A DNA stretch of 59,718 nt, filler included. It is 7 parts of 7 records of this genome, joined end to end, with 100 filler letters (N's around TTAATTAATTAA, not from the genome) between each part and the next. Parts side by side here need not be neighbours in the genome. Positions count along the whole stretch, not along the records: positions 7,632 to 29,041 come from SRR20825006_2048; 6 more parts are not named here. One strand, given 5' to 3'. Each line of letters opens with the position of its first letter. Position 1 is the first letter of the stretch. The notes below the pieces were generated by a model, which worked only from the letters and a program-made list of their open reading frames with translations, searched no databases and was not told where the DNA came from. The position numbers were made by a program, and so were the translations under genes. Of the stretch, positions 1 through 59,718 are shown piece by piece.

Positions 1-1281
1 CTGACAGAAGTCGATATCGAAGTCAGGCATCGAAACACGTTCCGGGTTGAGGAAGCGTTCGAACAGCAACCCCCAGCGCAGCGGATCTAGATCGGTAATC
101 AAAAGCGAATAGGCGACAAGAGAACCCGCACCGGACCCACGGCCCGGGCCGACCGGAATGTTCCGTTCCTTGGCCCAGCCGATGAAGTCGGCAACGATCA
201 GGAAGTATCCTGGAAAGCCCATCTGTTCGATAATGCCAAGCTCGAAATCGAGCCTCTCATGGTAAGGCTTCGCCGCCTCGGCACGGGCAGCCTCGTCCAT
301 GCCCTCGGTAAAGACATGGGCCTCCAGCCGCTTCTTCAGCCCTTCCTCTGCCTGAGCTCGCAACTCCTCCGCTTCATTACGGCCACCGACCGTATCGAAT
401 GGCGGCAGGATCGGCGCCAGTTTCTCGGGCATGAAGCTGCAGCGCCGGGCAATGACCAGCGTGTTGTCGACGGCCTCCGGCAGATCGGAGAACAGCTCCC
501 GCATCTCCGCCGCGCTTTTGAACCGGTGATGCGGTGTCACACGACGGCGGTTCGGATTGCCGATTACCGTGCGCCCGGCAATGCACAGAAGCGCGTCATG
601 CGCCTCATACATTGCCTCGGTCGCGAACATGCACTCGTTCGTGGCCACAAGCGGGATGTCGTGCTTGTAGGCAAGATCGAGGAAAGGCGCTTCGGTGCGC
701 CTCTCAGCATCCGTAAAATGACGCTGGATTTCGACATATAGCCGGTCACCGAACAACGCCTTCAGATCCAGCAGCGCGGTTTCCGCCTCTTCCGCCCGGT
801 TATCCAGCAACAGCCGTCCGATTTTCCCTTCCGGGCCGCCGGTCAATGCGATCAAGCCGTCGCTCCGTCCTTCCAGATCATCGAACGGTATCTGCGGGGA
901 CTCGCCCGGGTCGGTCTTGGTAAAGGACCGGCTGATCAGATCCATCAGATTGCGGTAGCCTGCATCTGTCTGGGCAATCAGCACGATCTGATCGGTCTGG
1001 TTTGGCATATGCGCCGTACCGCCGACGACTTTCAAACCACTACGCGGCTCCGTGTCTGGCCGGCGGATAGCAAGCTGTGCTCCGATAATGGGCTGCACGC
1101 CGGCCCCGGATGCAGTCACCGCGAATTCGAGCGCACCAAACAGATTGCCGCTATCGGTCATCGCCACCGCCGGCATCGCGTTCTTGGTGGCGAGCGAAAC
1201 CAGCTCCTTGCCCTTGATCGCGCCTTCGGCAAGCGAATAGGCGGAATGGACGCGGAGATGAACGAAATCAGCGTGAGACAT
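1..1281 (-). CDS. dnaE: DNA polymerase III alpha subunit (N-terminal part; runs off window start)
   Basis: Manual translation: starts [23 protein letters not shown] (PHP domain) and ends [23 protein letters not shown] (Pol III catalytic motif); not in the ORF track. Confidence 0.97.
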
Positions 1282-1387
1282 GCGGCCCTCTTAACAGCAA
1301 GTCCGGGATTGTTTCACAGCACCGCGGGAGCGTCAGCATGAACAACAGGCGAACACCTGCTATCCATCTATAATATTTTGATATCGC

Positions 1388-2137
1388 TTATTTAATTGAT
1401 TTTAGCGTGCCGTCCCGCAGCTCCACGATCCGGTCCATGGACCGGGCGATCTCGAGGTTGTGCGTGGCGATCAGAGCTGCGATTCCCGTTGCCGAGATAA
1501 TCCGGCGAAGCTGCTTGAAAACCTCGTCCGCTGTTTGCGGGTCAAGGTTCCCCGTAGGCTCATCAGCCAGAAGTACGGCAGGCACGTTTGCAATCGAGCG
1601 CACGATGGCAACCCGCTGCTGCTCACCGCCGGACAATTTCGCCGGACGATGCGTCTCGCGATTTTCCAGGCCGACCAGCTCAAGCAATTGCTTGGCCCGC
1701 TCCCGCGCCTCGCTCTTCGACAGGCCCGAGATCAGTTGCGGCATCATCACATTCTCAAGCGCGGAAAATTCCGGCAGAAGGTGATGGAACTGGTAGACAA
1801 AGCCGATCCCGTCACGCCGGATCCGGGTGCGCTCGGCCTCACTTGCCTGGCTGCAATATTCACCCTGGAAGATCACCTCGCCGGTGCTCGGCGGCTCCAG
1901 CAGGCCCGCGATATGCAGCAGCGTCGACTTGCCCGCCCCGGATGGCCCGACCAACGCCGTGACCTCACCGGCTTTAAGGCTGAGATCGATATCGTGCAGA
2001 ACCGTCAAGGTTCCCCCGGCTTCCTTGAAGCTGCGGGAGACGCCGCGCAACTCCAGCACGGCGTCGCTTGTCGTCCCGCCACGCGCAATCCGCTCAATAT
2101 CGGACATCCGTTGTTCCTTCGCCCCCAAATCACTCAT
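1388..2137 (-). CDS. lolD: Lipoprotein-releasing ABC transporter ATP-binding protein
   Basis: GPSGAGKST Walker [30 protein letters not shown]. Start chosen overlapping the lolC/E stop (ATGAGTGA); 2107 is an alternative start. Confidence 0.93.
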
Positions 2138-3374
2138 AGCGAAGGGCCTCCACCGGATCGAGCCGGGATGCACGCCAGGCCGGGTAGATGGTCGCGGCGA
2201 AAGACAGGAACAGCGCCATGGAAACCACCGTGATCACCTCAAGAGCGTCGACCTCGGCCGGCAGCTTCGACAGGAAATAGATCTCCGCCGAAAACAGTTC
2301 GGTCCCCGTCAGGCTCTGCAGGGCCTGACGGATGGATTCGATGTTGTCGCAGAACACCAGCCCGAGGATGGTCCCGCCGATCGTCCCGATCACACCGATG
2401 CTGGCCCCGGACATGAAGAAGATCCGCATCACCATGCCCTTGGACGCCCCCATGGTGCGCAGAATGGCGATGTCACGCCCCTTGTCCTTCACCAGCATGA
2501 TCATCGAGGAGATGATGTTGAAGGCGGCAACCAGAATGATCAGCGTCAGGATCAGGAACATGACGTTCCGTTCGACTTCCAGCGCGTTGAAAAAGCTCGA
2601 ATTCTGCTGCTTCCAGTCGAGCGAGTACTTATCCACGCCAATCACTTTTCGAAGCGGGATACGGACCTCGTCGACCTGTTGCGGGTCGTTCACCATCACT
2701 TCGACCGCGTTTACCGCATCGCCGCTTTTGAAGAAAGTCTGGGCGGCCTTCAGCGGCATGTAGATGAAGGTATTGTCGTATTCATACATGCCGACATTGA
2801 AGAGCGCCGCGACGGTGAAGGCCCGCATCCGTGGCACACTGCCGATCACGGTGGTCGTGGTGCTGGGCGAGATCAGCGTGATCTTGTCGCCTACCCCGAC
2901 CCGGAGACGGCGCGCCAGCCTTGCCCCCATGATTACCCCGCTCTTGCCACTGAATTCCTCCAACGACCCGGCGATGATGTTGTCGGGCACGATCTGGCGG
3001 CTGAGCAATGCACTGGCCCGGAGACCGCGCACCAGGGCACCAGAGGCGATGCCGTTTGCCATGGCCATCACCTGGCCTTCAAGCTGTGGCGTGACCGTCA
3101 GCACGCCCGGAATTTCACCGATGCTGACAGCCAGCTCATCAAAGCCCTCAATCGGGGCGCCCTTGCTGTAGACCGACATATGGCCGTTGAGGCCGAGTAT
3201 CCGGCCGACCAGCTCCGCCCGGAAGCCGTTCATCACCGACATGACGATGATCAGGGTCGCAACCCCGAGGCCGATGCCGAGCAGGGAAAATCCCGCAATG
3301 ACGGAGATAAAACCTTCCTGGCGGCGGGAGCGCAGATACCGCATGGCGACCATGCGCTCGAATATGCCGAACAT
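2130..3374 (-). CDS. lolE: Lipoprotein-releasing ABC transporter permease, LolC/E family
   Basis: [16 protein letters not shown]...[41 protein letters not shown]; lies between proS and lolD. Confidence 0.92.
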
Positions 3375-3401
3375 TAAGAACCCCTTAGAGCCGGACCCCA
3401 A

Positions 3402-4721
3402 TCAGGAAGCGAACCTGTTCAGGACCGCTTCCGGTGTCATTTCCTCGACGTCACCGCTCTTGCGGTTCTTCACCTCGACCACGCCGGACTTCAGCCCGCG
3501 CGGACCGACAAGGATCTGCCACGGCACGCCGATAAGATCGAGATTGGCCATCTTCGCGCCGGGACGCTCGTCCCGGTCATCGATCAACGTCTCGATACCG
3601 GCCGCCGAGAGCTTGGCATATAGGTCTTCGCAGACCGATGTGCATCCCTCATCGTCGGTTTTCAGATTGGCAATGCCAACGGTGAAGGGCGCAACCTGCT
3701 CCGGCCAGATGATGCCCTTGTCGTCGTGGCTGGCCTCGATGATCGCGCCGACCAGACGGGAAACCCCGACACCGTAGGATCCCATATGCACCGGCACATC
3801 CCCGCCTTCCGGCGCCGAGACCACGGCATTCAACGGAGCGGAATATTTGGTGCCGAAATAGAAGATTTGCCCGACTTCAATGCCCCGGCGTTCCTTCAGG
3901 TTTTCCTCCGGCACCGGCGCTTCGCCCGGAACGTGCTTCTCGTCGGTCGCGGCATAGAGCGACGTATAGCGCTCGACGATGCCGTTCACCTCGTCCATGT
4001 CCGCGTAATTCACGTTCATGTTGGCGAAGTCCTGATTTTCCCAGGCCTGATCATAGAACACCCCGCTCTCACCGGTATCGGCGAGGACGATGAACTCATG
4101 GGAGAGATCGCCGCCGATCGGGCCGGTATCGGCCTTCATCGGAATGGCGCTCAGGCCCATGCGGGCATAGGTCTTCAGGTAGGCGACGAACATCTTGTTG
4201 TAGGAATCCACCGCGCCTTCATAGGTCGTGTCGAAGGAATAGTTATCCTTCATCAGGAACTCACGCCCCCTCATCACGCCGAACCTGGGCCGCACCTCGT
4301 CCCGGAACTTCCACTGGATGTGATAGAGCATCAGCGGCAGCGCCTTGTAGCTGCGCACATGGGTCCGGAAGATATCGGTGATCAGCTCCTCATTGGTCGG
4401 ACCATAGAGCATGTCGCGCCCGTGCCTGTCCTCGATCCGCAGCATTTCCTTGCCGTAATCGTCGTACCGGCCGCTTTCGCGCCAGAGATCGGCTGACTGG
4501 ATGGTCGGCATCAGGACTTCCTGGGCACCGGCCGCGTCCTGTTCCTCTCGGACGATCTGCTCGATCTTGCGCAAAACCTTGTAGCCGAGCGGGAGCCAGG
4601 AATAGATCCCGGCGCTGGATTGCTGGATCATCCCGGCGCGCAACATCAGGCGGTGGGAGACGATCTGCGCCTCCTTCGGATTTTCACGCAGCGTGGGCAG
4701 AAAATAAGCGGAAAGACGCAT
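3402..4721 (-). CDS. proS: Proline--tRNA ligase (short alphaproteobacterial type)
   Basis: [47 protein letters not shown]; anticodon-binding domain; no INS editing domain. Confidence 0.97.
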
Positions 4722-4826
4722 GGAATCCTCTGTGGTCTGGAAGTCTTGTCCCTGACCGCACGGAGCGGCGTAACGGGGCGGCATAGCGCCGCGACACTCT
4801 ATGGAAAGCCTTTTCGGCTGTCCAAA

Positions 4827-4860
4827 CGAAAACGCGGCCCGTCAACCGGCCGCGTTTTCG
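4827..4860. terminator. Hairpin, probable terminator of the MarR gene
   Basis: CGAAAACGCGGCC-N8-GGCCGCGTTTTCG perfect 13-bp inverted repeat between the MarR stop and proS. Confidence 0.6.
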
Positions 4861-4911
4861 CTGATTTATTGGTTTTCCAGACATGCCCGGACAGACACGC
4901 CTGAACAGGTA

Positions 4912-5433
4912 TCAAACTGGCGGCATACCGCCCCTGATCCCGAAATTGAGCAACCCCATCCAGAACCGCTCGAGCTCCCGATACACCGTGCTCGACTCGT
5001 TCAGGCGATCAGGGTTTCCGCCGGAGTCCCCAAGAGCCGAAGCGTGGCGATCGAACATTTCGGTGACAAACCCGCAAAGCTCCAGCCCCTTGTCGGAGAG
5101 CTTCACCCGGATCGACCGGCGATCATGCGCGGATCGTTCCTGCGCGAGATAACCGTTCTCGACCATCTTGCGGACGTTGTAGGACACGTTCGAGCCGAGA
5201 TAATAACCCCGGTTCGTCAGCTCCCCTACCGTCAGTTCCTCGCTCCCGATATTGAACAATATCAGGGCCTGGATGTTGTTGATGTCTTCGATCCCCTTCC
5301 GGTCGAGCTCCATCTTCACAACTTCAAGAAATTGTCTGTGAAGACGCTCGATCAGTTTGATCGCTTCCAAGTACTCGTTTTTGATCGCGGAAGGGTCCGC
5401 TGTATTCTGGTCCGGTGTCGTCACGCCCGACAT
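4912..5433 (-). CDS. MarR-family transcriptional regulator (LdtR-like)
   Basis: IERLHRQFLEVVK...QALILFNIG...ELTNRGYYLGSNVSYNVRKM...DRRSIRVKLSDKG, conserved alphaproteobacterial MarR signature. Confidence 0.88.
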   Translation of the reverse strand: MSGVTTPDQNTADPSAIKNEYLEAIKLIERLHRQFLEVVKMELDRKGIEDINNIQALILFNIGSEELTVGELTNRGYYLGSNVSYNVRKMVENGYLAQERSAHDRRSIRVKLSDKGLELCGFVTEMFDRHASALGDSGGNPDRLNESSTVYRELERFWMGLLNFGIRGGMPPV

Positions 5434-5515
5434 AAGCCTCCGAACTCCAATATTAGCTATGAATTAGTTACAATAGTGCTCGTTCTTGTAACGTCAAAAA
5501 CACGTAACACGCAAC

Positions 5516-6397
5516 CTAATTGGCGCGAAGTTTCGTGAATACAGCGGAGAAATCCAGACCACCATTCCCCTCTGCAACGAAGTTTCCGTAGAATTCCGCT
5601 GCCTTTTCCCCCATCGGAGTTGTGGCTTTGGCGGATTTCGCAGCCTGTTGCGACAGATCCAGATCCTTCAGCATCATCGCCGCGCTGAAGCCGGGTTGAT
5701 AGTCCCGATTCGCCGGAGACGTCGGAACAGGACCCGGAACCGGGCAATAATTGGTCATCGCCCAGCATTGTCCGGAAGACTTAGAGCTGATGTCGAAGAG
5801 CTTCTGTCTCTCCAAACCGAGTTTGTCCGCAAGAGCGAAGGCTTCGGACACGGCAATCATGGAAATACCGAGCACCATGTTGTTGCAGATCTTGGCGGCC
5901 TGACCGCTCCCGCTGCCACCCGCATGAACAATCGTCGCCCCCATGATATCGAGCAGCGGACTGGCACGCTCGAACGCAACATCGTCGCCGCCGACCATGA
6001 AGGTCAACGTGCCGGCCTCGGCCCCGCCCGTGCCCCCGGAAACCGGCGCATCGAGCATGGGGAAACCTTTAGCCGCGGCATCCGCCGCCACCGCCCGCGC
6101 GGTATCCACATCGATGGTCGAGCAATCGACGAAGAGTGTTCCCGCAGCCGCATTAGGGAGCACGCTCTCCTCGTAAACCGCCCGGACGTGCTTTCCCGCA
6201 GGCAACATAGTGACCACCACCTCGGCACCGCTCACAGCTTCAGCAGCACTTGATGCGGCCGTGCCGCCTGCGGAAGTGAGTTTTTCCAGGCTCTCCGCGG
6301 AAAGGTCAAAGCCGTGCACATCATGGCCTGCGGCCAGCAGATTCCGGGCCATCGGCAGGCCCATATTGCCAAGCCCGATGAATGCGATAGTGGTCAT
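5516..6397 (-). CDS. mmsB: 3-hydroxyisobutyrate dehydrogenase
   Basis: FIGLGNMGLPMARNL, DAPVSGG, AAKICNNM, PGPVPTSPANRDY. Confidence 0.95.
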   Translation of the reverse strand: MTTIAFIGLGNMGLPMARNLLAAGHDVHGFDLSAESLEKLTSAGGTAASSAAEAVSGAEVVVTMLPAGKHVRAVYEESVLPNAAAGTLFVDCSTIDVDTARAVAADAAAKGFPMLDAPVSGGTGGAEAGTLTFMVGGDDVAFERASPLLDIMGATIVHAGGSGSGQAAKICNNMVLGISMIAVSEAFALADKLGLERQKLFDISSKSSGQCWAMTNYCPVPGPVPTSPANRDYQPGFSAAMMLKDLDLSQQAAKSAKATTPMGEKAAEFYGNFVAEGNGGLDFSAVFTKLRAN

Positions 6398-6459
6398 GTG
6401 TTAGCTCCCTCGTCCTTATTGTTTTCTTATATTCAGGCCTGTGCGGCTCCGCTTTCAGA

Positions 6460-7527
6460 TCAGAGCCCGATCTTGCCGTCTGCTTCAAAATAGGCGGCGA
6501 CCATCTCCGGCGTGACCGCCTCAAGTGTCGACGGCGTCCATTTCGGCGTCCGGTCCTTGTCGACCAGCAATGCCCTGACCCCCTCAAAGAAGTCATCGGC
6601 GATCATGAAGCTTTGGACCATGGTGAATTCCATCGCCAGATCCTCGGCTAGGCTGGCGCAACGCGCGCCCCGGCGCACCATTTCCAGTGTGACCTTGAGG
6701 CTGGTCGGAGAACGGTGCTCCAGCATGGCGGCGGTCTCTTCAGCGAAGCTGCCGCCATCCGCCTTCAGGGCTGCGAGGATATCCTCAACCCGGTCATAGG
6801 CGAATGCGCTGTCGATCACGGCACGATGCTCAGCCAAGGGCGCATCGCCAGCGGCGGTTGCATGCTCGGACAGCAGAACCGAAATCCGGCCAGCCGCATC
6901 TCCCTCGAGATCAAGCGTCAGCAACTCCGCGCGCAATGCCGGCAACGACTCGCTGGGCACGTAATGCGTCGCCGCCTCTATGTAGAGGCAATCCGCGGCC
7001 TTCACCAACGCCCCGGTGAGCGCAAGATAGGTGCCGAGTTCTCCCGGGCAACGCGGCAGGAACCAGCCGCCGCCGACATCGGGAAACAGGCCGATACCGG
7101 TTTCCGGCATGGCGAAGAGCGTGCGCTCGGTCGCGATTCGGAAATTTCCATGCACCGAAATGCCAACACCGCCGCCCATCGTTACACCGTCCAGCAACGC
7201 GACATAGGGCTTCGGATAGTCGGAAATCGACCGGTTCAGACGATATTCCTCACCGAAGAAATCCAGCATCAGCTTGGTCGGCTGGCCCGTCTCGCCCTCT
7301 TCCAGGCGCGAGCGGCGTACCGCGACAACATCCCCGCCGGCACAGAATGATTTTTCACCGGCTCCCTCGATCAGGATGGCCCCGATCTTCGGATCCTCGG
7401 CCCAGGCGTCAAGCTGCACCTGCATCGCCCGGATCATGTCCAGTGTCAGCGAATTCAGGGCGCGCTGGCGATCCAGGGTGATGCAGCCAATGGCGCCCTG
7501 AACTTCAAAACGAACGTCTTCCGTCAT
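6460..7527 (-). CDS. Enoyl-CoA hydratase/isomerase family, 3-hydroxyisobutyryl-CoA hydrolase-like
   Basis: FCAGGD, MGGGVG, AMPETGIGLFPDVG, DFFEGVRALLVDKD; upstream of mmsB (valine catabolism). Confidence 0.9.
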   Translation of the reverse strand: MTEDVRFEVQGAIGCITLDRQRALNSLTLDMIRAMQVQLDAWAEDPKIGAILIEGAGEKSFCAGGDVVAVRRSRLEEGETGQPTKLMLDFFGEEYRLNRSISDYPKPYVALLDGVTMGGGVGISVHGNFRIATERTLFAMPETGIGLFPDVGGGWFLPRCPGELGTYLALTGALVKAADCLYIEAATHYVPSESLPALRAELLTLDLEGDAAGRISVLLSEHATAAGDAPLAEHRAVIDSAFAYDRVEDILAALKADGGSFAEETAAMLEHRSPTSLKVTLEMVRRGARCASLAEDLAMEFTMVQSFMIADDFFEGVRALLVDKDRTPKWTPSTLEAVTPEMVAAYFEADGKIGL

Positions 7528-7531
7528 TGAT

Positions 7532-7631
7532 NNNNNNNNNNNNNNNNNNNNNNNNNNNNNNNNNNNNNNNNNNNNTTAATTAATTAANNNNNNNNNNNNN
7601 NNNNNNNNNNNNNNNNNNNNNNNNNNNNNNN
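7532..7631. other. Artificial contig linker
   Basis: 44 N + TTAATTAATTAA (stops in all six frames) + 44 N. Confidence 0.99.
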
Positions 7632-7900
7632 GTGCATTGCACGGCCTGGTGCCGGAGCTGAATCTGGCACTGGAGCTGGAGCATACGGAAGCAATCAAGC
7701 GGGCGGTGGAAACCGGGTTGGGAATCAGTTGCCTGTCACGGGTGTGCCTGCAGGAGGCGTTCAAGCGGGGTTCGCTGGTGGAGCTGGCGGTGCCGCACCG
7801 GGATTTCAGCCGGGAATTCTATTTTGTGCTGCATCGCCAGAAGTACCGCAGCCCTGGCATTGAGAGGTGGCTGGAATTATGTCGCGAATCCGTACTGTAA
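7632..7900 (+). CDS. LysR-family regulator, C-terminal fragment (5'-truncated by gap)
   Basis: LELEHTEAIKRAVETGLGISCLSR...REFYFVLHRQKY, LysR substrate-binding domain end. Confidence 0.85.
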
Positions 7901-8412
7901 TCCGTCGCGGCCTGTGGCTGCTGCTGTTTGTGCTGGTGGCAGGTTTGCTGCTGCCGGAGGCCCGGCAGGTGCCGGTGCAGGGCGCAGACCGCAATGACTG
8001 GCACCCCCAGACTTTCTGGTATCACCCCTGGGGCAAGTCCGGTGTCCACAAGGGCGTGGATATCTTTGCTGATGCGGGAACGCCGGTGATCGCCAGCAGT
8101 GGCGGGCTGGTGCTGTATCGCGGTGAGCTGTCGCGGGGCGGCAAGGTGGTGCTGATGTTGGGGCCGAAATGGCGGCTGCACTACTACGCCCATTTGCAGG
8201 GCATCGCCGACAGTGGCATTTGGCTGGAGGCGGGTGCGTTGGTGGGCACCGTGGGGGACAGTGGCAATGCGGCGGGCAAACCGCCGCATCTGCACTATTC
8301 TCTGGTGAGTCTGTTGCCGCTGTTCTGGCGGGCAGACGAGGCGCCGCAGGGCTGGAAGAAGATGTTCTTCCTGGACCCCACGACACATTTTGTTATCAGG
8401 CAGGGCGCCTGA
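7879..8412 (+). CDS. M23-family metallopeptidase
   Basis: HKGVDIFA (HxxxD), YYAHL, PPHLHY (HxH); N-terminal hydrophobic anchor. Confidence 0.9.
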   Translation: MSRIRTVIRRGLWLLLFVLVAGLLLPEARQVPVQGADRNDWHPQTFWYHPWGKSGVHKGVDIFADAGTPVIASSGGLVLYRGELSRGGKVVLMLGPKWRLHYYAHLQGIADSGIWLEAGALVGTVGDSGNAAGKPPHLHYSLVSLLPLFWRADEAPQGWKKMFFLDPTTHFVIRQGA

Positions 8413-8413
8413 T

Positions 8414-10117
8414 TCAGTCAATTTTCTCGAAATAGCCCAGCACTTTCATGGCGGCCAGGGTGCTGCCGTCGATATCCAGGTCGTCACCGGCCAGGGCGGT
8501 GGCCGGATTCTGGACTCCGGCGGCAATGGCTTTCCAGGTGGCTTCGGTGGTATCCAGCGTGGCGACCACGTCGTCATCAATGCCGCTGTGTACCTTGGCC
8601 ACACCACGCCGGATGCGCAGGGTGAATTGCTTGCCGCTCTCCCGGAAGGCGTAACCCAGCGCCACGTTTTCCTCGAGGGTCTCTTCAGCCTTGAGCAGTG
8701 CGGGCATGGCATGCAGGAAGTTCTCTATGGGCAGGGTGGCGAGGAAGTCTTCGCTCATCTGTGTGCGGAAGCCGGGCTTGAGCCCGTCCTGTACTTCCCG
8801 GGCCACGGTGAAGTAGTAGTTGCGCGCGTTGGGGTTGGCTTCTTTTTCGCCCAGCTGGCGCAATGCGTCGGCACGCAGGGTTTTCACCGTATCGTTGTCC
8901 GGCATCAGGATCATCAGATGGTCACTGAGATCCAGCGCCCATTGGGCATCGCTATCATTCAGCGCTTTTTGTGCGCTCTCCAGCAGGGCGTCGTTGCCGC
9001 CGGCCAGGGTGGCCATGCGGTGCGCTTCTTCCGGTTCGGCCAGCGGCTGCAGCTCGCTGGGATTGCCGCTGAACCAGCCCAGGTAGCCATCGAACACGGA
9101 GCGCACCGACCAGCTGACCTTGCCGTAGAACTCCTGCAGCCAGGGGTTGCTGGCCAGGTGTTCGGGCAGCTGCACTTTCTCGACGATCTGGTCCGGGGTC
9201 AGGCCCAGGTTCATGTAGCGCAGGGTCTGGTCGTGTACAAAGTTGATGGCGTCGCTGTAGTCGGTCAGTAGCTCAGCCACCTTGTCCTGGCCGTGCACCG
9301 GACGGGTGTGGCTGGGCACCAGATGCTTGGCGCCCAGGGCGCGGATCTGGTCCAGGCTGTTGGCCCACTGTTTCACGTCGCGGTAGTAGGTGCCGCGAAT
9401 GGTGTAGAGGTTGGGGAAGGTCTGGTAGATGTTATCGCCGGTGAGGACAGTCTGTTTTTCCGGCAGCCAGACGAAAAGCTGGTCTTCCGTTTCGCCGGGG
9501 GCATGCACCAGCTCGATCTGGATGCCGGCGATGTTGACGGACAACTTGTCATCGAAGGTGTGAGTGGGCGGCAGGGCATACAGCTCGCTTTCCGGGGTGA
9601 TGCTCAGATGCGGGCCGATACCATCATTGATATGTTCGCCATGGGGCAGATGGTTGCCAAACATGCGCATGGAGCGGGCGGTAATGATGGGGCGAATCTG
9701 GTTGACCACCCGGTTGATGTAATAGCTGGTGCTTTCGTGGGCGTAGACAGGAATGTCCTTGCCCTCGGCAAAACCGGCAGCACCAAAAACGTGGTCGCTG
9801 TGATTGTGCGTATAGATGATGGCTTTCACTGGCTTGTCGGTGATCTTGCGAAATTCCGCCAGTACAGTGCGCGCCTCATCAGCACTCTCCATGGTATCGA
9901 CGATAATGATGCCGTCGTCACCTTCCAGCATAATGGAGTTGGCGAGTCCGTAGCCGATGGCCACATAAACCCCGTCGGTGACCTTCTCCACCCCTTTATG
10001 GAACAGCTCGCTGTGCGCTTTGAGCGCATCTGGGGCCAGCTGGGTGGTACTCTTAACGGGTTGCTCTTCCCCGCATGCCGCCAGCAGGGCGGCCAATAAA
10101 ACAAACAGGTAGCGCAT
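8414..10117 (-). CDS. Alkyl/aryl sulfatase (SdsA1-like MBL hydrolase with dimerisation and SCP2-like domains), lipoprotein
   Basis: THNHSDH MBL motif, APGET, PNLYTIRG, PSH; lipobox LLAAC. Confidence 0.88.
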   Translation of the reverse strand: MRYLFVLLAALLAACGEEQPVKSTTQLAPDALKAHSELFHKGVEKVTDGVYVAIGYGLANSIMLEGDDGIIIVDTMESADEARTVLAEFRKITDKPVKAIIYTHNHSDHVFGAAGFAEGKDIPVYAHESTSYYINRVVNQIRPIITARSMRMFGNHLPHGEHINDGIGPHLSITPESELYALPPTHTFDDKLSVNIAGIQIELVHAPGETEDQLFVWLPEKQTVLTGDNIYQTFPNLYTIRGTYYRDVKQWANSLDQIRALGAKHLVPSHTRPVHGQDKVAELLTDYSDAINFVHDQTLRYMNLGLTPDQIVEKVQLPEHLASNPWLQEFYGKVSWSVRSVFDGYLGWFSGNPSELQPLAEPEEAHRMATLAGGNDALLESAQKALNDSDAQWALDLSDHLMILMPDNDTVKTLRADALRQLGEKEANPNARNYYFTVAREVQDGLKPGFRTQMSEDFLATLPIENFLHAMPALLKAEETLEENVALGYAFRESGKQFTLRIRRGVAKVHSGIDDDVVATLDTTEATWKAIAAGVQNPATALAGDDLDIDGSTLAAMKVLGYFEKID

Positions 10118-10227
10118 GGTGTTCTCTTTTTTTGTGGGTGATCCCTGCAGGCTAGTGTCGGCCCGGCTTTGGGCAAAGGTTCCCGGTGGCCAGAGTGCAG
10201 TGCTCTGTGGCCACTGAGCGCTTACCG

Positions 10228-11223
10228 ATGACGTCTACGACGGTGGCCGCCTGGCCGTTGGCGGTGCTGGAAACCCTCAATGGCTATGGTGTGGATGGCC
10301 CGGCTTTGCTGGCCGAGGCGGGGCTGGACCTGGCCGTGCTACGCGCCAACCCCGGTGGGCGGGTACCCACCGATGCCATGACCCGACTGTGGACGCTGGC
10401 CATCGAGCAGAGTGACGACCCGGGCATGGGACTCCGGGTGGGCAAGACGTCCCTGCCCATGCATCTGCGGGTGATGGGTTTGCTGATCCAGACTGCGCCG
10501 ACATTGGGCCACATTCTGGATGTGGCGGTGCGCTATCAGCGGCTGATTTCCACCGGGGTGGTGGTGCGGTTGCAGCAACGCCCGGATGCGGTGGGGTTGG
10601 AGATTTGCTGCCTGCCGGATGTGGCCCTGCACCCGGCCTCCATCGATGCGTTTGTGGCGGCCCATGTGAGTAACCTGCGGCGCCTGTCACCGGAGGGTGG
10701 CGTGCAGCAGGTGGCATTGCAGCGTTCGGCACCTGCCGATTCTGCGCCTTGGTCACAGGTTCTGGGGTGCCCGGTGACGTTCGGTCAGCCGGGCAATATC
10801 ATCTGGCATCATCGCGATCGGCTGACCGCACCGTTGTTGCTGGGGGATGCTGGTTTGTGGCGGCAGCACGAGACGTTGGCGCGGCAAGAGCTGGCCGCAC
10901 TGGATGCCACCCCCCCGTTAATTCAAACCCTGCAGGGATTATTGCGCGCTAATGGTGATGTCTTGCCGGGTTTGGGTGAGCTGGCTGTCGCGGTGGCCAT
11001 GAGCGAGCGTTCCCTGCGCCGGCGGCTGGCCGAATTGGGTAGCGGTTACCGGCAACTGGTGGATGCCTGGCGGGCAGAGCGGGCCGGTCAACTGGTGCGC
11101 GGCGGTGATAGCTTGGCAGAGGTGGCTCACCGGCTCGGGTTTTCCGATGCCAGCAATTTCAGCAAGGCGTTTCGCCGTTGGTACGGTGTGAGCCCCGACA
11201 CCTATCGACAGCAGGATTATTGA
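10228..11223 (+). CDS. AraC-family transcriptional regulator
   Basis: C-terminal MSERSLRRRL...LGFSDASNFSKAFRRWYGVSP; divergent from the sulfatase. Confidence 0.92.
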   Translation: MTSTTVAAWPLAVLETLNGYGVDGPALLAEAGLDLAVLRANPGGRVPTDAMTRLWTLAIEQSDDPGMGLRVGKTSLPMHLRVMGLLIQTAPTLGHILDVAVRYQRLISTGVVVRLQQRPDAVGLEICCLPDVALHPASIDAFVAAHVSNLRRLSPEGGVQQVALQRSAPADSAPWSQVLGCPVTFGQPGNIIWHHRDRLTAPLLLGDAGLWRQHETLARQELAALDATPPLIQTLQGLLRANGDVLPGLGELAVAVAMSERSLRRRLAELGSGYRQLVDAWRAERAGQLVRGGDSLAEVAHRLGFSDASNFSKAFRRWYGVSPDTYRQQDY

Positions 11224-12002
11224 TGACACAACCGACAGGCAGTAACCGTTCTTCGCAGCCGCGTATTCACGATGAATGGCAGGCGTTCTGGCTGGCGGTG
11301 GGGTTTCTGACCCGCGTGCCCATGCTGGTGCGCATTGATTACAGCCAGGCACTGATGAACCGTTCCGGCGTGTATTTTCCGCTGGTGGGTTTGCTGCTGG
11401 GTGTGTTTTACGCGGGGCTGTTCGTGGTAGTGGATAGCTACTGGCACACCGGTATCAGTGTGGCACTGGTGCTGGCGTTCCACCTGTGGATCACCGGGGC
11501 TTTCCACGAAGACGGACTGGCAGACAGTGTGGATGCGCTGGGTGGTGGTTATACCGTGGCACGCCGTCTGGCAATCATGAAGGACAGCCGTATCGGCACC
11601 TATGGGGCGGTGGCGTTGATCATGGCGCTGGGTTTAAAAGGATTGTTGCTGGCGGACGCGAATCCCGTTTGGCTGGCCCTGTTGCTGAGCCCGGTAATCA
11701 GCCGTTTAACGCCGCTGTGGTTGATGCGGTTTCTGCCGTATGTGACGGACCCGGACACCAGTAAAAGCAAACCGGTTGCAGAAGGCTTCAGCGCAAAACG
11801 CCTGGCTGCCGCTACCGCGATGACGGTGACAGTAGCTGCCCTGGCGGGGGCGTTGGTGCCTGCACTGTTATCTGTTGCGCTGGTAGCGTTGCTGTGGGGT
11901 GGGTATCTGTGGCGGCAGTTGCGGGGGTATACCGGCGATGCGTTGGGCGCTAGCGTGATTCTGGCGGAGCTGGTGTTCCTGTTAGCGTTGGTGGCCGCGT
12001 AA
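11223..12002 (+). CDS. cobS: Adenosylcobinamide-GDP ribazoletransferase (cobalamin synthase)
   Basis: FLTRVP, TGAFHEDGLADSVDALGG, IMKDSRIGTYG, GYTGDALGA. Confidence 0.94.
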   Translation: MTQPTGSNRSSQPRIHDEWQAFWLAVGFLTRVPMLVRIDYSQALMNRSGVYFPLVGLLLGVFYAGLFVVVDSYWHTGISVALVLAFHLWITGAFHEDGLADSVDALGGGYTVARRLAIMKDSRIGTYGAVALIMALGLKGLLLADANPVWLALLLSPVISRLTPLWLMRFLPYVTDPDTSKSKPVAEGFSAKRLAAATAMTVTVAALAGALVPALLSVALVALLWGGYLWRQLRGYTGDALGASVILAELVFLLALVAA

Positions 12003-12013
12003 GCGAGGGAAAA

Positions 12014-12108
12014 AGTTGCGAGTTTCGAGAAGCGAGTCCCGAAAGGCAAAAACATGCGTGCCTGGTTATTTTGCTCTTCGCTCTTCGAAACTCGCTTCTC
12101 ATAACTCG
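12014..12108. repeat. Convergent heptamer arrays forming an imperfect inverted repeat
   Basis: AGTTGCG AGTTTCG AGAAGCG AGTCCCG ... CGCTCTT CGAAACT CGCTTCT CATAACT between two convergent stop codons. Confidence 0.75.
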
Positions 12109-12921
12109 TTACTGCTGTGGCAAATACTGCCCGCGCACAATGCCTTCCAGCTCCGCATAGGGGATCGTCAGGGTGGGCTGGCCCATGGCGTAGGGCGCGA
12201 TGTGGTACACGTTATATTGCAGCACTACACCCTTGTCATTGAAGAAGATGTTATCGGTCTTGTCGAACGGCCAGCTGTCACGGAAAGTCTGGTCCAGGTT
12301 TTCCTCATCCAGCCAGGCCGTGTGCTGTTCGCTGGCCTTTTCCCAGAAGGCTGACTGCTGACCGGGTACCAGCAGGTCGTCCAGTTTCACGCTTTGCTGT
12401 TTGGCCAAATCCCAATGGAAATACTGCACGCTGGGTAACCCGTGGGCGCCCCCGGTGTATTCGTAGGTTTCCATGGACAGGCTTACCAAATCGCCGCGAC
12501 GGCCTTGCTTCTTCACAGTGGCACTGAGTTCCCAGCCCTGCTCGGAGGCCATGGCCATGTCGGACGCATCTTGCAAAAACGCATCGGCCAGGCCTTCGAT
12601 GGTGCCATCGTGGGTCGCGTTGCCTTCATCCTGAATCAGCATGGCGGCCAGGTGCTGGGTGATGGCCTCGTTCAGCTCCGGCTGGTTCTCGAAGGTAAGC
12701 CATTGCAGGTCCACTTTCGGGCAGCCGTCAGCGTCACATTGTTTGTCGGTTTTATTCAGGGTATGGACGATGCGCACCAGCGTTTCCGGGGCGGCACCGG
12801 CTTGTGCAGTGTCGCTCTTGGCGGTGGTGGCAGGTTTGTCAGCGGGTTTTGCTGGCGCGTCCGGGTCGTCACAGCCTGCCAGCAGCGCGGTGGCGAGCAG
12901 GAGCAAAAGTGTCATACGCAT
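12109..12921 (-). CDS. DUF3298/RsiV-like lipoprotein
   Basis: Lipobox LLAGC; YEYTGGAHG and YNVYHIAPYAMGQP motifs. Confidence 0.85.
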   Translation of the reverse strand: MRMTLLLLLATALLAGCDDPDAPAKPADKPATTAKSDTAQAGAAPETLVRIVHTLNKTDKQCDADGCPKVDLQWLTFENQPELNEAITQHLAAMLIQDEGNATHDGTIEGLADAFLQDASDMAMASEQGWELSATVKKQGRRGDLVSLSMETYEYTGGAHGLPSVQYFHWDLAKQQSVKLDDLLVPGQQSAFWEKASEQHTAWLDEENLDQTFRDSWPFDKTDNIFFNDKGVVLQYNVYHIAPYAMGQPTLTIPYAELEGIVRGQYLPQQ

Positions 12922-13144
12922 GGCAAACCCTTCCTGAAATCAATGAGAACGAATGGGGGCATTTAACGGCAGCCACCGCCCCGGTTCAAGGTGTAATGAG
13001 ATCACTTGGCTGCAGCGTTCTGCACAGAGGCTCCTTAATTTAGCGTCAGGCATCAGGCGTTGAGCGTGTGGTACTCGACAAGGTGGCTTTTGCAATCCGG
13101 CGGGCCTATCCTGCCGTTTTTCAGAATCAATCGGGAGAATCACC

Positions 13145-13591
13145 ATGAGTTTCTGGACCGTTTACCTTTCCGGGGAAATTCACACCGACTGGCGCGAGCG
13201 CATTGTTGAGGGCTGTGCCGACAAAGAGCTGGATATCGAATTCAGCGCGCCGGTGACGGACCACGAAGCCAGTGACAAGGTGGGGGTGAATATTCTCGGT
13301 GCAGAAGAGAAGCGTTTTTGGGAAGACCGTCTCGGGGCGGGCATCAACGGTATTCGTACGCGAAAGCTGATTGATGAGGCGGACCTTGTGGTGGTGCGTT
13401 TTGGCCCCAAGTATAAGCAATGGAATGCGGCATTTGATGCCGGCTACACGGCGGCTTTGGGCACGCCGATGATCATTTTGCACGATGAAGAGCATGATCA
13501 TCCGTTGAAAGAGGTGGATGCCGCCGCCGATGCGGTAGCGCGCACCCCGGAGCAGGTGGTGGAGATGCTGGCGTATATTCTCAACGCATGA
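13145..13591 (+). CDS. YtoQ family protein (nucleoside 2-deoxyribosyltransferase-like)
   Basis: VYLSGEIHTDWRE, KYKQWNAAFDAG, HPLKEVDAAA. Confidence 0.88.
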   Translation: MSFWTVYLSGEIHTDWRERIVEGCADKELDIEFSAPVTDHEASDKVGVNILGAEEKRFWEDRLGAGINGIRTRKLIDEADLVVVRFGPKYKQWNAAFDAGYTAALGTPMIILHDEEHDHPLKEVDAAADAVARTPEQVVEMLAYILNA

Positions 13592-13599
13592 ATTCCCCG

Positions 13600-13637
13600 G
13601 TAAAACGGGGCTTACGGCCCCGTTTTACGGCTTTTTG
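13600..13637 (+). terminator. Intrinsic terminator after YtoQ gene
   Basis: GTAAAACGGGGC-TTACG-GCCCCGTTTTAC followed by GGCTTTTT. Confidence 0.7.
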
Positions 13638-13731
13638 CATCATCGGGGGAGCGTTTTGCCGTCTGACTTGTCACATTCCAGTACAGGCATAGCCAGATTT
13701 GGCACAAAAGGCAGAACGAGGAGTTGTCCCG

Positions 13732-14196
13732 ATGACACACCGATTATTGGCCGCCGCCACCCTGATGTTGGTCACCACCGCCACGGCGTGGGCTGAGACC
13801 GAAGGCGTTCCCAACGTGAAAACGCCGGAACCGGAAAAAGTGGAAACCCAGATGGAAGAAACCCTGGACGATATCCAGAGTTATTCCGTAGAACAGAAGA
13901 ACCAGGCCATGCGCGTGGCTCGCCATGCCATCGATGATCTGGATCAGCAAATTACCCTGCTACAGGGTGATATCAACAGCCAGTGGCGCGATCTGTCCCA
14001 GGACGCACGCCTGCACAAGCAGGATGCGCTCACCGCGCTGAAAGAGCAGCAGGCCCAGCTGGAAACCCGTTATCAGGCCTTGCAGAATGCGGGTGAGGAC
14101 AATTGGGATGCGGCCAAGGTAAAATTTCAGCAAAGCTGGGAGGCCGCCAAGCAGGGCTGGCAAAGCCTGACGGCGCCCGCGCCGGAACAGGAATAG
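13732..14196 (+). CDS. Secreted coiled-coil hypothetical protein
   Basis: Signal peptide (AWA), amphipathic helices, ALQNAGEDNWDAAK; GAGGAG RBS. Confidence 0.75.
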   Translation: MTHRLLAAATLMLVTTATAWAETEGVPNVKTPEPEKVETQMEETLDDIQSYSVEQKNQAMRVARHAIDDLDQQITLLQGDINSQWRDLSQDARLHKQDALTALKEQQAQLETRYQALQNAGEDNWDAAKVKFQQSWEAAKQGWQSLTAPAPEQE

Positions 14197-14299
14197 CGCC
14201 CTTTACCCATTGCGGCAGGCACAATGACGTGTCTGATCGTGCGCCGTGCGAATCGACACCGACGCACAAGGCAGGCACCACAGGGACGGGAGACGGACC

Positions 14300-14662
14300 A
14301 TGCTGACGTTGATTCCTTTTGATGACGACCGGGTTGTGGGTGCACGTATCTCCGGCAAGATCACCCGCGAAGAATTCGATTCTGTGACCACGGCGCTGGA
14401 AGCCGCGCTGCAAAAACATGAAACGGTACGTTTCTATGCAGAGATGGAAACCTTTGGCGGGGTGTCCATGGATGTATTGTTTCAGGATCTGAAGTTCGGT
14501 CTTGCCCACTGGAAGCATTTCGACCGCGAAGCCGTGGTCACAGATAAGGACTGGATGCGCCGCCTGTCGGTGCTGGCAGACAAGCTGCTGCCGTCCATTG
14601 AGGTGAAGGTGTTCCCCAGTGATGACGCCGACGCTGCCAAAGCCTGGATCTGCGAACCCTGA
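14300..14662 (+). CDS. STAS/SEC14 (SpoIIAA-like) domain protein
   Basis: ISGKITREE...DLKFGLAHWKHFDREAVVTDKDW...AKAWI. Confidence 0.85.
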   Translation: MLTLIPFDDDRVVGARISGKITREEFDSVTTALEAALQKHETVRFYAEMETFGGVSMDVLFQDLKFGLAHWKHFDREAVVTDKDWMRRLSVLADKLLPSIEVKVFPSDDADAAKAWICEP

Positions 14663-14665
14663 TCC

Positions 14666-15103
14666 TTACCTTTCCCGGTCGAGCAATTGCTCCAGATGTG
14701 TCAGGCAAAACTGGTACATCCGGGTGGCGCTTTGCCGGGCTTTCTCCACTTTTTCCTCTGGCGCATTGCCGGCGTCGAAATCAGCCTGCCAGCGCACAAT
14801 GCAGCCAACGGCGGTCTTGGTGATGCTGACTGTGGCGGTAAAGTTGGCCCGTTGGTCCACGCCGGGGCCTTGCAGAATGCGGTAGGAAAATTGCCGTGCC
14901 GCCGGGTCCAGCGCCACCAGTTCTTCTACCACCTGGCTGCCGTCTGCCACGGTGACGGTGCGCACCGCACCGATGCCTTCGCCTTGCACCTGGCAAGCTG
15001 TGACGCCGGGTAACCAGCTCTGTAAATCGCCGAAACCGTGGATCCGCTGCCAGACGCTGTCGGCGCTGAACCGGTAGTCCTGTTGTACATCGATGGCACT
15101 CAT
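14666..15103 (-). CDS. SRPBCC (polyketide cyclase/MxaD-like) protein
   Basis: ADSVWQRIHGFGDLQSWLPGV...GIGAVRTV...EELVALD. Confidence 0.85.
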   Translation of the reverse strand: MSAIDVQQDYRFSADSVWQRIHGFGDLQSWLPGVTACQVQGEGIGAVRTVTVADGSQVVEELVALDPAARQFSYRILQGPGVDQRANFTATVSITKTAVGCIVRWQADFDAGNAPEEKVEKARQSATRMYQFCLTHLEQLLDRER

Positions 15104-15148
15104 GGTGGCTCCTGTGTCGGGCTATCTGCGGGTGCGTTTGCCAGGCGG

Positions 15149-16036
15149 CTAGCGCTGCAGGCGCAGACGCTGCTGCAGAAATTGTTCGAAGGAGGTGAGG
15201 AACGGGAATTGCTCGCGGACCGGGTCCAGCGGAAATTGCCAGCCCACGGTGTTATTCCACACGTATTGCCGGGCCGCTTCCGCATTGGTCAGCCGCAAGG
15301 CCCACAAGGGAATCTTGAAGGGCAGCGGGCGCTTGCCGGATGCGCGCCGGTAGACGGTCTGCATTTCCGAAACCGTCAGCGCATCGCTGGCCAGGTCGAC
15401 AATTTCTCCCAGGAAAGTATCGGGTTGAGCGAAAATTTCGGCGCTGGCGCGGGCAATGTCGTCCACGGTGACCATGTGAAAACGGGTATCCGGTTTCAGG
15501 CAGCCGGCCAGAGTGGCGAGCACCAGTGCCGGGTTGACGGCTTTCTTGCCACTGTTGCCCATGACGGGCTCGAAAAAATTCTCCATAAAGAACACTTCGC
15601 GCAGAAAGGTGCTGGGTAGCCCGAGGTCGCGAATGTGTTTTTCAATTTCCCATTTGCTACGGAAGTGCAGCACGTCGCCGGCTTCTTCGCAGCCGGCCAC
15701 GGAGGTTTGCACGAAGTGTTGCACGCCGGCCTGGTGGGCCGCATCCGCCAGGCGTTTGCCCTGAGCCACTTCCCGCTCGTACCCGACGCCCTTTTCCCAG
15801 AAATTCTGCACCGCAAAAACGCCATAACAGTCGCTGCAGGCCTGGGCTAGTGACGGGACATCATCCAGGTCGCCAACGATCACGTCCACGCCCCGGCCTG
15901 CCAGCGCCTGGGCGGCGGGTTTGCCCGGGTTGCGGGTCAGCGCGCGTACGGGGAAGCCCTTGTCGAGCAGGTGCGGGATCAAGGCGCCCCCCTGGGCTCC
16001 GGTGGCGCCGGTAACAAGAATGGTTGGTGCGGTCAT
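15149..16036 (-). CDS. NmrA/HSCARG family NAD(P)-binding protein
   Basis: ILVTGATGAQGG, HFRSKWEIEKHI, FFMENF. Confidence 0.9.
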   Translation of the reverse strand: MTAPTILVTGATGAQGGALIPHLLDKGFPVRALTRNPGKPAAQALAGRGVDVIVGDLDDVPSLAQACSDCYGVFAVQNFWEKGVGYEREVAQGKRLADAAHQAGVQHFVQTSVAGCEEAGDVLHFRSKWEIEKHIRDLGLPSTFLREVFFMENFFEPVMGNSGKKAVNPALVLATLAGCLKPDTRFHMVTVDDIARASAEIFAQPDTFLGEIVDLASDALTVSEMQTVYRRASGKRPLPFKIPLWALRLTNAEAARQYVWNNTVGWQFPLDPVREQFPFLTSFEQFLQQRLRLQR

Positions 16037-16155
16037 GGGATAAGCTGCTCCGAAACTCATCAGTTCTGAGCGATGATAGGGGCGTGGCTGAGTGCCACAA
16101 TGACCGAAAGCATCAGTGCGGGGCAGAAATGGCCAAAAGACAGGGGCGTTGCGCG

Positions 16156-16413
16156 TTACGCGGGCAGGAAACCGTTAGAGGGTGAGAGGGTGACAGGCCA
16201 TTGGCGAGCGGAGGAAGGGCCGTGTGGCCCTTCCTCACCGGTGGTGTGTGTATCGTCTTGGCGGTCATTTTGCCAGTCGTCATACTCGTTCAGCGCCTGG
16301 CGGGTCGCCATGCGTGGTCGCAGCGTGTTGCGCGCTTCCTGGTGAACGCCGCCTTTACGCATCAGCGGGTCCATGGCTGCCCAGTTGCGCAGCGGTTTGG
16401 GGCCTTTTGCCAT
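16156..16413 (-). CDS. Small protein (85 aa) with basic N-terminus; candidate ribosome-associated/rescue factor
   Basis: GAGGA RBS then MAKGPKPLRNWAAMDPLMRKGGVHQEARNTLRPR...; ORF well supported, function inferred. Confidence 0.7.
   Translation of the reverse strand: MAKGPKPLRNWAAMDPLMRKGGVHQEARNTLRPRMATRQALNEYDDWQNDRQDDTHTTGEEGPHGPSSARQWPVTLSPSNGFLPA
16211..16236 (-). other. Perfect 11-bp hairpin inside the small ORF (codons ~60-68)
   Basis: GAGGAAGGGCC-ACAC-GGCCCTTCCTC on the minus strand. Confidence 0.8.
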
Positions 16414-16478
16414 TGAGACATCCTCAGTGTTGGCAGGGATGGGTGTTGTGGTGGTGTGGGTAATGTGCTGACGCACAT

Positions 16479-16511
16479 AAAAAAACCCTGATGAGCGCAC
16501 TCATCAGGGTT
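16479..16511 (-). terminator. Intrinsic terminator/attenuator in the 5' leader of the small ORF
   Basis: Minus strand AACCCTGATGAG-TGCG-CTCATCAGGG followed by a T7 run, 66 nt before the ATG. Confidence 0.85.
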
Positions 16512-16541
16512 CAGTTGGCTGCACTGTGCCTGAAGGCGATC

Positions 16542-16586
16542 TCAGTTGTCGGGATAGAGCTTTAACACTGTCATCACTCGCTTCAT
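16542..16586 (-). CDS. Putative leader peptide MKRVMTVLKLYPDN
   Basis: ATG AAG CGA GTG ATG ACA GTG TTA AAG CTC TAT CCC GAC AAC TGA, ending 30 nt before the terminator stem; no clear SD. Confidence 0.55.
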   Translation of the reverse strand: MKRVMTVLKLYPDN

Positions 16587-16619
16587 GTTGTGCACGGCGT
16601 GCGGCCGGTGGGTGTGTGA

Positions 16620-16656
16620 GGCGCGCGATCATACGACCGTCCAGGGCGCTGCGCTA
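16620..16656 (-). promoter_or_regulatory. Putative sigma70 promoter with GC-rich discriminator
   Basis: Minus strand TAGCGC-N17-TATGAT-CGCGCGCC upstream of the leader ORF. Confidence 0.5.
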
Positions 16657-16828
16657 GTGGGTAGATAAAAAATATTTTCGGCGACGTAGGGGCCGGATTA
16701 TCGCCTTGGGGCCCTGGTGACGCCTCGCCAGTGGTGCGAAACAAGAAAACCGGGCAGTCTGGGCATCTGCCGGGTCAGAAGAGCGCAATAGCGCCGGTGA
16801 CGGCCCATGGATTTTCAGGGGGGAGTAC

Positions 16829-17920
16829 ATGCCGACCATTCCATTGGGGCAGCGGATCAAGATTAGCCTGTCCGCCATTGTCTGTTTTGTTGTTGTCATT
16901 GCCTTTTTGCTCAGCCTGCCGGTGCTGTTCAGCATCTCTATGTGGGTGTTGCTGGCGATTTCGGTGTTGGCCCTGTTGTTGGGGCTGCTGCTGAACGGTG
17001 CGTTGCGCGTGCTGTTCGGCAAAAAGAAAAACCGCAGCGTGTTCAAATCCGTGGGCGTGTTTTTCTGCCTGCTAACCATCGCTACGGCGTTGCCTGTTTA
17101 CTATCTTGTCTACAAGGTGCAGGTCGATCCGCCGTTACTGCCCCAGGCCACCTTGAGCAACGGCGAGAAAGTGGTGGTTTTTCAGGGCATGGTGCATGTG
17201 GGCATGGAGAGTTTCTATAAATCGGTGGTCTATGATCTGGAAGAAGCCCTCAGTGACGGCTATCGGTTGTATTACGAAGGCGTGCAGCCTTCGCCAGGAG
17301 AAGGTGACGCCTGGTTTGCCGAACAACTTGCCGGTGGCGGTGACCTGGCGGAAAACTACAAAGCCCTGGCAGATGCCTGTGGGGTAAAATTTCAAACCGA
17401 TTATTTTGGGTTGATGGCACTGGATGCGCAGCAGCGTCCAGAGCGTCATGTGGCGGCAGATGTCACCAGCCTGGAAATGAAACAGGAATACGATCGGCTG
17501 ATGGCCACGGACCCGACGTTCGCCGAGCAGCAGGCTAACCGGGACACGTCTTCCTTCACGGATACCGCCGATCCGGTGGCGGTGTTGTTGGATTGGCATG
17601 CGTCTGCCACCGATGAACAGAAAAAACTGATCGGTATTTTGTGTCGCGGTGCTTTTGCCATTGCGCTGGGGGATCAGAGCGAGCATGAACCCGGGCCGCT
17701 GGATAAAGTCATTCTCGATTTCCGTAACCGGAAGCTGGCGCAGCGAATTCTGGCTGATGACAGCCAGCGCCTTTATATCACCTACGGTGCTGCCCATTTG
17801 CCGGGCGTGCTGGCCACGCTGCAAGCCGCTGACCCGGCTTGGCAGATCATTACTGTGAAATGGATGCGGGGTATGGCGGCCCCTGAACATCTTGAAGGTA
17901 CGCTGCCGCCCATGCCGTAG
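16829..17920 (+). CDS. Membrane-anchored protein with TraB/GumN-like domain
   Basis: Three N-terminal TM segments; GMVH, YYEG, DFRN, YGAAHLPG motifs in the TraB/GumN pattern. Confidence 0.6.
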   Translation: MPTIPLGQRIKISLSAIVCFVVVIAFLLSLPVLFSISMWVLLAISVLALLLGLLLNGALRVLFGKKKNRSVFKSVGVFFCLLTIATALPVYYLVYKVQVDPPLLPQATLSNGEKVVVFQGMVHVGMESFYKSVVYDLEEALSDGYRLYYEGVQPSPGEGDAWFAEQLAGGGDLAENYKALADACGVKFQTDYFGLMALDAQQRPERHVAADVTSLEMKQEYDRLMATDPTFAEQQANRDTSSFTDTADPVAVLLDWHASATDEQKKLIGILCRGAFAIALGDQSEHEPGPLDKVILDFRNRKLAQRILADDSQRLYITYGAAHLPGVLATLQAADPAWQIITVKWMRGMAAPEHLEGTLPPMP

Positions 17921-17978
17921 TGAGGAAGGCAGGGCGGTGCGAATATTGATTTCATGCAGACAACAGGATGTACAAAGA

Positions 17979-18761
17979 ATGATGAAACGAATGGGATGGA
18001 TTCTGGTGCTGGCGGTGGGCCTGCTGGCTGGCTGCAGCAGTAATGGACATGGCGAGCTGGAAGGCGAAGCCTTGCGGGTGGGTGTCATGCCCGATTATCC
18101 GCCGCTGGTATTTCGTGAAGCTGGCAAGGTGGTGGGGCTGGAGCGGGATTTTGCCGAGCAGTTATCGCAGGATCTGGAACGCCCTCTCTCGCTGCATGAA
18201 TACACGCAATTAAGTGATTTGTTCGCGGCCCTGAAGAAGAATGAAATCGATATCATCATGTCTGGCATTTCCATAACGCCTGCCCGCCAGAAGGCGTTTG
18301 CATTCAGTTTGCCTTATACCACCATTGGACAGATGGCGATGATCCGTCTCGACGATGCTGCCCGGTTGGCCACGCCCGGCGCCTTGTTTACCGGGCAGTA
18401 CCGGGTGGGTTACAAAAATGGCACCACCGGTGAGGCGTTCGTGAAAGAGACCATCGACGCACAAACCCGGGGATTTAATAGCAGTACAGAAGCCACGGCA
18501 GCCTTGGTGGAGGGTGAAATCGATGCGTTCATTCACGATGCGCCCACGGTCTGGAACCTGGCCAACAAGCGCGAGTACCCGGTGAAACTGTTGGGGTTGT
18601 ACAAACCGCTCACCAAGGAACAGCTGGCGTGGGTGATGCGCAAGGATGACAGTGAGCTGACGCAGCAAGTGGATGCGGCGCTAAAAAACTGGGTGAATAA
18701 CGGTTTTCTGATGCAGACCAAAACCCAATGGATTCCGGTGAAAATTCTTTCCGGGCAGTAA
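17979..18761 (+). CDS. Polar amino acid ABC transporter substrate-binding lipoprotein (SBP family 3)
   Basis: Lipobox LLAGC; LRVGVMPDYPP, IDIIMSGISITPARQ, FSLPY. Confidence 0.88.
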   Translation: MMKRMGWILVLAVGLLAGCSSNGHGELEGEALRVGVMPDYPPLVFREAGKVVGLERDFAEQLSQDLERPLSLHEYTQLSDLFAALKKNEIDIIMSGISITPARQKAFAFSLPYTTIGQMAMIRLDDAARLATPGALFTGQYRVGYKNGTTGEAFVKETIDAQTRGFNSSTEATAALVEGEIDAFIHDAPTVWNLANKREYPVKLLGLYKPLTKEQLAWVMRKDDSELTQQVDAALKNWVNNGFLMQTKTQWIPVKILSGQ

Positions 18762-18817
18762 GACGCCGACGTTTATGTGAAACCTTTTTGTGGGCGTTCT
18801 CTGTGTCATTTGACTAT

Positions 18818-18877
18818 GCCTGCAAGCGATTTCCTCCAGTCTGGTGAATATCGCTTGCAGGCAAGCTCAGCTCCCAC
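18818..18877. repeat. REP-like inverted doublet (GCCTGCAAGCGAT family)
   Basis: GCCTGCAAGCGAT ... ATCGCTTGCAGGCAAGCTCAGCTCCCAC; the same core recurs near 23104 and 26025. Confidence 0.75.
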
Positions 18878-18909
18878 CGCCGAATTTGGCAAGAGGGGCA
18901 ACGGCTGAC

Positions 18910-21021
18910 TTAGATATCCGCGAAATTTTCCCCGCCTTTCAGCCAGCGGCGCAGCAGTGGCTCAACCCACTGCGGGCAGTCACGCATCAGGTTGTTGGCC
19001 ACTTCTTTAGCGGGTTCCATCAAGGCTTCATCACGCACCAGGTCGGCGATGCGGAACGCCAAATCTCCGGTCTGGCGGGTGCCGAGCCACTCGCCCGGGC
19101 CGCGCAGTTTTAAATCTTCTTCCGCGATAACAAAACCGTCGGTAGTGTCACGCATTACGGCCAGGCGCCGCTTGCCCGTGAGCGACAACGGGTTCTTGTA
19201 GAGCAGCAGGCAGTAGCTTTGCTCGCCGCCCCGGCCCACGCGACCGCGTAACTGGTGCAATTGGGCCAGCCCCAGCCGCTCGGCATTTTCCATCACCATG
19301 AGGGTGGCATTGGGCACATCCACACCCACTTCGATGACGGTCGTGGCGATAAGCAGTTGCGCGTCGCCCCGGGCAAAACGTGCCATCCGTTCGGCTTTTT
19401 CTTTTGCTTTCATGCGCCCGTGGACCAGTTCCACGTTGATGTCTGGCAGAGCCACCTGCAGTTCCGCGAAGGTGGCTTCTGCTGCCTGGGCTTGCAGCTC
19501 TTCGGATTCTTCGATCAGGGTGCAGACCCAGTAGGCCTGTGTGTTTTTGTGCCCAGAGCGTGGCCGGCAGGCATCATTGATGCGTTCGATCACCTGGGGG
19601 CGGCGGCTTTCCGGTAACACCAGGGTATCAATGGGCTTGCGGCCCGGCGGCATTTCGTCGATCACCGAGGTGTCCAGGTCACCGTACACGCTCATGGCCA
19701 AAGTGCGGGGAATCGGGGTGGCGGTGAGCACCAGCTGATGGGGCACCTGACTGCCGTTGGCGGTATCAAAGCGGCCTTTCTCGCGCAGTGCCAGGCGTTG
19801 CTGCACTCCAAAACGGTGTTGCTCATCAATGATGGTGAGTCCGAGCCGGTGGAATTGCACGGCTTCCTGAAACAGGGCGTGGGTGCCGACCACAATGCGG
19901 GCACTGCCATCGGCCAGTGCGGCATTGGTTTCCCGGCGGGCCTTTACGCCCAGGCTGCCGGCCAGCCAATGTACCTCGATACCCAGCGGCGCCAGCCAGT
20001 GGCGAAAATTGTCCCGGTGCTGTTCAGCCAGCAGTTCGGTGGGTGCCATCAGGGCCACCTGGTAACCGGATTCCATGGCGGCAAGGGCCGCTGCCGCTGC
20101 GACTAGCGTCTTGCCTGATCCCACATCGCCCTGCACCAGTCTCAGCATGGGGTGAGGCTGGGCCATGTCGCTCATTAGCTCACCAATAACACGCTGTTGG
20201 GCGCCGGTGAGGGCAAAGGGCAGGCTGGCCTGGAGTTTTGCAAACAGCGTTTGCCCGGCAAGGCGCGGAGCGTGGAACGCTTTTTGCCCAGCGCGTTTTT
20301 GCAGCATGCCCAACTGGTGAGCCACCATTTCTTCCATGACCAGCCGCTTGACTGCCGGGTGTTTGCCTTCCAGCAACAGGTTGACCGGGTCATCCGGGTT
20401 GGGCTTATGCAGCTTGCTCAGGGCGTCGGTGAGGCTGGGCAGTCCGCTCTGGTCCAACAGTTGCGAGGGGATCAATTCCTGGGGCGGATGTGCTTGCAGA
20501 TAATGCAGCGCCTGGCTGGTGAGGTTGCGCAGGGTCTTCTGGCTGACGCCATCGGTGGTGGGGTAGACCGGGGTCAGGGCTTTTTCCAGTGGCGGCAAGC
20601 CGCTGTCCGCATAATCCAGTTGATATTCCGGGTGGTAGAACTCAAGGCCGGCGGAGCCTGGGCGGGGCTCGCCGTAGACGCGAATGGTTCTGCCCCGCTC
20701 CAGGTTGTTCTTCTGGGCGGCAGTGAAATGGTAGAAGCGCAGCGTCACCATGCCGGTGCCGTCGGCCACTTTGCACAGCAGTGAGCGGCGGCGGCCAAAA
20801 ATTACATCGGCGGCCATCACCTGCCCTTCGATGACGACACCGGTTTCCGGGCGCAGGCTGCCGATGGGGGAAATGCGGGTGCGGTCTTCGTAGCGAAAGG
20901 GCAGGTGGAAAAGCAGATCTTCCAGGTTATGCAGGCCCAGCTTGGCCAGCTTCTCGGCGGCAGCCGGCCCCACGCCTTTGAGGCGGTTGAGGGGCAGGCT
21001 GGAGAGGCTGTCATTGGCCAT
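18910..21021 (-). CDS. recG: ATP-dependent DNA helicase RecG
   Basis: LVQGDVGSGKT, DEQHRFGVQQR, TATPIPRTL, ATTVIEVGVDVPNA, QLRGRVGRG. Confidence 0.98.
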   Translation of the reverse strand: MANDSLSSLPLNRLKGVGPAAAEKLAKLGLHNLEDLLFHLPFRYEDRTRISPIGSLRPETGVVIEGQVMAADVIFGRRRSLLCKVADGTGMVTLRFYHFTAAQKNNLERGRTIRVYGEPRPGSAGLEFYHPEYQLDYADSGLPPLEKALTPVYPTTDGVSQKTLRNLTSQALHYLQAHPPQELIPSQLLDQSGLPSLTDALSKLHKPNPDDPVNLLLEGKHPAVKRLVMEEMVAHQLGMLQKRAGQKAFHAPRLAGQTLFAKLQASLPFALTGAQQRVIGELMSDMAQPHPMLRLVQGDVGSGKTLVAAAAALAAMESGYQVALMAPTELLAEQHRDNFRHWLAPLGIEVHWLAGSLGVKARRETNAALADGSARIVVGTHALFQEAVQFHRLGLTIIDEQHRFGVQQRLALREKGRFDTANGSQVPHQLVLTATPIPRTLAMSVYGDLDTSVIDEMPPGRKPIDTLVLPESRRPQVIERINDACRPRSGHKNTQAYWVCTLIEESEELQAQAAEATFAELQVALPDINVELVHGRMKAKEKAERMARFARGDAQLLIATTVIEVGVDVPNATLMVMENAERLGLAQLHQLRGRVGRGGEQSYCLLLYKNPLSLTGKRRLAVMRDTTDGFVIAEEDLKLRGPGEWLGTRQTGDLAFRIADLVRDEALMEPAKEVANNLMRDCPQWVEPLLRRWLKGGENFADI

Positions 21022-21036
21022 GGTTGGGCAACACCG

Positions 21037-21119
21037 CTGTAGGAGCACCTCTCGAGGTGCGGATCTGGTTCCAGCGTCTTACCTGGGTAGGGTTCGCACC
21101 TCGAGAGGTGCTCCTACAG
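21037..21119. repeat. GTAG-type REP doublet (REPIN)
   Basis: Perfect 25-bp inverted repeat CTGTAGGAGCACCTCTCGAGGTGCG / CGCACCTCGAGAGGTGCTCCTACAG with a 33-nt spacer; each arm internally palindromic. Confidence 0.9.
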
Positions 21120-21141
21120 GGAGAAACCTTCCTGCCCATCG

Positions 21142-22044
21142 TTATCCGGACAGCCCTTCCTTGGGCACGGCTTGGCGCAGCACTTCGATGGCCTTGGGGC
21201 GCGGGAAGCTGTCGCGCCAGACCAGCGCGATGGTTCGCGAGGGCACCGGTTCTTCAAACGGCCGGACAGCAAAGGTGTTCTTGTCGTAACCGTGCTGATG
21301 GAGAGCCGAATTGGGCAGCACCGTAATGCCCAGCCCGCCGGCGACCATGTGACGCAGGGTTTCCAGAGAGCCGCCCTCGATCTGCACCAGGTTGCGCTGG
21401 TGTTGGGAGTCGATAGCCGGGCATAACTCCAGCACCTGATCACGGAAACAATGACCTTCACCGAGTAGCAGCAGGGTTTCGTCGAGCAGCTGTTCCGGGG
21501 CAATTTTCTTTTGTGCCGTCCAGGCATGATCACCGGGCAGTAGCACAGAGAAGGATTCCTCGTACATGCGTGCCCGCACCAGGCCGCCACCGGAGAAGGG
21601 CAGTGCTACGATAATGGCGTCCAGTTCCCCGTGCTCCAGCTTGCGGCGCAGCACGTGGGTGTAGTTTTCTTCGATGAACAGCGGCATCTCCGGCGCAGCC
21701 TCGCGAACCCGCGGCACCATGGTGGGGAACAGGTAGGGTGCGACGGTAAAAATCGCCCCCACTCGCAGTGGCGAACCGAGCTGGTCGCGCTGGCTCATGG
21801 CCATCTGCGAGAGCAGGTCTGCCTGCTCCAGCACGCGCTGGGCTTGCGCGACAATGGGTTCGGCCTGGGGGGTGACCACCACCTCCCGGGGTCGGCGCTC
21901 GAACAGGGGCATGCCCAGCTGCTCTTCCAGTTTTTTAATGGCGGCGCTGAGGGTGGGCTGGCTGACGTTGCAGGCCTGGGCGGCGTGGCCGAAGTGGCGT
22001 TCGCGGGCCAGAGCGACCAGATAGCGTAGTTCTGTTAATGTCAT
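21142..22044 (-). CDS. oxyR: LysR-family H2O2-inducible genes activator
   Basis: MTLTELRYLVALARERHFGHAA, LLLGEGHCFRDQVLELCP (two redox Cys), SLETLRHMVA; oxyR-recG order. Confidence 0.93.
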   Translation of the reverse strand: MTLTELRYLVALARERHFGHAAQACNVSQPTLSAAIKKLEEQLGMPLFERRPREVVVTPQAEPIVAQAQRVLEQADLLSQMAMSQRDQLGSPLRVGAIFTVAPYLFPTMVPRVREAAPEMPLFIEENYTHVLRRKLEHGELDAIIVALPFSGGGLVRARMYEESFSVLLPGDHAWTAQKKIAPEQLLDETLLLLGEGHCFRDQVLELCPAIDSQHQRNLVQIEGGSLETLRHMVAGGLGITVLPNSALHQHGYDKNTFAVRPFEEPVPSRTIALVWRDSFPRPKAIEVLRQAVPKEGLSG

Positions 22045-22180
22045 GGCATTGATACACTCAATCGATTGAATGCCATTGTGCATAGTAACGGCGCCAGATG
22101 CCAGATGCTGGAACCCCGACGCAGGAACGGCCTGTGTCAGGCTTCTGGCATCGACCGTCCGGCGCTCCGTAAGGAGCTTT

Positions 22181-23035
22181 ATGTCTCATATTCTGATTGC
22201 CGGGCTGGGTGATCTGGGCACTGGCCTGGCCGAACAGTTAATCGCTGGCGGGCATCGTATCAGCGCGATCCGTCGCGGTGAGCAGGCACCGGCCGGGGTG
22301 GAGTTGTACAGCCAGGATCTCACCGAGGGTGCGGCCATGCTACCGCCGGATCCAGTGGATTTGCTGGTGATTATCATGACTCCATCCGAGTACAGCGAAG
22401 AGGGCTATTTGCAGGCCTACGTACGTGCGCCCCTGACCCTGCTGGAGGCGCTGGGGCGTCAGCAGCCGTTGCCGCCGGTGGTGTTTGTGTCCAGCAGTGC
22501 AGTGTTTGGCGATCAGGAAGGGGTCGCCGATGAGCTGACCCCGCCGCGTCCGGAGCGCTACAACGGCAAGGTATTACTGGCGGCGGAAGAGGAAATCAGC
22601 ACCCGCAGCCTGAGTACCGTGGTCCGCTTCACCGGTATTTACGGGCCGGGTCGCCATCGGCAGATCGACAAGGCCGCCAGGTTGGCCCGGGGTGAAGAAA
22701 CCCTGCCGGCACCGCAATGGACCAATCGCATTCACCGTGATGACTGTGTGGGCCTGTTGCACAGCGTGGTGCAGGGCTGGCTGGAAGGCCGTGAGATGCC
22801 GCCACTGGTGATCGGCACCGACGCGGTGGGGGGCCGCAATCTGGATGTGCTGAAATGGCTGGCGGATCAGCAGGGCCTGACCCTGGCTGTGCCCGATGCA
22901 CCGGCCACCGGTAAGCAGGTGCGCAGCCTGTATATCCAGCAAGGACACTACACCTTGCGCTATCCGGGTTACCCGGAGGGGTATGCACAGGTGCTGGCGG
23001 AGAAAAGCAGTTCAAAGTTAAAAGTTCAAAGTTAA
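22181..23035 (+). CDS. NAD-dependent epimerase/dehydratase (atypical SDR, YeeZ-like)
   Basis: ILIAGLGDLG, VFVSSSAVFG, RFTGIYGPGR, WTNRIHRDD; AAGGAG RBS. Confidence 0.88.
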   Translation: MSHILIAGLGDLGTGLAEQLIAGGHRISAIRRGEQAPAGVELYSQDLTEGAAMLPPDPVDLLVIIMTPSEYSEEGYLQAYVRAPLTLLEALGRQQPLPPVVFVSSSAVFGDQEGVADELTPPRPERYNGKVLLAAEEEISTRSLSTVVRFTGIYGPGRHRQIDKAARLARGEETLPAPQWTNRIHRDDCVGLLHSVVQGWLEGREMPPLVIGTDAVGGRNLDVLKWLADQQGLTLAVPDAPATGKQVRSLYIQQGHYTLRYPGYPEGYAQVLAEKSSSKLKVQS

Positions 23036-23315
23036 AAAGCGCGGGGCCGGGGTTGTGCCGGATTGCATTGCGCGGAGGCCGCGTTTGCCCACTGTAGGGG
23101 CTTGCCTGCAAGCGATTCAGCCGGGAAGAGACTCAATCCCAGCAGGCCGGCTACTGCGGCGAGGATCGCGGAAAGCTGCTTCCCTCGGTTACCTCTGTGG
23201 TAAAAACTGTCTTTGGGGGGCGGTCGCCGGACGGAAAGATGGGGCGCGGGGAAGGCGGCTCTGTCGTCGCCATGCAGGGCCCGCGTTTAAACTTTCAACT
23301 CCCTCCTTTGAACTG
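23008..23315. repeat. Heptamer-based imperfect inverted repeats enclosing a REP-like unit
   Basis: CAGTTCAAAGTTAAAAGTTCAAAGTTAAAAAGCGCGGGGCC ... GGGCCCGCGTTTAAACTTTCAACTCCCTCCTTTGAACTG, with TGTAGGGGCTTGCCTGCAAGCGAT inside. Confidence 0.7.
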
Positions 23316-23517
23316 ATCCAAAGCGCATTCCCGGCCAAATCACGCTAAAATCGCCCATCTGTCGGTCGGGAGCGTCATCGCTGGTCATTTTTTCGCCGAT
23401 AGGCTTGCCTCCGGCGCTGGCATTAGTAAAGTGTGCGCCTTAATTTTTTCTGTGGCGGTGCCGGGGTGATGCCGATGCGCCGCAAAAGCCCGTGATGGGC
23501 GCGATGGAGTAATGCGA

Positions 23518-24009
23518 ATGAGCACGCCGGTTGCCGTGGTAATGGGGTCCCAATCTGACTGGGAGACCATGAAAGAAGCCTGTGACGCCCTGACTCAATT
23601 CAATGTGGGTTGGAAGGCAGAGGTCGTATCGGCCCACCGCACCCCTCAGCGCATGTATGACTTCGCCAAAAGCGCCCATGAGCAGGGCTACAAGGTGATT
23701 ATTGCCGGCGCCGGTGGCGCGGCACATTTGCCGGGCATGATTGCCGCCCTGACCCCACTGCCGGTACTGGGTGTACCGGTGAAAAGCCGCACTCTGTCTG
23801 GTTGGGACAGCTTGCTGTCTATCGTGCAGATGCCCAAGGGCGTGGCCGTGGGCACTCTGGCGATCGGCGCGGCGGGCGCCTGGAATGCTGGCCTGCTGGC
23901 CTCCCAGATGCTGGCGGCGGACAATCCCGAGCTGCTACAAAAAATCGCCGACTGGAAAGCGTCCCGCGCGGATGAAGTGTTAGCCAATGCCGAGCTGGGG
24001 CAGGGCTGA
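23518..24009 (+). CDS. purE: N5-CAIR mutase
   Basis: [38 protein letters not shown]. Confidence 0.97.
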
Positions 24010-24054
24010 TTCCCTGGCACTGTTCTTTTCCCTGTTTGCTCTGACGGATCTGCT

Positions 24055-25161
24055 ATGAATCGCGTACTTGTTCTTGGTGGTGGCCAGCTTGGCCTGATGA
24101 TGGCAGAAGCCGCAGCCCGACTGGGGCTGGTGGTGGACCGTTACGACCCGGAGCGGGCGCTGTTGTTGCCGGGCACTTCCGATTTGGCCGTGCCGATCAG
24201 CTGGGAAGAATGTCAGGAGCGCTATCCGGTGATTACCGTGGAGCGTGAAGCCTTTCCGGACACCGGATTTTCCGCGGAACTGGCCCAGAGCGACCGTTGT
24301 GTGGCCCGCGGTGCCCTGCAAGTGATCCCCGATCGTTTCACCCAGAAAACCATGCTCGACAAGTTGGGCATTCCTACTGCTCCCTGGGTGACCCTGGACA
24401 AGGCTGACGATTTGCAGGCCGCTGCGGAGCAATTCGGTGGCGTGGTCGTGAAGGCCCGTAGTGGCGGTTATGACGGCCGAGGTACCTGGATTGTCGGTGA
24501 AGGTGGCGACCTGTCCGCCGTGCCCGCCGCTGAGTTGGCCGGCAAGGCCATCGTCGAGAAAAAAATTCCTTTCCGCCGGGAGTTGTCCATTGTCGGCGCG
24601 CGCAGTATTACCGGCGAGACCCTGTTTTACCCGCTCACCCGGAACTGGCACGTGGACGGTATTCTGCGGTTGAGCCTGGCGCCGGCCAATGCCTGTGCCG
24701 ACCTGCAAAAACCGGCGGAACAGATGCTCAAGGGCATCATGGAAGAGCTGGATTATGCCGGTGTCATGGCGGTGGAGTTCTTTGAAGTCGATGGTCAGTT
24801 GATGGTCAACGAAATTGCGCCACGGGTGCATAACTCCGGGCACTGGACCCATGAAGGGGCGGACTGGTCCCAGTTCGATCTGCATGTCCATGCGTTGGCC
24901 GGCGTGCCTCTGCATGCGCTGAATGTGCACGGCCCGTCAGCCATGGTAAACCTGATCGGCACCCCGTTCGAAAGCGCCTGGCTGCAACATCCGGGCGTGG
25001 TGCACTGGTACGGAAAGAGTGTGCGCCCGGGCCGTAAAGTGGGCCACGCCAACCTGGTGGCCTCTTCGCTGGAAGGGTTGCGTAAGGGGCTGGACGCCTG
25101 GGCGGATGTACTACCGGAAGGCTATCAGGCGGTGCTGGATTCCGAGCTGGCTCTGGGCTGA
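24055..25161 (+). CDS. purK: N5-CAIR synthase
   Basis: LGGGQLG, GGYDGRG, NEIAPRVHNSGHWT, YGKSVRPGRKVGH. Confidence 0.96.
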   Translation: MNRVLVLGGGQLGLMMAEAAARLGLVVDRYDPERALLLPGTSDLAVPISWEECQERYPVITVEREAFPDTGFSAELAQSDRCVARGALQVIPDRFTQKTMLDKLGIPTAPWVTLDKADDLQAAAEQFGGVVVKARSGGYDGRGTWIVGEGGDLSAVPAAELAGKAIVEKKIPFRRELSIVGARSITGETLFYPLTRNWHVDGILRLSLAPANACADLQKPAEQMLKGIMEELDYAGVMAVEFFEVDGQLMVNEIAPRVHNSGHWTHEGADWSQFDLHVHALAGVPLHALNVHGPSAMVNLIGTPFESAWLQHPGVVHWYGKSVRPGRKVGHANLVASSLEGLRKGLDAWADVLPEGYQAVLDSELALG

Positions 25162-25166
25162 ACTTG

Positions 25167-25338
25167 AGTTGCGACTTGACCGTTCCAGGTTGAAAGCGCG
25201 GTATTTCCGGGAGCCATCCGAAACCGGCTTTAGCCGCGCCGCAGTACCGGGAAACAATCAAAACAGAAACTAATCGCCGGCGCCGGCGGGCATTCCAGGT
25301 ATCCTGCACTTTTCAACTTTCAACTTTCAACTTGAAAC
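25167..25338. repeat. Heptamer arrays (AGTTGAA-like / TTCAACT x3) downstream of purK
   Basis: Degenerate AGTTGCG ACTTGAC CGTTCCA GGTTGAA at left; TTCAACT TTCAACT TTCAACT TGAAACC at right. Confidence 0.6.
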
Positions 25339-25414
25339 CCCTCCCCCTTCACGTTTTGCTGGCCGTACCTGCTTACACTGTCCATAGTGCGAGGCAAGAA
25401 AAGGCGAAACGGTT

Positions 25415-25993
25415 TTGATGATGACACTTTCTTTGGGGCGCTATCGGCGGCTGATCATGCTGGCCATGGTGCTGGCGCTGGTCCTGATTACGGTAGAGCT
25501 TACCGGCCTGCGCGAGCAGCTGTCGGTGCCCTTCCTGCGCGCGCAACTGGAAGCCAACCCGATCACCGGTCTCGTTGCCTTTGTGGTGGTCTTTGTGATC
25601 GGTAACCTGATTCAGCTGCCCGGCTGGATCTTTCTGGCGGCGGCCATTCTGGCGCTGGGAACGGTGATGGGCGGGCTGGCCACATATATTGCCGCCTGCG
25701 TGTCTTGCCTGGCGACCTATGTGTTGGTGCGCGGGCTCGGGGGCAGTGCCCTGCGGGATATCCAGAGCCCCCTCGCCCGCAAGATTCTGGCGCGGCTGGA
25801 CAGCCACCCGGTGCGCAGCGTTGCCTTGTTGCGCCTGTTGTTTCAGACCATGCCGGCGCTGAATTACACGCTGGCCCTGAGCGGGGTGACGTTACGCCAC
25901 TACATGCTCGGCACGCTGATCGGCTTGCCGGTGCCGCTGCTGCTTTATTGCATCTTCTTCGACCGAATACTGCTGCTGTTACCGATCGGGTAA
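25415..25993 (+). CDS. VTT/TVP38 (DedA/SNARE-associated) membrane protein
   Basis: Hydrophobic; LPGWIF...LLRLLF...LNYTLALSGV...YMLGTLIGLP. Confidence 0.8.
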   Translation: MMMTLSLGRYRRLIMLAMVLALVLITVELTGLREQLSVPFLRAQLEANPITGLVAFVVVFVIGNLIQLPGWIFLAAAILALGTVMGGLATYIAACVSCLATYVLVRGLGGSALRDIQSPLARKILARLDSHPVRSVALLRLLFQTMPALNYTLALSGVTLRHYMLGTLIGLPVPLLLYCIFFDRILLLLPIG

Positions 25994-26132
25994 GGCCGGG
26001 CGCATGACCCGCCGCAAGAGCATGCCTGCAAGCGATTCGCACGTTTGAAGGCGCGTTCACTTACGGGCATGCTCCTGGGCAACCGGGCTTCTTGTCACCC
26101 GTCACTTCGTCACTCGAGGCCCGAGGCTGTCG

Positions 26133-26369
26133 TCAATGTCTTAACAGGGCGCTCAGCGTATCCACCGTCTCTGCCCACTCCGCGTCTTCGCGCACCGCCT
26201 CGGCGAGAAATCGTGCCTGGGATTCATTCCAGAAGGGTGCCTGATGCAGGTGCATGCTGTCGGTGAGTGTGCCGCCATGCTGGTGGATGAAGTCTTCGAT
26301 ATCGGGGTCGCTGCTGGCCAGCCCGAGCTGGTCAAACAGGGTGTTGAGGTCGTGGGTCGCGGTATCCAT
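26133..26369 (-). CDS. DUF2789 family protein
   Basis: LFDQLGLASSDPDIEDFIHQH...APFWNESQARFL...DAEWAETVDTL. Confidence 0.85.
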   Translation of the reverse strand: MDTATHDLNTLFDQLGLASSDPDIEDFIHQHGGTLTDSMHLHQAPFWNESQARFLAEAVREDAEWAETVDTLSALLRH

Positions 26370-26501
26370 ATCGCACTCCCTTATGTTGTCAAAATAAGTG
26401 TTGCCGATTAACGCAAGCGAACCTTTGTCCGCCTACCGTCTGTTCAATGCTGCGCTTTTTCAGTTTCCCTGTCTCCCCTCCTTTCGGAGGGTCGCACCAA
26501 C

Positions 26502-26558
26502 AAAAACGCCCGCACAAGGGCGGGCGTGTTGCGTGCAGCATGTTGCGTGATGCGGGGT
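26502..26558 (-). terminator. Terminator hairpin after ridA, overlapping a GCGTGNN heptamer array
   Basis: AAAACGCCCGC-ACAAG-GGCGGGCGT stem; array GCGTGTT GCGTGCA GCATGTT GCGTGAT GCGGGGT. Confidence 0.6.
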
Positions 26559-26944
26559 TAAGCAATATCCAGAATGCCGTCCATTTCCACGCCCGCGCCC
26601 TTGGGCAGCGCCGCCACGCCGATGGCCGCCCGAGCGGGGTAAGGCTGGGTGAAATGTCGCGCCATGACCTCGTTGACCAGCGCGAAATGGCTCAGATCGG
26701 TGAGGAAGATATTCAGTTTGACGATGTCCTGCAGGCTGCCGCCAGCGGCTTCACACACCGCGATCAGGTTGGAAAACACCTGTTCAATCTGCGCTTCCAT
26801 GTCGCCGTCCACCAGTTCCATGGTTTCCGGTACCAGTGGAATCTGGCCGGACAGGTACACGGTGGAGCCAGCCTTGATGGCCTGGGAATAGGTGCCAATG
26901 GCCTGCGGGGCCTTGTCGGTGCTGATCACGGAATGGTTGGACAT
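26558..26944 (-). CDS. ridA: RidA/YjgF family enamine deaminase
   Basis: [35 protein letters not shown]; downstream of spoT. Confidence 0.92.
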
Positions 26945-27098
26945 GATGCGTTCTTCATTGGTTATGCCGCCGGCCACGGCCGACAGGCGAAAATTGGGAA
27001 GCGGCTATGCTTGCACGGGTTAATGCCTGCACGCAACACCGCCGGGAAACCGCCAGGATTGTCTTAGCGTCAAGCATGTTGCGTGAGGCGTGCGTTCA

Positions 27099-29041
27099 TT
27101 AAAGCCGGTGAATCCGAACGATGCTGTCCAGGGTGCGCAGCTTCTTGATGATGCGCGCCAGGTGGATGCGGTCTTTCACTGTCATGGTCACGTTGAGGAT
27201 GGTGAGGGTGGGGTCTTTCTCGGCCATGTCGATGGTGTCGATGTTGGAGCCCAGTTCAGACACGCTGTTGGCCAGGGTGGCGAGGACGCCGCGCTTGTTG
27301 ATCAGCTCGATGCGCAGGGCCGCAGTGAATTCCTGTTCCACCTGTTTGTCCCAGCTCAGTGCGATGCATTTTTCCGGGGCGTTGCGCATTTCTGCCAGCA
27401 GGTTCTTGCAGGTGTCGCGGTGTACCACGATACCGCGACCGGCACTCAGGTGGCCGATGATGGTGTCGCCGGGCAGTGGGCAGCAGCACTTGGCGTAGCT
27501 GACCATCAGCCCTTCGCTGCCGCGGATAGCCAGCGGCCGGCGATCATCTTCGTGCTGACGTTCGTCGTCATCGCGGGCGCCGGCCAGCTTGCGCGCCACC
27601 AGCGGCGCCAGGCGATTGCCCATGCCGATATCTTCCAGCAGGTCGTCCAGCTCCACGTAACCGTTACCGGCCAGCTCGCTGACCACCCGCTCGATGGGCA
27701 GGTCGTCCAGGCCCATGTCGTAAGAATGCAGGGCTTTTGCCAGCAACCGCTCGCCCAGCTCCACCGCATCTTCGCGGCGTTGGTGCTTGAGGAAGTGGCG
27801 AATGTTGGTGCGTGCCTTGCCGGTGACCACGAAGTTCAGCCAGGCCGGATTCGGGGTGGCATTGGGAGCGGTGATGATTTTCACCGTCTGCCCGGATTCC
27901 AGCGGCGTGGACAGGGCTGCCAGCTTGCCATCGATACGCGCCGCCACGCACTTGTTGCCCACCTTGGTGTGCACCGCGTAGGCGAAATCCACCGCGGTGG
28001 CGCCGCCGGGCAGTTCCTTGATGTCGCCCTTGGGGGTGAACACATAGGCCTCGTCCGGGAACAGGTCCACCTTCACGTTCTCGATGAACTCCATGGAGTT
28101 GCCGGCTTTCTGCTGCAGCTCCAGCAGCCGCTGCATCCAGCTCTGGGTGCGGCTGTGGGTGGGCGAGCCGGGCTCATCATCGGACTTGTACAGCCAGTGG
28201 GCGGCGATGCCGTTGTTGGCCATGGCCTCCATTTCTTCGGTGCGAATCTGCATTTCCAGGGGAATGCCGGAGCGGGCTTTCAGGGTGGTATGCAGGGACT
28301 GGTAGCCATTGGCCTTGGGAATGGCAATGTAGTCCTTGAAGCGACCGGGAATGGGAGTGAAATAGTTATGCGTGGCGCCGAGCACCCGGTAGCAGGTGTC
28401 GACCCGGTCCACGATGATGCGGAAACCGAACACATCCATGATGTCGGAGAAGGGTTTGTGCTGCTCCTTCATCTTGGTGTAAATGCTGTACAGGTGTTTT
28501 TCACGGCCCAGCACCCGGGCTTCGATGCCTTCTTCTTCCAGGCAGTGTTCCAGGCTGGTCTTGATGGTGGTGAGGATTTCCTTGCGGTTGCCTCGGGCTT
28601 TTTTCACGGCCTGGCCAATCAGCTTGGCCCGCATGGGGTAGATAGCGTGAAAGGCCAGATCCTCGTATTCCACCCGCATGTTGTACATGCCCAGCCGGAA
28701 GGCGATGGGGGCGTACAGTTCCAGTGTCTCGGTGGCGATGCGGCGGCGTTTTTCCGCGCGCATCACATGCAGGGTGCGCATGTTGTGCAGGCGGTCAGCC
28801 AGTTTGATGAGGATAACGCGGATGTCCCGGGTCATGGCCAGCATCATCTTGCGCAGGTTTTCTGCCTGCTGTTCGGCCTTGGACTCGAACTTGATCTGGG
28901 CAATCTTGGAGACCCCGTCCACCAGCTCGGCCACTTCCTCGCTGAACTCGCCAGCCAGTTGCTCCTTGCTGATGCCGGTGTCTTCGATCACATCGTGCAA
29001 CATGGCGGCCATCAGTGAGGCATGGTCCATGTGCATGTCGG
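27099..29041 (-). CDS. spoT: Bifunctional (p)ppGpp synthetase/hydrolase (5'-truncated)
   Basis: LHDVIEDT (intact HD), KLADRLHNMRTL, KDYIAIPKANGYQSLHT, TGS and ACT domains. Confidence 0.96.
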
Positions 29042-29141
29042 NNNNNNNNNNNNNNNNNNNNNNNNNNNNNNNNNNNNNNNNNNNNTTAATTAATTAANNN
29101 NNNNNNNNNNNNNNNNNNNNNNNNNNNNNNNNNNNNNNNNN
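29042..29141. other. Artificial contig linker
   Basis: N44-TTAATTAATTAA-N44. Confidence 0.99.
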
Positions 29142-30006
29142 CGCGACCGGCAAGGGCAACGATCAGGTGCGGTTTGAATTGGCAGCCTATGCGCTGGACC
29201 CAAATATCCGCGTGATTGCGCCTTGGCGTGAGTGGGATTTGCAGTCGCGTACCCGTTTGCTTGAATTTGCTGAACAGCACCAAATTCCAGTGCCTAAAGA
29301 TAAGCGTGGTGAAGCGCCATTCTCTGTGGATGCGAACCTGTTGCACACCTCGTCTGAAGGCAAAGTGTTGGAAGATCCAGCCGTGGAAGCGCCGGATTAT
29401 GTATATCAACGCACTGTAAATCCAGAAGATGCGCCGGATACGCCAGAATATATCACTGTGGAATTTGAAAAAGGCGATCCAATCGCCATCAATGGTGAAA
29501 AGCTAACGCCGGCTGCGTTGCTGACTAAGCTGAACGAATTGGGCGGCAAGCATGGCATTGGCCGCTTGGATTTGGTTGAAAACCGCTTTGTGGGCATGAA
29601 GTCCCGTGGCATCTATGAAACGCCGGGCGGCACCATTTTGCTTGAAGCACACCGAGGCATGGAATCCATCACCTTGGACCGTGGCGCTGCGCATCTTAAA
29701 GATGAGATTATGCCGCGTTATGCTGAGCTGATCTATAATGGCTTCTGGTATTCGCCAGAGCGTGAAATGCTACAAGCTTTGATCGATAAGAGCCAGGAAA
29801 TGGTGGCCGGTGAAGTGCGCCTGAAGCTTTATAAGGGCAGCGCAACTGTTGTGGGCCGCACCTCACCATTCTCTTTGTATTCAGAAGATTTGGTGACCTT
29901 TGAAGAAGGTTCAGGCACTTATGATCACCATGATGCCCAAGGCTTCATCAAATTGAATGGCTTGCGGTTGAAAACATATGCCGCACGTCGCGATTTGAAA
30001 AAATGA
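29142..30006 (+). CDS. argG: Argininosuccinate synthase (5'-truncated)
   Basis: [46 protein letters not shown]. Confidence 0.97.
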
Positions 30007-30605
30007 GGCTGACGCTGGACCATTTGGTTTTGGGCACTGCCGATTTATCGCGCGGGGCCGCTCAATTGACCGAATGGTTTGGCGTTGAACCGTTTGGCGG
30101 TGGCGAGCATGAATTGTTTGCCACCCACAATAAATTATGGCGTATCGAGGCGCCGCATTATCCCATCTATCTTGAATTGATCGCCATCAATCCTGCTGCG
30201 TCGCCCAAGCGGTCGCGCTGGTTCGGGCTTGATGCGCCAAGCTTTGCTGGCGACGACATCGCTGCCATTGGCATGGTGGCGCGGTGCGAAGATATTGCGC
30301 AAACCGCGCGGGAGATGGGGCCAGATCATTATGAGATTTTGGATTTGGCGCGTGGGGAATTGCGCTGGCAATTTGCGGTGGAGCGACATGGCTATGTGTT
30401 TCCGTCGTCAACGCCGAATTTGATTGAATGGCAGGGCGCGCACCCGCTTGATCATGCCGCGCCGCAAGGGCTTGAGCTGCAACAAGTGATTTGGCCAAGC
30501 GCCATGGCGTTGGCCTTAGATTGGCCTTGCCCTGTGGTTCCAAGCGACGATGGCGAGTTCGGCTTCCGCCTGGCCAATGGTATTGGTCAAACCATTCAAT
30601 TTTAA
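30003..30605 (+). CDS. VOC/glyoxalase-like family protein
   Basis: LDHLV...[11 protein letters not shown]...YLELIAINP...RWFGLD...LIEWQG; ATGA overlap with argG. Confidence 0.85.
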
Positions 30606-30793
30606 ATCAAATTTCTGGTTCGCTGCTGCTTTGAGGTGATTAGACGAAAGCGGTGGGTTGGTATCATTCAGGTCATCTTGAGCAAAAGCCCTTATTTCAG
30701 GCACTATGCGCAGGATTTTGACTGCATTGCGAACTCCCATTTGCTGCTGATAAATCGAATTGTGGGGGTCTCTCAGCGCCAGATGAGAGACCC

Positions 30794-31993
30794 TTATTTA
30801 TTGTCCAAATTCTCTTTATTTCGCCGCACCAAATTGTTGGCGTAGACAATGAATATGCCTGCCAACAATCCCCAAAACGCACCCGCGACTCCAAAGAAGC
30901 TCACGCCGGAGGCGCTGATGAGGAAGGTGACGGCAGCGGCTTCACGATGGTTTTCGCCCTCAAACGCGCCTTTGGCTGATCCGGCGAACGCGCCGATCAG
31001 GGCAAGGCCAGCCACCGCTTCGATCAAAATGCCGGGTGCGAGGGTGATGAAGGTGGCGGCGACCCCGGCGGCCAAGCCGAAAAACAAATAGGCAATGCCG
31101 GCAATGATGGCGGCCCAATAGCGTTTTTGTGGGTTGGGATGGGCATCTTCGCTGGCGCACATGGCGGCGGTGATGGCGGCCAAAGTGATCCCGTGAGCCC
31201 CAAAGGGCGCGGCCAATAGGCTGAACACACCTGTGGTGGAGAAAAGGCTGCCCGCGGGCGCTTCATAATTATGCACCCGCAACACGGTGAGGCCGGGAAT
31301 ATTTTGGCTGGCCATATTGACGAAAAATAGCGGCAGCGCGAGGCCAAACAAAGCAGGCAGGCTGAAACCGGGCATCACCAGATCTAGCTTTGGGGGGAAA
31401 GCCGCTGCCAATTGCGCGGCGCTGTCTGCGGGCAATTCGATGGCCAGCACCACCACAATCACAAAGGCGATCAAGGCGGCGGGCACCGCCAGCACTTTGT
31501 TGAAGCGGCCCACAATCAGCCACGCCAAAACGATGGGTAGGCCAAGGGCCGGGTTGAACGCGATGGCTTTAAACGGCGCGAAACATAAGATCACCAAAAT
31601 GCCTGCCAGCATGGCGTTGGCAATGGCACTTGGGATTTTATTGATCAGGGTGCCGAAGGGTTTGATCTGCCCGGCCAAAATCACCAAGATTGAGCTGATG
31701 ATAAAGGCACCAATGGCCACGCCAAAACCGCCCTCGATGGGGCCGGAATTGATCAATAGGGCCGCGCCGGGGGTGGACCAGGCCACAGAAATGGGCATGC
31801 GATATTTGCGGGCGAGGTAAATACCGCCCAATCCCATGGAGATCGACAGCATCATCAAGCCAGTTGCGGCCTCAGCATCGGTGGCGCCCACGGCGCGCAG
31901 GCCTTGCAGCACAACGGCAAAAGAGCTGGCGAAGCCGACAAAGGCAACCAAAATGCCCATAAAAAAGGCTTGGGCGGAGAAGTCTTTAAACAT
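30794..31993 (-). CDS. benE: Benzoate/H+ symporter BenE family transporter
   Basis: AWSTPGAAL, MASQNIPG, LAAITAAMC, AFWGLLAG. Confidence 0.88.
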   Translation of the reverse strand: MFKDFSAQAFFMGILVAFVGFASSFAVVLQGLRAVGATDAEAATGLMMLSISMGLGGIYLARKYRMPISVAWSTPGAALLINSGPIEGGFGVAIGAFIISSILVILAGQIKPFGTLINKIPSAIANAMLAGILVILCFAPFKAIAFNPALGLPIVLAWLIVGRFNKVLAVPAALIAFVIVVVLAIELPADSAAQLAAAFPPKLDLVMPGFSLPALFGLALPLFFVNMASQNIPGLTVLRVHNYEAPAGSLFSTTGVFSLLAAPFGAHGITLAAITAAMCASEDAHPNPQKRYWAAIIAGIAYLFFGLAAGVAATFITLAPGILIEAVAGLALIGAFAGSAKGAFEGENHREAAAVTFLISASGVSFFGVAGAFWGLLAGIFIVYANNLVRRNKENLDNK

Positions 31994-32235
31994 GGCAGGT
32001 CGATTATTGGTGGCGTAATGCTGAGTACTGTACATTATTCGGGTATATTGCGAAGGAAAAACTGGGTTTGGCGCAGCATTGGCTGTTGCCGATGGCGCAC
32101 ATATTTACCTAAAACTACAGTTCAGGGGCTTTAAGACCCGGTTTTTCGGTTGTTTGCGCAAATAGGTCTTGCTCCAAAGCCGTAACGCAAGTAAAGCAGC
32201 GGCAGATAGAACTCCCAATAGATTGGACCTTTAAA

Positions 32236-34053
32236 ATGGCTTTGCGCAATATCGCCATCATCGCGCACGTTGACCATGGTAAAACGACCCTGATTGACGT
32301 GCTTTTGAAACAATCCGGCTCCTTCCGCGAAAACCAACGCGTTGAAGAGCGGGCTATGGACAGCAATGATCTGGAGCGTGAACGCGGCATTACCATTTTG
32401 GCCAAAGTCACCTCGGTGGATTGGAAAGACACGCACATCAATATTGTGGACACACCGGGCCACGCCGACTTTGGCGGTGAAGTGGAGCGGATCCTCAACA
32501 TGGTGGATGGCGCGATTGTGTTGGTGGATGCGGCTGAAGGCCCAATGCCACAAACCAAATTTGTGTTGTCTAAAGCGTTGAAAATTGGCCTTAAGCCGAT
32601 TGTTGCGATCAACAAGATCGACAAGCCTGATCAGCGCGCTGAAGAAGTGCTTGATGAGATTTTTGATTTGTTCGTGGCGCTGGACGCCAATGAAGAACAG
32701 TTGGATTTCAAAGTGCTTTACGGTTCAGCCAAGCAGGGCTGGATGGCAGCGGACCCAAGCGGCCCGCAAGAAAGCATGACCCCGTTGTTGGATATGGTGA
32801 TTGACCATGTTCCTGCGCCCACAGTGGAAGAGGGTGAGTTTAAAATGTTGGCGACCACCATCGAATCCAACCCATTTTTGGGCCGGATTTTGACAGGTCG
32901 CGTGGTTTCAGGTTCGATCAAGCCAAATGATCAAGTGCACGGCCTTTCTGCTGATGGCACCGTGATTGAGCGTGGTCGGATTTCAAAAGTGCTGACCTTT
33001 AAAGGGTTGGAGCGTGTGCCGGTGGAAGAAGCGAAGGCGGGCGACATTGTTGCGCTTTCTGGCTTGTTGACCACCACGGTGGCGGACACAATTGCGTCGC
33101 CTAGCGTGAAAGAAGCTTTGCAGGCGCAGCCGATCGATCCCCCAACCTTGTCCATGTCGTTCCGGGTGAATGATGGTCCGTTGGCGGGCACAGAAGGTGA
33201 CAAAGTTCAGTCACGCGTTATTCGTGATCGCCTTTATGCGGAAGCAGAGGGCAATGTGGCCTTGCAGGTGACTGACGGTGAAGATGGTGACAGCTATGAT
33301 GTGGCTGGCCGTGGCGAATTGCTGTTGTCTGTTTTGATCGAAACCATGCGTCGTGAAGGGTTTGAGCTTTGCTTGGGCCGTCCGAAAGTGGTGTTCCGGG
33401 AAGAAAATGGCCAAACATTGGAGCCTATTGAGGAAGTGATCATCGATGTGGATGAAGAATTCTCAGGCCCAGTGGTGCAAAAACTTTCAGAGCGCAAAGG
33501 CGATTTGATTGAGATGAAACCATCTGGCGGTGGTCGCACCCGTTTGGTGCTGCATGTGCCAACCCGCGGTTTGATCGGTTATCAGCCTGAATTGTTGTCG
33601 GACACACGTGGCACAGCGATCTTTAACCGCGTATTCCATGAATATGCGCCATATCGCGGCAAAATGCAGAGCCGTCGCACAGGCGTGTTGATTTCCAATG
33701 GCAATGGTAAAGCCGTGCCGTTTGCAATGTTCAACTTGGAAGATCGTGGCCCGATGATCATCGAGCCAGGCGTGGACGTTTATGAAGGCATGATTATTGG
33801 CGAGCATTCGCGCGGCAATGATTTGGAAGTGAACGTGCTCAAAGGCAAGCAGCTCACCAACGTGCGGGCGGCTGGTAAAGACGATGCGGTGAAACTAACA
33901 CCACCAAAGAAAATGTCTTTGGAGCAAGCTTTGTCTTACATCGCTGATGACGAATATGTGGAAGTGACGCCAAAAAGCATTCGCTTGCGCAAAATCATGC
34001 TCGATCCGAACGATCGTAAGCGTGCGTCACGGGCGGCTGCAAAAGCGTCTTAA
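32236..34053 (+). CDS. typA: Translational GTPase TypA/BipA
   Basis: [51 protein letters not shown]. Confidence 0.98.
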
Positions 34054-34072
34054 GCGAATTTGCTTTTTAAGT

Positions 34073-34567
34073 TTAAGAAGCGTCGGGTGTTCCCGGCGCT
34101 TTTTTTGTTCTGAGCGCCGACACCAAATAGCGTTCATAGGCCATATGGCGGCGCAATTTTTCAAAAAAGCCGCGCAGCATATATCCGGTCGCATTGGCCG
34201 ATTGAGAGGGGTGGCCCTCAATGATGGCGCGCAAATTGTCGCGCACTTCTTCAGCGAAACATAAATCTTCATAATGCTCTTCGCGCAGTTGGGCGAAGAT
34301 TTCTTTCATGTCTGTTTCCAGCAGGCTTAGCGCTTGCAGTGCAGGAAAAAGCTCTTTTTCTTCAAATGCTTGTGCGTCTGATAGGGTTTTAACAATGCCG
34401 TCGCTGGTGAATTTGCACAGGGTGGGGTCTGCCTGATCCGGCAGCAAATCTGCGATCAATTCCAACCGGCCGCACAGGGTTTCCATTTGGCGCTGATGTG
34501 CGTCAAATCCGTCCAATACGGCTTGTGCTCTATTTCTTTCCAAAGCGGATGTGCTATCAGTTTTCAT
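34073..34567 (-). CDS. Hemerythrin-like domain protein
   Basis: H..Q...C..LE.IAD.LP, FEEKELFP, EEHYED, GYMLRGFFEKLRRHMAYE; divergent from ccoN. Confidence 0.8.
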   Translation of the reverse strand: MKTDSTSALERNRAQAVLDGFDAHQRQMETLCGRLELIADLLPDQADPTLCKFTSDGIVKTLSDAQAFEEKELFPALQALSLLETDMKEIFAQLREEHYEDLCFAEEVRDNLRAIIEGHPSQSANATGYMLRGFFEKLRRHMAYERYLVSALRTKKAPGTPDAS

Positions 34568-34639
34568 GTTGCTTTGATTTGTTCTTTAAAAAGGTTGCGC
34601 CAACTGAGGGCATGATGGCGTTGAAAATTCTATTTGGCC

Positions 34640-34653
34640 TTGACCTAGATCAA
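34640..34653. promoter_or_regulatory. FNR/FixK (anaerobox) site
   Basis: TTGACCTAGATCAA versus consensus TTGAT-N4-ATCAA (1 mismatch), about 95 nt upstream of ccoN. Confidence 0.85.
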
Positions 34654-34748
34654 CGAGGCGATGACCGCACCTCGATAAGTTGCGGATGGGGCAAACCGGG
34701 AAGAATTTCCGGTTAAACTTAAACCGAGATTATTTTCTGCGGGGAAAT

Positions 34749-35836
34749 ATGAGAAATTTAGGCTGGACGATCTTGCTGGCAATTGGGGCTGTGCTGTCGC
34801 TTTTGGCGGCTGGCTTTGCACAAGACGTATTATTTCAAACACATGCGTGGGTTGTGTTTTTTGCGCTCGCGCTGGGGACAATCTTTGTCCTCCGCAAAGT
34901 TGATTTTGCGGGGAACGCAGCACCGGTTGATAAATCGGGCTATTTTGACGACCCAATTCGCGCAGGTGTGATCCTGACGACTTTCTGGGGTGTTGTTGGC
35001 TTTTTGGTTGGGGTTGTGGTTGCGTTGCAATTGGCATTCCCACAGCTCAACATTGAACCTTATTTGAATTTTGGTCGCTTGCGCCCATTGCACACCTCAG
35101 CGGTGATTTTTGCATTTGGCGGTACAGCTTTGATCACCTCCAGCTTCTATGTGGTGCAGCGCACAACCAGCGCGCGCCTATTGTCTGATGGCTTGGCCCA
35201 GTTCGTGTTCTGGGGCTACCAGCTTTTCATTTTGATGGCGGCCAGCGGCTATGTGCTCGGCATTACTCAGGGGCGTGAATATGCTGAACCTGAATGGTAT
35301 GTAGACATCTGGATCACCATTGTTTGGGTAGGCTATTTGATCCTGTTCCTCGGCACTTTGTTTAAACGCAAAGAACCACACATTTATGTGGCGAACTGGT
35401 TCTATCTCGCCTTTATCTTCACCATTGCCATGTTGCATGTGGTGAACAATTTGGCGATGCCGGTTTCTCCATTCTCTATGAAGAGCTATTCCGCTTTTGC
35501 TGGCGTGCAGGATGCATTGACCCAGTGGTGGTATGGCCACAATGCGGTGGGCTTCTTCCTCACAGCGGGCTTCTTGGGCATGATGTATTACTTTATGCCA
35601 AAGCAAGCCGAACGTCCGGTTTACTCTTACCGTTTGTCCATCATTCACTTCTGGTCTTTGATCTTTATGTATATCTGGGCCGGTCCACACCATTTGCACT
35701 ACACTGCGTTGCCAGACTGGGCGCAAACTTTGGGCATGGTGTTCTCTGTAATGCTCTGGATGCCTTCTTGGGGCGGCATGATCAACGGCTTGATGACCCT
35801 GTCAGGCGCTTGGGACAAGCTGCGCACCGATCCGAT
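34749..35836 (+). CDS. ccoN: cbb3-type cytochrome c oxidase subunit I (3'-truncated)
   Basis: [47 protein letters not shown]. Confidence 0.97.
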
Positions 35837-35936
35837 NNNNNNNNNNNNNNNNNNNNNNNNNNNNNNNNNNNNNNNNNNNNTTAATTAATTAANNNNNNNN
35901 NNNNNNNNNNNNNNNNNNNNNNNNNNNNNNNNNNNN
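35837..35936. other. Artificial contig linker
   Basis: N44-TTAATTAATTAA-N44. Confidence 0.99.
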
Positions 35937-35938
35937 CC

Positions 35939-36109
35939 TCGGGTGTTCCCGCGGGCGCGACGCTCGAATCATTTGAGACGGACAGAGAACGCGCCGCAAA
36001 TGATTCGAAAAAGCGCCACAAGAGGATCGCGCGCAGCTTTATCTCGGGTGTTCGACAACGCCAGGCCTCGAGAGAAAGAGCCAGGAACGCCCGCCTGGAG
36101 CAGGAGTGA
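35939..36109 (+). CDS. C-terminal fragment of a hypothetical protein
   Basis: Open frame from the contig edge, SGVPAGATLESFETDRERAANDSKKRHKRIARSF...ARLEQE*, co-oriented with downstream genes. Confidence 0.45.
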   Translation, partial: SGVPAGATLESFETDRERAANDSKKRHKRIARSFISGVRQRQASRERARNARLEQE

Positions 36110-36142
36110 ACTCTCCACGTCACGAGTCAAACGAGGACCGCC

Positions 36143-36553
36143 ATGGATAACAATGAACTCGCGGGCTTGGTCCGCGCCGTATCGAACCAGCACAACCCCG
36201 AGGAGCGCGCTGTGCTTCTCCAAAGACTCAAGCAGGCGCTCACGCAAGAGGAGCTGCTCGCGATGCTCGAGCGCCCGCTCTGTGTCGAGGCGATCACCAG
36301 GAGCGAGGTGGATGTCTGGCTGGATACGAGCGTGGTGCACGGTGAGGAGCAATGGAATTGCCCTTCCTGTGGTGCCGGCCTCTGGAGTTCCCCAGCGATG
36401 TACGCCTATGAGCGTCCCGAGTTTACCGCAAACTTCAACGAGTCAGGGATCCACATCCGGCGCGCCGGTATCGAGCATGTCCAAGCCGGCGCACCTATCA
36501 TCGAATGCGAGTGTGGCAAACGCATCGGCGTGAGGTCTTCGGGAGATGAGTGA
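36143..36553 (+). CDS. Hypothetical protein with putative zinc ribbon
   Basis: GAGGA RBS; CPSC and CECG Cys pairs; stop overlaps next start. Confidence 0.65.
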   Translation: MDNNELAGLVRAVSNQHNPEERAVLLQRLKQALTQEELLAMLERPLCVEAITRSEVDVWLDTSVVHGEEQWNCPSCGAGLWSSPAMYAYERPEFTANFNESGIHIRRAGIEHVQAGAPIIECECGKRIGVRSSGDE

Positions 36554-37157
36554 TTGGACGGCGTGGGGCGATTGCGAGGAGATCGCAGAGATGTTGGGCA
36601 CTTCTCCGGCTGCGGTCGCCGCTGCGGCGCGCGAAGGGCGCTGGGCCGAGCGCTGCGCTGCGCCACCGGATAGCCGCAAGCGCTATTTCTACCGCGCTGA
36701 TTTCGAGCAAAAACCAGCAAAGGCGGGGTGGAAGAGCTTCGGACAGATTCACTTCCCCGCAGCCGTGATCCTCGAGCCCCACACCATGGAACAGCTCGCC
36801 AACGCGCTGGATGTTGCCGAGCGTTCGCTTTACAGGTGGCTCGCGCAGGGAAAGCTCGAGTCGCACGAGGGCGAACCCGCAAGCTACACGATCAAGCTCC
36901 AGGGCTCGGGCGCGCTCGCGCAGTGGCGGACCATCACAGATCTCTCCGACCTCATCGACATCCCCAGATCGTCGCTCGAGCGTCGACTCTTCGAGAGGAA
37001 CACTGTCGATGCGTTGCAATGGGCGCACTATCAGGTACGCGAGTCCCAGGCGCGCGGGACGAAGTGGGAGGCGAGGATCGCGCCGGGCCACACGCCCGAG
37101 GCGTTGACGCGTGATGCCATCGAGGACCTCATCGCCTCGCGTTCTATCGATAGCTGA
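36546..37157 (+). CDS. DNA-binding protein with repeated excisionase-like HTH motifs
   Basis: EEIAEMLGTSPAAV, EQLANALDVAERSLYRWLAQGKL, TDLSDLIDIPRSSLERRL. Confidence 0.65.
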   Translation: MSDWTAWGDCEEIAEMLGTSPAAVAAAAREGRWAERCAAPPDSRKRYFYRADFEQKPAKAGWKSFGQIHFPAAVILEPHTMEQLANALDVAERSLYRWLAQGKLESHEGEPASYTIKLQGSGALAQWRTITDLSDLIDIPRSSLERRLFERNTVDALQWAHYQVRESQARGTKWEARIAPGHTPEALTRDAIEDLIASRSIDS

Positions 37158-37226
37158 TCGACTTGCTTGAAATGATGCTTATCGTCTAGATTGGCGGTTA
37201 GCAAAACCTCACATCAGGAGCAAGCA

Positions 37227-37451
37227 ATGAAGACGCGCATGCACAACGGTTACAAGCAGTTCTACGAAAATGGCAGGTGGGTCTACACCCACCGACGCGT
37301 GGCACAGAAGAAGGTCGGTGGCGCCATCGGCAAGGGTCGGCATGTCCACCACGTCAACGGCAACAAGACCGACAACAGGCCGAGCAACCTGCGCGTGATG
37401 TCCGCCAGCGACCACGCCAAGCTCCACGCACGCCAACGCAACAAGAAGTAA
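37227..37451 (+). CDS. Small HNH endonuclease (HNH_3 type)
   Basis: HRRVA...VHHVNGNKTDNRPSNL...H; AGGAG RBS. Confidence 0.85.
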   Translation: MKTRMHNGYKQFYENGRWVYTHRRVAQKKVGGAIGKGRHVHHVNGNKTDNRPSNLRVMSASDHAKLHARQRNKK

Positions 37452-37538
37452 CCTCGCTTCGTTCGGTGAAAACAGCCTCGGTGTCACATCTCCTTCTTGA
37501 GACAACACGTTCACATCGACGGATAAGAGGAGGTCAGG

Positions 37539-38192
37539 ATGGAGATGCCACCCGAGGAAGAGATCATCGACGCGCTCGTGCGCTGGGGTGTCAAGGGGAC
37601 AACAGAGGAATACGAGGTCTCACGCGAGCAGGTGATGTCCTGGATAAGGGCCATCGCCAAGTCTCGGTGTGAGGCTGAGGCGACGGAGCTGCACCCCTGG
37701 AACCAGTGGCAGACCCCGGCACGCCTCGGGAGAATTCTTGGGGTAAGCGGCGGCACTATCGGGAGGCGCGGCTCGTCTCGCGCCGTACACTGGCCACAAT
37801 TCGAACAGCGGACGGTTGGCAACACTTACGAGTATCGTGTTGCTCCTGGGACAGACCCTTATGTCTCTGTCGAGGATGAGGAAGACCTCGTTAGCTTGAA
37901 GAAGATGCTCACACAGTCAACCGAGCATCGCGCGAAGCTCCAGGCCGAGAACGATGACCTGCGCGCGCAGTTGTTCGAAGCGAATCGCATCATCGAGCTC
38001 GTTCGCCTGGGCGCCGACCACGCACCCGTGAAAACCTCGCCGCGCGATCGCCAGCTCCTCGAGCTCATCGAACACCTGGATCGTCGACTCCAGAAGCTCG
38101 AGAGTGAAAAGAAATCAGAGGAGGAGGTGGTCCTGGATCATGAGGGCACCGAGCAGGAGAGCGAGCAACGCGCATGGACTCAGACTCACTGA
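37539..38192 (+). CDS. Hypothetical protein, HTH-like motif plus C-terminal coiled coil
   Basis: GAGGAGG RBS; WQTPARLGRILGVSGGTIGRR; KLQAENDDLRAQL heptads. Confidence 0.65.
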   Translation: MEMPPEEEIIDALVRWGVKGTTEEYEVSREQVMSWIRAIAKSRCEAEATELHPWNQWQTPARLGRILGVSGGTIGRRGSSRAVHWPQFEQRTVGNTYEYRVAPGTDPYVSVEDEEDLVSLKKMLTQSTEHRAKLQAENDDLRAQLFEANRIIELVRLGADHAPVKTSPRDRQLLELIEHLDRRLQKLESEKKSEEEVVLDHEGTEQESEQRAWTQTH

Positions 38193-38213
38193 ACAAATCC
38201 AACGAGGTTCATT

Positions 38214-38621
38214 TTGATTCGTGTAATCACAGAGAGCTTCGCCAATGAGGGACGAAGCGAAGTTGGGATAACCCTGGTTGTTGGCGGCGTCATCATCACT
38301 GGCAATATAACTGGGAGCAACGTCACCCTATTGGAAAAGTTCAAGCACCTGTTTCAAAGAACAGTGCCAAGCTCCAAGGAAAGCGCAGAGATACTAAGAA
38401 CGCTCAGCGACGTTTTCGAAAAGCAGCTCGAGGTTTTATCGTTGGGCAATCTAAGACCGCCTGAGCCTGACGAAGAAGAACTCGATCCCAACGAACGGAC
38501 TTTTGTTATCTATGATGCTGCTATCATCAGCGACGGCAAGCGTATCCCAGAGAACGGCACCATAATGGAGGTGAGAACATCGTCGGTGGATGTTTGGATG
38601 CTCGGAAAGCTGTCAGGGTAG
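38214..38621 (+). CDS. Hypothetical protein (GvpU-like beta motif); start uncertain
   Basis: VGITLVVGGVIITG...VRTSSVDVWMLGKLS; TTG start; in frame with the upstream ORF. Confidence 0.55.
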   Translation: MIRVITESFANEGRSEVGITLVVGGVIITGNITGSNVTLLEKFKHLFQRTVPSSKESAEILRTLSDVFEKQLEVLSLGNLRPPEPDEEELDPNERTFVIYDAAIISDGKRIPENGTIMEVRTSSVDVWMLGKLSG

Positions 38622-38712
38622 GCCGAAGCGTCAGAGTAGGATTTCCAACCCTGACGAAGATGTTCGAATAATCAATCTTTATGTAAAAGTTTTGGATTTA
38701 CTGGAGGAAAAG

Positions 38713-41133
38713 ATGTCAGCGATACCATCAAACAAAATAAAGTTTTACGAAATAAGGTTAAATGATAGCTATGAATATAAAGAAAGTTCTACGTTGTTTG
38801 GGTTTAAAAAACTGAATATTTTTCTGGGAGCAAACAACACAGGAAAATCTAGATTAGTTAGACTAATTTCAAAGCAAACAAACCCAGATAGTCTCAAAGC
38901 GATGAAAATGAGATCCACTGAATTAGACATAATGGGTTTTAGTGATTTTAATCATTTTACACATTTAGTGCGAGGTTGGTTTAAGAAAAGGAGTGAATCT
39001 AAAGAGTGGAGTGTTATATGGAATAAAAACGGAAATGAACTTAACCACTTGTACCAATCATTAAACTCGTTAGGAACACACCTAAACAAAGCAAAGGATA
39101 TCATTAATTACAGCGAAATAGAAAATGAAGAAATAGCCGGCTATATCAAATTTATCACGCACATATTAAACTTAATCCAAAACATCAAAACCCAAGAAGA
39201 TAGTTATAAGAAAAAAGGAACTTTTGGGAATGGCGAAGTTTTGCTTGAATTTGAAGAAATCAAGCAAATACTAGAGAGTTTCAAATCAACAATGCGACGC
39301 ATTGATTTTAACCCAAGCGATTTCATTGATAATCATAATTCGTGGTATATACCAACGCTCAGAACTGCACGTTCCACTGAGGAGAAATTAAAATCAAGCA
39401 TAGATGATAATTACAAAACACAATTAGGTAGTAAAGTTAAAATTTTCACTGGAGAGACATTATATAAAGATATATTTAAAATGAAAAATGGAAACGATGA
39501 ACAACAGGATAAGATTTCCAAATATGAGGATTTTTTAACTCAAATATTAAGCGCTTATTATGATGATTCAAAAGTAGTCTTAACCCCCAGGTCCAACGAG
39601 ACTTTAGATGTTGAAGAACAGAAAAACCAAAACACGGTTTATGTCAAAATAGGAAACAAACCCCAAAGGGCGATACATGATTTAGGCACAGGTGTTCAAT
39701 CTTTGATTTTGATGACTTTTCTTCCTTTTAAAGAGGAGAGGGCAACATTCTTTATAGAAGAACCTGAAATCTATATGCACCCAGGAATGCAAAGACAACT
39801 ACTGGATGTTTGGATGAACAAACTTTCTAGACATCAGTATTTTATTACGTCTCACTCAAATCACTTCATAGATATGACGACCGAGTTTTCTGAGGACATC
39901 GCTATCTTTGGATTGAGATCCGACCCAACTTCAGAAGAAGAAAAGTTCGTCATCCGTGAAGTCAACGTCAAGAATACGAAGCAACTCGTTGATGACTTGG
40001 GCGCGATGCCATCTTCATTGGTTTTGGCAAACTCGACTATCTGGGTTGAAGGCCGGAGTGAGATGATCACATTGCCAGATTGGATTGATAGAATTTGCAA
40101 CTCGCACGAGGGTCAGCCTGGGGAATTAAAGCGCGACATCCATTATTCTTTAGTGCCATTTCAAGGCAACGGCGTTGAAGATTGGGATTGGTTGGAAATG
40201 GAAGAGGACCATAGCACAAACCCAGCAAAATTATGTGCCGAAGCATTTGTTATACACGATTCTGATGGGTGCAAAAGAATATCTGAAAGGTGGGAAAGTT
40301 CAACTAAATCTGCCAAGGCATCTAGACTGAATAAATTGGAAGAAGCCCTCGGAGAACACTGCCATATTCTGGATGTCATCGAACTCGAAAATCTGCATAC
40401 GCCTGAGTGTGTTGAAAAATTCGTCATGGAAAATTATCGTCCAGCCAACATAACATCTACACATAATCGTAACCATGTTATATGGAACAGCGACTTTCGG
40501 TTTACAGGTTTTCGTTTATCGGAATGGCGAGATACTCACCTGGGTTCTCTCATCTACTGGGAGTTTTGTGCGAAGGTATTGAACGCATGCAAAAGCAAAA
40601 CGCATGACATTGGACTGAATGATCAAGAAATTGATAAATTGTTGTCATATGAAACGTTTGAAGAGTTTTATGATAACCTCCCCAAGAGATTGGCGGACGA
40701 TCTAATCCCCTTTGATAAAGATAGTGGGCCCAAAGCATTTACTCAGTTTGCTGAAGAAAAGAAATCGGACAGCAAAAAAACCAAAACCGTCAAAGGAACA
40801 ATAAAAGATAAGACCAGCCTCGCGCGATTTTCCAGGACGTTTTACAACGACAATAATCTCCCAAGCAAAGAGGCTATAAAACTGGCTCAAAAAATATACA
40901 GTTTCATTTTGGAATTGAATGGGTTTGAAAAACCCGATTTTCGAACCAGAACTAATTCAATTGAGATCGAGTGTAATGAAGAGCCTCTTTTTGTAGCGAT
41001 TGGCTCGCAGCTCATTACCGTATTGAACGCCGAAAGACAGGGCACGAGCAACATATGGGCCGTCAACTTAGCTCAGTCAATTGATAAAGATGCCAAGCGT
41101 GCAGTCATAAGTAATTCGGACTTTAAAAACTAA
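38713..41133 (+). CDS. OLD-family ATP-dependent endonuclease (ABC-type ATPase + TOPRIM)
   Basis: GGAGG RBS; Walker A GANNTGKS, signature LGTG, Walker B/D-loop FFIEEPEIYMHP, H-loop ITSHS, TOPRIM IWVEGRSE and HDSD. Confidence 0.85.
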   Translation: MSAIPSNKIKFYEIRLNDSYEYKESSTLFGFKKLNIFLGANNTGKSRLVRLISKQTNPDSLKAMKMRSTELDIMGFSDFNHFTHLVRGWFKKRSESKEWSVIWNKNGNELNHLYQSLNSLGTHLNKAKDIINYSEIENEEIAGYIKFITHILNLIQNIKTQEDSYKKKGTFGNGEVLLEFEEIKQILESFKSTMRRIDFNPSDFIDNHNSWYIPTLRTARSTEEKLKSSIDDNYKTQLGSKVKIFTGETLYKDIFKMKNGNDEQQDKISKYEDFLTQILSAYYDDSKVVLTPRSNETLDVEEQKNQNTVYVKIGNKPQRAIHDLGTGVQSLILMTFLPFKEERATFFIEEPEIYMHPGMQRQLLDVWMNKLSRHQYFITSHSNHFIDMTTEFSEDIAIFGLRSDPTSEEEKFVIREVNVKNTKQLVDDLGAMPSSLVLANSTIWVEGRSEMITLPDWIDRICNSHEGQPGELKRDIHYSLVPFQGNGVEDWDWLEMEEDHSTNPAKLCAEAFVIHDSDGCKRISERWESSTKSAKASRLNKLEEALGEHCHILDVIELENLHTPECVEKFVMENYRPANITSTHNRNHVIWNSDFRFTGFRLSEWRDTHLGSLIYWEFCAKVLNACKSKTHDIGLNDQEIDKLLSYETFEEFYDNLPKRLADDLIPFDKDSGPKAFTQFAEEKKSDSKKTKTVKGTIKDKTSLARFSRTFYNDNNLPSKEAIKLAQKIYSFILELNGFEKPDFRTRTNSIEIECNEEPLFVAIGSQLITVLNAERQGTSNIWAVNLAQSIDKDAKRAVISNSDFKN

Positions 41134-41249
41134 CCGCTTGCCAACTGTTTTCCGTCGGTCGATCTCTCAAACTCGACCGTGAAACATCAGTAATCTACCA
41201 ACTCAGCACATCATGTTTGTCGCCAAGCACATCGAGAACCCAGCGAAAT

Positions 41250-41437
41250 TCACCCCACCATGACTTGCTGGATATCGCCCTCATCTTCCCTTCCTGTGTG
41301 GTTGTCATTGTCAAACCTCTGATGCAGCGCCTTGATGAGAAGGTGTGCGACCTTTGCGCGCGCGTGCTTCTTGCTTCTCGCGCTGCTCGCTGCGTTGATA
41401 TCGATGCCCTTGTAGAGCATCTCTGCCTCGCACACCC
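41250..41437 (-). CDS. C-terminal fragment of a hypothetical protein convergent with the nuclease
   Basis: Open frame from the contig edge; return to higher GC. Confidence 0.35.
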
Positions 41438-41537
41438 NNNNNNNNNNNNNNNNNNNNNNNNNNNNNNNNNNNNNNNNNNNNTTAATTAATTAANNNNNNN
41501 NNNNNNNNNNNNNNNNNNNNNNNNNNNNNNNNNNNNN
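41438..41537. other. Artificial contig linker
   Basis: N44-TTAATTAATTAA-N44. Confidence 0.99.
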
Positions 41538-41682
41538 CCATATTTTGATACTGTTTTACCGATTTTAAGCACAGGCCGCAACCAACCGTATGGATTGGTA
41601 TGCCTCATCGTGGATTAAGCATCGATTCGGCACGCGACATCCAACCGGAACCGCCCCAGCCGTACGGCACCCGGACCCGATC

Positions 41683-42522
41683 TTATTTCTGACAGGTCGG
41701 GCAGAAGAATGTCGACCGTCCGGCCTGCACGATGCGTTCAATCGTGCTGTCACAGCTGTCAGCACTGCAGGTTTCACCTTCGCGGCCATAGACGCGGAAA
41801 TTATGCTGAAAATAGCCAAGCTCGCCATTGGTCTGACGATGATCCTTCAGGCTTGATCCGCCTGCTGCGATGGCATCTTCAAGAACAAGGCGAATTTCGC
41901 GGTACAAACGATCAATCTCGCCGGGTTTTAAATCCTTTGCCAGACGAGTCGGAGCGATGTTTGACCGGAACAATGCTTCGCATACATATATATTGCCAAG
42001 ACCGGCGACCAGTTTCTGATCCAGCAGCACGGTCTTGATCGGGCTTGCGCGTTTGCCCAAACCTTCTGCCAGTACGGCTGCATTGAAACCGTTGCCAAGC
42101 GGCTCCGGCCCAATCCCGGCCAGCATTTTGTGACTGGCAACTTCATCGCTCGCAATCAGGGTGATCACGCCAAAACGCCGCGGATCATTAAACCGCACCA
42201 CCGCACCGCCCTGCATGACGAAATCAACATGGTCATGTTTAAGGGGGGCTGGCACATCAACAGACGGATCATTATGAATGGTCATCCGCCCGGACATGCC
42301 CAGATGGATCAGCAAAACCTGCCCGTCATCAAGATAGCCCAGAATGTATTTCGCCCGGCGCGTCAGTTGATTGATTTTGCGCCCCGCCATGCGATCAACG
42401 AATCCTTCGGGAAACGGAAACCGCAAATTCGGGCGACGCTGCACCACATGGTCGACAATATGGCCTTCCATTACGGGGGTCAGGCCACGGGTAACTGTTT
42501 CGACCTCTGGCAATTCAGGCAT
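41683..42522 (-). CDS. mutM: Formamidopyrimidine-DNA glycosylase
   Basis: MPELPEVETV, HLGMSG, DPRRFG, GLGNIYVCEALF, C-terminal zinc finger RSTFFCPTCQK. Confidence 0.97.
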   Translation of the reverse strand: MPELPEVETVTRGLTPVMEGHIVDHVVQRRPNLRFPFPEGFVDRMAGRKINQLTRRAKYILGYLDDGQVLLIHLGMSGRMTIHNDPSVDVPAPLKHDHVDFVMQGGAVVRFNDPRRFGVITLIASDEVASHKMLAGIGPEPLGNGFNAAVLAEGLGKRASPIKTVLLDQKLVAGLGNIYVCEALFRSNIAPTRLAKDLKPGEIDRLYREIRLVLEDAIAAGGSSLKDHRQTNGELGYFQHNFRVYGREGETCSADSCDSTIERIVQAGRSTFFCPTCQK

Positions 42523-42786
42523 CTTGAGACTCACTTTTCATAAGCAGGATGTCTTATCTAGGGCTCGTACCAATAATTGGCAAGCTGTGTGATTTTACCG
42601 GTCATATTACGTTGCCATGTTCTTGCAATGCACCTTCAACTTGCCGATGGACGACGCGGTTAAAGCTCTTATGATTGCGCCGCCCTTTAACCTGCAGGCA
42701 CGGCCCACCCGATCCGCCTGCCAATAATGTTTGAAACCGGCTTTGCGCCCACCTTTGCGGTTTCGTGATTTTCTGAAAGTCGCCCC

Positions 42787-43590
42787 ATGGAATTTGGTTT
42801 TGATCTTCTTGCGATCCTGTTTGCCGTTGCGGCCGTTGCAGCATGTGTTGATGCGATTGCCGGTGGTGGTGGATTGATCACGATCCCGGCCCTGCTTTGG
42901 GCAGGGGTTACCCCGGCACAGGCCCTGGCCACCAATAAATTGCAGGGCAGTTTTGGCAGCTTTACCGCATCGCTTAACTTCATTCGCAAAGGCCATGTCG
43001 ATCCGCGCGATATGGTTCTGGCGATTGTTCTGACATTTGCCGGATCGGCACTTGGCACGGTTCTGGTTCAGCTGCTTGATGCCAGCATCCTGATGACCAT
43101 CCTGCCGGGTCTTTTGATCCTGATTGCGCTTTATTTCCTGTTTTCGCCAAAAGTTGGCGATATCGATGCGCATCAAATGATCAGCAAGGGCGCCTTTGCC
43201 TTTACCGCAGGGTTTGGCATCGGTTTTTATGACGGGTTCTTTGGTCCAGGGACGGGATCGTTCTTTTCCATCGCCTTTGTCGCCTTGCTTGGTTTCAACA
43301 TGACCAAGGCCACCGCCCACACCAAGGTTTTGAATTTCACGTCAAACTTTGCATCCCTTGTAATGTTTATTGCCGGTGGCGAGGTTGTCTGGGTCATCGG
43401 GGCGGTGATGGCGGTTGGCGCCCTGGTCGGGGCGCAGATCGGATCGCATCTGGTGATGAAGGTTGGCGCACGTTTGGTCCGCCCGCTTTTGGTGGTGACC
43501 TCTATCGGGATTTCGATCAAGCTGATCATTGATCAATATGGCCCGATCCTGAGCCAAAGCTGGGATCAGATGCGGCACTGGATCGGTTAG
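42787..43590 (+). CDS. TSUP (TauE/SafE, YfcA-like) transporter
   Basis: VDAIAGGGGLITIPALL, ALATNKLQ, GFYDGFFGPGTGSF. Confidence 0.9.
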   Translation: MEFGFDLLAILFAVAAVAACVDAIAGGGGLITIPALLWAGVTPAQALATNKLQGSFGSFTASLNFIRKGHVDPRDMVLAIVLTFAGSALGTVLVQLLDASILMTILPGLLILIALYFLFSPKVGDIDAHQMISKGAFAFTAGFGIGFYDGFFGPGTGSFFSIAFVALLGFNMTKATAHTKVLNFTSNFASLVMFIAGGEVVWVIGAVMAVGALVGAQIGSHLVMKVGARLVRPLLVVTSIGISIKLIIDQYGPILSQSWDQMRHWIG

Positions 43591-43612
43591 ACCCGCCGCA
43601 ATTGAGACAAAG

Positions 43613-43652
43613 AAAAACCCGTCATGCGTAAAGCTGACGGGTTTTGTTTTTC
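43613..43652. terminator. Bidirectional terminator
   Basis: AAAAACCCGTCA...TGACGGGTTTTGTTTTT between convergent genes. Confidence 0.7.
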
Positions 43653-43673
43653 AGGACTTTGAAGTTCGGCCAA

Positions 43674-44882
43674 TCAGGCGCTAGCACTGCTTTGCGCCAA
43701 AACCTCATCGCCGCGATCGAGCAAATGGCTCCAGACCGTGAACAAAAGGGCGAGCACCGCAATCCCGGCACCAAGCCAAGGGATATGCTGATAGGAAACA
43801 CCGTGGGTGATCGCAAGACCGCCAAACCACGCCCCACCGGCATTGCCCAGATTGAACGCCCCCTGATTAAGGGTGGATGCCAGATTGGGTGCTTCTGATG
43901 CCTCGTTTACCACCCGCATCTGAAGCGGGGAAACCAGTGCAAAGGCAACAACACCCCACAGCATCACGGTAATCACGGCCGGAACAAGGGCGGTCACTGT
44001 TTCGGTAAACAGGGCCAAAATCATGATCAACATGACAAAAGAAATGATGATGGCCGGCATCAAACGCCAATCGCCCAAACGCCCGCCAATATAGTTGCCC
44101 AAGGTCAAACCCACCCCGAACAACAACAAGACATAGGTCACCTGTCGCGGGGTGATGCCGGTAATGTCGGTCAACATCGGGGTGATATAGGTAAAGACGC
44201 TGAACATGCTGGCGGATGCCAGAACAGAAATCAGCATGGCAAACAGCACCTGAACCTTGCCAAGTGATTTTGCCTCACGCCACAGGCTTCCGGTTGATGC
44301 CGCGATCTTGCGCGGAAGGGCAAGATAAAGTGCGATGGCCGCAACAACACCAATGCCGACAACCGCCCAGAAGGTCGAACGCCAACCAAGCTCCTGCCCA
44401 AGGGCCGTTCCGAATGGCACGCCGAGCACATTGGCAAGGGTGAGGCCGGAAAACATCAAGGCAATTGCCTGAACCCGTTTATGGGGTGGGACAAGGTTGG
44501 ATGCGACAACCGCACCGAGACCAAAAAACGCGCCATGGCAAAAGGCCGTGACCACACGGGCCGCCATCAATAACCAGTAATCCGGGGCAATCGCGCACAG
44601 GAAGTTGCCAAGGATGAAGATCGCAATCAGAAACAACAATGCGCGCCTGCGGTCCATCCGTGCCGTTGCAATGGCCAGAAACGGTGCGCCAAATGTCACG
44701 CCCAGCGCATAGCCCGTCACCAGCAAACCGGCATCCGGAATGCTGACCCCAAGATCACGTGCGACATCGGGCAAAAGCCCCATGATGACAAATTCGGTCG
44801 TGCCGATGCCAAAGGATGCAAGCGCCAAGGCCAGAATCGGAAAATTCCCGAGCAATCCCGGGCGGGTGGCAACAGTGGTCAT
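43674..44882 (-). CDS. MFS transporter (DHA1, AraJ/YdhP-like)
   Basis: FGIGTTEFVIMGLLP, GLTLANVLGVPFGT, ASTLNQGAFNLGNA. Confidence 0.9.
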   Translation of the reverse strand: MTTVATRPGLLGNFPILALALASFGIGTTEFVIMGLLPDVARDLGVSIPDAGLLVTGYALGVTFGAPFLAIATARMDRRRALLFLIAIFILGNFLCAIAPDYWLLMAARVVTAFCHGAFFGLGAVVASNLVPPHKRVQAIALMFSGLTLANVLGVPFGTALGQELGWRSTFWAVVGIGVVAAIALYLALPRKIAASTGSLWREAKSLGKVQVLFAMLISVLASASMFSVFTYITPMLTDITGITPRQVTYVLLLFGVGLTLGNYIGGRLGDWRLMPAIIISFVMLIMILALFTETVTALVPAVITVMLWGVVAFALVSPLQMRVVNEASEAPNLASTLNQGAFNLGNAGGAWFGGLAITHGVSYQHIPWLGAGIAVLALLFTVWSHLLDRGDEVLAQSSASA

Positions 44883-45128
44883 GTCGGAATATCCAGATAA
44901 GTAGCCGTCAGGGGCAGGACAATAATTGTGCACCTGCGAGAAAAGCATAATGCCCGAAGATTTGAAACGATTCAATTCTGAGATAAAAATGCCGTCCTCA
45001 CCACCGCGATTTCCGCATGGCAGCATGTCTGCTGATCACGGCTCCGAACACCTAACCTGACACGAAAAAGGCCCGATGATGATCGGGCCTTGTCACAGTG
45101 AGATGCAGTTCGCGGTCATTGCCTTTGA

Positions 45129-45851
45129 TCAGGCGAGCTCGGCAACGATCCGTTTTGCGGCCTCAACCGGGTCATCGGCCTTGGTGATCGGGCGGCCAAT
45201 TACCAGAATATCGCTGCCCATCGTGACGGCGTCTGCCGGGGTGACGATGCGTTTTTGATCATCACTTGATGCCCAGGCCGGACGAATACCCGGTGTGATC
45301 AGTTTGAAGTCCGGACCAAGCGCCTTGCGCACCGGGGTGATTTCCTGTGCCGAACAGACAACACCATCAAGACCCGCCTTTTTGGTCAGTTCGGCCAGTT
45401 TGACAACCCGGTCTTCAATCGGACCTTTAAGGCCGACATCGTCAAGATCGCCCTGATCCATGCTGGTCAGGATCGTTACTGCAATCACCCACGGGGTTGC
45501 GACCCCGGCCTTGTCCGCCGCTTCGCGGGCGGCTTCACCGGCACGTTTCATCATCTCGATCCCGCCAGCGGCATGGACATTGACGAGTTTGAGCCCCAGC
45601 GGCGTCACTGCACGAATGGCCCCGGCAACGGTATTGGGAATATCGTGATATTTGACATCCAAAAAGATCGGCATGCCGGTTTTGGCAACCGCCCGGACAC
45701 CTTGTGGTCCGTGGGCCGCAAAAAACTCTTTGCCAAGCTTTGCCCCGCCAATCACACCAGACAGGCGCGATGCCAGATCGATCGCGTGATCAAGATCGGT
45801 GGTATCGATCGCACAAAAGATGCGGTCTTTGGGGGAAAGTGTCTGGGTCAT
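45129..45851 (-). CDS. pyrF: Orotidine-5'-phosphate decarboxylase
   Basis: FLDVKYHDIPNTV, VTILTS, TPGIRP, DDQKR, VIGRPIT. Confidence 0.97.
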   Translation of the reverse strand: MTQTLSPKDRIFCAIDTTDLDHAIDLASRLSGVIGGAKLGKEFFAAHGPQGVRAVAKTGMPIFLDVKYHDIPNTVAGAIRAVTPLGLKLVNVHAAGGIEMMKRAGEAAREAADKAGVATPWVIAVTILTSMDQGDLDDVGLKGPIEDRVVKLAELTKKAGLDGVVCSAQEITPVRKALGPDFKLITPGIRPAWASSDDQKRIVTPADAVTMGSDILVIGRPITKADDPVEAAKRIVAELA

Positions 45852-46039
45852 GATGTCCTCCGGCTGGCTGGCATTGGGGTCATGGCCCACATGTTCCTGC
45901 GCGGACCGGACATGGATTAGCCGATTTAGCCCCAAAGGCCAACGCCAAATAGCCACTTATGCCGACAATATTGCGCTGCGCGCCCGACATTCCGGCCCCA
46001 AACAGCAAAAGGGCCCCTGAAAGGAGCCCTTGATCTGCG

Positions 46040-46339
46040 TTAGCTGTGGCCAAGTGCCTTTTGATCGGTTTTTGGCGTTTCGTCGTCGGTTTTGATGCGT
46101 TTAAGTTCGCTATCCATGCGGCGTACCGCACGGCGATGTTTGCCATGGACCAGCCATTCATAGGCAAAACCAACACCGAGCCCGATCAATAAAGCAACCA
46201 TGATCGGCAGGAACAGCGGCAGATCAACCTCATAGGGCAATGGCCATAGTGAAAGCGTCACCGCGGTTCGGTTCGACACGGCAAATACAGCGATTAAAAC
46301 CGCAAGCGGTATCGAGATAATCCAGTAAAGGAAGCGCAT
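46040..46339 (-). CDS. LapA (DUF1049) family membrane protein
   Basis: FAVSNRTAVTLSLWP; ihfB-lapA-pyrF order. Confidence 0.85.
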   Translation of the reverse strand: MRFLYWIISIPLAVLIAVFAVSNRTAVTLSLWPLPYEVDLPLFLPIMVALLIGLGVGFAYEWLVHGKHRRAVRRMDSELKRIKTDDETPKTDQKALGHS

Positions 46340-46548
46340 TCTTAGCTCCTTGTGCCAGATCAGCTGCGTTGGAAATCCACCGCAGCAAAATCAGGCAACA
46401 GGTCACGTTTGATATTCAGAGCGACAGTATGGGGCAAGAGTCAGATAAAAGCCATGCCACCAGCGGCACAGATTTCTGCACCATGGGTGACCTGACACAA
46501 CAACACGGCCAAAGCCCTGTCGCTGGTTATCTGTCCATCACGCGGGAA

Positions 46549-46824
46549 TTAGTTCAAACGTTCGCGGAGCTGCTTGCCGGTTTTGAAATAGGGAACCTTT
46601 TTCTCACCGACCGGGACCGCGTCACCTGTACGCGGGTTGCGGCCAACACGGGCATCTCGCTGCTTGACGGAAAATGCACCGAATCCGCGAAGCTCGACCC
46701 GGTCTCCGCGGGCAAGCGCGTCGGTGATTTCGTCAAAGATCGTTGCCACAATACGTTCGACGTCTCGCTGATAAAGATGCGGATTCATTTCAGCGAGCCG
46801 GGCAATCAATTCAGATTTCGTCAT
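46549..46824 (-). CDS. ihfB: Integration host factor beta subunit
   Basis: MTKSELI...[13 protein letters not shown]...GRNPRTG...[14 protein letters not shown]. Confidence 0.97.
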
Positions 46825-46953
46825 TTCCAGGCCCCATCCTGTTGGTGCTGACAGTCTCACTCAACCACGGATTCAATTATACTAGAGGGTAACTCTCATT
46901 CAGGTTGCCAGACCACCAGCAAACCGTCAAGTTTAAGCCCCTCAGATGACAGC

Positions 46954-47053
46954 NNNNNNNNNNNNNNNNNNNNNNNNNNNNNNNNNNNNNNNNNNNNTTA
47001 ATTAATTAANNNNNNNNNNNNNNNNNNNNNNNNNNNNNNNNNNNNNNNNNNNN
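46954..47053. other. Artificial contig linker
   Basis: N44-TTAATTAATTAA-N44. Confidence 0.99.
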
Positions 47054-47108
47054 GAAGATGCAGACATGGTGCTGCTTTCCCGTGATTTCTTTTTGTCTTG
47101 CAAACTGC

Positions 47109-48650
47109 TCATCGTGCAATTGCCTCGATGATTTTATCCTGGGTGATTTCCGCACCCACCAGTTCAGATACCTTTTCACGATCGCGCATCACCGCGACCC
47201 GATCAGCAAAGGCGACGATTTCTTCAAGCTCGGAGGATGCCACCAACAAGGCCAGCCCTTCGTCACACAGCTCCTTGATCAATTTGATGATGTCGGCATG
47301 TGCGCCAACATCGATCCCGCGTGTTGGTTCATCCAAAATCAAAAGGATCGGTTTGGACACCAACCAACGGGCCAAAATGACTTTTTGCTGGTTCCCGCCG
47401 CTAAGCTGCCCAACCGGCTTTTCCCCATCAGGGGTGGCAATGCCAAGGGCCTTGATCATGTCATCGGCAAATTGCTGTTGCTCGGCCCGTGGGATGGGCC
47501 GCAACCACCCGCGACGGCCTTGCAGGGCCAGCACGATGTTTTCCCGCACACTGAGTTCGGCAACAATGCCATCCTGTTTGCGGTCTTCGGGACATAACCC
47601 AAATCCCGACCGGATCGCATGGCGTGGGGACCGCAACAAAACCGGTTCGCCGTCAAGGAACACAAGGCCGCTATCAGCCTTTTGCGTACCAAATATCAGT
47701 TCGGAAAGTTCGGTCCGACCGGACCCCAGCAACCCGGCAAGACCAACAATCTCGCCCGCCTGAAGATCAAGCGATACCGGTTCAAGAACGCGCTTCTTGC
47801 CAAGATTTTTGACCTGAATCTGGCGTTTGGGCCCGCTATAGCTGCCTTCGTCAAGATGACGGTGCGCACTGACTTCGGCCAACTCACGGCCCAGCATATG
47901 ATTGATCAGATCAATCTGCGGCAGGTCTTTGGTAACAAAGGTGCCAACAAGCCGCCCGTTGCGAAGCACCGTGATGCGATCACTGACGGCATAAACCTGA
48001 TCGAGGAAATGGGTGACAAAAACAATGCCCAATCCCTTTGCCCGTAACTCGTTCATGATCCGGAAAAGCGTTTTGATTTCATCCCCATCCAATGATGCGG
48101 TCGGTTCATCCAAAATCAGAACCTTGGCATCAAGGGCAACTGCACGCGCAATGGCGACAAGTTGCTGAATGGCGATGGAATAAGACCCAAGCGGTCGATT
48201 GATATCAATATCAAGACCGAGTGTCTCAAGCGCTGCCTTGGCATCCTTTTCGGTTTTTTTCCACGATATCAGGCCAAATTTGCGGGTTTGGCGTTCAAGC
48301 ATCAGGTTTTCGGCCACCGACAATGTCGGCACCAGATTAACCTCCTGATAAACCGTTGAAATACCAAGTTCTTGCGCATCACCCGGATGACGCGGATCGA
48401 TTTCCTGCCCATCAAGGAGCACCGCCCCGGCATCGCGTGGATGCACCCCGGTAATGACTTTGATCAGGGTCGATTTACCCGCCCCGTTCTCGCCAAGCAG
48501 GGCGTGAATTTCGCCGCGTTTAAGGTCGAAATCAACATCCTGCAAGGCCTTGACGCCGGGAAAGAACTTTCCCGCACCGCGCACCGAAAGCACGGCATTT
48601 TCGTCCCTATTGCCCTTATCGCCCCGTGCAGAAAGTCCGGTATCTGACAT
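47109..48650 (-). CDS. ytfR: Sugar ABC transporter ATP-binding protein (YtfR-like, two NBDs)
   Basis: GENGAGKST, LDEPTASL, LSGGNQQK, DEPTRGIDVGAH. Confidence 0.85.
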   Translation of the reverse strand: MSDTGLSARGDKGNRDENAVLSVRGAGKFFPGVKALQDVDFDLKRGEIHALLGENGAGKSTLIKVITGVHPRDAGAVLLDGQEIDPRHPGDAQELGISTVYQEVNLVPTLSVAENLMLERQTRKFGLISWKKTEKDAKAALETLGLDIDINRPLGSYSIAIQQLVAIARAVALDAKVLILDEPTASLDGDEIKTLFRIMNELRAKGLGIVFVTHFLDQVYAVSDRITVLRNGRLVGTFVTKDLPQIDLINHMLGRELAEVSAHRHLDEGSYSGPKRQIQVKNLGKKRVLEPVSLDLQAGEIVGLAGLLGSGRTELSELIFGTQKADSGLVFLDGEPVLLRSPRHAIRSGFGLCPEDRKQDGIVAELSVRENIVLALQGRRGWLRPIPRAEQQQFADDMIKALGIATPDGEKPVGQLSGGNQQKVILARWLVSKPILLILDEPTRGIDVGAHADIIKLIKELCDEGLALLVASSELEEIVAFADRVAVMRDREKVSELVGAEITQDKIIEAIAR

Positions 48651-48811
48651 CTGCCTGCCCTCTCCCTGTCGTCTTTGTAAAACTGTCTTTTTGACGTTTT
48701 TGGTCCTGATACAGCCGGACGCACCCCAGCAAATCGCGGGGGCACGTCCGTTGCAATGATCAGCCACACATTTCGCGTCATGACCCAAAGATCACGCCAC
48801 GTTTTCGTGTG

Positions 48812-49762
48812 TTATTTGCTGCGCATTTTATATTCGTCTGCTGCTGTATCTGGCAGGAAGAGCGGACCATTTGCCTTGATCCATTTCGGCACTTCTTCGC
48901 CGGCCATCGATGCTTTGATCGCATCAAAGGATGGCGCACCCAAATGCGGGTTCAGCTCGATCGTGGCGTTGGTATCGCCATCTGCCATGGCTTTGAAGAT
49001 ATCTGGAACCGCATCAATCGATACGATCAGGATATCGGTGCCTGGTTTAAGCCCGGCTTCTTTGATCGCCTGAACAGCACCCAGTGCCATGTCATCATTA
49101 TGGGCATAGACCGCACAAATACCCTTGCCGCCATTTTCCGCTTTCAGGAAGCTTTCCATAACTTCTTTACCGCCTGAACGGGTGAAGTCACCAGACTGCG
49201 AACGGATGATATTGATCGCCGGGAAATTCCCCACAACCGATTCAAAACCGGCTTTACGGTCATTGGCCGCGGACGAGCCAACCGTACCCTGCAATTCAAC
49301 AACATCACAAACCGCATTGGTTTCCGATGCCAGCCAAGCTGCGGCAAGTGCGCCTTCAACCACGAAGTCAGAGGCCACTTTGGTCAGATAAAGATCGTCA
49401 CTGGCATCAACACCACGGTCAACCAGAACAACCGGAATACCAGCATCTTTGGCTTCTTTAAGAACCTGATCCCAACCGGTTTCAACAACCGGGGCCAGAA
49501 GGATGCCGTCAACGCCCTGTGCGATAAAGGAGCGAACCGCTTTGATCTGGTTTTCCTGTTTCTGCTGTGCGTCCGAGAATTTCAGATCAATGCCGCGTTT
49601 TTCGGCTTCTGCCTTGATCGAAGCCGTTTCCGACGTCCGCCAGCCACTTTCAGAACCGATCTGCGAAAAGCCAATCATCATTTCTGCATGTGCCGATACC
49701 GAAAGACCAAGAGCAACGCCAAGTGCGGCGGTTGAGACTGCAATTTTTTTGAAATTCACCAC
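48812..49762 (-). CDS. ytfQ: Galactofuranose ABC transporter substrate-binding protein
   Basis: GFSQIGSESGWR, DAQQKQENQIKAVRSFIAQGVD, AHNDDMALGA. Confidence 0.88.
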   Translation of the reverse strand: MVNFKKIAVSTAALGVALGLSVSAHAEMMIGFSQIGSESGWRTSETASIKAEAEKRGIDLKFSDAQQKQENQIKAVRSFIAQGVDGILLAPVVETGWDQVLKEAKDAGIPVVLVDRGVDASDDLYLTKVASDFVVEGALAAAWLASETNAVCDVVELQGTVGSSAANDRKAGFESVVGNFPAINIIRSQSGDFTRSGGKEVMESFLKAENGGKGICAVYAHNDDMALGAVQAIKEAGLKPGTDILIVSIDAVPDIFKAMADGDTNATIELNPHLGAPSFDAIKASMAGEEVPKWIKANGPLFLPDTAADEYKMRSK

Positions 49763-49798
49763 GATTTCCTCCCTAGGTGTGGTTTATCGCTTAAAAGC

Positions 49799-49817
49799 CA
49801 TATAGTATTACAATATG
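49799..49817. promoter_or_regulatory. Palindromic operator (GntR/FadR-like) between divergent ytfQ and galM
   Basis: CATATAGTA-T-TACAATATG, 9-bp arms with 1 mismatch. Confidence 0.55.
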
Positions 49818-49924
49818 ATTTGAAATGACTCAACCGGTTAGTTATTTAGCCTTTTGTCCAATCGCTTTTAGCGTTTTAAAACCGACAGAAACCCTATAAG
49901 AAACAAAGATTACGGGAGAACGAG

Positions 49925-50983
49925 ATGCCTGAAACCACGCAAACACCTGACATAGAAACACCTTCATCACCCGCACGCATTCAGGGTGGAAACGCCCCCC
50001 GGGCCGTGCTTAGGACACCGCAGATTCGCCTTACGGTTTCTGCGCTTGGTGCGCGTCTTTGCGGGCTTGATGTGTATGATGACGGGGGAAGCACAGTCAC
50101 CAATGTCACGGTCGGGCTGGCAGATGATGATGCCTATCTGGCGCAAGACAGCTATATCGGTGCGGTTTGCGGGCGCTATGCCAACCGGATTGAAAAGTCA
50201 CGCTATCGCGACATGCATGGCAGCGAAATCAAACTTGCCGCCAATGAAGGCGAAACGCATCTTCATGGTGGGAATGACGGATTTGATAAGCGTCTTTGGA
50301 CGATATCCCAACAGTCCGACACCAGTGTTCGCTTTACCCTGACCTCGCCCGATGGGGATCAGGGTTATCCCGGCACCATGATTGCCACGGCGACCTATTC
50401 AGTCATTGCCGATAATCGCCTGCGGCTTGAAATGACGGCAACTTGTGACAAAACCTGCCCGATCAATATGACCAGCCATGCTTATTGGAACCTGACGGGG
50501 AAATTTGATCAGACGGCGGCGGATCATGTTTTGCAGATCACTGCCGACAGATGGCTTCCGGTTGATGACAAACTGATCCCGCTTGCAACAATCAAGGATG
50601 TTTCAGGCACCGGGTATGATTTCAGAAGCCCGGCACGGGTTTCCGATATGCTGCCCCATGCGACACAGGGCTTTGATCATAATTTCTGCCTGACCGGAGA
50701 TCGCGGATCCTTGCGCCAAATCGCAACCCTTTCTGATCCGGACAGCGGACGGTCGATGAAACTGTTTTCAACAGAAGCCGGATTGCAATTCTATCTTGCG
50801 CAGCATTTTAACAGCGAGATGAAAACAGAAACCGGAACAGCGCTTCATTCAAATGCCGGCATTGCACTGGAACCCCAAACCTACCCCAACAGCCCCAACC
50901 GCCCGGACTTCCCAAGCCCGTGGCTGAAACCCGGTGAAACATACCGGCATGTGATTGAGTGGGAGTTTTCTTCTCACACTTGA
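49925..50983 (+). CDS. galM: Aldose 1-epimerase (galactose mutarotase)
   Basis: GRYANRI, HLHGG, DGDQGYPG, NMTSHAYWNL, FDHNF, ALEPQ. Confidence 0.93.
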   Translation: MPETTQTPDIETPSSPARIQGGNAPRAVLRTPQIRLTVSALGARLCGLDVYDDGGSTVTNVTVGLADDDAYLAQDSYIGAVCGRYANRIEKSRYRDMHGSEIKLAANEGETHLHGGNDGFDKRLWTISQQSDTSVRFTLTSPDGDQGYPGTMIATATYSVIADNRLRLEMTATCDKTCPINMTSHAYWNLTGKFDQTAADHVLQITADRWLPVDDKLIPLATIKDVSGTGYDFRSPARVSDMLPHATQGFDHNFCLTGDRGSLRQIATLSDPDSGRSMKLFSTEAGLQFYLAQHFNSEMKTETGTALHSNAGIALEPQTYPNSPNRPDFPSPWLKPGETYRHVIEWEFSSHT

Positions 50984-51052
50984 TCGAAAAGCAACCATGG
51001 GTTTTATTAGGCAGGTAAATCGATATTTCCTAATAAAACCGGATAAACGAAA

Positions 51053-52072
51053 ATGCGCCGCGTTGTTTTGATACTCTTCTCCATCCTCTTATCAACATCG
51101 CTTGCGCATGCCGGAGGTCAAGTCTCAGACGAACTGCGCTTTAAAATTGATGAGGGATATATCGAAATAAGCGCGGGCAACATGCAATGGAAGCCCATTC
51201 CACTGCAAAAAAACGCAACGATAGAGGTCTTGGTCGATGTTCATAATCAGAGATACAACGACCTAAGCGTTCTTATTTGCGACGCACAACAGCTGTCCGT
51301 TTTTCGTTCTGGTAACGTCGCTAGATGCTATGGCGGCACAAGACTAAAAGATCGCTTTCAGATATCCGGAAAGATAGATGAGACACGCCAATATTACCTT
51401 GTATTCAGCAATACGTTCAGTCTCATCGTCACGAAGAAAGCGTACTTCACAGTTTACGCCACCACGGCTACACCTTGGGAAATGGCACATAAACTGGAAG
51501 AAGGTTTCTCAGCACTCACAACAGAGCTATCCAGAACATACGGCATCAATGAATTCGACATTCTAGTTGAGCCTTGTGGTCACGAGAATGCCTACTCCGC
51601 CCACAAAAGCGGCAACATAACACTGTGTTCTGAATTACTGATGGAACTTATCAAAACCAACAACGAAGGGATGCTGCTTGCTGTCCTAATGCACGAGGTT
51701 GGCCACAGCCTGTTAAACAAACTAGGGCTGCCGAACTGGGACAACGAAGAAACCGTGGATGAGTTCGCGGTTTACATGCTTTATCTCGCGTCTAAACAAG
51801 AGGCTGCATTATCTTGGATAGAATGGAACGAACAGCAAAATTCGCGATCCGAAATGATCAACGCCTTGGAAAATGACGTTCGCCATCCGCTCTCAATTCA
51901 AAGAGCGCGAAACGTCAGACGATTATTAAAAAACCCTGATGAGATGATAACACGGTGGAACAATCTTCTTTATCCACATATGACCAGTCCAGCCCTGCAA
52001 AAGATTGCCTCGACCTCACCACCACGCTCCGATCCAAAACTGGCCAACAGTATTATAGCTGACCGCAATTAA
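51053..52072 (+). CDS. Secreted putative zinc metallopeptidase (DUF4344-like C-terminal domain)
   Basis: Signal peptide; CGHENAY, ITLCSEL, MHEVGH (HExxH), EETVDEFA, HPLSIQR. Confidence 0.7.
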   Translation: MRRVVLILFSILLSTSLAHAGGQVSDELRFKIDEGYIEISAGNMQWKPIPLQKNATIEVLVDVHNQRYNDLSVLICDAQQLSVFRSGNVARCYGGTRLKDRFQISGKIDETRQYYLVFSNTFSLIVTKKAYFTVYATTATPWEMAHKLEEGFSALTTELSRTYGINEFDILVEPCGHENAYSAHKSGNITLCSELLMELIKTNNEGMLLAVLMHEVGHSLLNKLGLPNWDNEETVDEFAVYMLYLASKQEAALSWIEWNEQQNSRSEMINALENDVRHPLSIQRARNVRRLLKNPDEMITRWNNLLYPHMTSPALQKIASTSPPRSDPKLANSIIADRN

Positions 52073-52077
52073 TGCCC

Positions 52078-52175
52078 CGTCGTTCCCGCGAAGGCGGGAA
52101 CCTGATGCATTATGGCATTCTATGAACCTGTGGGTCGAGATTCCGGGCTTGCGCTGCGCTCCACCCGGAATGACG
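52078..52175. repeat. Alphaproteobacterial CGTC-type REP-like palindromic element
   Basis: CGTCGTTCCCGCGAAGGCGGGAACC ... GATTCCGGG...CCCGGAATGACG between convergent genes. Confidence 0.7.
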
Positions 52176-52223
52176 GACATTTAAAGTAACCAGTAGATTT
52201 ATGCTACTGTCTTGTTCTTTGGA

Positions 52224-53670
52224 TTAAAGTGCCGCAACCACCCCGTCCGCCCGTGGATCGGTTGCACCTTCCATTACCCCATTGGGTTGCAATCGAATGC
52301 CACCGGCATGACCCATCATGTCTTCATAGGGGCCGACAAGTTCGACTGCGTGACCTGCCTTTTCAAGCTGGTCGATGAGGCCTGCGTCAAAGCGGTTTTC
52401 AAGCTTAAGCGTGGTGGTTTCATCGCCCCATGTTTTGCCGAGCAACCAGCGCGGTGCGGTGATGGCTTCTTGCAAGTCCTGCCCGAACATAACATTGCGG
52501 GTAAAGATCGCCGACTGGGTTTGGGGTTGTCCCTCCCCGCCCATGGTGCCATAGGTCAGGGTGGATCCGTCTTTGAGCTTTGCCAAGGCCGGGTTGAGCG
52601 TATGGAACGGCAAGCGCCCCGGGCCAAGCTGGTTCGGGCCATCGTGAAGGGTGAAGCTCGCACCCCGGTTCTGCCAAAGCACGCCGGTTTCGGGCACAAC
52701 CACCCCTGATCCGAATTCCCAGAAGATGCTTTGGATGTAACTTACCGCAACACCATTGGCATCCACCGCGCCCATCCAGATGGTATCACCCGGTTTGGCG
52801 ATATGCGGCCAAGGCAGGGCTGATTTCATGTCGATCTTGGCAGATTCAGCATCTAGCATCTGATCGGCAAGCAAGCTCAGCGGGTCAATCTTCATACGGT
52901 CAGGATCACCAACATATGCGTCACGTTTGATAAAGGCGCGTTTGGTTGCCTCGATCAAGCCGTGGATATGATCAAACCCGTCACCTGCTTTAACACCCAA
53001 CCGATCAAACAGACCAAGGATCATAAGCGATGCGACACCCTGGGTCGGGGGCACCATATTGAACACTGTCCCGGTTGAAAGCCTGACCGAAAGCGGTGTC
53101 ATGACCTTGGCGTTATAGCTTTCAAGATCAGAAAGACCAATCGGGCTGCCAACGCGTGAAAGCCCGTTGGCGTTGCTGCGCGCGATATCGCCGCGATAAA
53201 AATCATCCAGCCCCACCTTGCCAAGATGCTCCAGCGTCGCGCCAAGGGCCGGTTGCTTTAACACATCGCCAATGGTCGGAATGCCATTGGCGGCATAGGT
53301 TTCGACATAGCCCGGAACGTCTTTAAGTTCGGCCATTTTGCTCGTGGTCAGTTCGACCTGTGACTTGGTGACCGGAACGCCGGTTCTGGCGTGATGAACC
53401 GCGTCGGCCATCAGACGCATCATCGGCATCTTCCCGCCAAGGCCGGTTGCGATTTCAGATGCCTTGATCCAGCCGCCAATGGCGCCTGCGACAGTTAATG
53501 CCGCCAATGGCCCGCGCGACGGGATCGCGGCCTTACCCTGTTCGCGGTAGAAATCAGGGGTGGCAAGGCCTGCGGCACCGCCACAGGCGCGAATGGCAAC
53601 CGGGTCCTTGCCCGGTTCGGAAATCAACCAGAACCCGTCGCCGCCAATCGCATTCATATGCGGATAGACA
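52224..53670 (-). CDS. ggt: Gamma-glutamyltransferase family protein (5'-truncated)
   Basis: YPHMNAIGGDGF, PPTQG, GDT nucleophile, QNRG, PFHTLNP, GTMGGEGQPQ, DPRADG. Confidence 0.9.
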
Positions 53671-53770
53671 NNNNNNNNNNNNNNNNNNNNNNNNNNNNNN
53701 NNNNNNNNNNNNNNTTAATTAATTAANNNNNNNNNNNNNNNNNNNNNNNNNNNNNNNNNNNNNNNNNNNN
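53671..53770. other. Artificial contig linker
   Basis: N44-TTAATTAATTAA-N44. Confidence 0.99.
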
Positions 53771-54349
53771 CGTCAACGTTGGTGGGCATTCTCTGCACAG
53801 CAGCACTCCACATTGGTGTTTCCGGGCTTTGACTGGCAGGCAACACTGCAATTGGCCCTCGGGTTCACACTAAAAATTCGTGATAGCTACTATGACGGCG
53901 CAGCCTATTCCAAGCTGAATTTTATAGGGCTGCCTTTGGCCCACGCCGGCGGTAGCAATGAGCATGCCGAAGCAGCGCTTCAACGGTATTTGGCTGAAGC
54001 GGTTTGGTATCCACAGGCGCTTTTACCAAGCGATTGTCTGGTGTGGCAGGAGGGGGAAAAGGGCTCGGCTGTCGCAGTACTCGATGATGGCGGCCACACG
54101 GTGAGCATGCGCTTTCAGTTTAATTCTGAAGGGGAGGTCACGCGGGTGTCCACCCCCGAACGGTTTTGCTGGGTGAACGATGGCTATGAGAAACGCCCCT
54201 GGGAGGGGCGCTTTTGCCATTACCAACGCCGCTCAGGTATGTGGGTGCCGACGTCTGCCAGTGCCGCTTGGCACGTCCCTCAAGGGGTGAAAGAGGTTTG
54301 GCAAGGTGAGTTGACGGATGTGCAGTATATTTTGCAGGCTGATTTGTAA
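53771..54349 (+). CDS. Conserved hypothetical protein (DUF6544-like), 5'-truncated
   Basis: LQRYLAEAVWYPQALLP, RPWEGRF..Y....GMWVP. Confidence 0.7.
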   Translation, partial: RQRWWAFSAQQHSTLVFPGFDWQATLQLALGFTLKIRDSYYDGAAYSKLNFIGLPLAHAGGSNEHAEAALQRYLAEAVWYPQALLPSDCLVWQEGEKGSAVAVLDDGGHTVSMRFQFNSEGEVTRVSTPERFCWVNDGYEKRPWEGRFCHYQRRSGMWVPTSASAAWHVPQGVKEVWQGELTDVQYILQADL

Positions 54350-54373
54350 TATACGAGTGTATATACAAATGTA

Positions 54374-54401
54374 TTGACACTTGTCGGTCAAGGCGTATAG
54401 T
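54374..54401 (+). promoter_or_regulatory. Near-consensus sigma70 promoter
   Basis: TTGACA-N16-TATAGT upstream of the hydrolase gene. Confidence 0.7.
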
Positions 54402-54469
54402 CGCAGTGGTCAATTATTGAGCAAAGTGGTGTAGCAAACCATGCAAGTGACCACTGAAGAGAGCAGGCA

Positions 54470-55729
54470 ATGAAAACAGGAAAAGTCCTCCACGGCGCGG
54501 CGCGGCTCGCTTTTGATAGCGTAGACGGTGTGAATACCATCGTAGAGCAGATGTACCGTAATATCAGCGCGACACCGCTGCCATTTGGTCGCGCGCCAGA
54601 GGGGCCTGCTCCCGGTATTGCGGGCTTGGTGCATCGAGTGATTCGCGGCGTTAACGGCGGGGTTCGCAGCACCACTGATGTGGCGCTGTCACCACTGACA
54701 AATTATTTAGATGGACACTTTCCCCCCGGGCCGCATCGAGCGGCAGTGATTGCGGCGCTTAACGGCGTATGCGGCGACCACCTGCATCGCAGTGGCAACC
54801 CCTTAGCGACCCCAATGACGCTGAGAGTGATGCTGGACCCGGACGCACCGCCAAGTGATGCCCCTGGCGCCGCATTATTTGAAACTTGTCGCAGATCCGT
54901 TGAGATATACCCCAGTGCCGCGGCCCTGAGCGACAGCGAGTTTACCGCGGGTGGCCATATTTTATTGCTGGCCCATGGCCTGTGCATGAATGAATTGGAG
55001 TGGACAGCGAAGCAGCACAACCACGGACATATGCTGGCTAAGGAGTATGGCTACAGTCCGGTGTTTGTGCGTTACAACAGCGGTAAACATATTTCACAAA
55101 ATGGGCGTGAGCTTGCCCAACACCTTGAGGGGCTTGTCGAGCGCTGGCCTGTTCCGGTTCAGTCGATTACCGCCGTGGGCTTCAGCATGGGCGGCCTAGT
55201 ACTGCGCAGCGCAATGCACAGCGCTCTTGAACACGCGCAGCGGTGGCCACAGCTTTTGGATAAGGTGGTGTACATCGGTACACCTCACCACGGCTCTGCG
55301 TTGGAGCGGGGCGGCTATTGGCTGCAGAGAGCAATGGCATTCAGTCCCTATACTGCGCCGCTTGCTGCGCTGGGCCGCATTCGCAGCGACGGCATTACAG
55401 ACCTGCGCCATGGAAATATTGTCGACGCCGATTGGCAGTTGTATGACGAACATCAGGACAATGCCGATCATCGGGTGCCGCTCATGCTTCCACCAGGCAT
55501 TGACCATTACGCGATTGCCGGGACACTGTCTCGGTCGTCGGCGGGCTACCTGCAGCGCAGTGATGGTTTGGTGTACCCCGATAGCGCTTTGGGGAGACAC
55601 CCGCTGGGGGCTAAAACGCTAGGCTTTGCCGCAGGCCGGCAGCGGGTGTTTTGTCAGCTGGATCATTTGAGTATGCTCAGTGACGCTCGCGTTGCCGACC
55701 AATTGAAAGAGTGGCTGCGCTTAAGTTGA
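54470..55729 (+). CDS. Alpha/beta hydrolase (PGAP1/lipase-like)
   Basis: HGLCMNE, GFSMGG nucleophile elbow, GTPHHGS, DGLV, DHL. Confidence 0.85.
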   Translation: MKTGKVLHGAARLAFDSVDGVNTIVEQMYRNISATPLPFGRAPEGPAPGIAGLVHRVIRGVNGGVRSTTDVALSPLTNYLDGHFPPGPHRAAVIAALNGVCGDHLHRSGNPLATPMTLRVMLDPDAPPSDAPGAALFETCRRSVEIYPSAAALSDSEFTAGGHILLLAHGLCMNELEWTAKQHNHGHMLAKEYGYSPVFVRYNSGKHISQNGRELAQHLEGLVERWPVPVQSITAVGFSMGGLVLRSAMHSALEHAQRWPQLLDKVVYIGTPHHGSALERGGYWLQRAMAFSPYTAPLAALGRIRSDGITDLRHGNIVDADWQLYDEHQDNADHRVPLMLPPGIDHYAIAGTLSRSSAGYLQRSDGLVYPDSALGRHPLGAKTLGFAAGRQRVFCQLDHLSMLSDARVADQLKEWLRLS

Positions 55730-55837
55730 ACTGGGTGGCCTTGAACTAATTGGCGTTGAAATGAACGGTCTTGCGCCGAATATTGGGGCCGGCGGTATTT
55801 ATGTGCCCCGCCCCGCCATAACAAAGGGAGTGTTGTG

Positions 55838-56236
55838 ATGATAAGTGGGTCGTGCCTGTGTGGCGAAGTGCAGTACACAGTCGAGGGAAAATTCGACCAT
55901 TTTTTCCTGTGCCATTGTCGCCATTGCCAAAAGGATACCGGGTCAGCCCACGCGGCAAATCTGTTTTCCCATGGCGGGCAGCTAACGTGGCGTCAGGGAG
56001 AAGCATTGGTAACGAGCTTCACCTTAGAGGGGAGTCGTCATTGTAAAAGTTTTTGCAGTCGTTGTGGCTCGGCGCTGCCATCGCTGCAGCTTGCTGGGGA
56101 GCTGTTGGTGGTACCAGCGGGAAGCGTAGATGAGCCGTTACAACAGCGCCCCAATGCCCATTTGTTTACGCGTAGCCGCGCGTCCTGGGATGCCGATTTG
56201 GAACAGTTGCAGGCCTTCGAGACGCTGCCGGGGTAG
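55838..56236 (+). CDS. GFA (glutathione-dependent formaldehyde-activating) family protein
   Basis: GSCLCG, CHCRHCQK, FCSRCGS. Confidence 0.9.
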   Translation: MISGSCLCGEVQYTVEGKFDHFFLCHCRHCQKDTGSAHAANLFSHGGQLTWRQGEALVTSFTLEGSRHCKSFCSRCGSALPSLQLAGELLVVPAGSVDEPLQQRPNAHLFTRSRASWDADLEQLQAFETLPG

Positions 56237-56276
56237 AATACGTCGCCATAATCTCTATCACGAAGGATGATGTTGA

Positions 56277-56738
56277 GTGAAAGGCTTAGAGAATAAGATA
56301 CCGCCGCCAGCAGTGGCCCTGTTGGTGGCCACTGCTATGTGGGGGCTCGCTGAGGCGACGCCGAATATGCCCGTTGATAACACGACGAGGCTTGCTCTGG
56401 TGGCTCTGTGTTATTTGCTGGGCGCTGGATTCTCTCTCGGTGGGGTGATGTCATTCCGGCGCGCAAAAACGACGGTGAACCCCTTGAAGCCTGAATCGGC
56501 CTCGGCACTGGTCGACACAGGCATTTACCGCTACACCCGCAACCCAATGTATGTTGGCTTTGCGTTATTTTTGTTGGCGTGGGCGGTGTTTTTGTCGTCG
56601 CTATGGGCCCTGTGGGGACTGCCGCTGTTTATTGCCTATATTCAGCATTTCCAAATTCGTCCGGAAGAGCGCGCTTTAGAACAGATTTTTGGCAGTGAAT
56701 TCTTAGACTACAAACGCCGGGTTCGCCGCTGGTTGTAG
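56277..56738 (+). CDS. Isoprenylcysteine carboxylmethyltransferase family membrane protein
   Basis: TTVNP, GIYRYTRNPMYVG, IRPEERAL...YKRRVRRWL. Confidence 0.88.
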   Translation: MKGLENKIPPPAVALLVATAMWGLAEATPNMPVDNTTRLALVALCYLLGAGFSLGGVMSFRRAKTTVNPLKPESASALVDTGIYRYTRNPMYVGFALFLLAWAVFLSSLWALWGLPLFIAYIQHFQIRPEERALEQIFGSEFLDYKRRVRRWL

Positions 56739-56763
56739 CGGTGTTGCCACGATAAATATAAGG

Positions 56764-57273
56764 GTGTTAGAAGCTTTGCACGACGACGAATACTGGATGC
56801 AACAAGCCCTGTTATTGGCAGAGCGTGCGGAAAAACTCAATGAGGTGCCGGTTGGTGCGTTGGTGGTACGCGACGGCGTTGTCTTGGGTGAGGGCTATAA
56901 CAGCCCGATTTCCGGGCATGATCCCTGCGCCCATGCGGAGATTATTGCCCTGCGCCAGGCCGCCGCTAACGTTGAAAATTATCGCCTGCCGGGCGCGACC
57001 CTATACGTCACCATTGAGCCCTGCGCTATGTGCGCGGGCGCGATCATTCACAGCCGGGTGGCGCGACTGGTGTATGGCGCCAGTGAGCCTAAGGCAGGGG
57101 CGGTGAGTAGCCATTTGCAGTTATTTGATCAAGCGCAAATGAATCACCGGGTTCAGTGGCAGGGCGGCGTGCTGGCTGAGCAGGCGAGCGCGCAAGTGCA
57201 GGCTTTTTTCGCGCGCCGCCGCGAAGAGAAAAAAATAGCAAAGCGCGCGGCGAAGGCAAGTAGCGGCGAGTAA
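56764..57273 (+). CDS. tadA: tRNA adenosine(34) deaminase
   Basis: EVPVGA, DPCAHAE, NYRL, TIEPCAMCAGA, FFARRR. Confidence 0.94.
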   Translation: MLEALHDDEYWMQQALLLAERAEKLNEVPVGALVVRDGVVLGEGYNSPISGHDPCAHAEIIALRQAAANVENYRLPGATLYVTIEPCAMCAGAIIHSRVARLVYGASEPKAGAVSSHLQLFDQAQMNHRVQWQGGVLAEQASAQVQAFFARRREEKKIAKRAAKASSGE

Positions 57274-57306
57274 TCGGGCAGTTCCGTGTGCGAACAATTA
57301 CGATTG

Positions 57307-57984
57307 CTAGCAATAGAAGGCGTCGATACTGCTGCGCAGTGCATCCATATACTGGCGGGCAATGTGCTCGCCAATGTCAGTGTGTTTTCCCAGCCAACGC
57401 ACGGGGGCGCCGCAACCACTAATTATTGCGCAGGCGTCGGTGCCGGTTCCTGTCGCAATTTGCCCTGATACCGGGCTGCGAATATTCATGTCTTGCAGCA
57501 CCGCAGCCTTGGCTTCGCTGATCAAGCCGTGGAGCTCCACCATGCCCGCCGTTGAAAAACTCAGGTCGGCGATAACAACGCTGTTGATAGTGCCGACAGG
57601 CATGGCTTGGGTGGGCTTCCAGTCGCAGGGGTCGCCGGCGCGGCGTGCGTTGCTCAGTCCGCAGCTAACATAAACAGCAAGCGCTTCCCCGTAGATGTGG
57701 CTGTGTGACTGGCGTAGTGACGCCATTGAGGCTGCGGTCATCATCCCGACACAGGTGTCGGGAAGTTGAAGGCGCTGCTGAGCTTGCTGAAGACTTTGTT
57801 CCGGGGTGTGCAAAGGGACATTGGCGTCGCGCTCGACGCGTAGGTTGATAAGTGACCGCGCGCTGACCAGCCCACCATTCAATACTGCTGAGCTTAAACA
57901 CGGTCGTGGCTCGGGCCACTGCAGTGTAAAGTGAGCCGAGCTAGTGTGAGACCGCCAATTGTCGCTGGGTGTTTCCAAGATCAA
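57307..57984 (-). CDS. cbiZ: Adenosylcobinamide amidohydrolase CbiZ-like
   Basis: LSSAVLNGG, VGMMTAASM, GLSNA, GTIN, EAKAAVL, ATGTGTDA, GKHT. Confidence 0.8.
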   Translation of the reverse strand: MILETPSDNWRSHTSSAHFTLQWPEPRPCLSSAVLNGGLVSARSLINLRVERDANVPLHTPEQSLQQAQQRLQLPDTCVGMMTAASMASLRQSHSHIYGEALAVYVSCGLSNARRAGDPCDWKPTQAMPVGTINSVVIADLSFSTAGMVELHGLISEAKAAVLQDMNIRSPVSGQIATGTGTDACAIISGCGAPVRWLGKHTDIGEHIARQYMDALRSSIDAFYC

Positions 57985-58049
57985 TCTGCCGAGTATTTTG
58001 AGGCAGGTATTGTCAGTGAAGGCGCACAGCGTCTCAAGGATTTGTGCGC

Positions 58050-59042
58050 TTATTTCTGGCCGAGTAAGAATACGCCAAAGTCACCTTGAGGGTCTTTCCA
58101 GACCCGGTGAATTTCCATATCTGCCGCTGATGCCAACTCGGCGATACTTTGTTCGCTGTACTTATGCGAATTTTCCGTATGGATGACCTCGCCGCGATGG
58201 AAGTCCATCTTTTCACCTGCCACGTTAACGGTTTGCTCTCGGCAGGCAACCAGCTGCATTTCGATACGGCTGAGTCCTTCGTTGAAGATGGCCCGGTGTT
58301 TAAAGCCATCGTCAACATCGAAGTTGGCGTTCAAATCGTGATTAATGCGCCGCAGAATATTCTTGTTGAACTCTGCTGTGACACCGCGCTTGTCGTCATA
58401 GGCGGCCAGCAGCCGCTGTCGATCTTTTATCAGGTCGGCGCCTAACAGCAATGCACCTGTTGGGCCGGCCAGGGCTTTTAGTGAGCGAAGTACGCCCAGT
58501 GCTTCAGTGCGGTTAAAGTTGCCAATGGTCGATCCGGGAAAGAACACTAGGCGGCGGCCAGACTGGCAAAGCGTGCTGACTTCATCGAGGCAGGCCTGGG
58601 CGGTGAAGTCGCCGGCAACTGGTTGAACCCGCAATGTCGGGAAGCGCTCTTTCAAGGTTGTGATCGCGTGCTCCAAGGCGTCGACGGATATCTCCAGCGG
58701 AATGTAGCGAGGTAAAGTCGGTAACTGTTTGAGTAGCAGCTGTACTTTTTGGCAACTGCCGGCGCCAGGCTCGATGATTTCGGTGTAGGTGCTCAGCGCT
58801 TTGGCGATACTCTTACCGCTACTGCGCAGGATGCTGTATTCGGTGCGGGTTAGGTAATATTCGTCAAGCAGGCAAATTTCTTCGAATAGGCGCGAGCCGC
58901 GAGCGTCGTAAAAATACTTGCAGGGCAGCGTCTTTTGAGCTTGTCGCAGGCCGTGAATAACGTCGTGTAAAAAGGTGTGGTATTGGTCGTCCAGCGTGCG
59001 TTCTTTGGCGAGTGTAGAAGGCATAGCAGTTCCTGTTGTCAT
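58050..59042 (-). CDS. egtD: L-histidine N-alpha-methyltransferase
   Basis: KTLPCKYFYDARGSRLFEEIC..DEYYLTRTE, FPGSTIGN, AAYDDKRGVTAEFN, IHTENSHKY. Confidence 0.95.
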   Translation of the reverse strand: MTTGTAMPSTLAKERTLDDQYHTFLHDVIHGLRQAQKTLPCKYFYDARGSRLFEEICLLDEYYLTRTEYSILRSSGKSIAKALSTYTEIIEPGAGSCQKVQLLLKQLPTLPRYIPLEISVDALEHAITTLKERFPTLRVQPVAGDFTAQACLDEVSTLCQSGRRLVFFPGSTIGNFNRTEALGVLRSLKALAGPTGALLLGADLIKDRQRLLAAYDDKRGVTAEFNKNILRRINHDLNANFDVDDGFKHRAIFNEGLSRIEMQLVACREQTVNVAGEKMDFHRGEVIHTENSHKYSEQSIAELASAADMEIHRVWKDPQGDFGVFLLGQK

Positions 59043-59048
59043 TATGGT

Positions 59049-59718
59049 TTATGTCAGGTCGCGAGCGAGTCGTAGGCCCGCGCATTGCCAATATTGGTGT
59101 GGGTAGAAAAAATTGCGGTAGCTGTGGCGAAGATGGTCGTCGGGGCTGAGGCAGGAGCCCCCGCGTAATACGAATTGGCCAGACATGAATTTGCCGTTGT
59201 ATTCCCCCGCGTCGCCAGCAAAGGGCGTGAACCCCGGGTAGGGTAGGTAACTGCTGTTTGTCCATTCCCAGACATCGCCAAACATTTGCGCCAATGGGGT
59301 GTGCTGAGCTGCCTCTGGGTGATAGCGGGCGCGGTTTGCAAAGTGTCCTGCTACTGGAAGGGCGCGACTAGCATGTTCCCATTCCTGCTCGGTAGGCAGG
59401 CGGGCGCCCGCCCAGTGAGCGTAGGCGGTGGCTTCATAAAAATTCAGGTGGCAGGCCGAAGAGGCGGCTTGCAGAGGGTGTAGGCCTGCCAGGCTGAACT
59501 CCCACCACTGGCCATCACGCAGATGCCAGTAGTGCGGTGCACCTCGCCCGGTGTCTTGCAGTTGCGCCCAACCGTCGGATAACCAGTGCTCTGGCCGTTG
59601 GTAGCCCCCATCGGCAATAAACTCGGCGAATTCACCGTTGCTTACCGGCCGGTTGGCAAGCTCGAAGGGGTTAAGCCAAACTCTGTGCTGGGGGCGCTCG
59701 TTGTCGAAGCTGAATTCG
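59049..59718 (-). CDS. egtB: Ergothioneine biosynthesis sulfoxide synthase (C-terminal FGE-like domain; 5' end outside window)
   Basis: FDNERPQH...FIADGGYQRPEHWLSDGW...GDVWEWT...EYNGKFM...YRNFFYP; adjacent to egtD. Confidence 0.93.
   Translation of the reverse strand, partial: EFSFDNERPQHRVWLNPFELANRPVSNGEFAEFIADGGYQRPEHWLSDGWAQLQDTGRGAPHYWHLRDGQWWEFSLAGLHPLQAASSACHLNFYEATAYAHWAGARLPTEQEWEHASRALPVAGHFANRARYHPEAAQHTPLAQMFGDVWEWTNSSYLPYPGFTPFAGDAGEYNGKFMSGQFVLRGGSCLSPDDHLRHSYRNFFYPHQYWQCAGLRLARDLT

Follow-up and report, generated by a model that had tools for sequence, protein, structure and literature searches.

A widespread unnamed gene of marine Gammaproteobacteria with a hairpin inside its reading frame: a candidate back-up ribosome rescue factor

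We examined if a short minus-strand segment encodes a response to stalled translation. The question was raised by a first-pass annotation made from the letters alone, which had read there a promoter, a leader peptide, an attenuator and a small basic protein, and had proposed a translation-stress module with a possible ribosome rescue factor. The window (the whole stretch of DNA that was analysed, 59,718 nucleotides with filler) carries the features collected in Table 1. The 14-codon uORF ending in UGA, the leader hairpin with its U7 tail, the 85-aa ORF with a ribosome-binding site, the basic N-terminal part of its product and the perfect hairpin before its stop were each present as described.

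Table 1. Features of the small-gene locus, in window coordinates
Feature	Coordinates	Strand	Remarks and basis
-35-like hexamer TAGCGC	16651..16656	minus	weak, 2/6 of TTGACA; 17-nt spacer to -10
-10 hexamer TATGAT (16633-16628) and GC-rich discriminator CGCGCGCC (16627-16620)	16620..16633	minus	sequence
Leader uORF, 14 codons MKRVMTVLKLYPDN and UGA	16542..16586	minus	second in-frame AUG at 16574
Leader intrinsic terminator, 13-pair stem (16512-16483) and T7 run to 16479	16479..16512	minus	terminator scan
Shine-Dalgarno GAGGA	16421..16425	minus	7 nt upstream of ATG 16413; read from sequence
Small-protein ORF, 85 codons and stop	16413..16156	minus	start MAKGPKPLRNWAAMDPLMRKGGVH; stop codon 16158-16156
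Conserved core, codons 1-48	16270..16413	minus	alignments A1 and A2; AlphaFold2 model
Intragenic GC hairpin, perfect 11-bp stem and 4-nt loop, codons 60-68	16211..16236	minus	proposed mRNA truncation site; no T-run in the window's clade

The search for homologues proposed in that annotation was productive: homologues of the ORF were found in 26 clusters and at 21 genomic loci, with conservation that ends at the intragenic hairpin. The position of the start Met was common to 21/21 relatives, and among the 48 core codons the variable sites numbered 21/19/42 at codon positions 1/2/3; the 85-codon ORF is a real gene under purifying selection. The N-terminal part of the core is basic and bears RN-x2-A-x2-PLM-RKGG-x-H; the alignments give the family motif as RNxxAxxP[LI][LM][RK]KGGxH, with K20, G22 and H24 invariant within RKGGxH, and core sequences of the family read RNWAAMDPLMRKGGVH or RNPFALDPLMKKGGAH. 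The AlphaFold2 model of the core (pLDDT 71.6) places residues 1-27 in coil and residues 37-51 in a helix, its only one, and is mostly coil. The segment just before the hairpin is acidic in the Alcanivorax clade, and beyond 'EGPxGPS' conservation of the protein ceases, neither length (72-215 aa) nor sequence being kept. Four RNA libraries yielded contigs that span the ORF (these are assembled contigs, and DNA carry-over is possible).

No database gave the family a name. The sole Pfam listing for the window protein by hmmscan, at E up to 10, was PF14812 at 0.085; neither this protein nor 10 members of the wider family had a meaningful match in Pfam or NCBIfam, and the family profile matched 0 PDB chains at E up to 10. 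The nearest clusters in the ESM Atlas are 'hypothetical'; DUF7230, which stood at rank 12 there, was rejected as the identity of the family, as DUF7230 does not match the loci. No published account of the family was found in the literature searched, the supplements of PMC6514570 (RtcB neighbourhoods, ArfT relatives), which might mention it, lying outside the search. Clustering at 90% identity divides the family into at least 832 clusters, and at 50% identity it has 1068 representatives; it is unnamed and unannotated, and widespread in marine Gammaproteobacteria including oil degraders.

The sequence that codes for 'EGPxGPS' is itself the intragenic hairpin. The first-pass annotation had asked whether this hairpin is conserved, and it covaries: across 20 sequences 98.8% of the stem cells were paired, 4 of 8 stem pairs showed compensatory changes, and the covariation score was reached by 0 of 500 shuffles. 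Of the 21 close relatives, 12 have a run of 6-7 T directly 3' of the stem, which makes it a true intrinsic terminator; their stop codons are at least 17 codons past the stem, so that termination there would yield nonstop mRNA. The window's clade has kept the stem and lost the T-run. All 21 close relatives carry the stem in frame ahead of the stop, and after it come between 5 and about 150 codons that are not conserved. Most members of the wider family also have a hairpin next to the core: a strict scan called an in-ORF terminator in 10 of 28, and more hairpins were seen by eye in L047-L049, L051, L052, L056, L058-L060, L063 and L066. In L050, L055, L057, L062, L067 and L068 the core leads straight into a normal stop, with no in-ORF terminator. 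A hairpin or terminator that breaks into the ORF, predicted to give an mRNA that lacks a stop, is the arrangement of the ArfA/BrfA class, the window copy having the stem only; read from these alignments, the in-ORF hairpin is a nonstop-mRNA device of that type, a conclusion that the first-pass annotation had not drawn. Contigs from RNA libraries X2, X3 and X5 (records 1, 3 and 6) cross the hairpin, and thus either read-through transcripts or DNA exist in those libraries; assembled contigs cannot reveal transcript ends, and DNA carry-over is possible.

The earlier statement that the gene is not simply arfA held in searches by HMM and by profile-profile comparison. PF03889 did not match the window protein (hmmscan, E up to 10), and a search of the whole of the nearest genome with PF03889 gave nothing above cut-off and nothing at the small-gene locus; a comparison by hhalign of the family alignment (35 sequences) with 16 sequences of ArfA gave a local probability of 0.33% (P = 0.18) and a global probability of 0.04%. 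KGKGS is absent from the small family, which has RKGGxH instead, whereas KGKGSY is found in 16/16 ArfA sequences of the same order. For ArfA (YhdL, PF03889; RF2-dependent, found in beta- and gammaproteobacteria) the template is a nonstop mRNA, and tmRNA gates the product. ArfA resembles the small family in its size, in a conserved part that ends at an in-ORF hairpin or terminator with an unconserved tail beyond, in its basic Gly/Lys motif (KGKGS for ArfA, RKGGxH for the small family) and in having, ahead of this motif, a hydrophobic P-L-F/M-R element. The differences are that the basic motif of the small family is N-terminal and followed by a helix, that ArfA and ArfB have basic C-terminal tails where the window's clade has an acidic linker, and that the small family has rtcB linkage and a leader-peptide attenuator. 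We know of no rtcB linkage or leader-peptide attenuator for arfA. BrfA of Bacillus subtilis, also RF2-dependent, has a rho-independent terminator inside its ORF that gives a nonstop mRNA (PMC6881298); 12 of 21 close relatives have the same in-ORF terminator arrangement in a different host phylum, a likeness of layout.

A check on whether the hosts lack arfA had also been proposed. Canonical ArfA (PF03889) was found in 0/8 genomes of the host family, but this absence is without statistical weight: the small family and ArfA coincided in 1 weak case against 1.75 expected by chance, neither family being present in 252 of 301 genomes, and complementarity with ArfA was rejected as evidence on this count. 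Of the other rescue systems, an ArfB-sized RF-1 gene was present in 5/5 host genomes and tmRNA scored above cut-off in 2/3 related genomes.

The letters of the proposed promoter are in place and its -10 and discriminator are conserved in relatives, but a sigma-70 consensus scan of the region called 0 promoters, since the -35 hexamer agrees with consensus at so few positions; the homologous position in Marinobacter leaders reads TTGGCA or TTTGCA. The block formed by the -10 and discriminator (GCGTAnnATCGCGCGCC or GCGTAnnATCGCCGCC) stands upstream of the gene in standalone Alcanivorax-type loci and likewise in leader-bearing loci. An RNA-library record (X4) reaches upstream of the proposed promoter, being an assembled contig for which DNA carry-over is possible. 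A sigma-54 reading of an upstream 'TGGCAC' box (L010-L012) was dropped, as the downstream element is wrong. Counted from its second AUG the uORF has 10 codons and aligns with the uORF starts of relatives, whose uORFs at the equivalent place are 10-12 codons long, in most cases have a Shine-Dalgarno sequence, and encode an only loosely conserved peptide (M-[ST]-x-L-K). Sensing of UGA by the uORF stop was dropped as an idea, as UAA and UAG are also used in relatives.

The leader terminator motif occurs 1 time in the window against 0 expected (100 shuffles), the leader RNA has a folding z of -3.48, and the terminator was formed in the minimum-energy folds of 8/8 leaders. Conservation of the uORF and terminator, which the first-pass annotation had wished to see checked, extends to 11 related loci (the exact motif found 10 of them, and a relaxed pattern added L044) but is not universal, and in L009, L013, L015 and L043 the terminator precedes rtcB; the leader therefore belongs to an operon of rtcB plus the small gene. 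The window's copy and those of L003, L004, L011, L018 and L045 stand directly ahead of the small gene. A uORF and intrinsic terminator upstream of a regulated gene are the layout of an attenuator of the trp or PA5471.1 type. With a ribosome modelled at uORF codon 6, segments A and B pair with each other and segment C with the 5' arm of the terminator in 4 of 5 relatives' leaders; a ribosome placed on the stop codon gave mixed outcomes. The window leader lacks the alternative-pairing segments A and B (a 33-column alignment gap), with a possible antiterminator of 5-6 bp left, and by this alignment it is a deletion derivative of the leader in relatives. An Rfam search of the leader region and of the whole window found no family. 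The first-pass reading of a translation-stress module with a rescue candidate was thus supported in part: the checks on gene and hairpin were mostly favourable to it, but the leader is not universal and that of the window is reduced by deletion.

Within about 2.5 kb of the small gene, and often directly upstream, rtcB was found in 13 of 33 genomes that hold the family. RtcB was present anywhere in the genome in 20/33 holders versus 27/268 non-holders (raw genome counts). It is absent from 13/33 holders, including both genomes of the window's genus; it was not found in G001 or G218, and none adjoins the small gene in the window. A known operon offers a parallel. In P. aeruginosa the leader peptide PA5471.1 controls armZ (RtcB-like) and PA5470/prfH through attenuation that responds to stalled ribosomes (PMC12057347), and this leader peptide-armZ-prfH layout was seen directly at L093. 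Relatives of the window locus have the same order, a leader of short uORF and terminator, then rtcB, then the small gene in the position of PrfH. The parallel is not complete: the RtcB adjoining the small gene aligns with PF01139 over the whole model (about 1e-130) and the ArmZ-like protein with positions 144-425 only, and the window has no rtcB. The small protein also differs from PrfH in having no RF-1/GGQ domain (no PF00472 match; about 65 conserved residues, no GGQ), and thus cannot itself hydrolyse peptidyl-tRNA.

A second neighbour, here called X, is the gene next upstream of the small ORF in 7 genomes and persists as remnants in 2 others, and in two records the pair carries adjacent locus tags (P886_0245/P886_0246; AAGA91_19740/AAGA91_19735). 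Structural comparison suggests that this recurrent neighbour may be a GNAT-fold protein, the fold coming from VIA-align alone with a middling Z of 7.2-9.1, and Foldseek giving no match at E <= 0.001. The small family is present in 14 of 21 genomes that bear X, the other 7 having X without a detectable small gene; X is absent from 19/33 holders and was found in 0/5 Alcanivoracaceae genomes searched.

These neighbourhoods allow readings other than rescue. The small protein could be a partner of X (its antitoxin, inhibitor or substrate, on the model of TacT-TacA), as the adjacency and the adjoining tags would allow and as the share of X genomes that hold the family would favour; this we regard as very improbable, given the many holders that have no X (5/5 of the Alcanivoracaceae searched among them), the X genomes with no detectable small gene, and the middling scores behind the GNAT call. 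Somewhat better placed, if rather unlikely, is a tmRNA-gated accessory of the RtcB damage response that binds ribosomes or RNA and recruits no release factor; possible roles would be to shield or park damaged ribosomes, to act as a chaperone that readies the ends of broken tRNA or rRNA to be ligated, or to signal failure of trans-translation. Such an accessory would account for rtcB and X as recurrent neighbours and would suit a protein that is basic and, in the model, mostly unstructured; further, a nonstop design dictates when the product appears, at tmRNA failure, and says nothing of how it acts. Holders that lack RtcB and Alcanivoracaceae that lack X count against it, since in them the small protein must work without either. 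To our knowledge, moreover, ArfA and BrfA are the only proteins made from deliberately stop-less mRNAs, and both are RF2-dependent rescue factors.

The hairpin could instead be a mere operon terminator, or a stem that stabilizes mRNA, laid over a poorly constrained C-terminus of a protein whose function is unrelated to rescue. Normal stops in several family members, the missing T-run of the window copy and the RNA contigs that bridge the stem would all agree with this, but the in-frame stem ahead of the stop in every close relative and the unconserved codons beyond it do not, a comparable layout is otherwise known to us only in arfA and brfA, and both the rtcB linkage and the stall-sensing type of leader point to translation; we think this quite improbable. 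Only a little less improbable is a place for the protein in the ArfT or GsiB-type 'KGG' repeat family, as a member with a single repeat that has diverged very far and is shortened between DP and KGG; it would then be a homologue of ArfT in place of an independent invention. The RKGGxH(E/Q)K of the small family recalls both KGKGS of ArfA and KKGGSTNKK of ArfT from Francisella, the latter being its proposed ribosome-binding stretch (10.1101/465609); ArfT shares with the family its small size and a basic stretch of KKGG type, and was tied to GsiB-type repeats by Burroughs and Aravind (PMC6514570). KGG repeats (PF10685) from within the order have the sequences GNFAxDPxxASEAGRKGGQ and RGFASMDPQRQREIAAQGGRAAH, and by eye share with the core sequences RNWAAMDPLMRKGGVH and RNPFALDPLMKKGGAH a pattern of N/G-F/W-A-x-(M)-D-P ... 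[RK]KGG. Against this, PF10685 did not match the window protein (E up to 10) and in five genomes (E up to 1) matched elsewhere and never at the small-gene locus; the spacing from DP to KGG is about 5 residues shorter in the small family; and ArfT, according to 10.1101/465609, is not regulated through nonstop mRNA.

We favour the reading, at a probability of about one half, that the ORF encodes a tmRNA-gated back-up ribosome rescue factor with no detectable sequence relation to ArfA. A hairpin that would stop transcription inside the ORF and the frequent adjacency to rtcB make a back-up factor for stalled ribosomes likely, and in its favour count also the leader shared with rtcB, the PA5471.1-armZ-prfH parallel, the likeness of RKGGxH(E/Q)K to the basic stretches of ArfT and ArfA, and tmRNA in related genomes; we infer tmRNA gating, ribosome binding and release-factor recruitment by the small protein. 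As a rescue factor, this small ribosome-directed protein would act, like ArfA, BrfA or ArfT, on ribosomes that have reached the 3' end of a truncated mRNA and stalled there. Its own mRNA would be truncated within the reading frame, by the intrinsic terminator in most relatives and, in the window's clade, by the hairpin without a T-run, presumably through RNase cleavage or a block to 3' trimming, so that the message for the protein would have no stop codon. As long as trans-translation functions, the product would be tagged for degradation by tmRNA; once tmRNA is saturated or damaged, an untagged product of about 65 residues would accumulate and act, its basic N-terminal RNxxAxxPLMRKGGxH probably contacting the ribosome or a release factor. 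The ancestral place of the gene may have been behind rtcB in an operon under a leader-peptide attenuator, which is the position of PrfH in PA5471.1-armZ-prfH, and the window's lineage would have lost rtcB and kept of the attenuator the uORF and terminator. Against the rescue reading, the 11-bp stem of the window is short as a substrate for RNase III and has no T-run; RNA contigs cross it, some family members have normal stops, the acidic segment before the hairpin is unlike the basic tails of ArfA and ArfB, the profile searches found neither ArfA homology nor a PDB chain, complementarity with ArfA is not significant, and the hosts already have an ArfB-sized gene. More tentative, and held at less than even odds, is the fuller proposal that the family (more than 1000 clusters at 50% identity, in marine Gammaproteobacteria) forms a further class of release-factor-recruiting rescue factor unrelated detectably to ArfA, tmRNA-gated by an in-ORF terminator and placed with RtcB, and often with the GNAT-fold protein, in an operon controlled by a stall-sensing leader peptide, where a 65-residue peptide would take the role of PrfH.

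If the nonstop design holds true for this large unnamed family, it would add a new rescue factor and would help to account for the way in which many ArfA-less marine Gammaproteobacteria survive failure of tmRNA. X would be a second uncharacterised component and merits study. The position behind rtcB under an attenuator would link rescue of stalled ribosomes to RNA repair, as in PrfH-RtcB, the rescue gene here coding for a peptide without a hydrolase domain; by this analogy, the comparison suggests that the operon logic of 'rescue plus repair' may have been assembled more than once.

Collecting homologues of the window protein, as the first-pass annotation had proposed, gave 26 related clusters, the few named ones being 'hypothetical', and 21 genomic loci were recovered (15 labelled Alcanivorax, Alloalcanivorax or Alcanivoracaceae, 4 Marinobacter, and 2 unclassified MAGs). 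The protein itself had no match in Pfam or NCBIfam. Across codons 1–48 of the 21 sequences, 21, 19 and 42 of the 48 first, second and third positions vary, a pattern that points to a translated gene under purifying selection. When 301 genomes sampled from the GTDB order of the host were searched with the close-relative profile, weaker matches were found in 33, all within small open frames except that of genome G095 (weak, in a 198-aa frame); the common core is RN-x2-A-x2-P-[LI]-[LM]-[RK]-K-G-G-x-H-[EQ]-K, then a basic stretch. A word-indexed search with the core alignment of this wider family returned 832 clusters at E ≤0.001 among 913 candidates, and the 120 matches listed carried no Pfam domain and no name beyond hypothetical or uncharacterised. 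An exhaustive search of 50%-identity representatives gave 1068 at E ≤0.001 and 239 at ≤1e-10, nearly all 46–119 residues long. One long representative, P0226 (367 aa), has the core at residues 9–55; this frame may be a read-through ORF or the product of a fusion, rtcB being one candidate partner given the gene order of locus L066. Ten wider family members had no Pfam or NCBIfam family, the family profile retrieved zero PDB chains at E up to 10, and no description of the family was found in the literature searched. For the core, AlphaFold2 predicts coil at residues 1–27 and a helix at 37–51 (pLDDT 71.6), which is at most compatible with a peptide that folds only on a partner.

The elements that the first-pass annotation had read in and ahead of the small gene are in place in the window: the spaced hexamers with their discriminator, the short uORF ending in UGA, the leader hairpin with its U7 tail, the 85-aa ORF with a good ribosome-binding site, and the perfect hairpin inside it. 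The promoter claim stood only in part, as the hexamers and discriminator are present but no promoter was called by a sigma-70 consensus scan because the -35 hexamer is poor. A -10 plus GC-rich discriminator block (GCGTAnnAT, then CGCGCGCC or CGCCGCC) is visible 5' of the standalone loci, and the Marinobacter leader is preceded by a good promoter, TTGGCA-N17-TAnGCT. The block GGCGTAnnATCGCGCGCC (or GCCGCC) is conserved 5' of standalone genes, at window positions 16620-16656 and at homologous sites in L004-L023; farther upstream, several Alcanivorax loci carry a CACTAG(T/C)G box and L010-L012 carry a GCTGGCAC box, and these elements could be a regulator site instead of a -35 element. GC-rich discriminators mark ppGpp-repressed promoters, and the block ahead of the small gene may follow this rule. 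The window leader RNA folds better than its shuffles (z = -3.48), and an Rfam search of the leader and the entire window returned no family. The small gene stands alone, flanked by a divergent TraB/GumN-like gene and an NmrA-like gene, and a terminator scan of the 96 nt between its stop codon and the latter found none. The wider neighbourhood is ordinary.

Positions of the features discussed, in the window or in the named locus of a relative
Feature	Location	Strand	Remark
-35-like hexamer TAGCGC	window 16656-16651	minus	17 nt before -10 hexamer
-10 hexamer TATGAT	window 16633-16628	minus	read from sequence
GC-rich discriminator CGCGCGCC	window 16627-16620	minus	directly after -10 hexamer
Leader uORF, 14 codons, UGA end	window 16586-16542	minus	second in-frame AUG at 16574
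Leader terminator, 13-pair hairpin, then seven T	window 16512-16483 (hairpin)	minus	found by terminator scan
Shine-Dalgarno GAGGA	seven bases ahead of ATG at 16413	minus	read from sequence
Small ORF, 85 codons	window ATG 16413, end 16156	minus	read from sequence
In-ORF perfect stem, 11 bp + 4-nt loop	window 16236-16211	minus	codons 60-68
NmrA-like protein	window 15149-16060	minus	
Polyketide cyclase/SRPBCC protein	window 14666-15103	minus	
SpoIIAA-like protein	window 14246-14662	plus	
RecG-like helicase ORF, 712 aa	window 18910-21048	minus	identified by eye from translation
Leader 5' of rtcB	L009:1465-1837		
Leader 5' of rtcB	L013:1486-1858		
Leader 5' of rtcB	L015:1461-1833		
Leader 5' of rtcB	L043:2867-3195	minus	
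Protein X	L054:1526-2449	minus	
Protein X	L064:1651-2589	minus	
Protein X	L066:543-1487	plus	
Protein X	L050:523-1482	plus	
Protein X	L069:384-1439	plus	
uORF, T-rich hairpin region, RtcB-like, RF-1-domain protein	L093 (G165:C1:2932500-2936300) 3086-1207	minus	in this order

The hairpin within the reading frame is the decisive feature of the locus. Close relatives are conserved over about the first 48 residues, starting at Met1, and again at 'EGPxGPS'; past that block they share neither sequence nor length (72 to 215 residues), and the segment ahead of the stem is acidic in the window's clade. 'EGPxGPS' is encoded by the stem GAAGGGCC-N4-GGCCCTTC, and the covariation for which the first-pass annotation had suggested looking was evident over 8 core pairs in a 20-sequence alignment. 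Standard pairs fill 98.8% of cells, both sides have changed at 4 pairs (14 cells; for example GAGGGAGC/GCTCCCTC, with amino acids also altered on both arms), the score was reached by 0 of 500 column shuffles, and pairing fell to 33–72% when the partner column was slid. Six or seven T directly follow the stem in 12 of 21 close relatives, which makes it a canonical intrinsic terminator, and in each of these relatives 17 or more codons separate the stem from the in-frame stop. The other nine (the window, L004-L007, L010-L012 and L018) retain the stem and have no T-run, and for an RNase III substrate the 11-bp stem of the window copy is short. A strict scan of the wider family placed an in-ORF terminator in 10 of 28, and inspection of folds showed that the core is immediately followed by an in-ORF hairpin also in L047-L049, L051, L052, L056, L058-L060, L063 and L066; a minority (L050, L055, L057, L062, L067 and L068) reach an ordinary stop shortly past the core. 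RNA-library contigs cross the in-ORF stem.

ArfA is reportedly made by way of an RNase III hairpin in some species and of terminators in others, and the small family shows the same kind of split. For arfA it is established that the transcript ends before the stop codon, which places it under trans-translation control (Garza-Sanchez 2011, Chadani 2011 and Schaub 2012, per PMC13159725), and the same design and control are reported for brfA (PMC6881298); the small family offers, by comparison, its in-ORF stem with the T-run of the 12 relatives. That the protein is not simply ArfA, as had been claimed, held up: PF03889 matched neither the window protein nor the nearest genome at the small-gene locus, and KGKGSY occurs in all 16 canonical ArfA sequences taken from genomes of the order. 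A profile-profile comparison of a 35-sequence family alignment with ArfA set N...QPLFR of ArfA under RN...DPLMR of the family, with a Gly/Lys motif afterwards in both, at a probability of 0.33% and P = 0.18, which is statistically nothing. The expectation that hosts lack arfA was borne out within the window's family (PF03889 above cut-off in 0 of 8 genomes, and in 16 of all 301). Only G095 has both ArfA and the small family (present in 33 of 301), its small-family match being weak (E = 0.004), and 252 genomes have neither; with 1.75 overlaps expected by chance, the pattern is compatible with substitution and is not evidence for it. All five Alcanivoracaceae genomes examined encode RF1, RF2 and a third, ArfB-sized RF-1-domain frame of 141-155 aa, and tmRNA was above cut-off in two of three genomes searched, the miss being a 94%-complete assembly.

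Motif comparison makes kinship with ArfT and the KGG repeats possible. ArfT has 40 residues, a KKGGSTNKK stretch proposed to bind the ribosome, and regulation described as unlike that of ArfA (10.1101/465609); Burroughs and Aravind place it within a broad family of GsiB-type repeats (PMC6514570). The KGG repeats (PF10685) of the same order read GNFAxDPxxASEAGRKGGQ or RGFASMDPQRQREIAAQGGRAAH, and the core of the small family, RNWAAMDPLMRKGGVH, agrees with them by eye at both motif ends, with a middle shorter by some five residues. Neither the window protein nor its locus gave a match to PF10685.

The small ORF lies immediately after rtcB in four Marinobacter loci and in L043 and L044 (PF01139, E = 1e-130), and tblastn with that RtcB gave matches in the retrieved flanking sequence of 15 family loci. 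In the 301-genome sample rtcB is at most about 2.5 kb from the small gene in 13 of the 33 genomes holding a family member, and RtcB occurs anywhere in 20 of 33 holders vs 27 of 268 non-holders, counts that are descriptive and not a test because related genomes are not independent. RtcB was found in 0 of 2 genomes of the window's genus; the small protein therefore has no need of it. A second neighbour, the ~310-residue protein X, is encoded directly 5' of the small ORF in L047, L050, L054, L064, L066 and L069 (and, by coordinates, in genome G216), with remnants in L055 and L068; the gene order is rtcB-X-small in L054, L064 and G216, and X-small-rtcB in L066. X occurs in 21 of 301 genomes, 14 being holders, and is absent from five Alcanivoracaceae genomes. 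Genomes G095, G208 and G240 (genus g75), which carry canonical ArfA, have X and no clear small-family member; X is thus found alongside small factors of both kinds. No Pfam family matches X, and its relatives form at least 598 clusters, all 'hypothetical'. Its AlphaFold2 model (pLDDT 90, pTM 0.91) gave only weak GNAT matches with Foldseek; with VIA-align against 48,161 chains, the best 50 were almost all GNAT acyltransferases (Z 7.2-9.1, residues 86-314). A GNAT-like fold is probable at these middling scores, and X looks like an uncharacterised RtcB-associated enzyme.

The leader terminator motif AACCCTGRTG...CAGG(N)TTTTTT has a single copy in the window (none expected from 100 shuffles) and in 10 of 92 loci, all ten being family loci: ahead of rtcB in Marinobacter and one Alcanivoracaceae genus, and directly ahead of the small gene in L003, L004, L011, L018, L041 and L045. 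L044 joins them under a relaxed pattern. A uORF of 10-12 codons is present in every leader, in most cases behind a Shine-Dalgarno sequence (peptides include MSQLKQVSSN, MTALKRGLSY, MKSQLKSSQR and MSIMQWESPLTE; MTVLKLYPDN in the window). Full leaders continue after the uORF with segments A (GCCUUCC), B (GGAAGGC) and C (GUCUUCCGG) and then the terminator, which is present in the minimum-energy fold of 8 of 8 leaders; ahead of rtcB (L009, L013, L015, L043) the segments read CCUUCC / GGAAGG / CUUCC plus terminator. When a ribosome was modelled at codon 6 of the uORF and the transcript folded up to the terminator 5' arm, A paired with B, and C with that arm to give an antiterminator, for 4 of 5 leaders, and with the ribosome at the uORF stop codon the folds were mixed; this modelling supports, only partly, a stall-sensing attenuator in the relatives. 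Conservation of the leader, proposed as a check on the original reading, is incomplete: the motif is shared, but the window, L003 and L004 are missing A and B (a 33-column alignment gap), with their uORF, C-like segment and terminator still in place. The window leader is therefore a reduced version. Operons of the rtcB type are described as controlled by other means, and an attenuator ahead of full-length rtcB may itself be undescribed.

A similar arrangement is described in Pseudomonas aeruginosa, where the leader peptide PA5471.1 controls armZ through transcription attenuation responsive to impaired or stalled ribosomes, ArmZ is described as an RtcB-like RNA ligase, and the adjacent PA5470/prfH is predicted to encode a release factor, one that reportedly relieves ribosomes stalled by macrolides (PMC12057347). 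PrfH-RtcB pairs are presented as sequential rescue and repair (PMC9304027; PMC6514570). Locus L093, from the same order as the host, has the layout described for PA5471.1-armZ-prfH, with a 13-codon uORF (MQALITLCRSRLA) preceded by a Shine-Dalgarno sequence, a 378-aa RtcB-like protein and a 206-aa RF-1-domain protein. The part order of the family operons is alike, with the small, proposed nonstop-encoded protein where PrfH sits, and this parallel is the strongest contextual argument for the small protein acting on stalled ribosomes.

We put the probability that the small protein is a nonstop-encoded ribosome rescue factor at about one half. Its mRNA would end ahead of the stop codon, and the nascent protein would be tmRNA-tagged and degraded unless trans-translation were limiting; a free protein of ~65 residues would then bind ribosomes with a vacant A site through its basic N-terminal motif and promote peptide release. 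Because it has no GGQ domain, it would have to work through ArfB or a canonical release factor that it recruits, or in another way; recruitment of a release factor, the more tentative part of the proposal, is rated somewhat less likely than not. Against the proposal stand the missing T-run and short stem of the window copy, the contigs that cross the stem, the family members with ordinary stops and the acidic segment ahead of the stem in the window's clade. The original reading is partly supported: what was observed is confirmed, and the leader belongs to an ancestral rtcB operon of which the window locus is a reduced, rtcB-less derivative.
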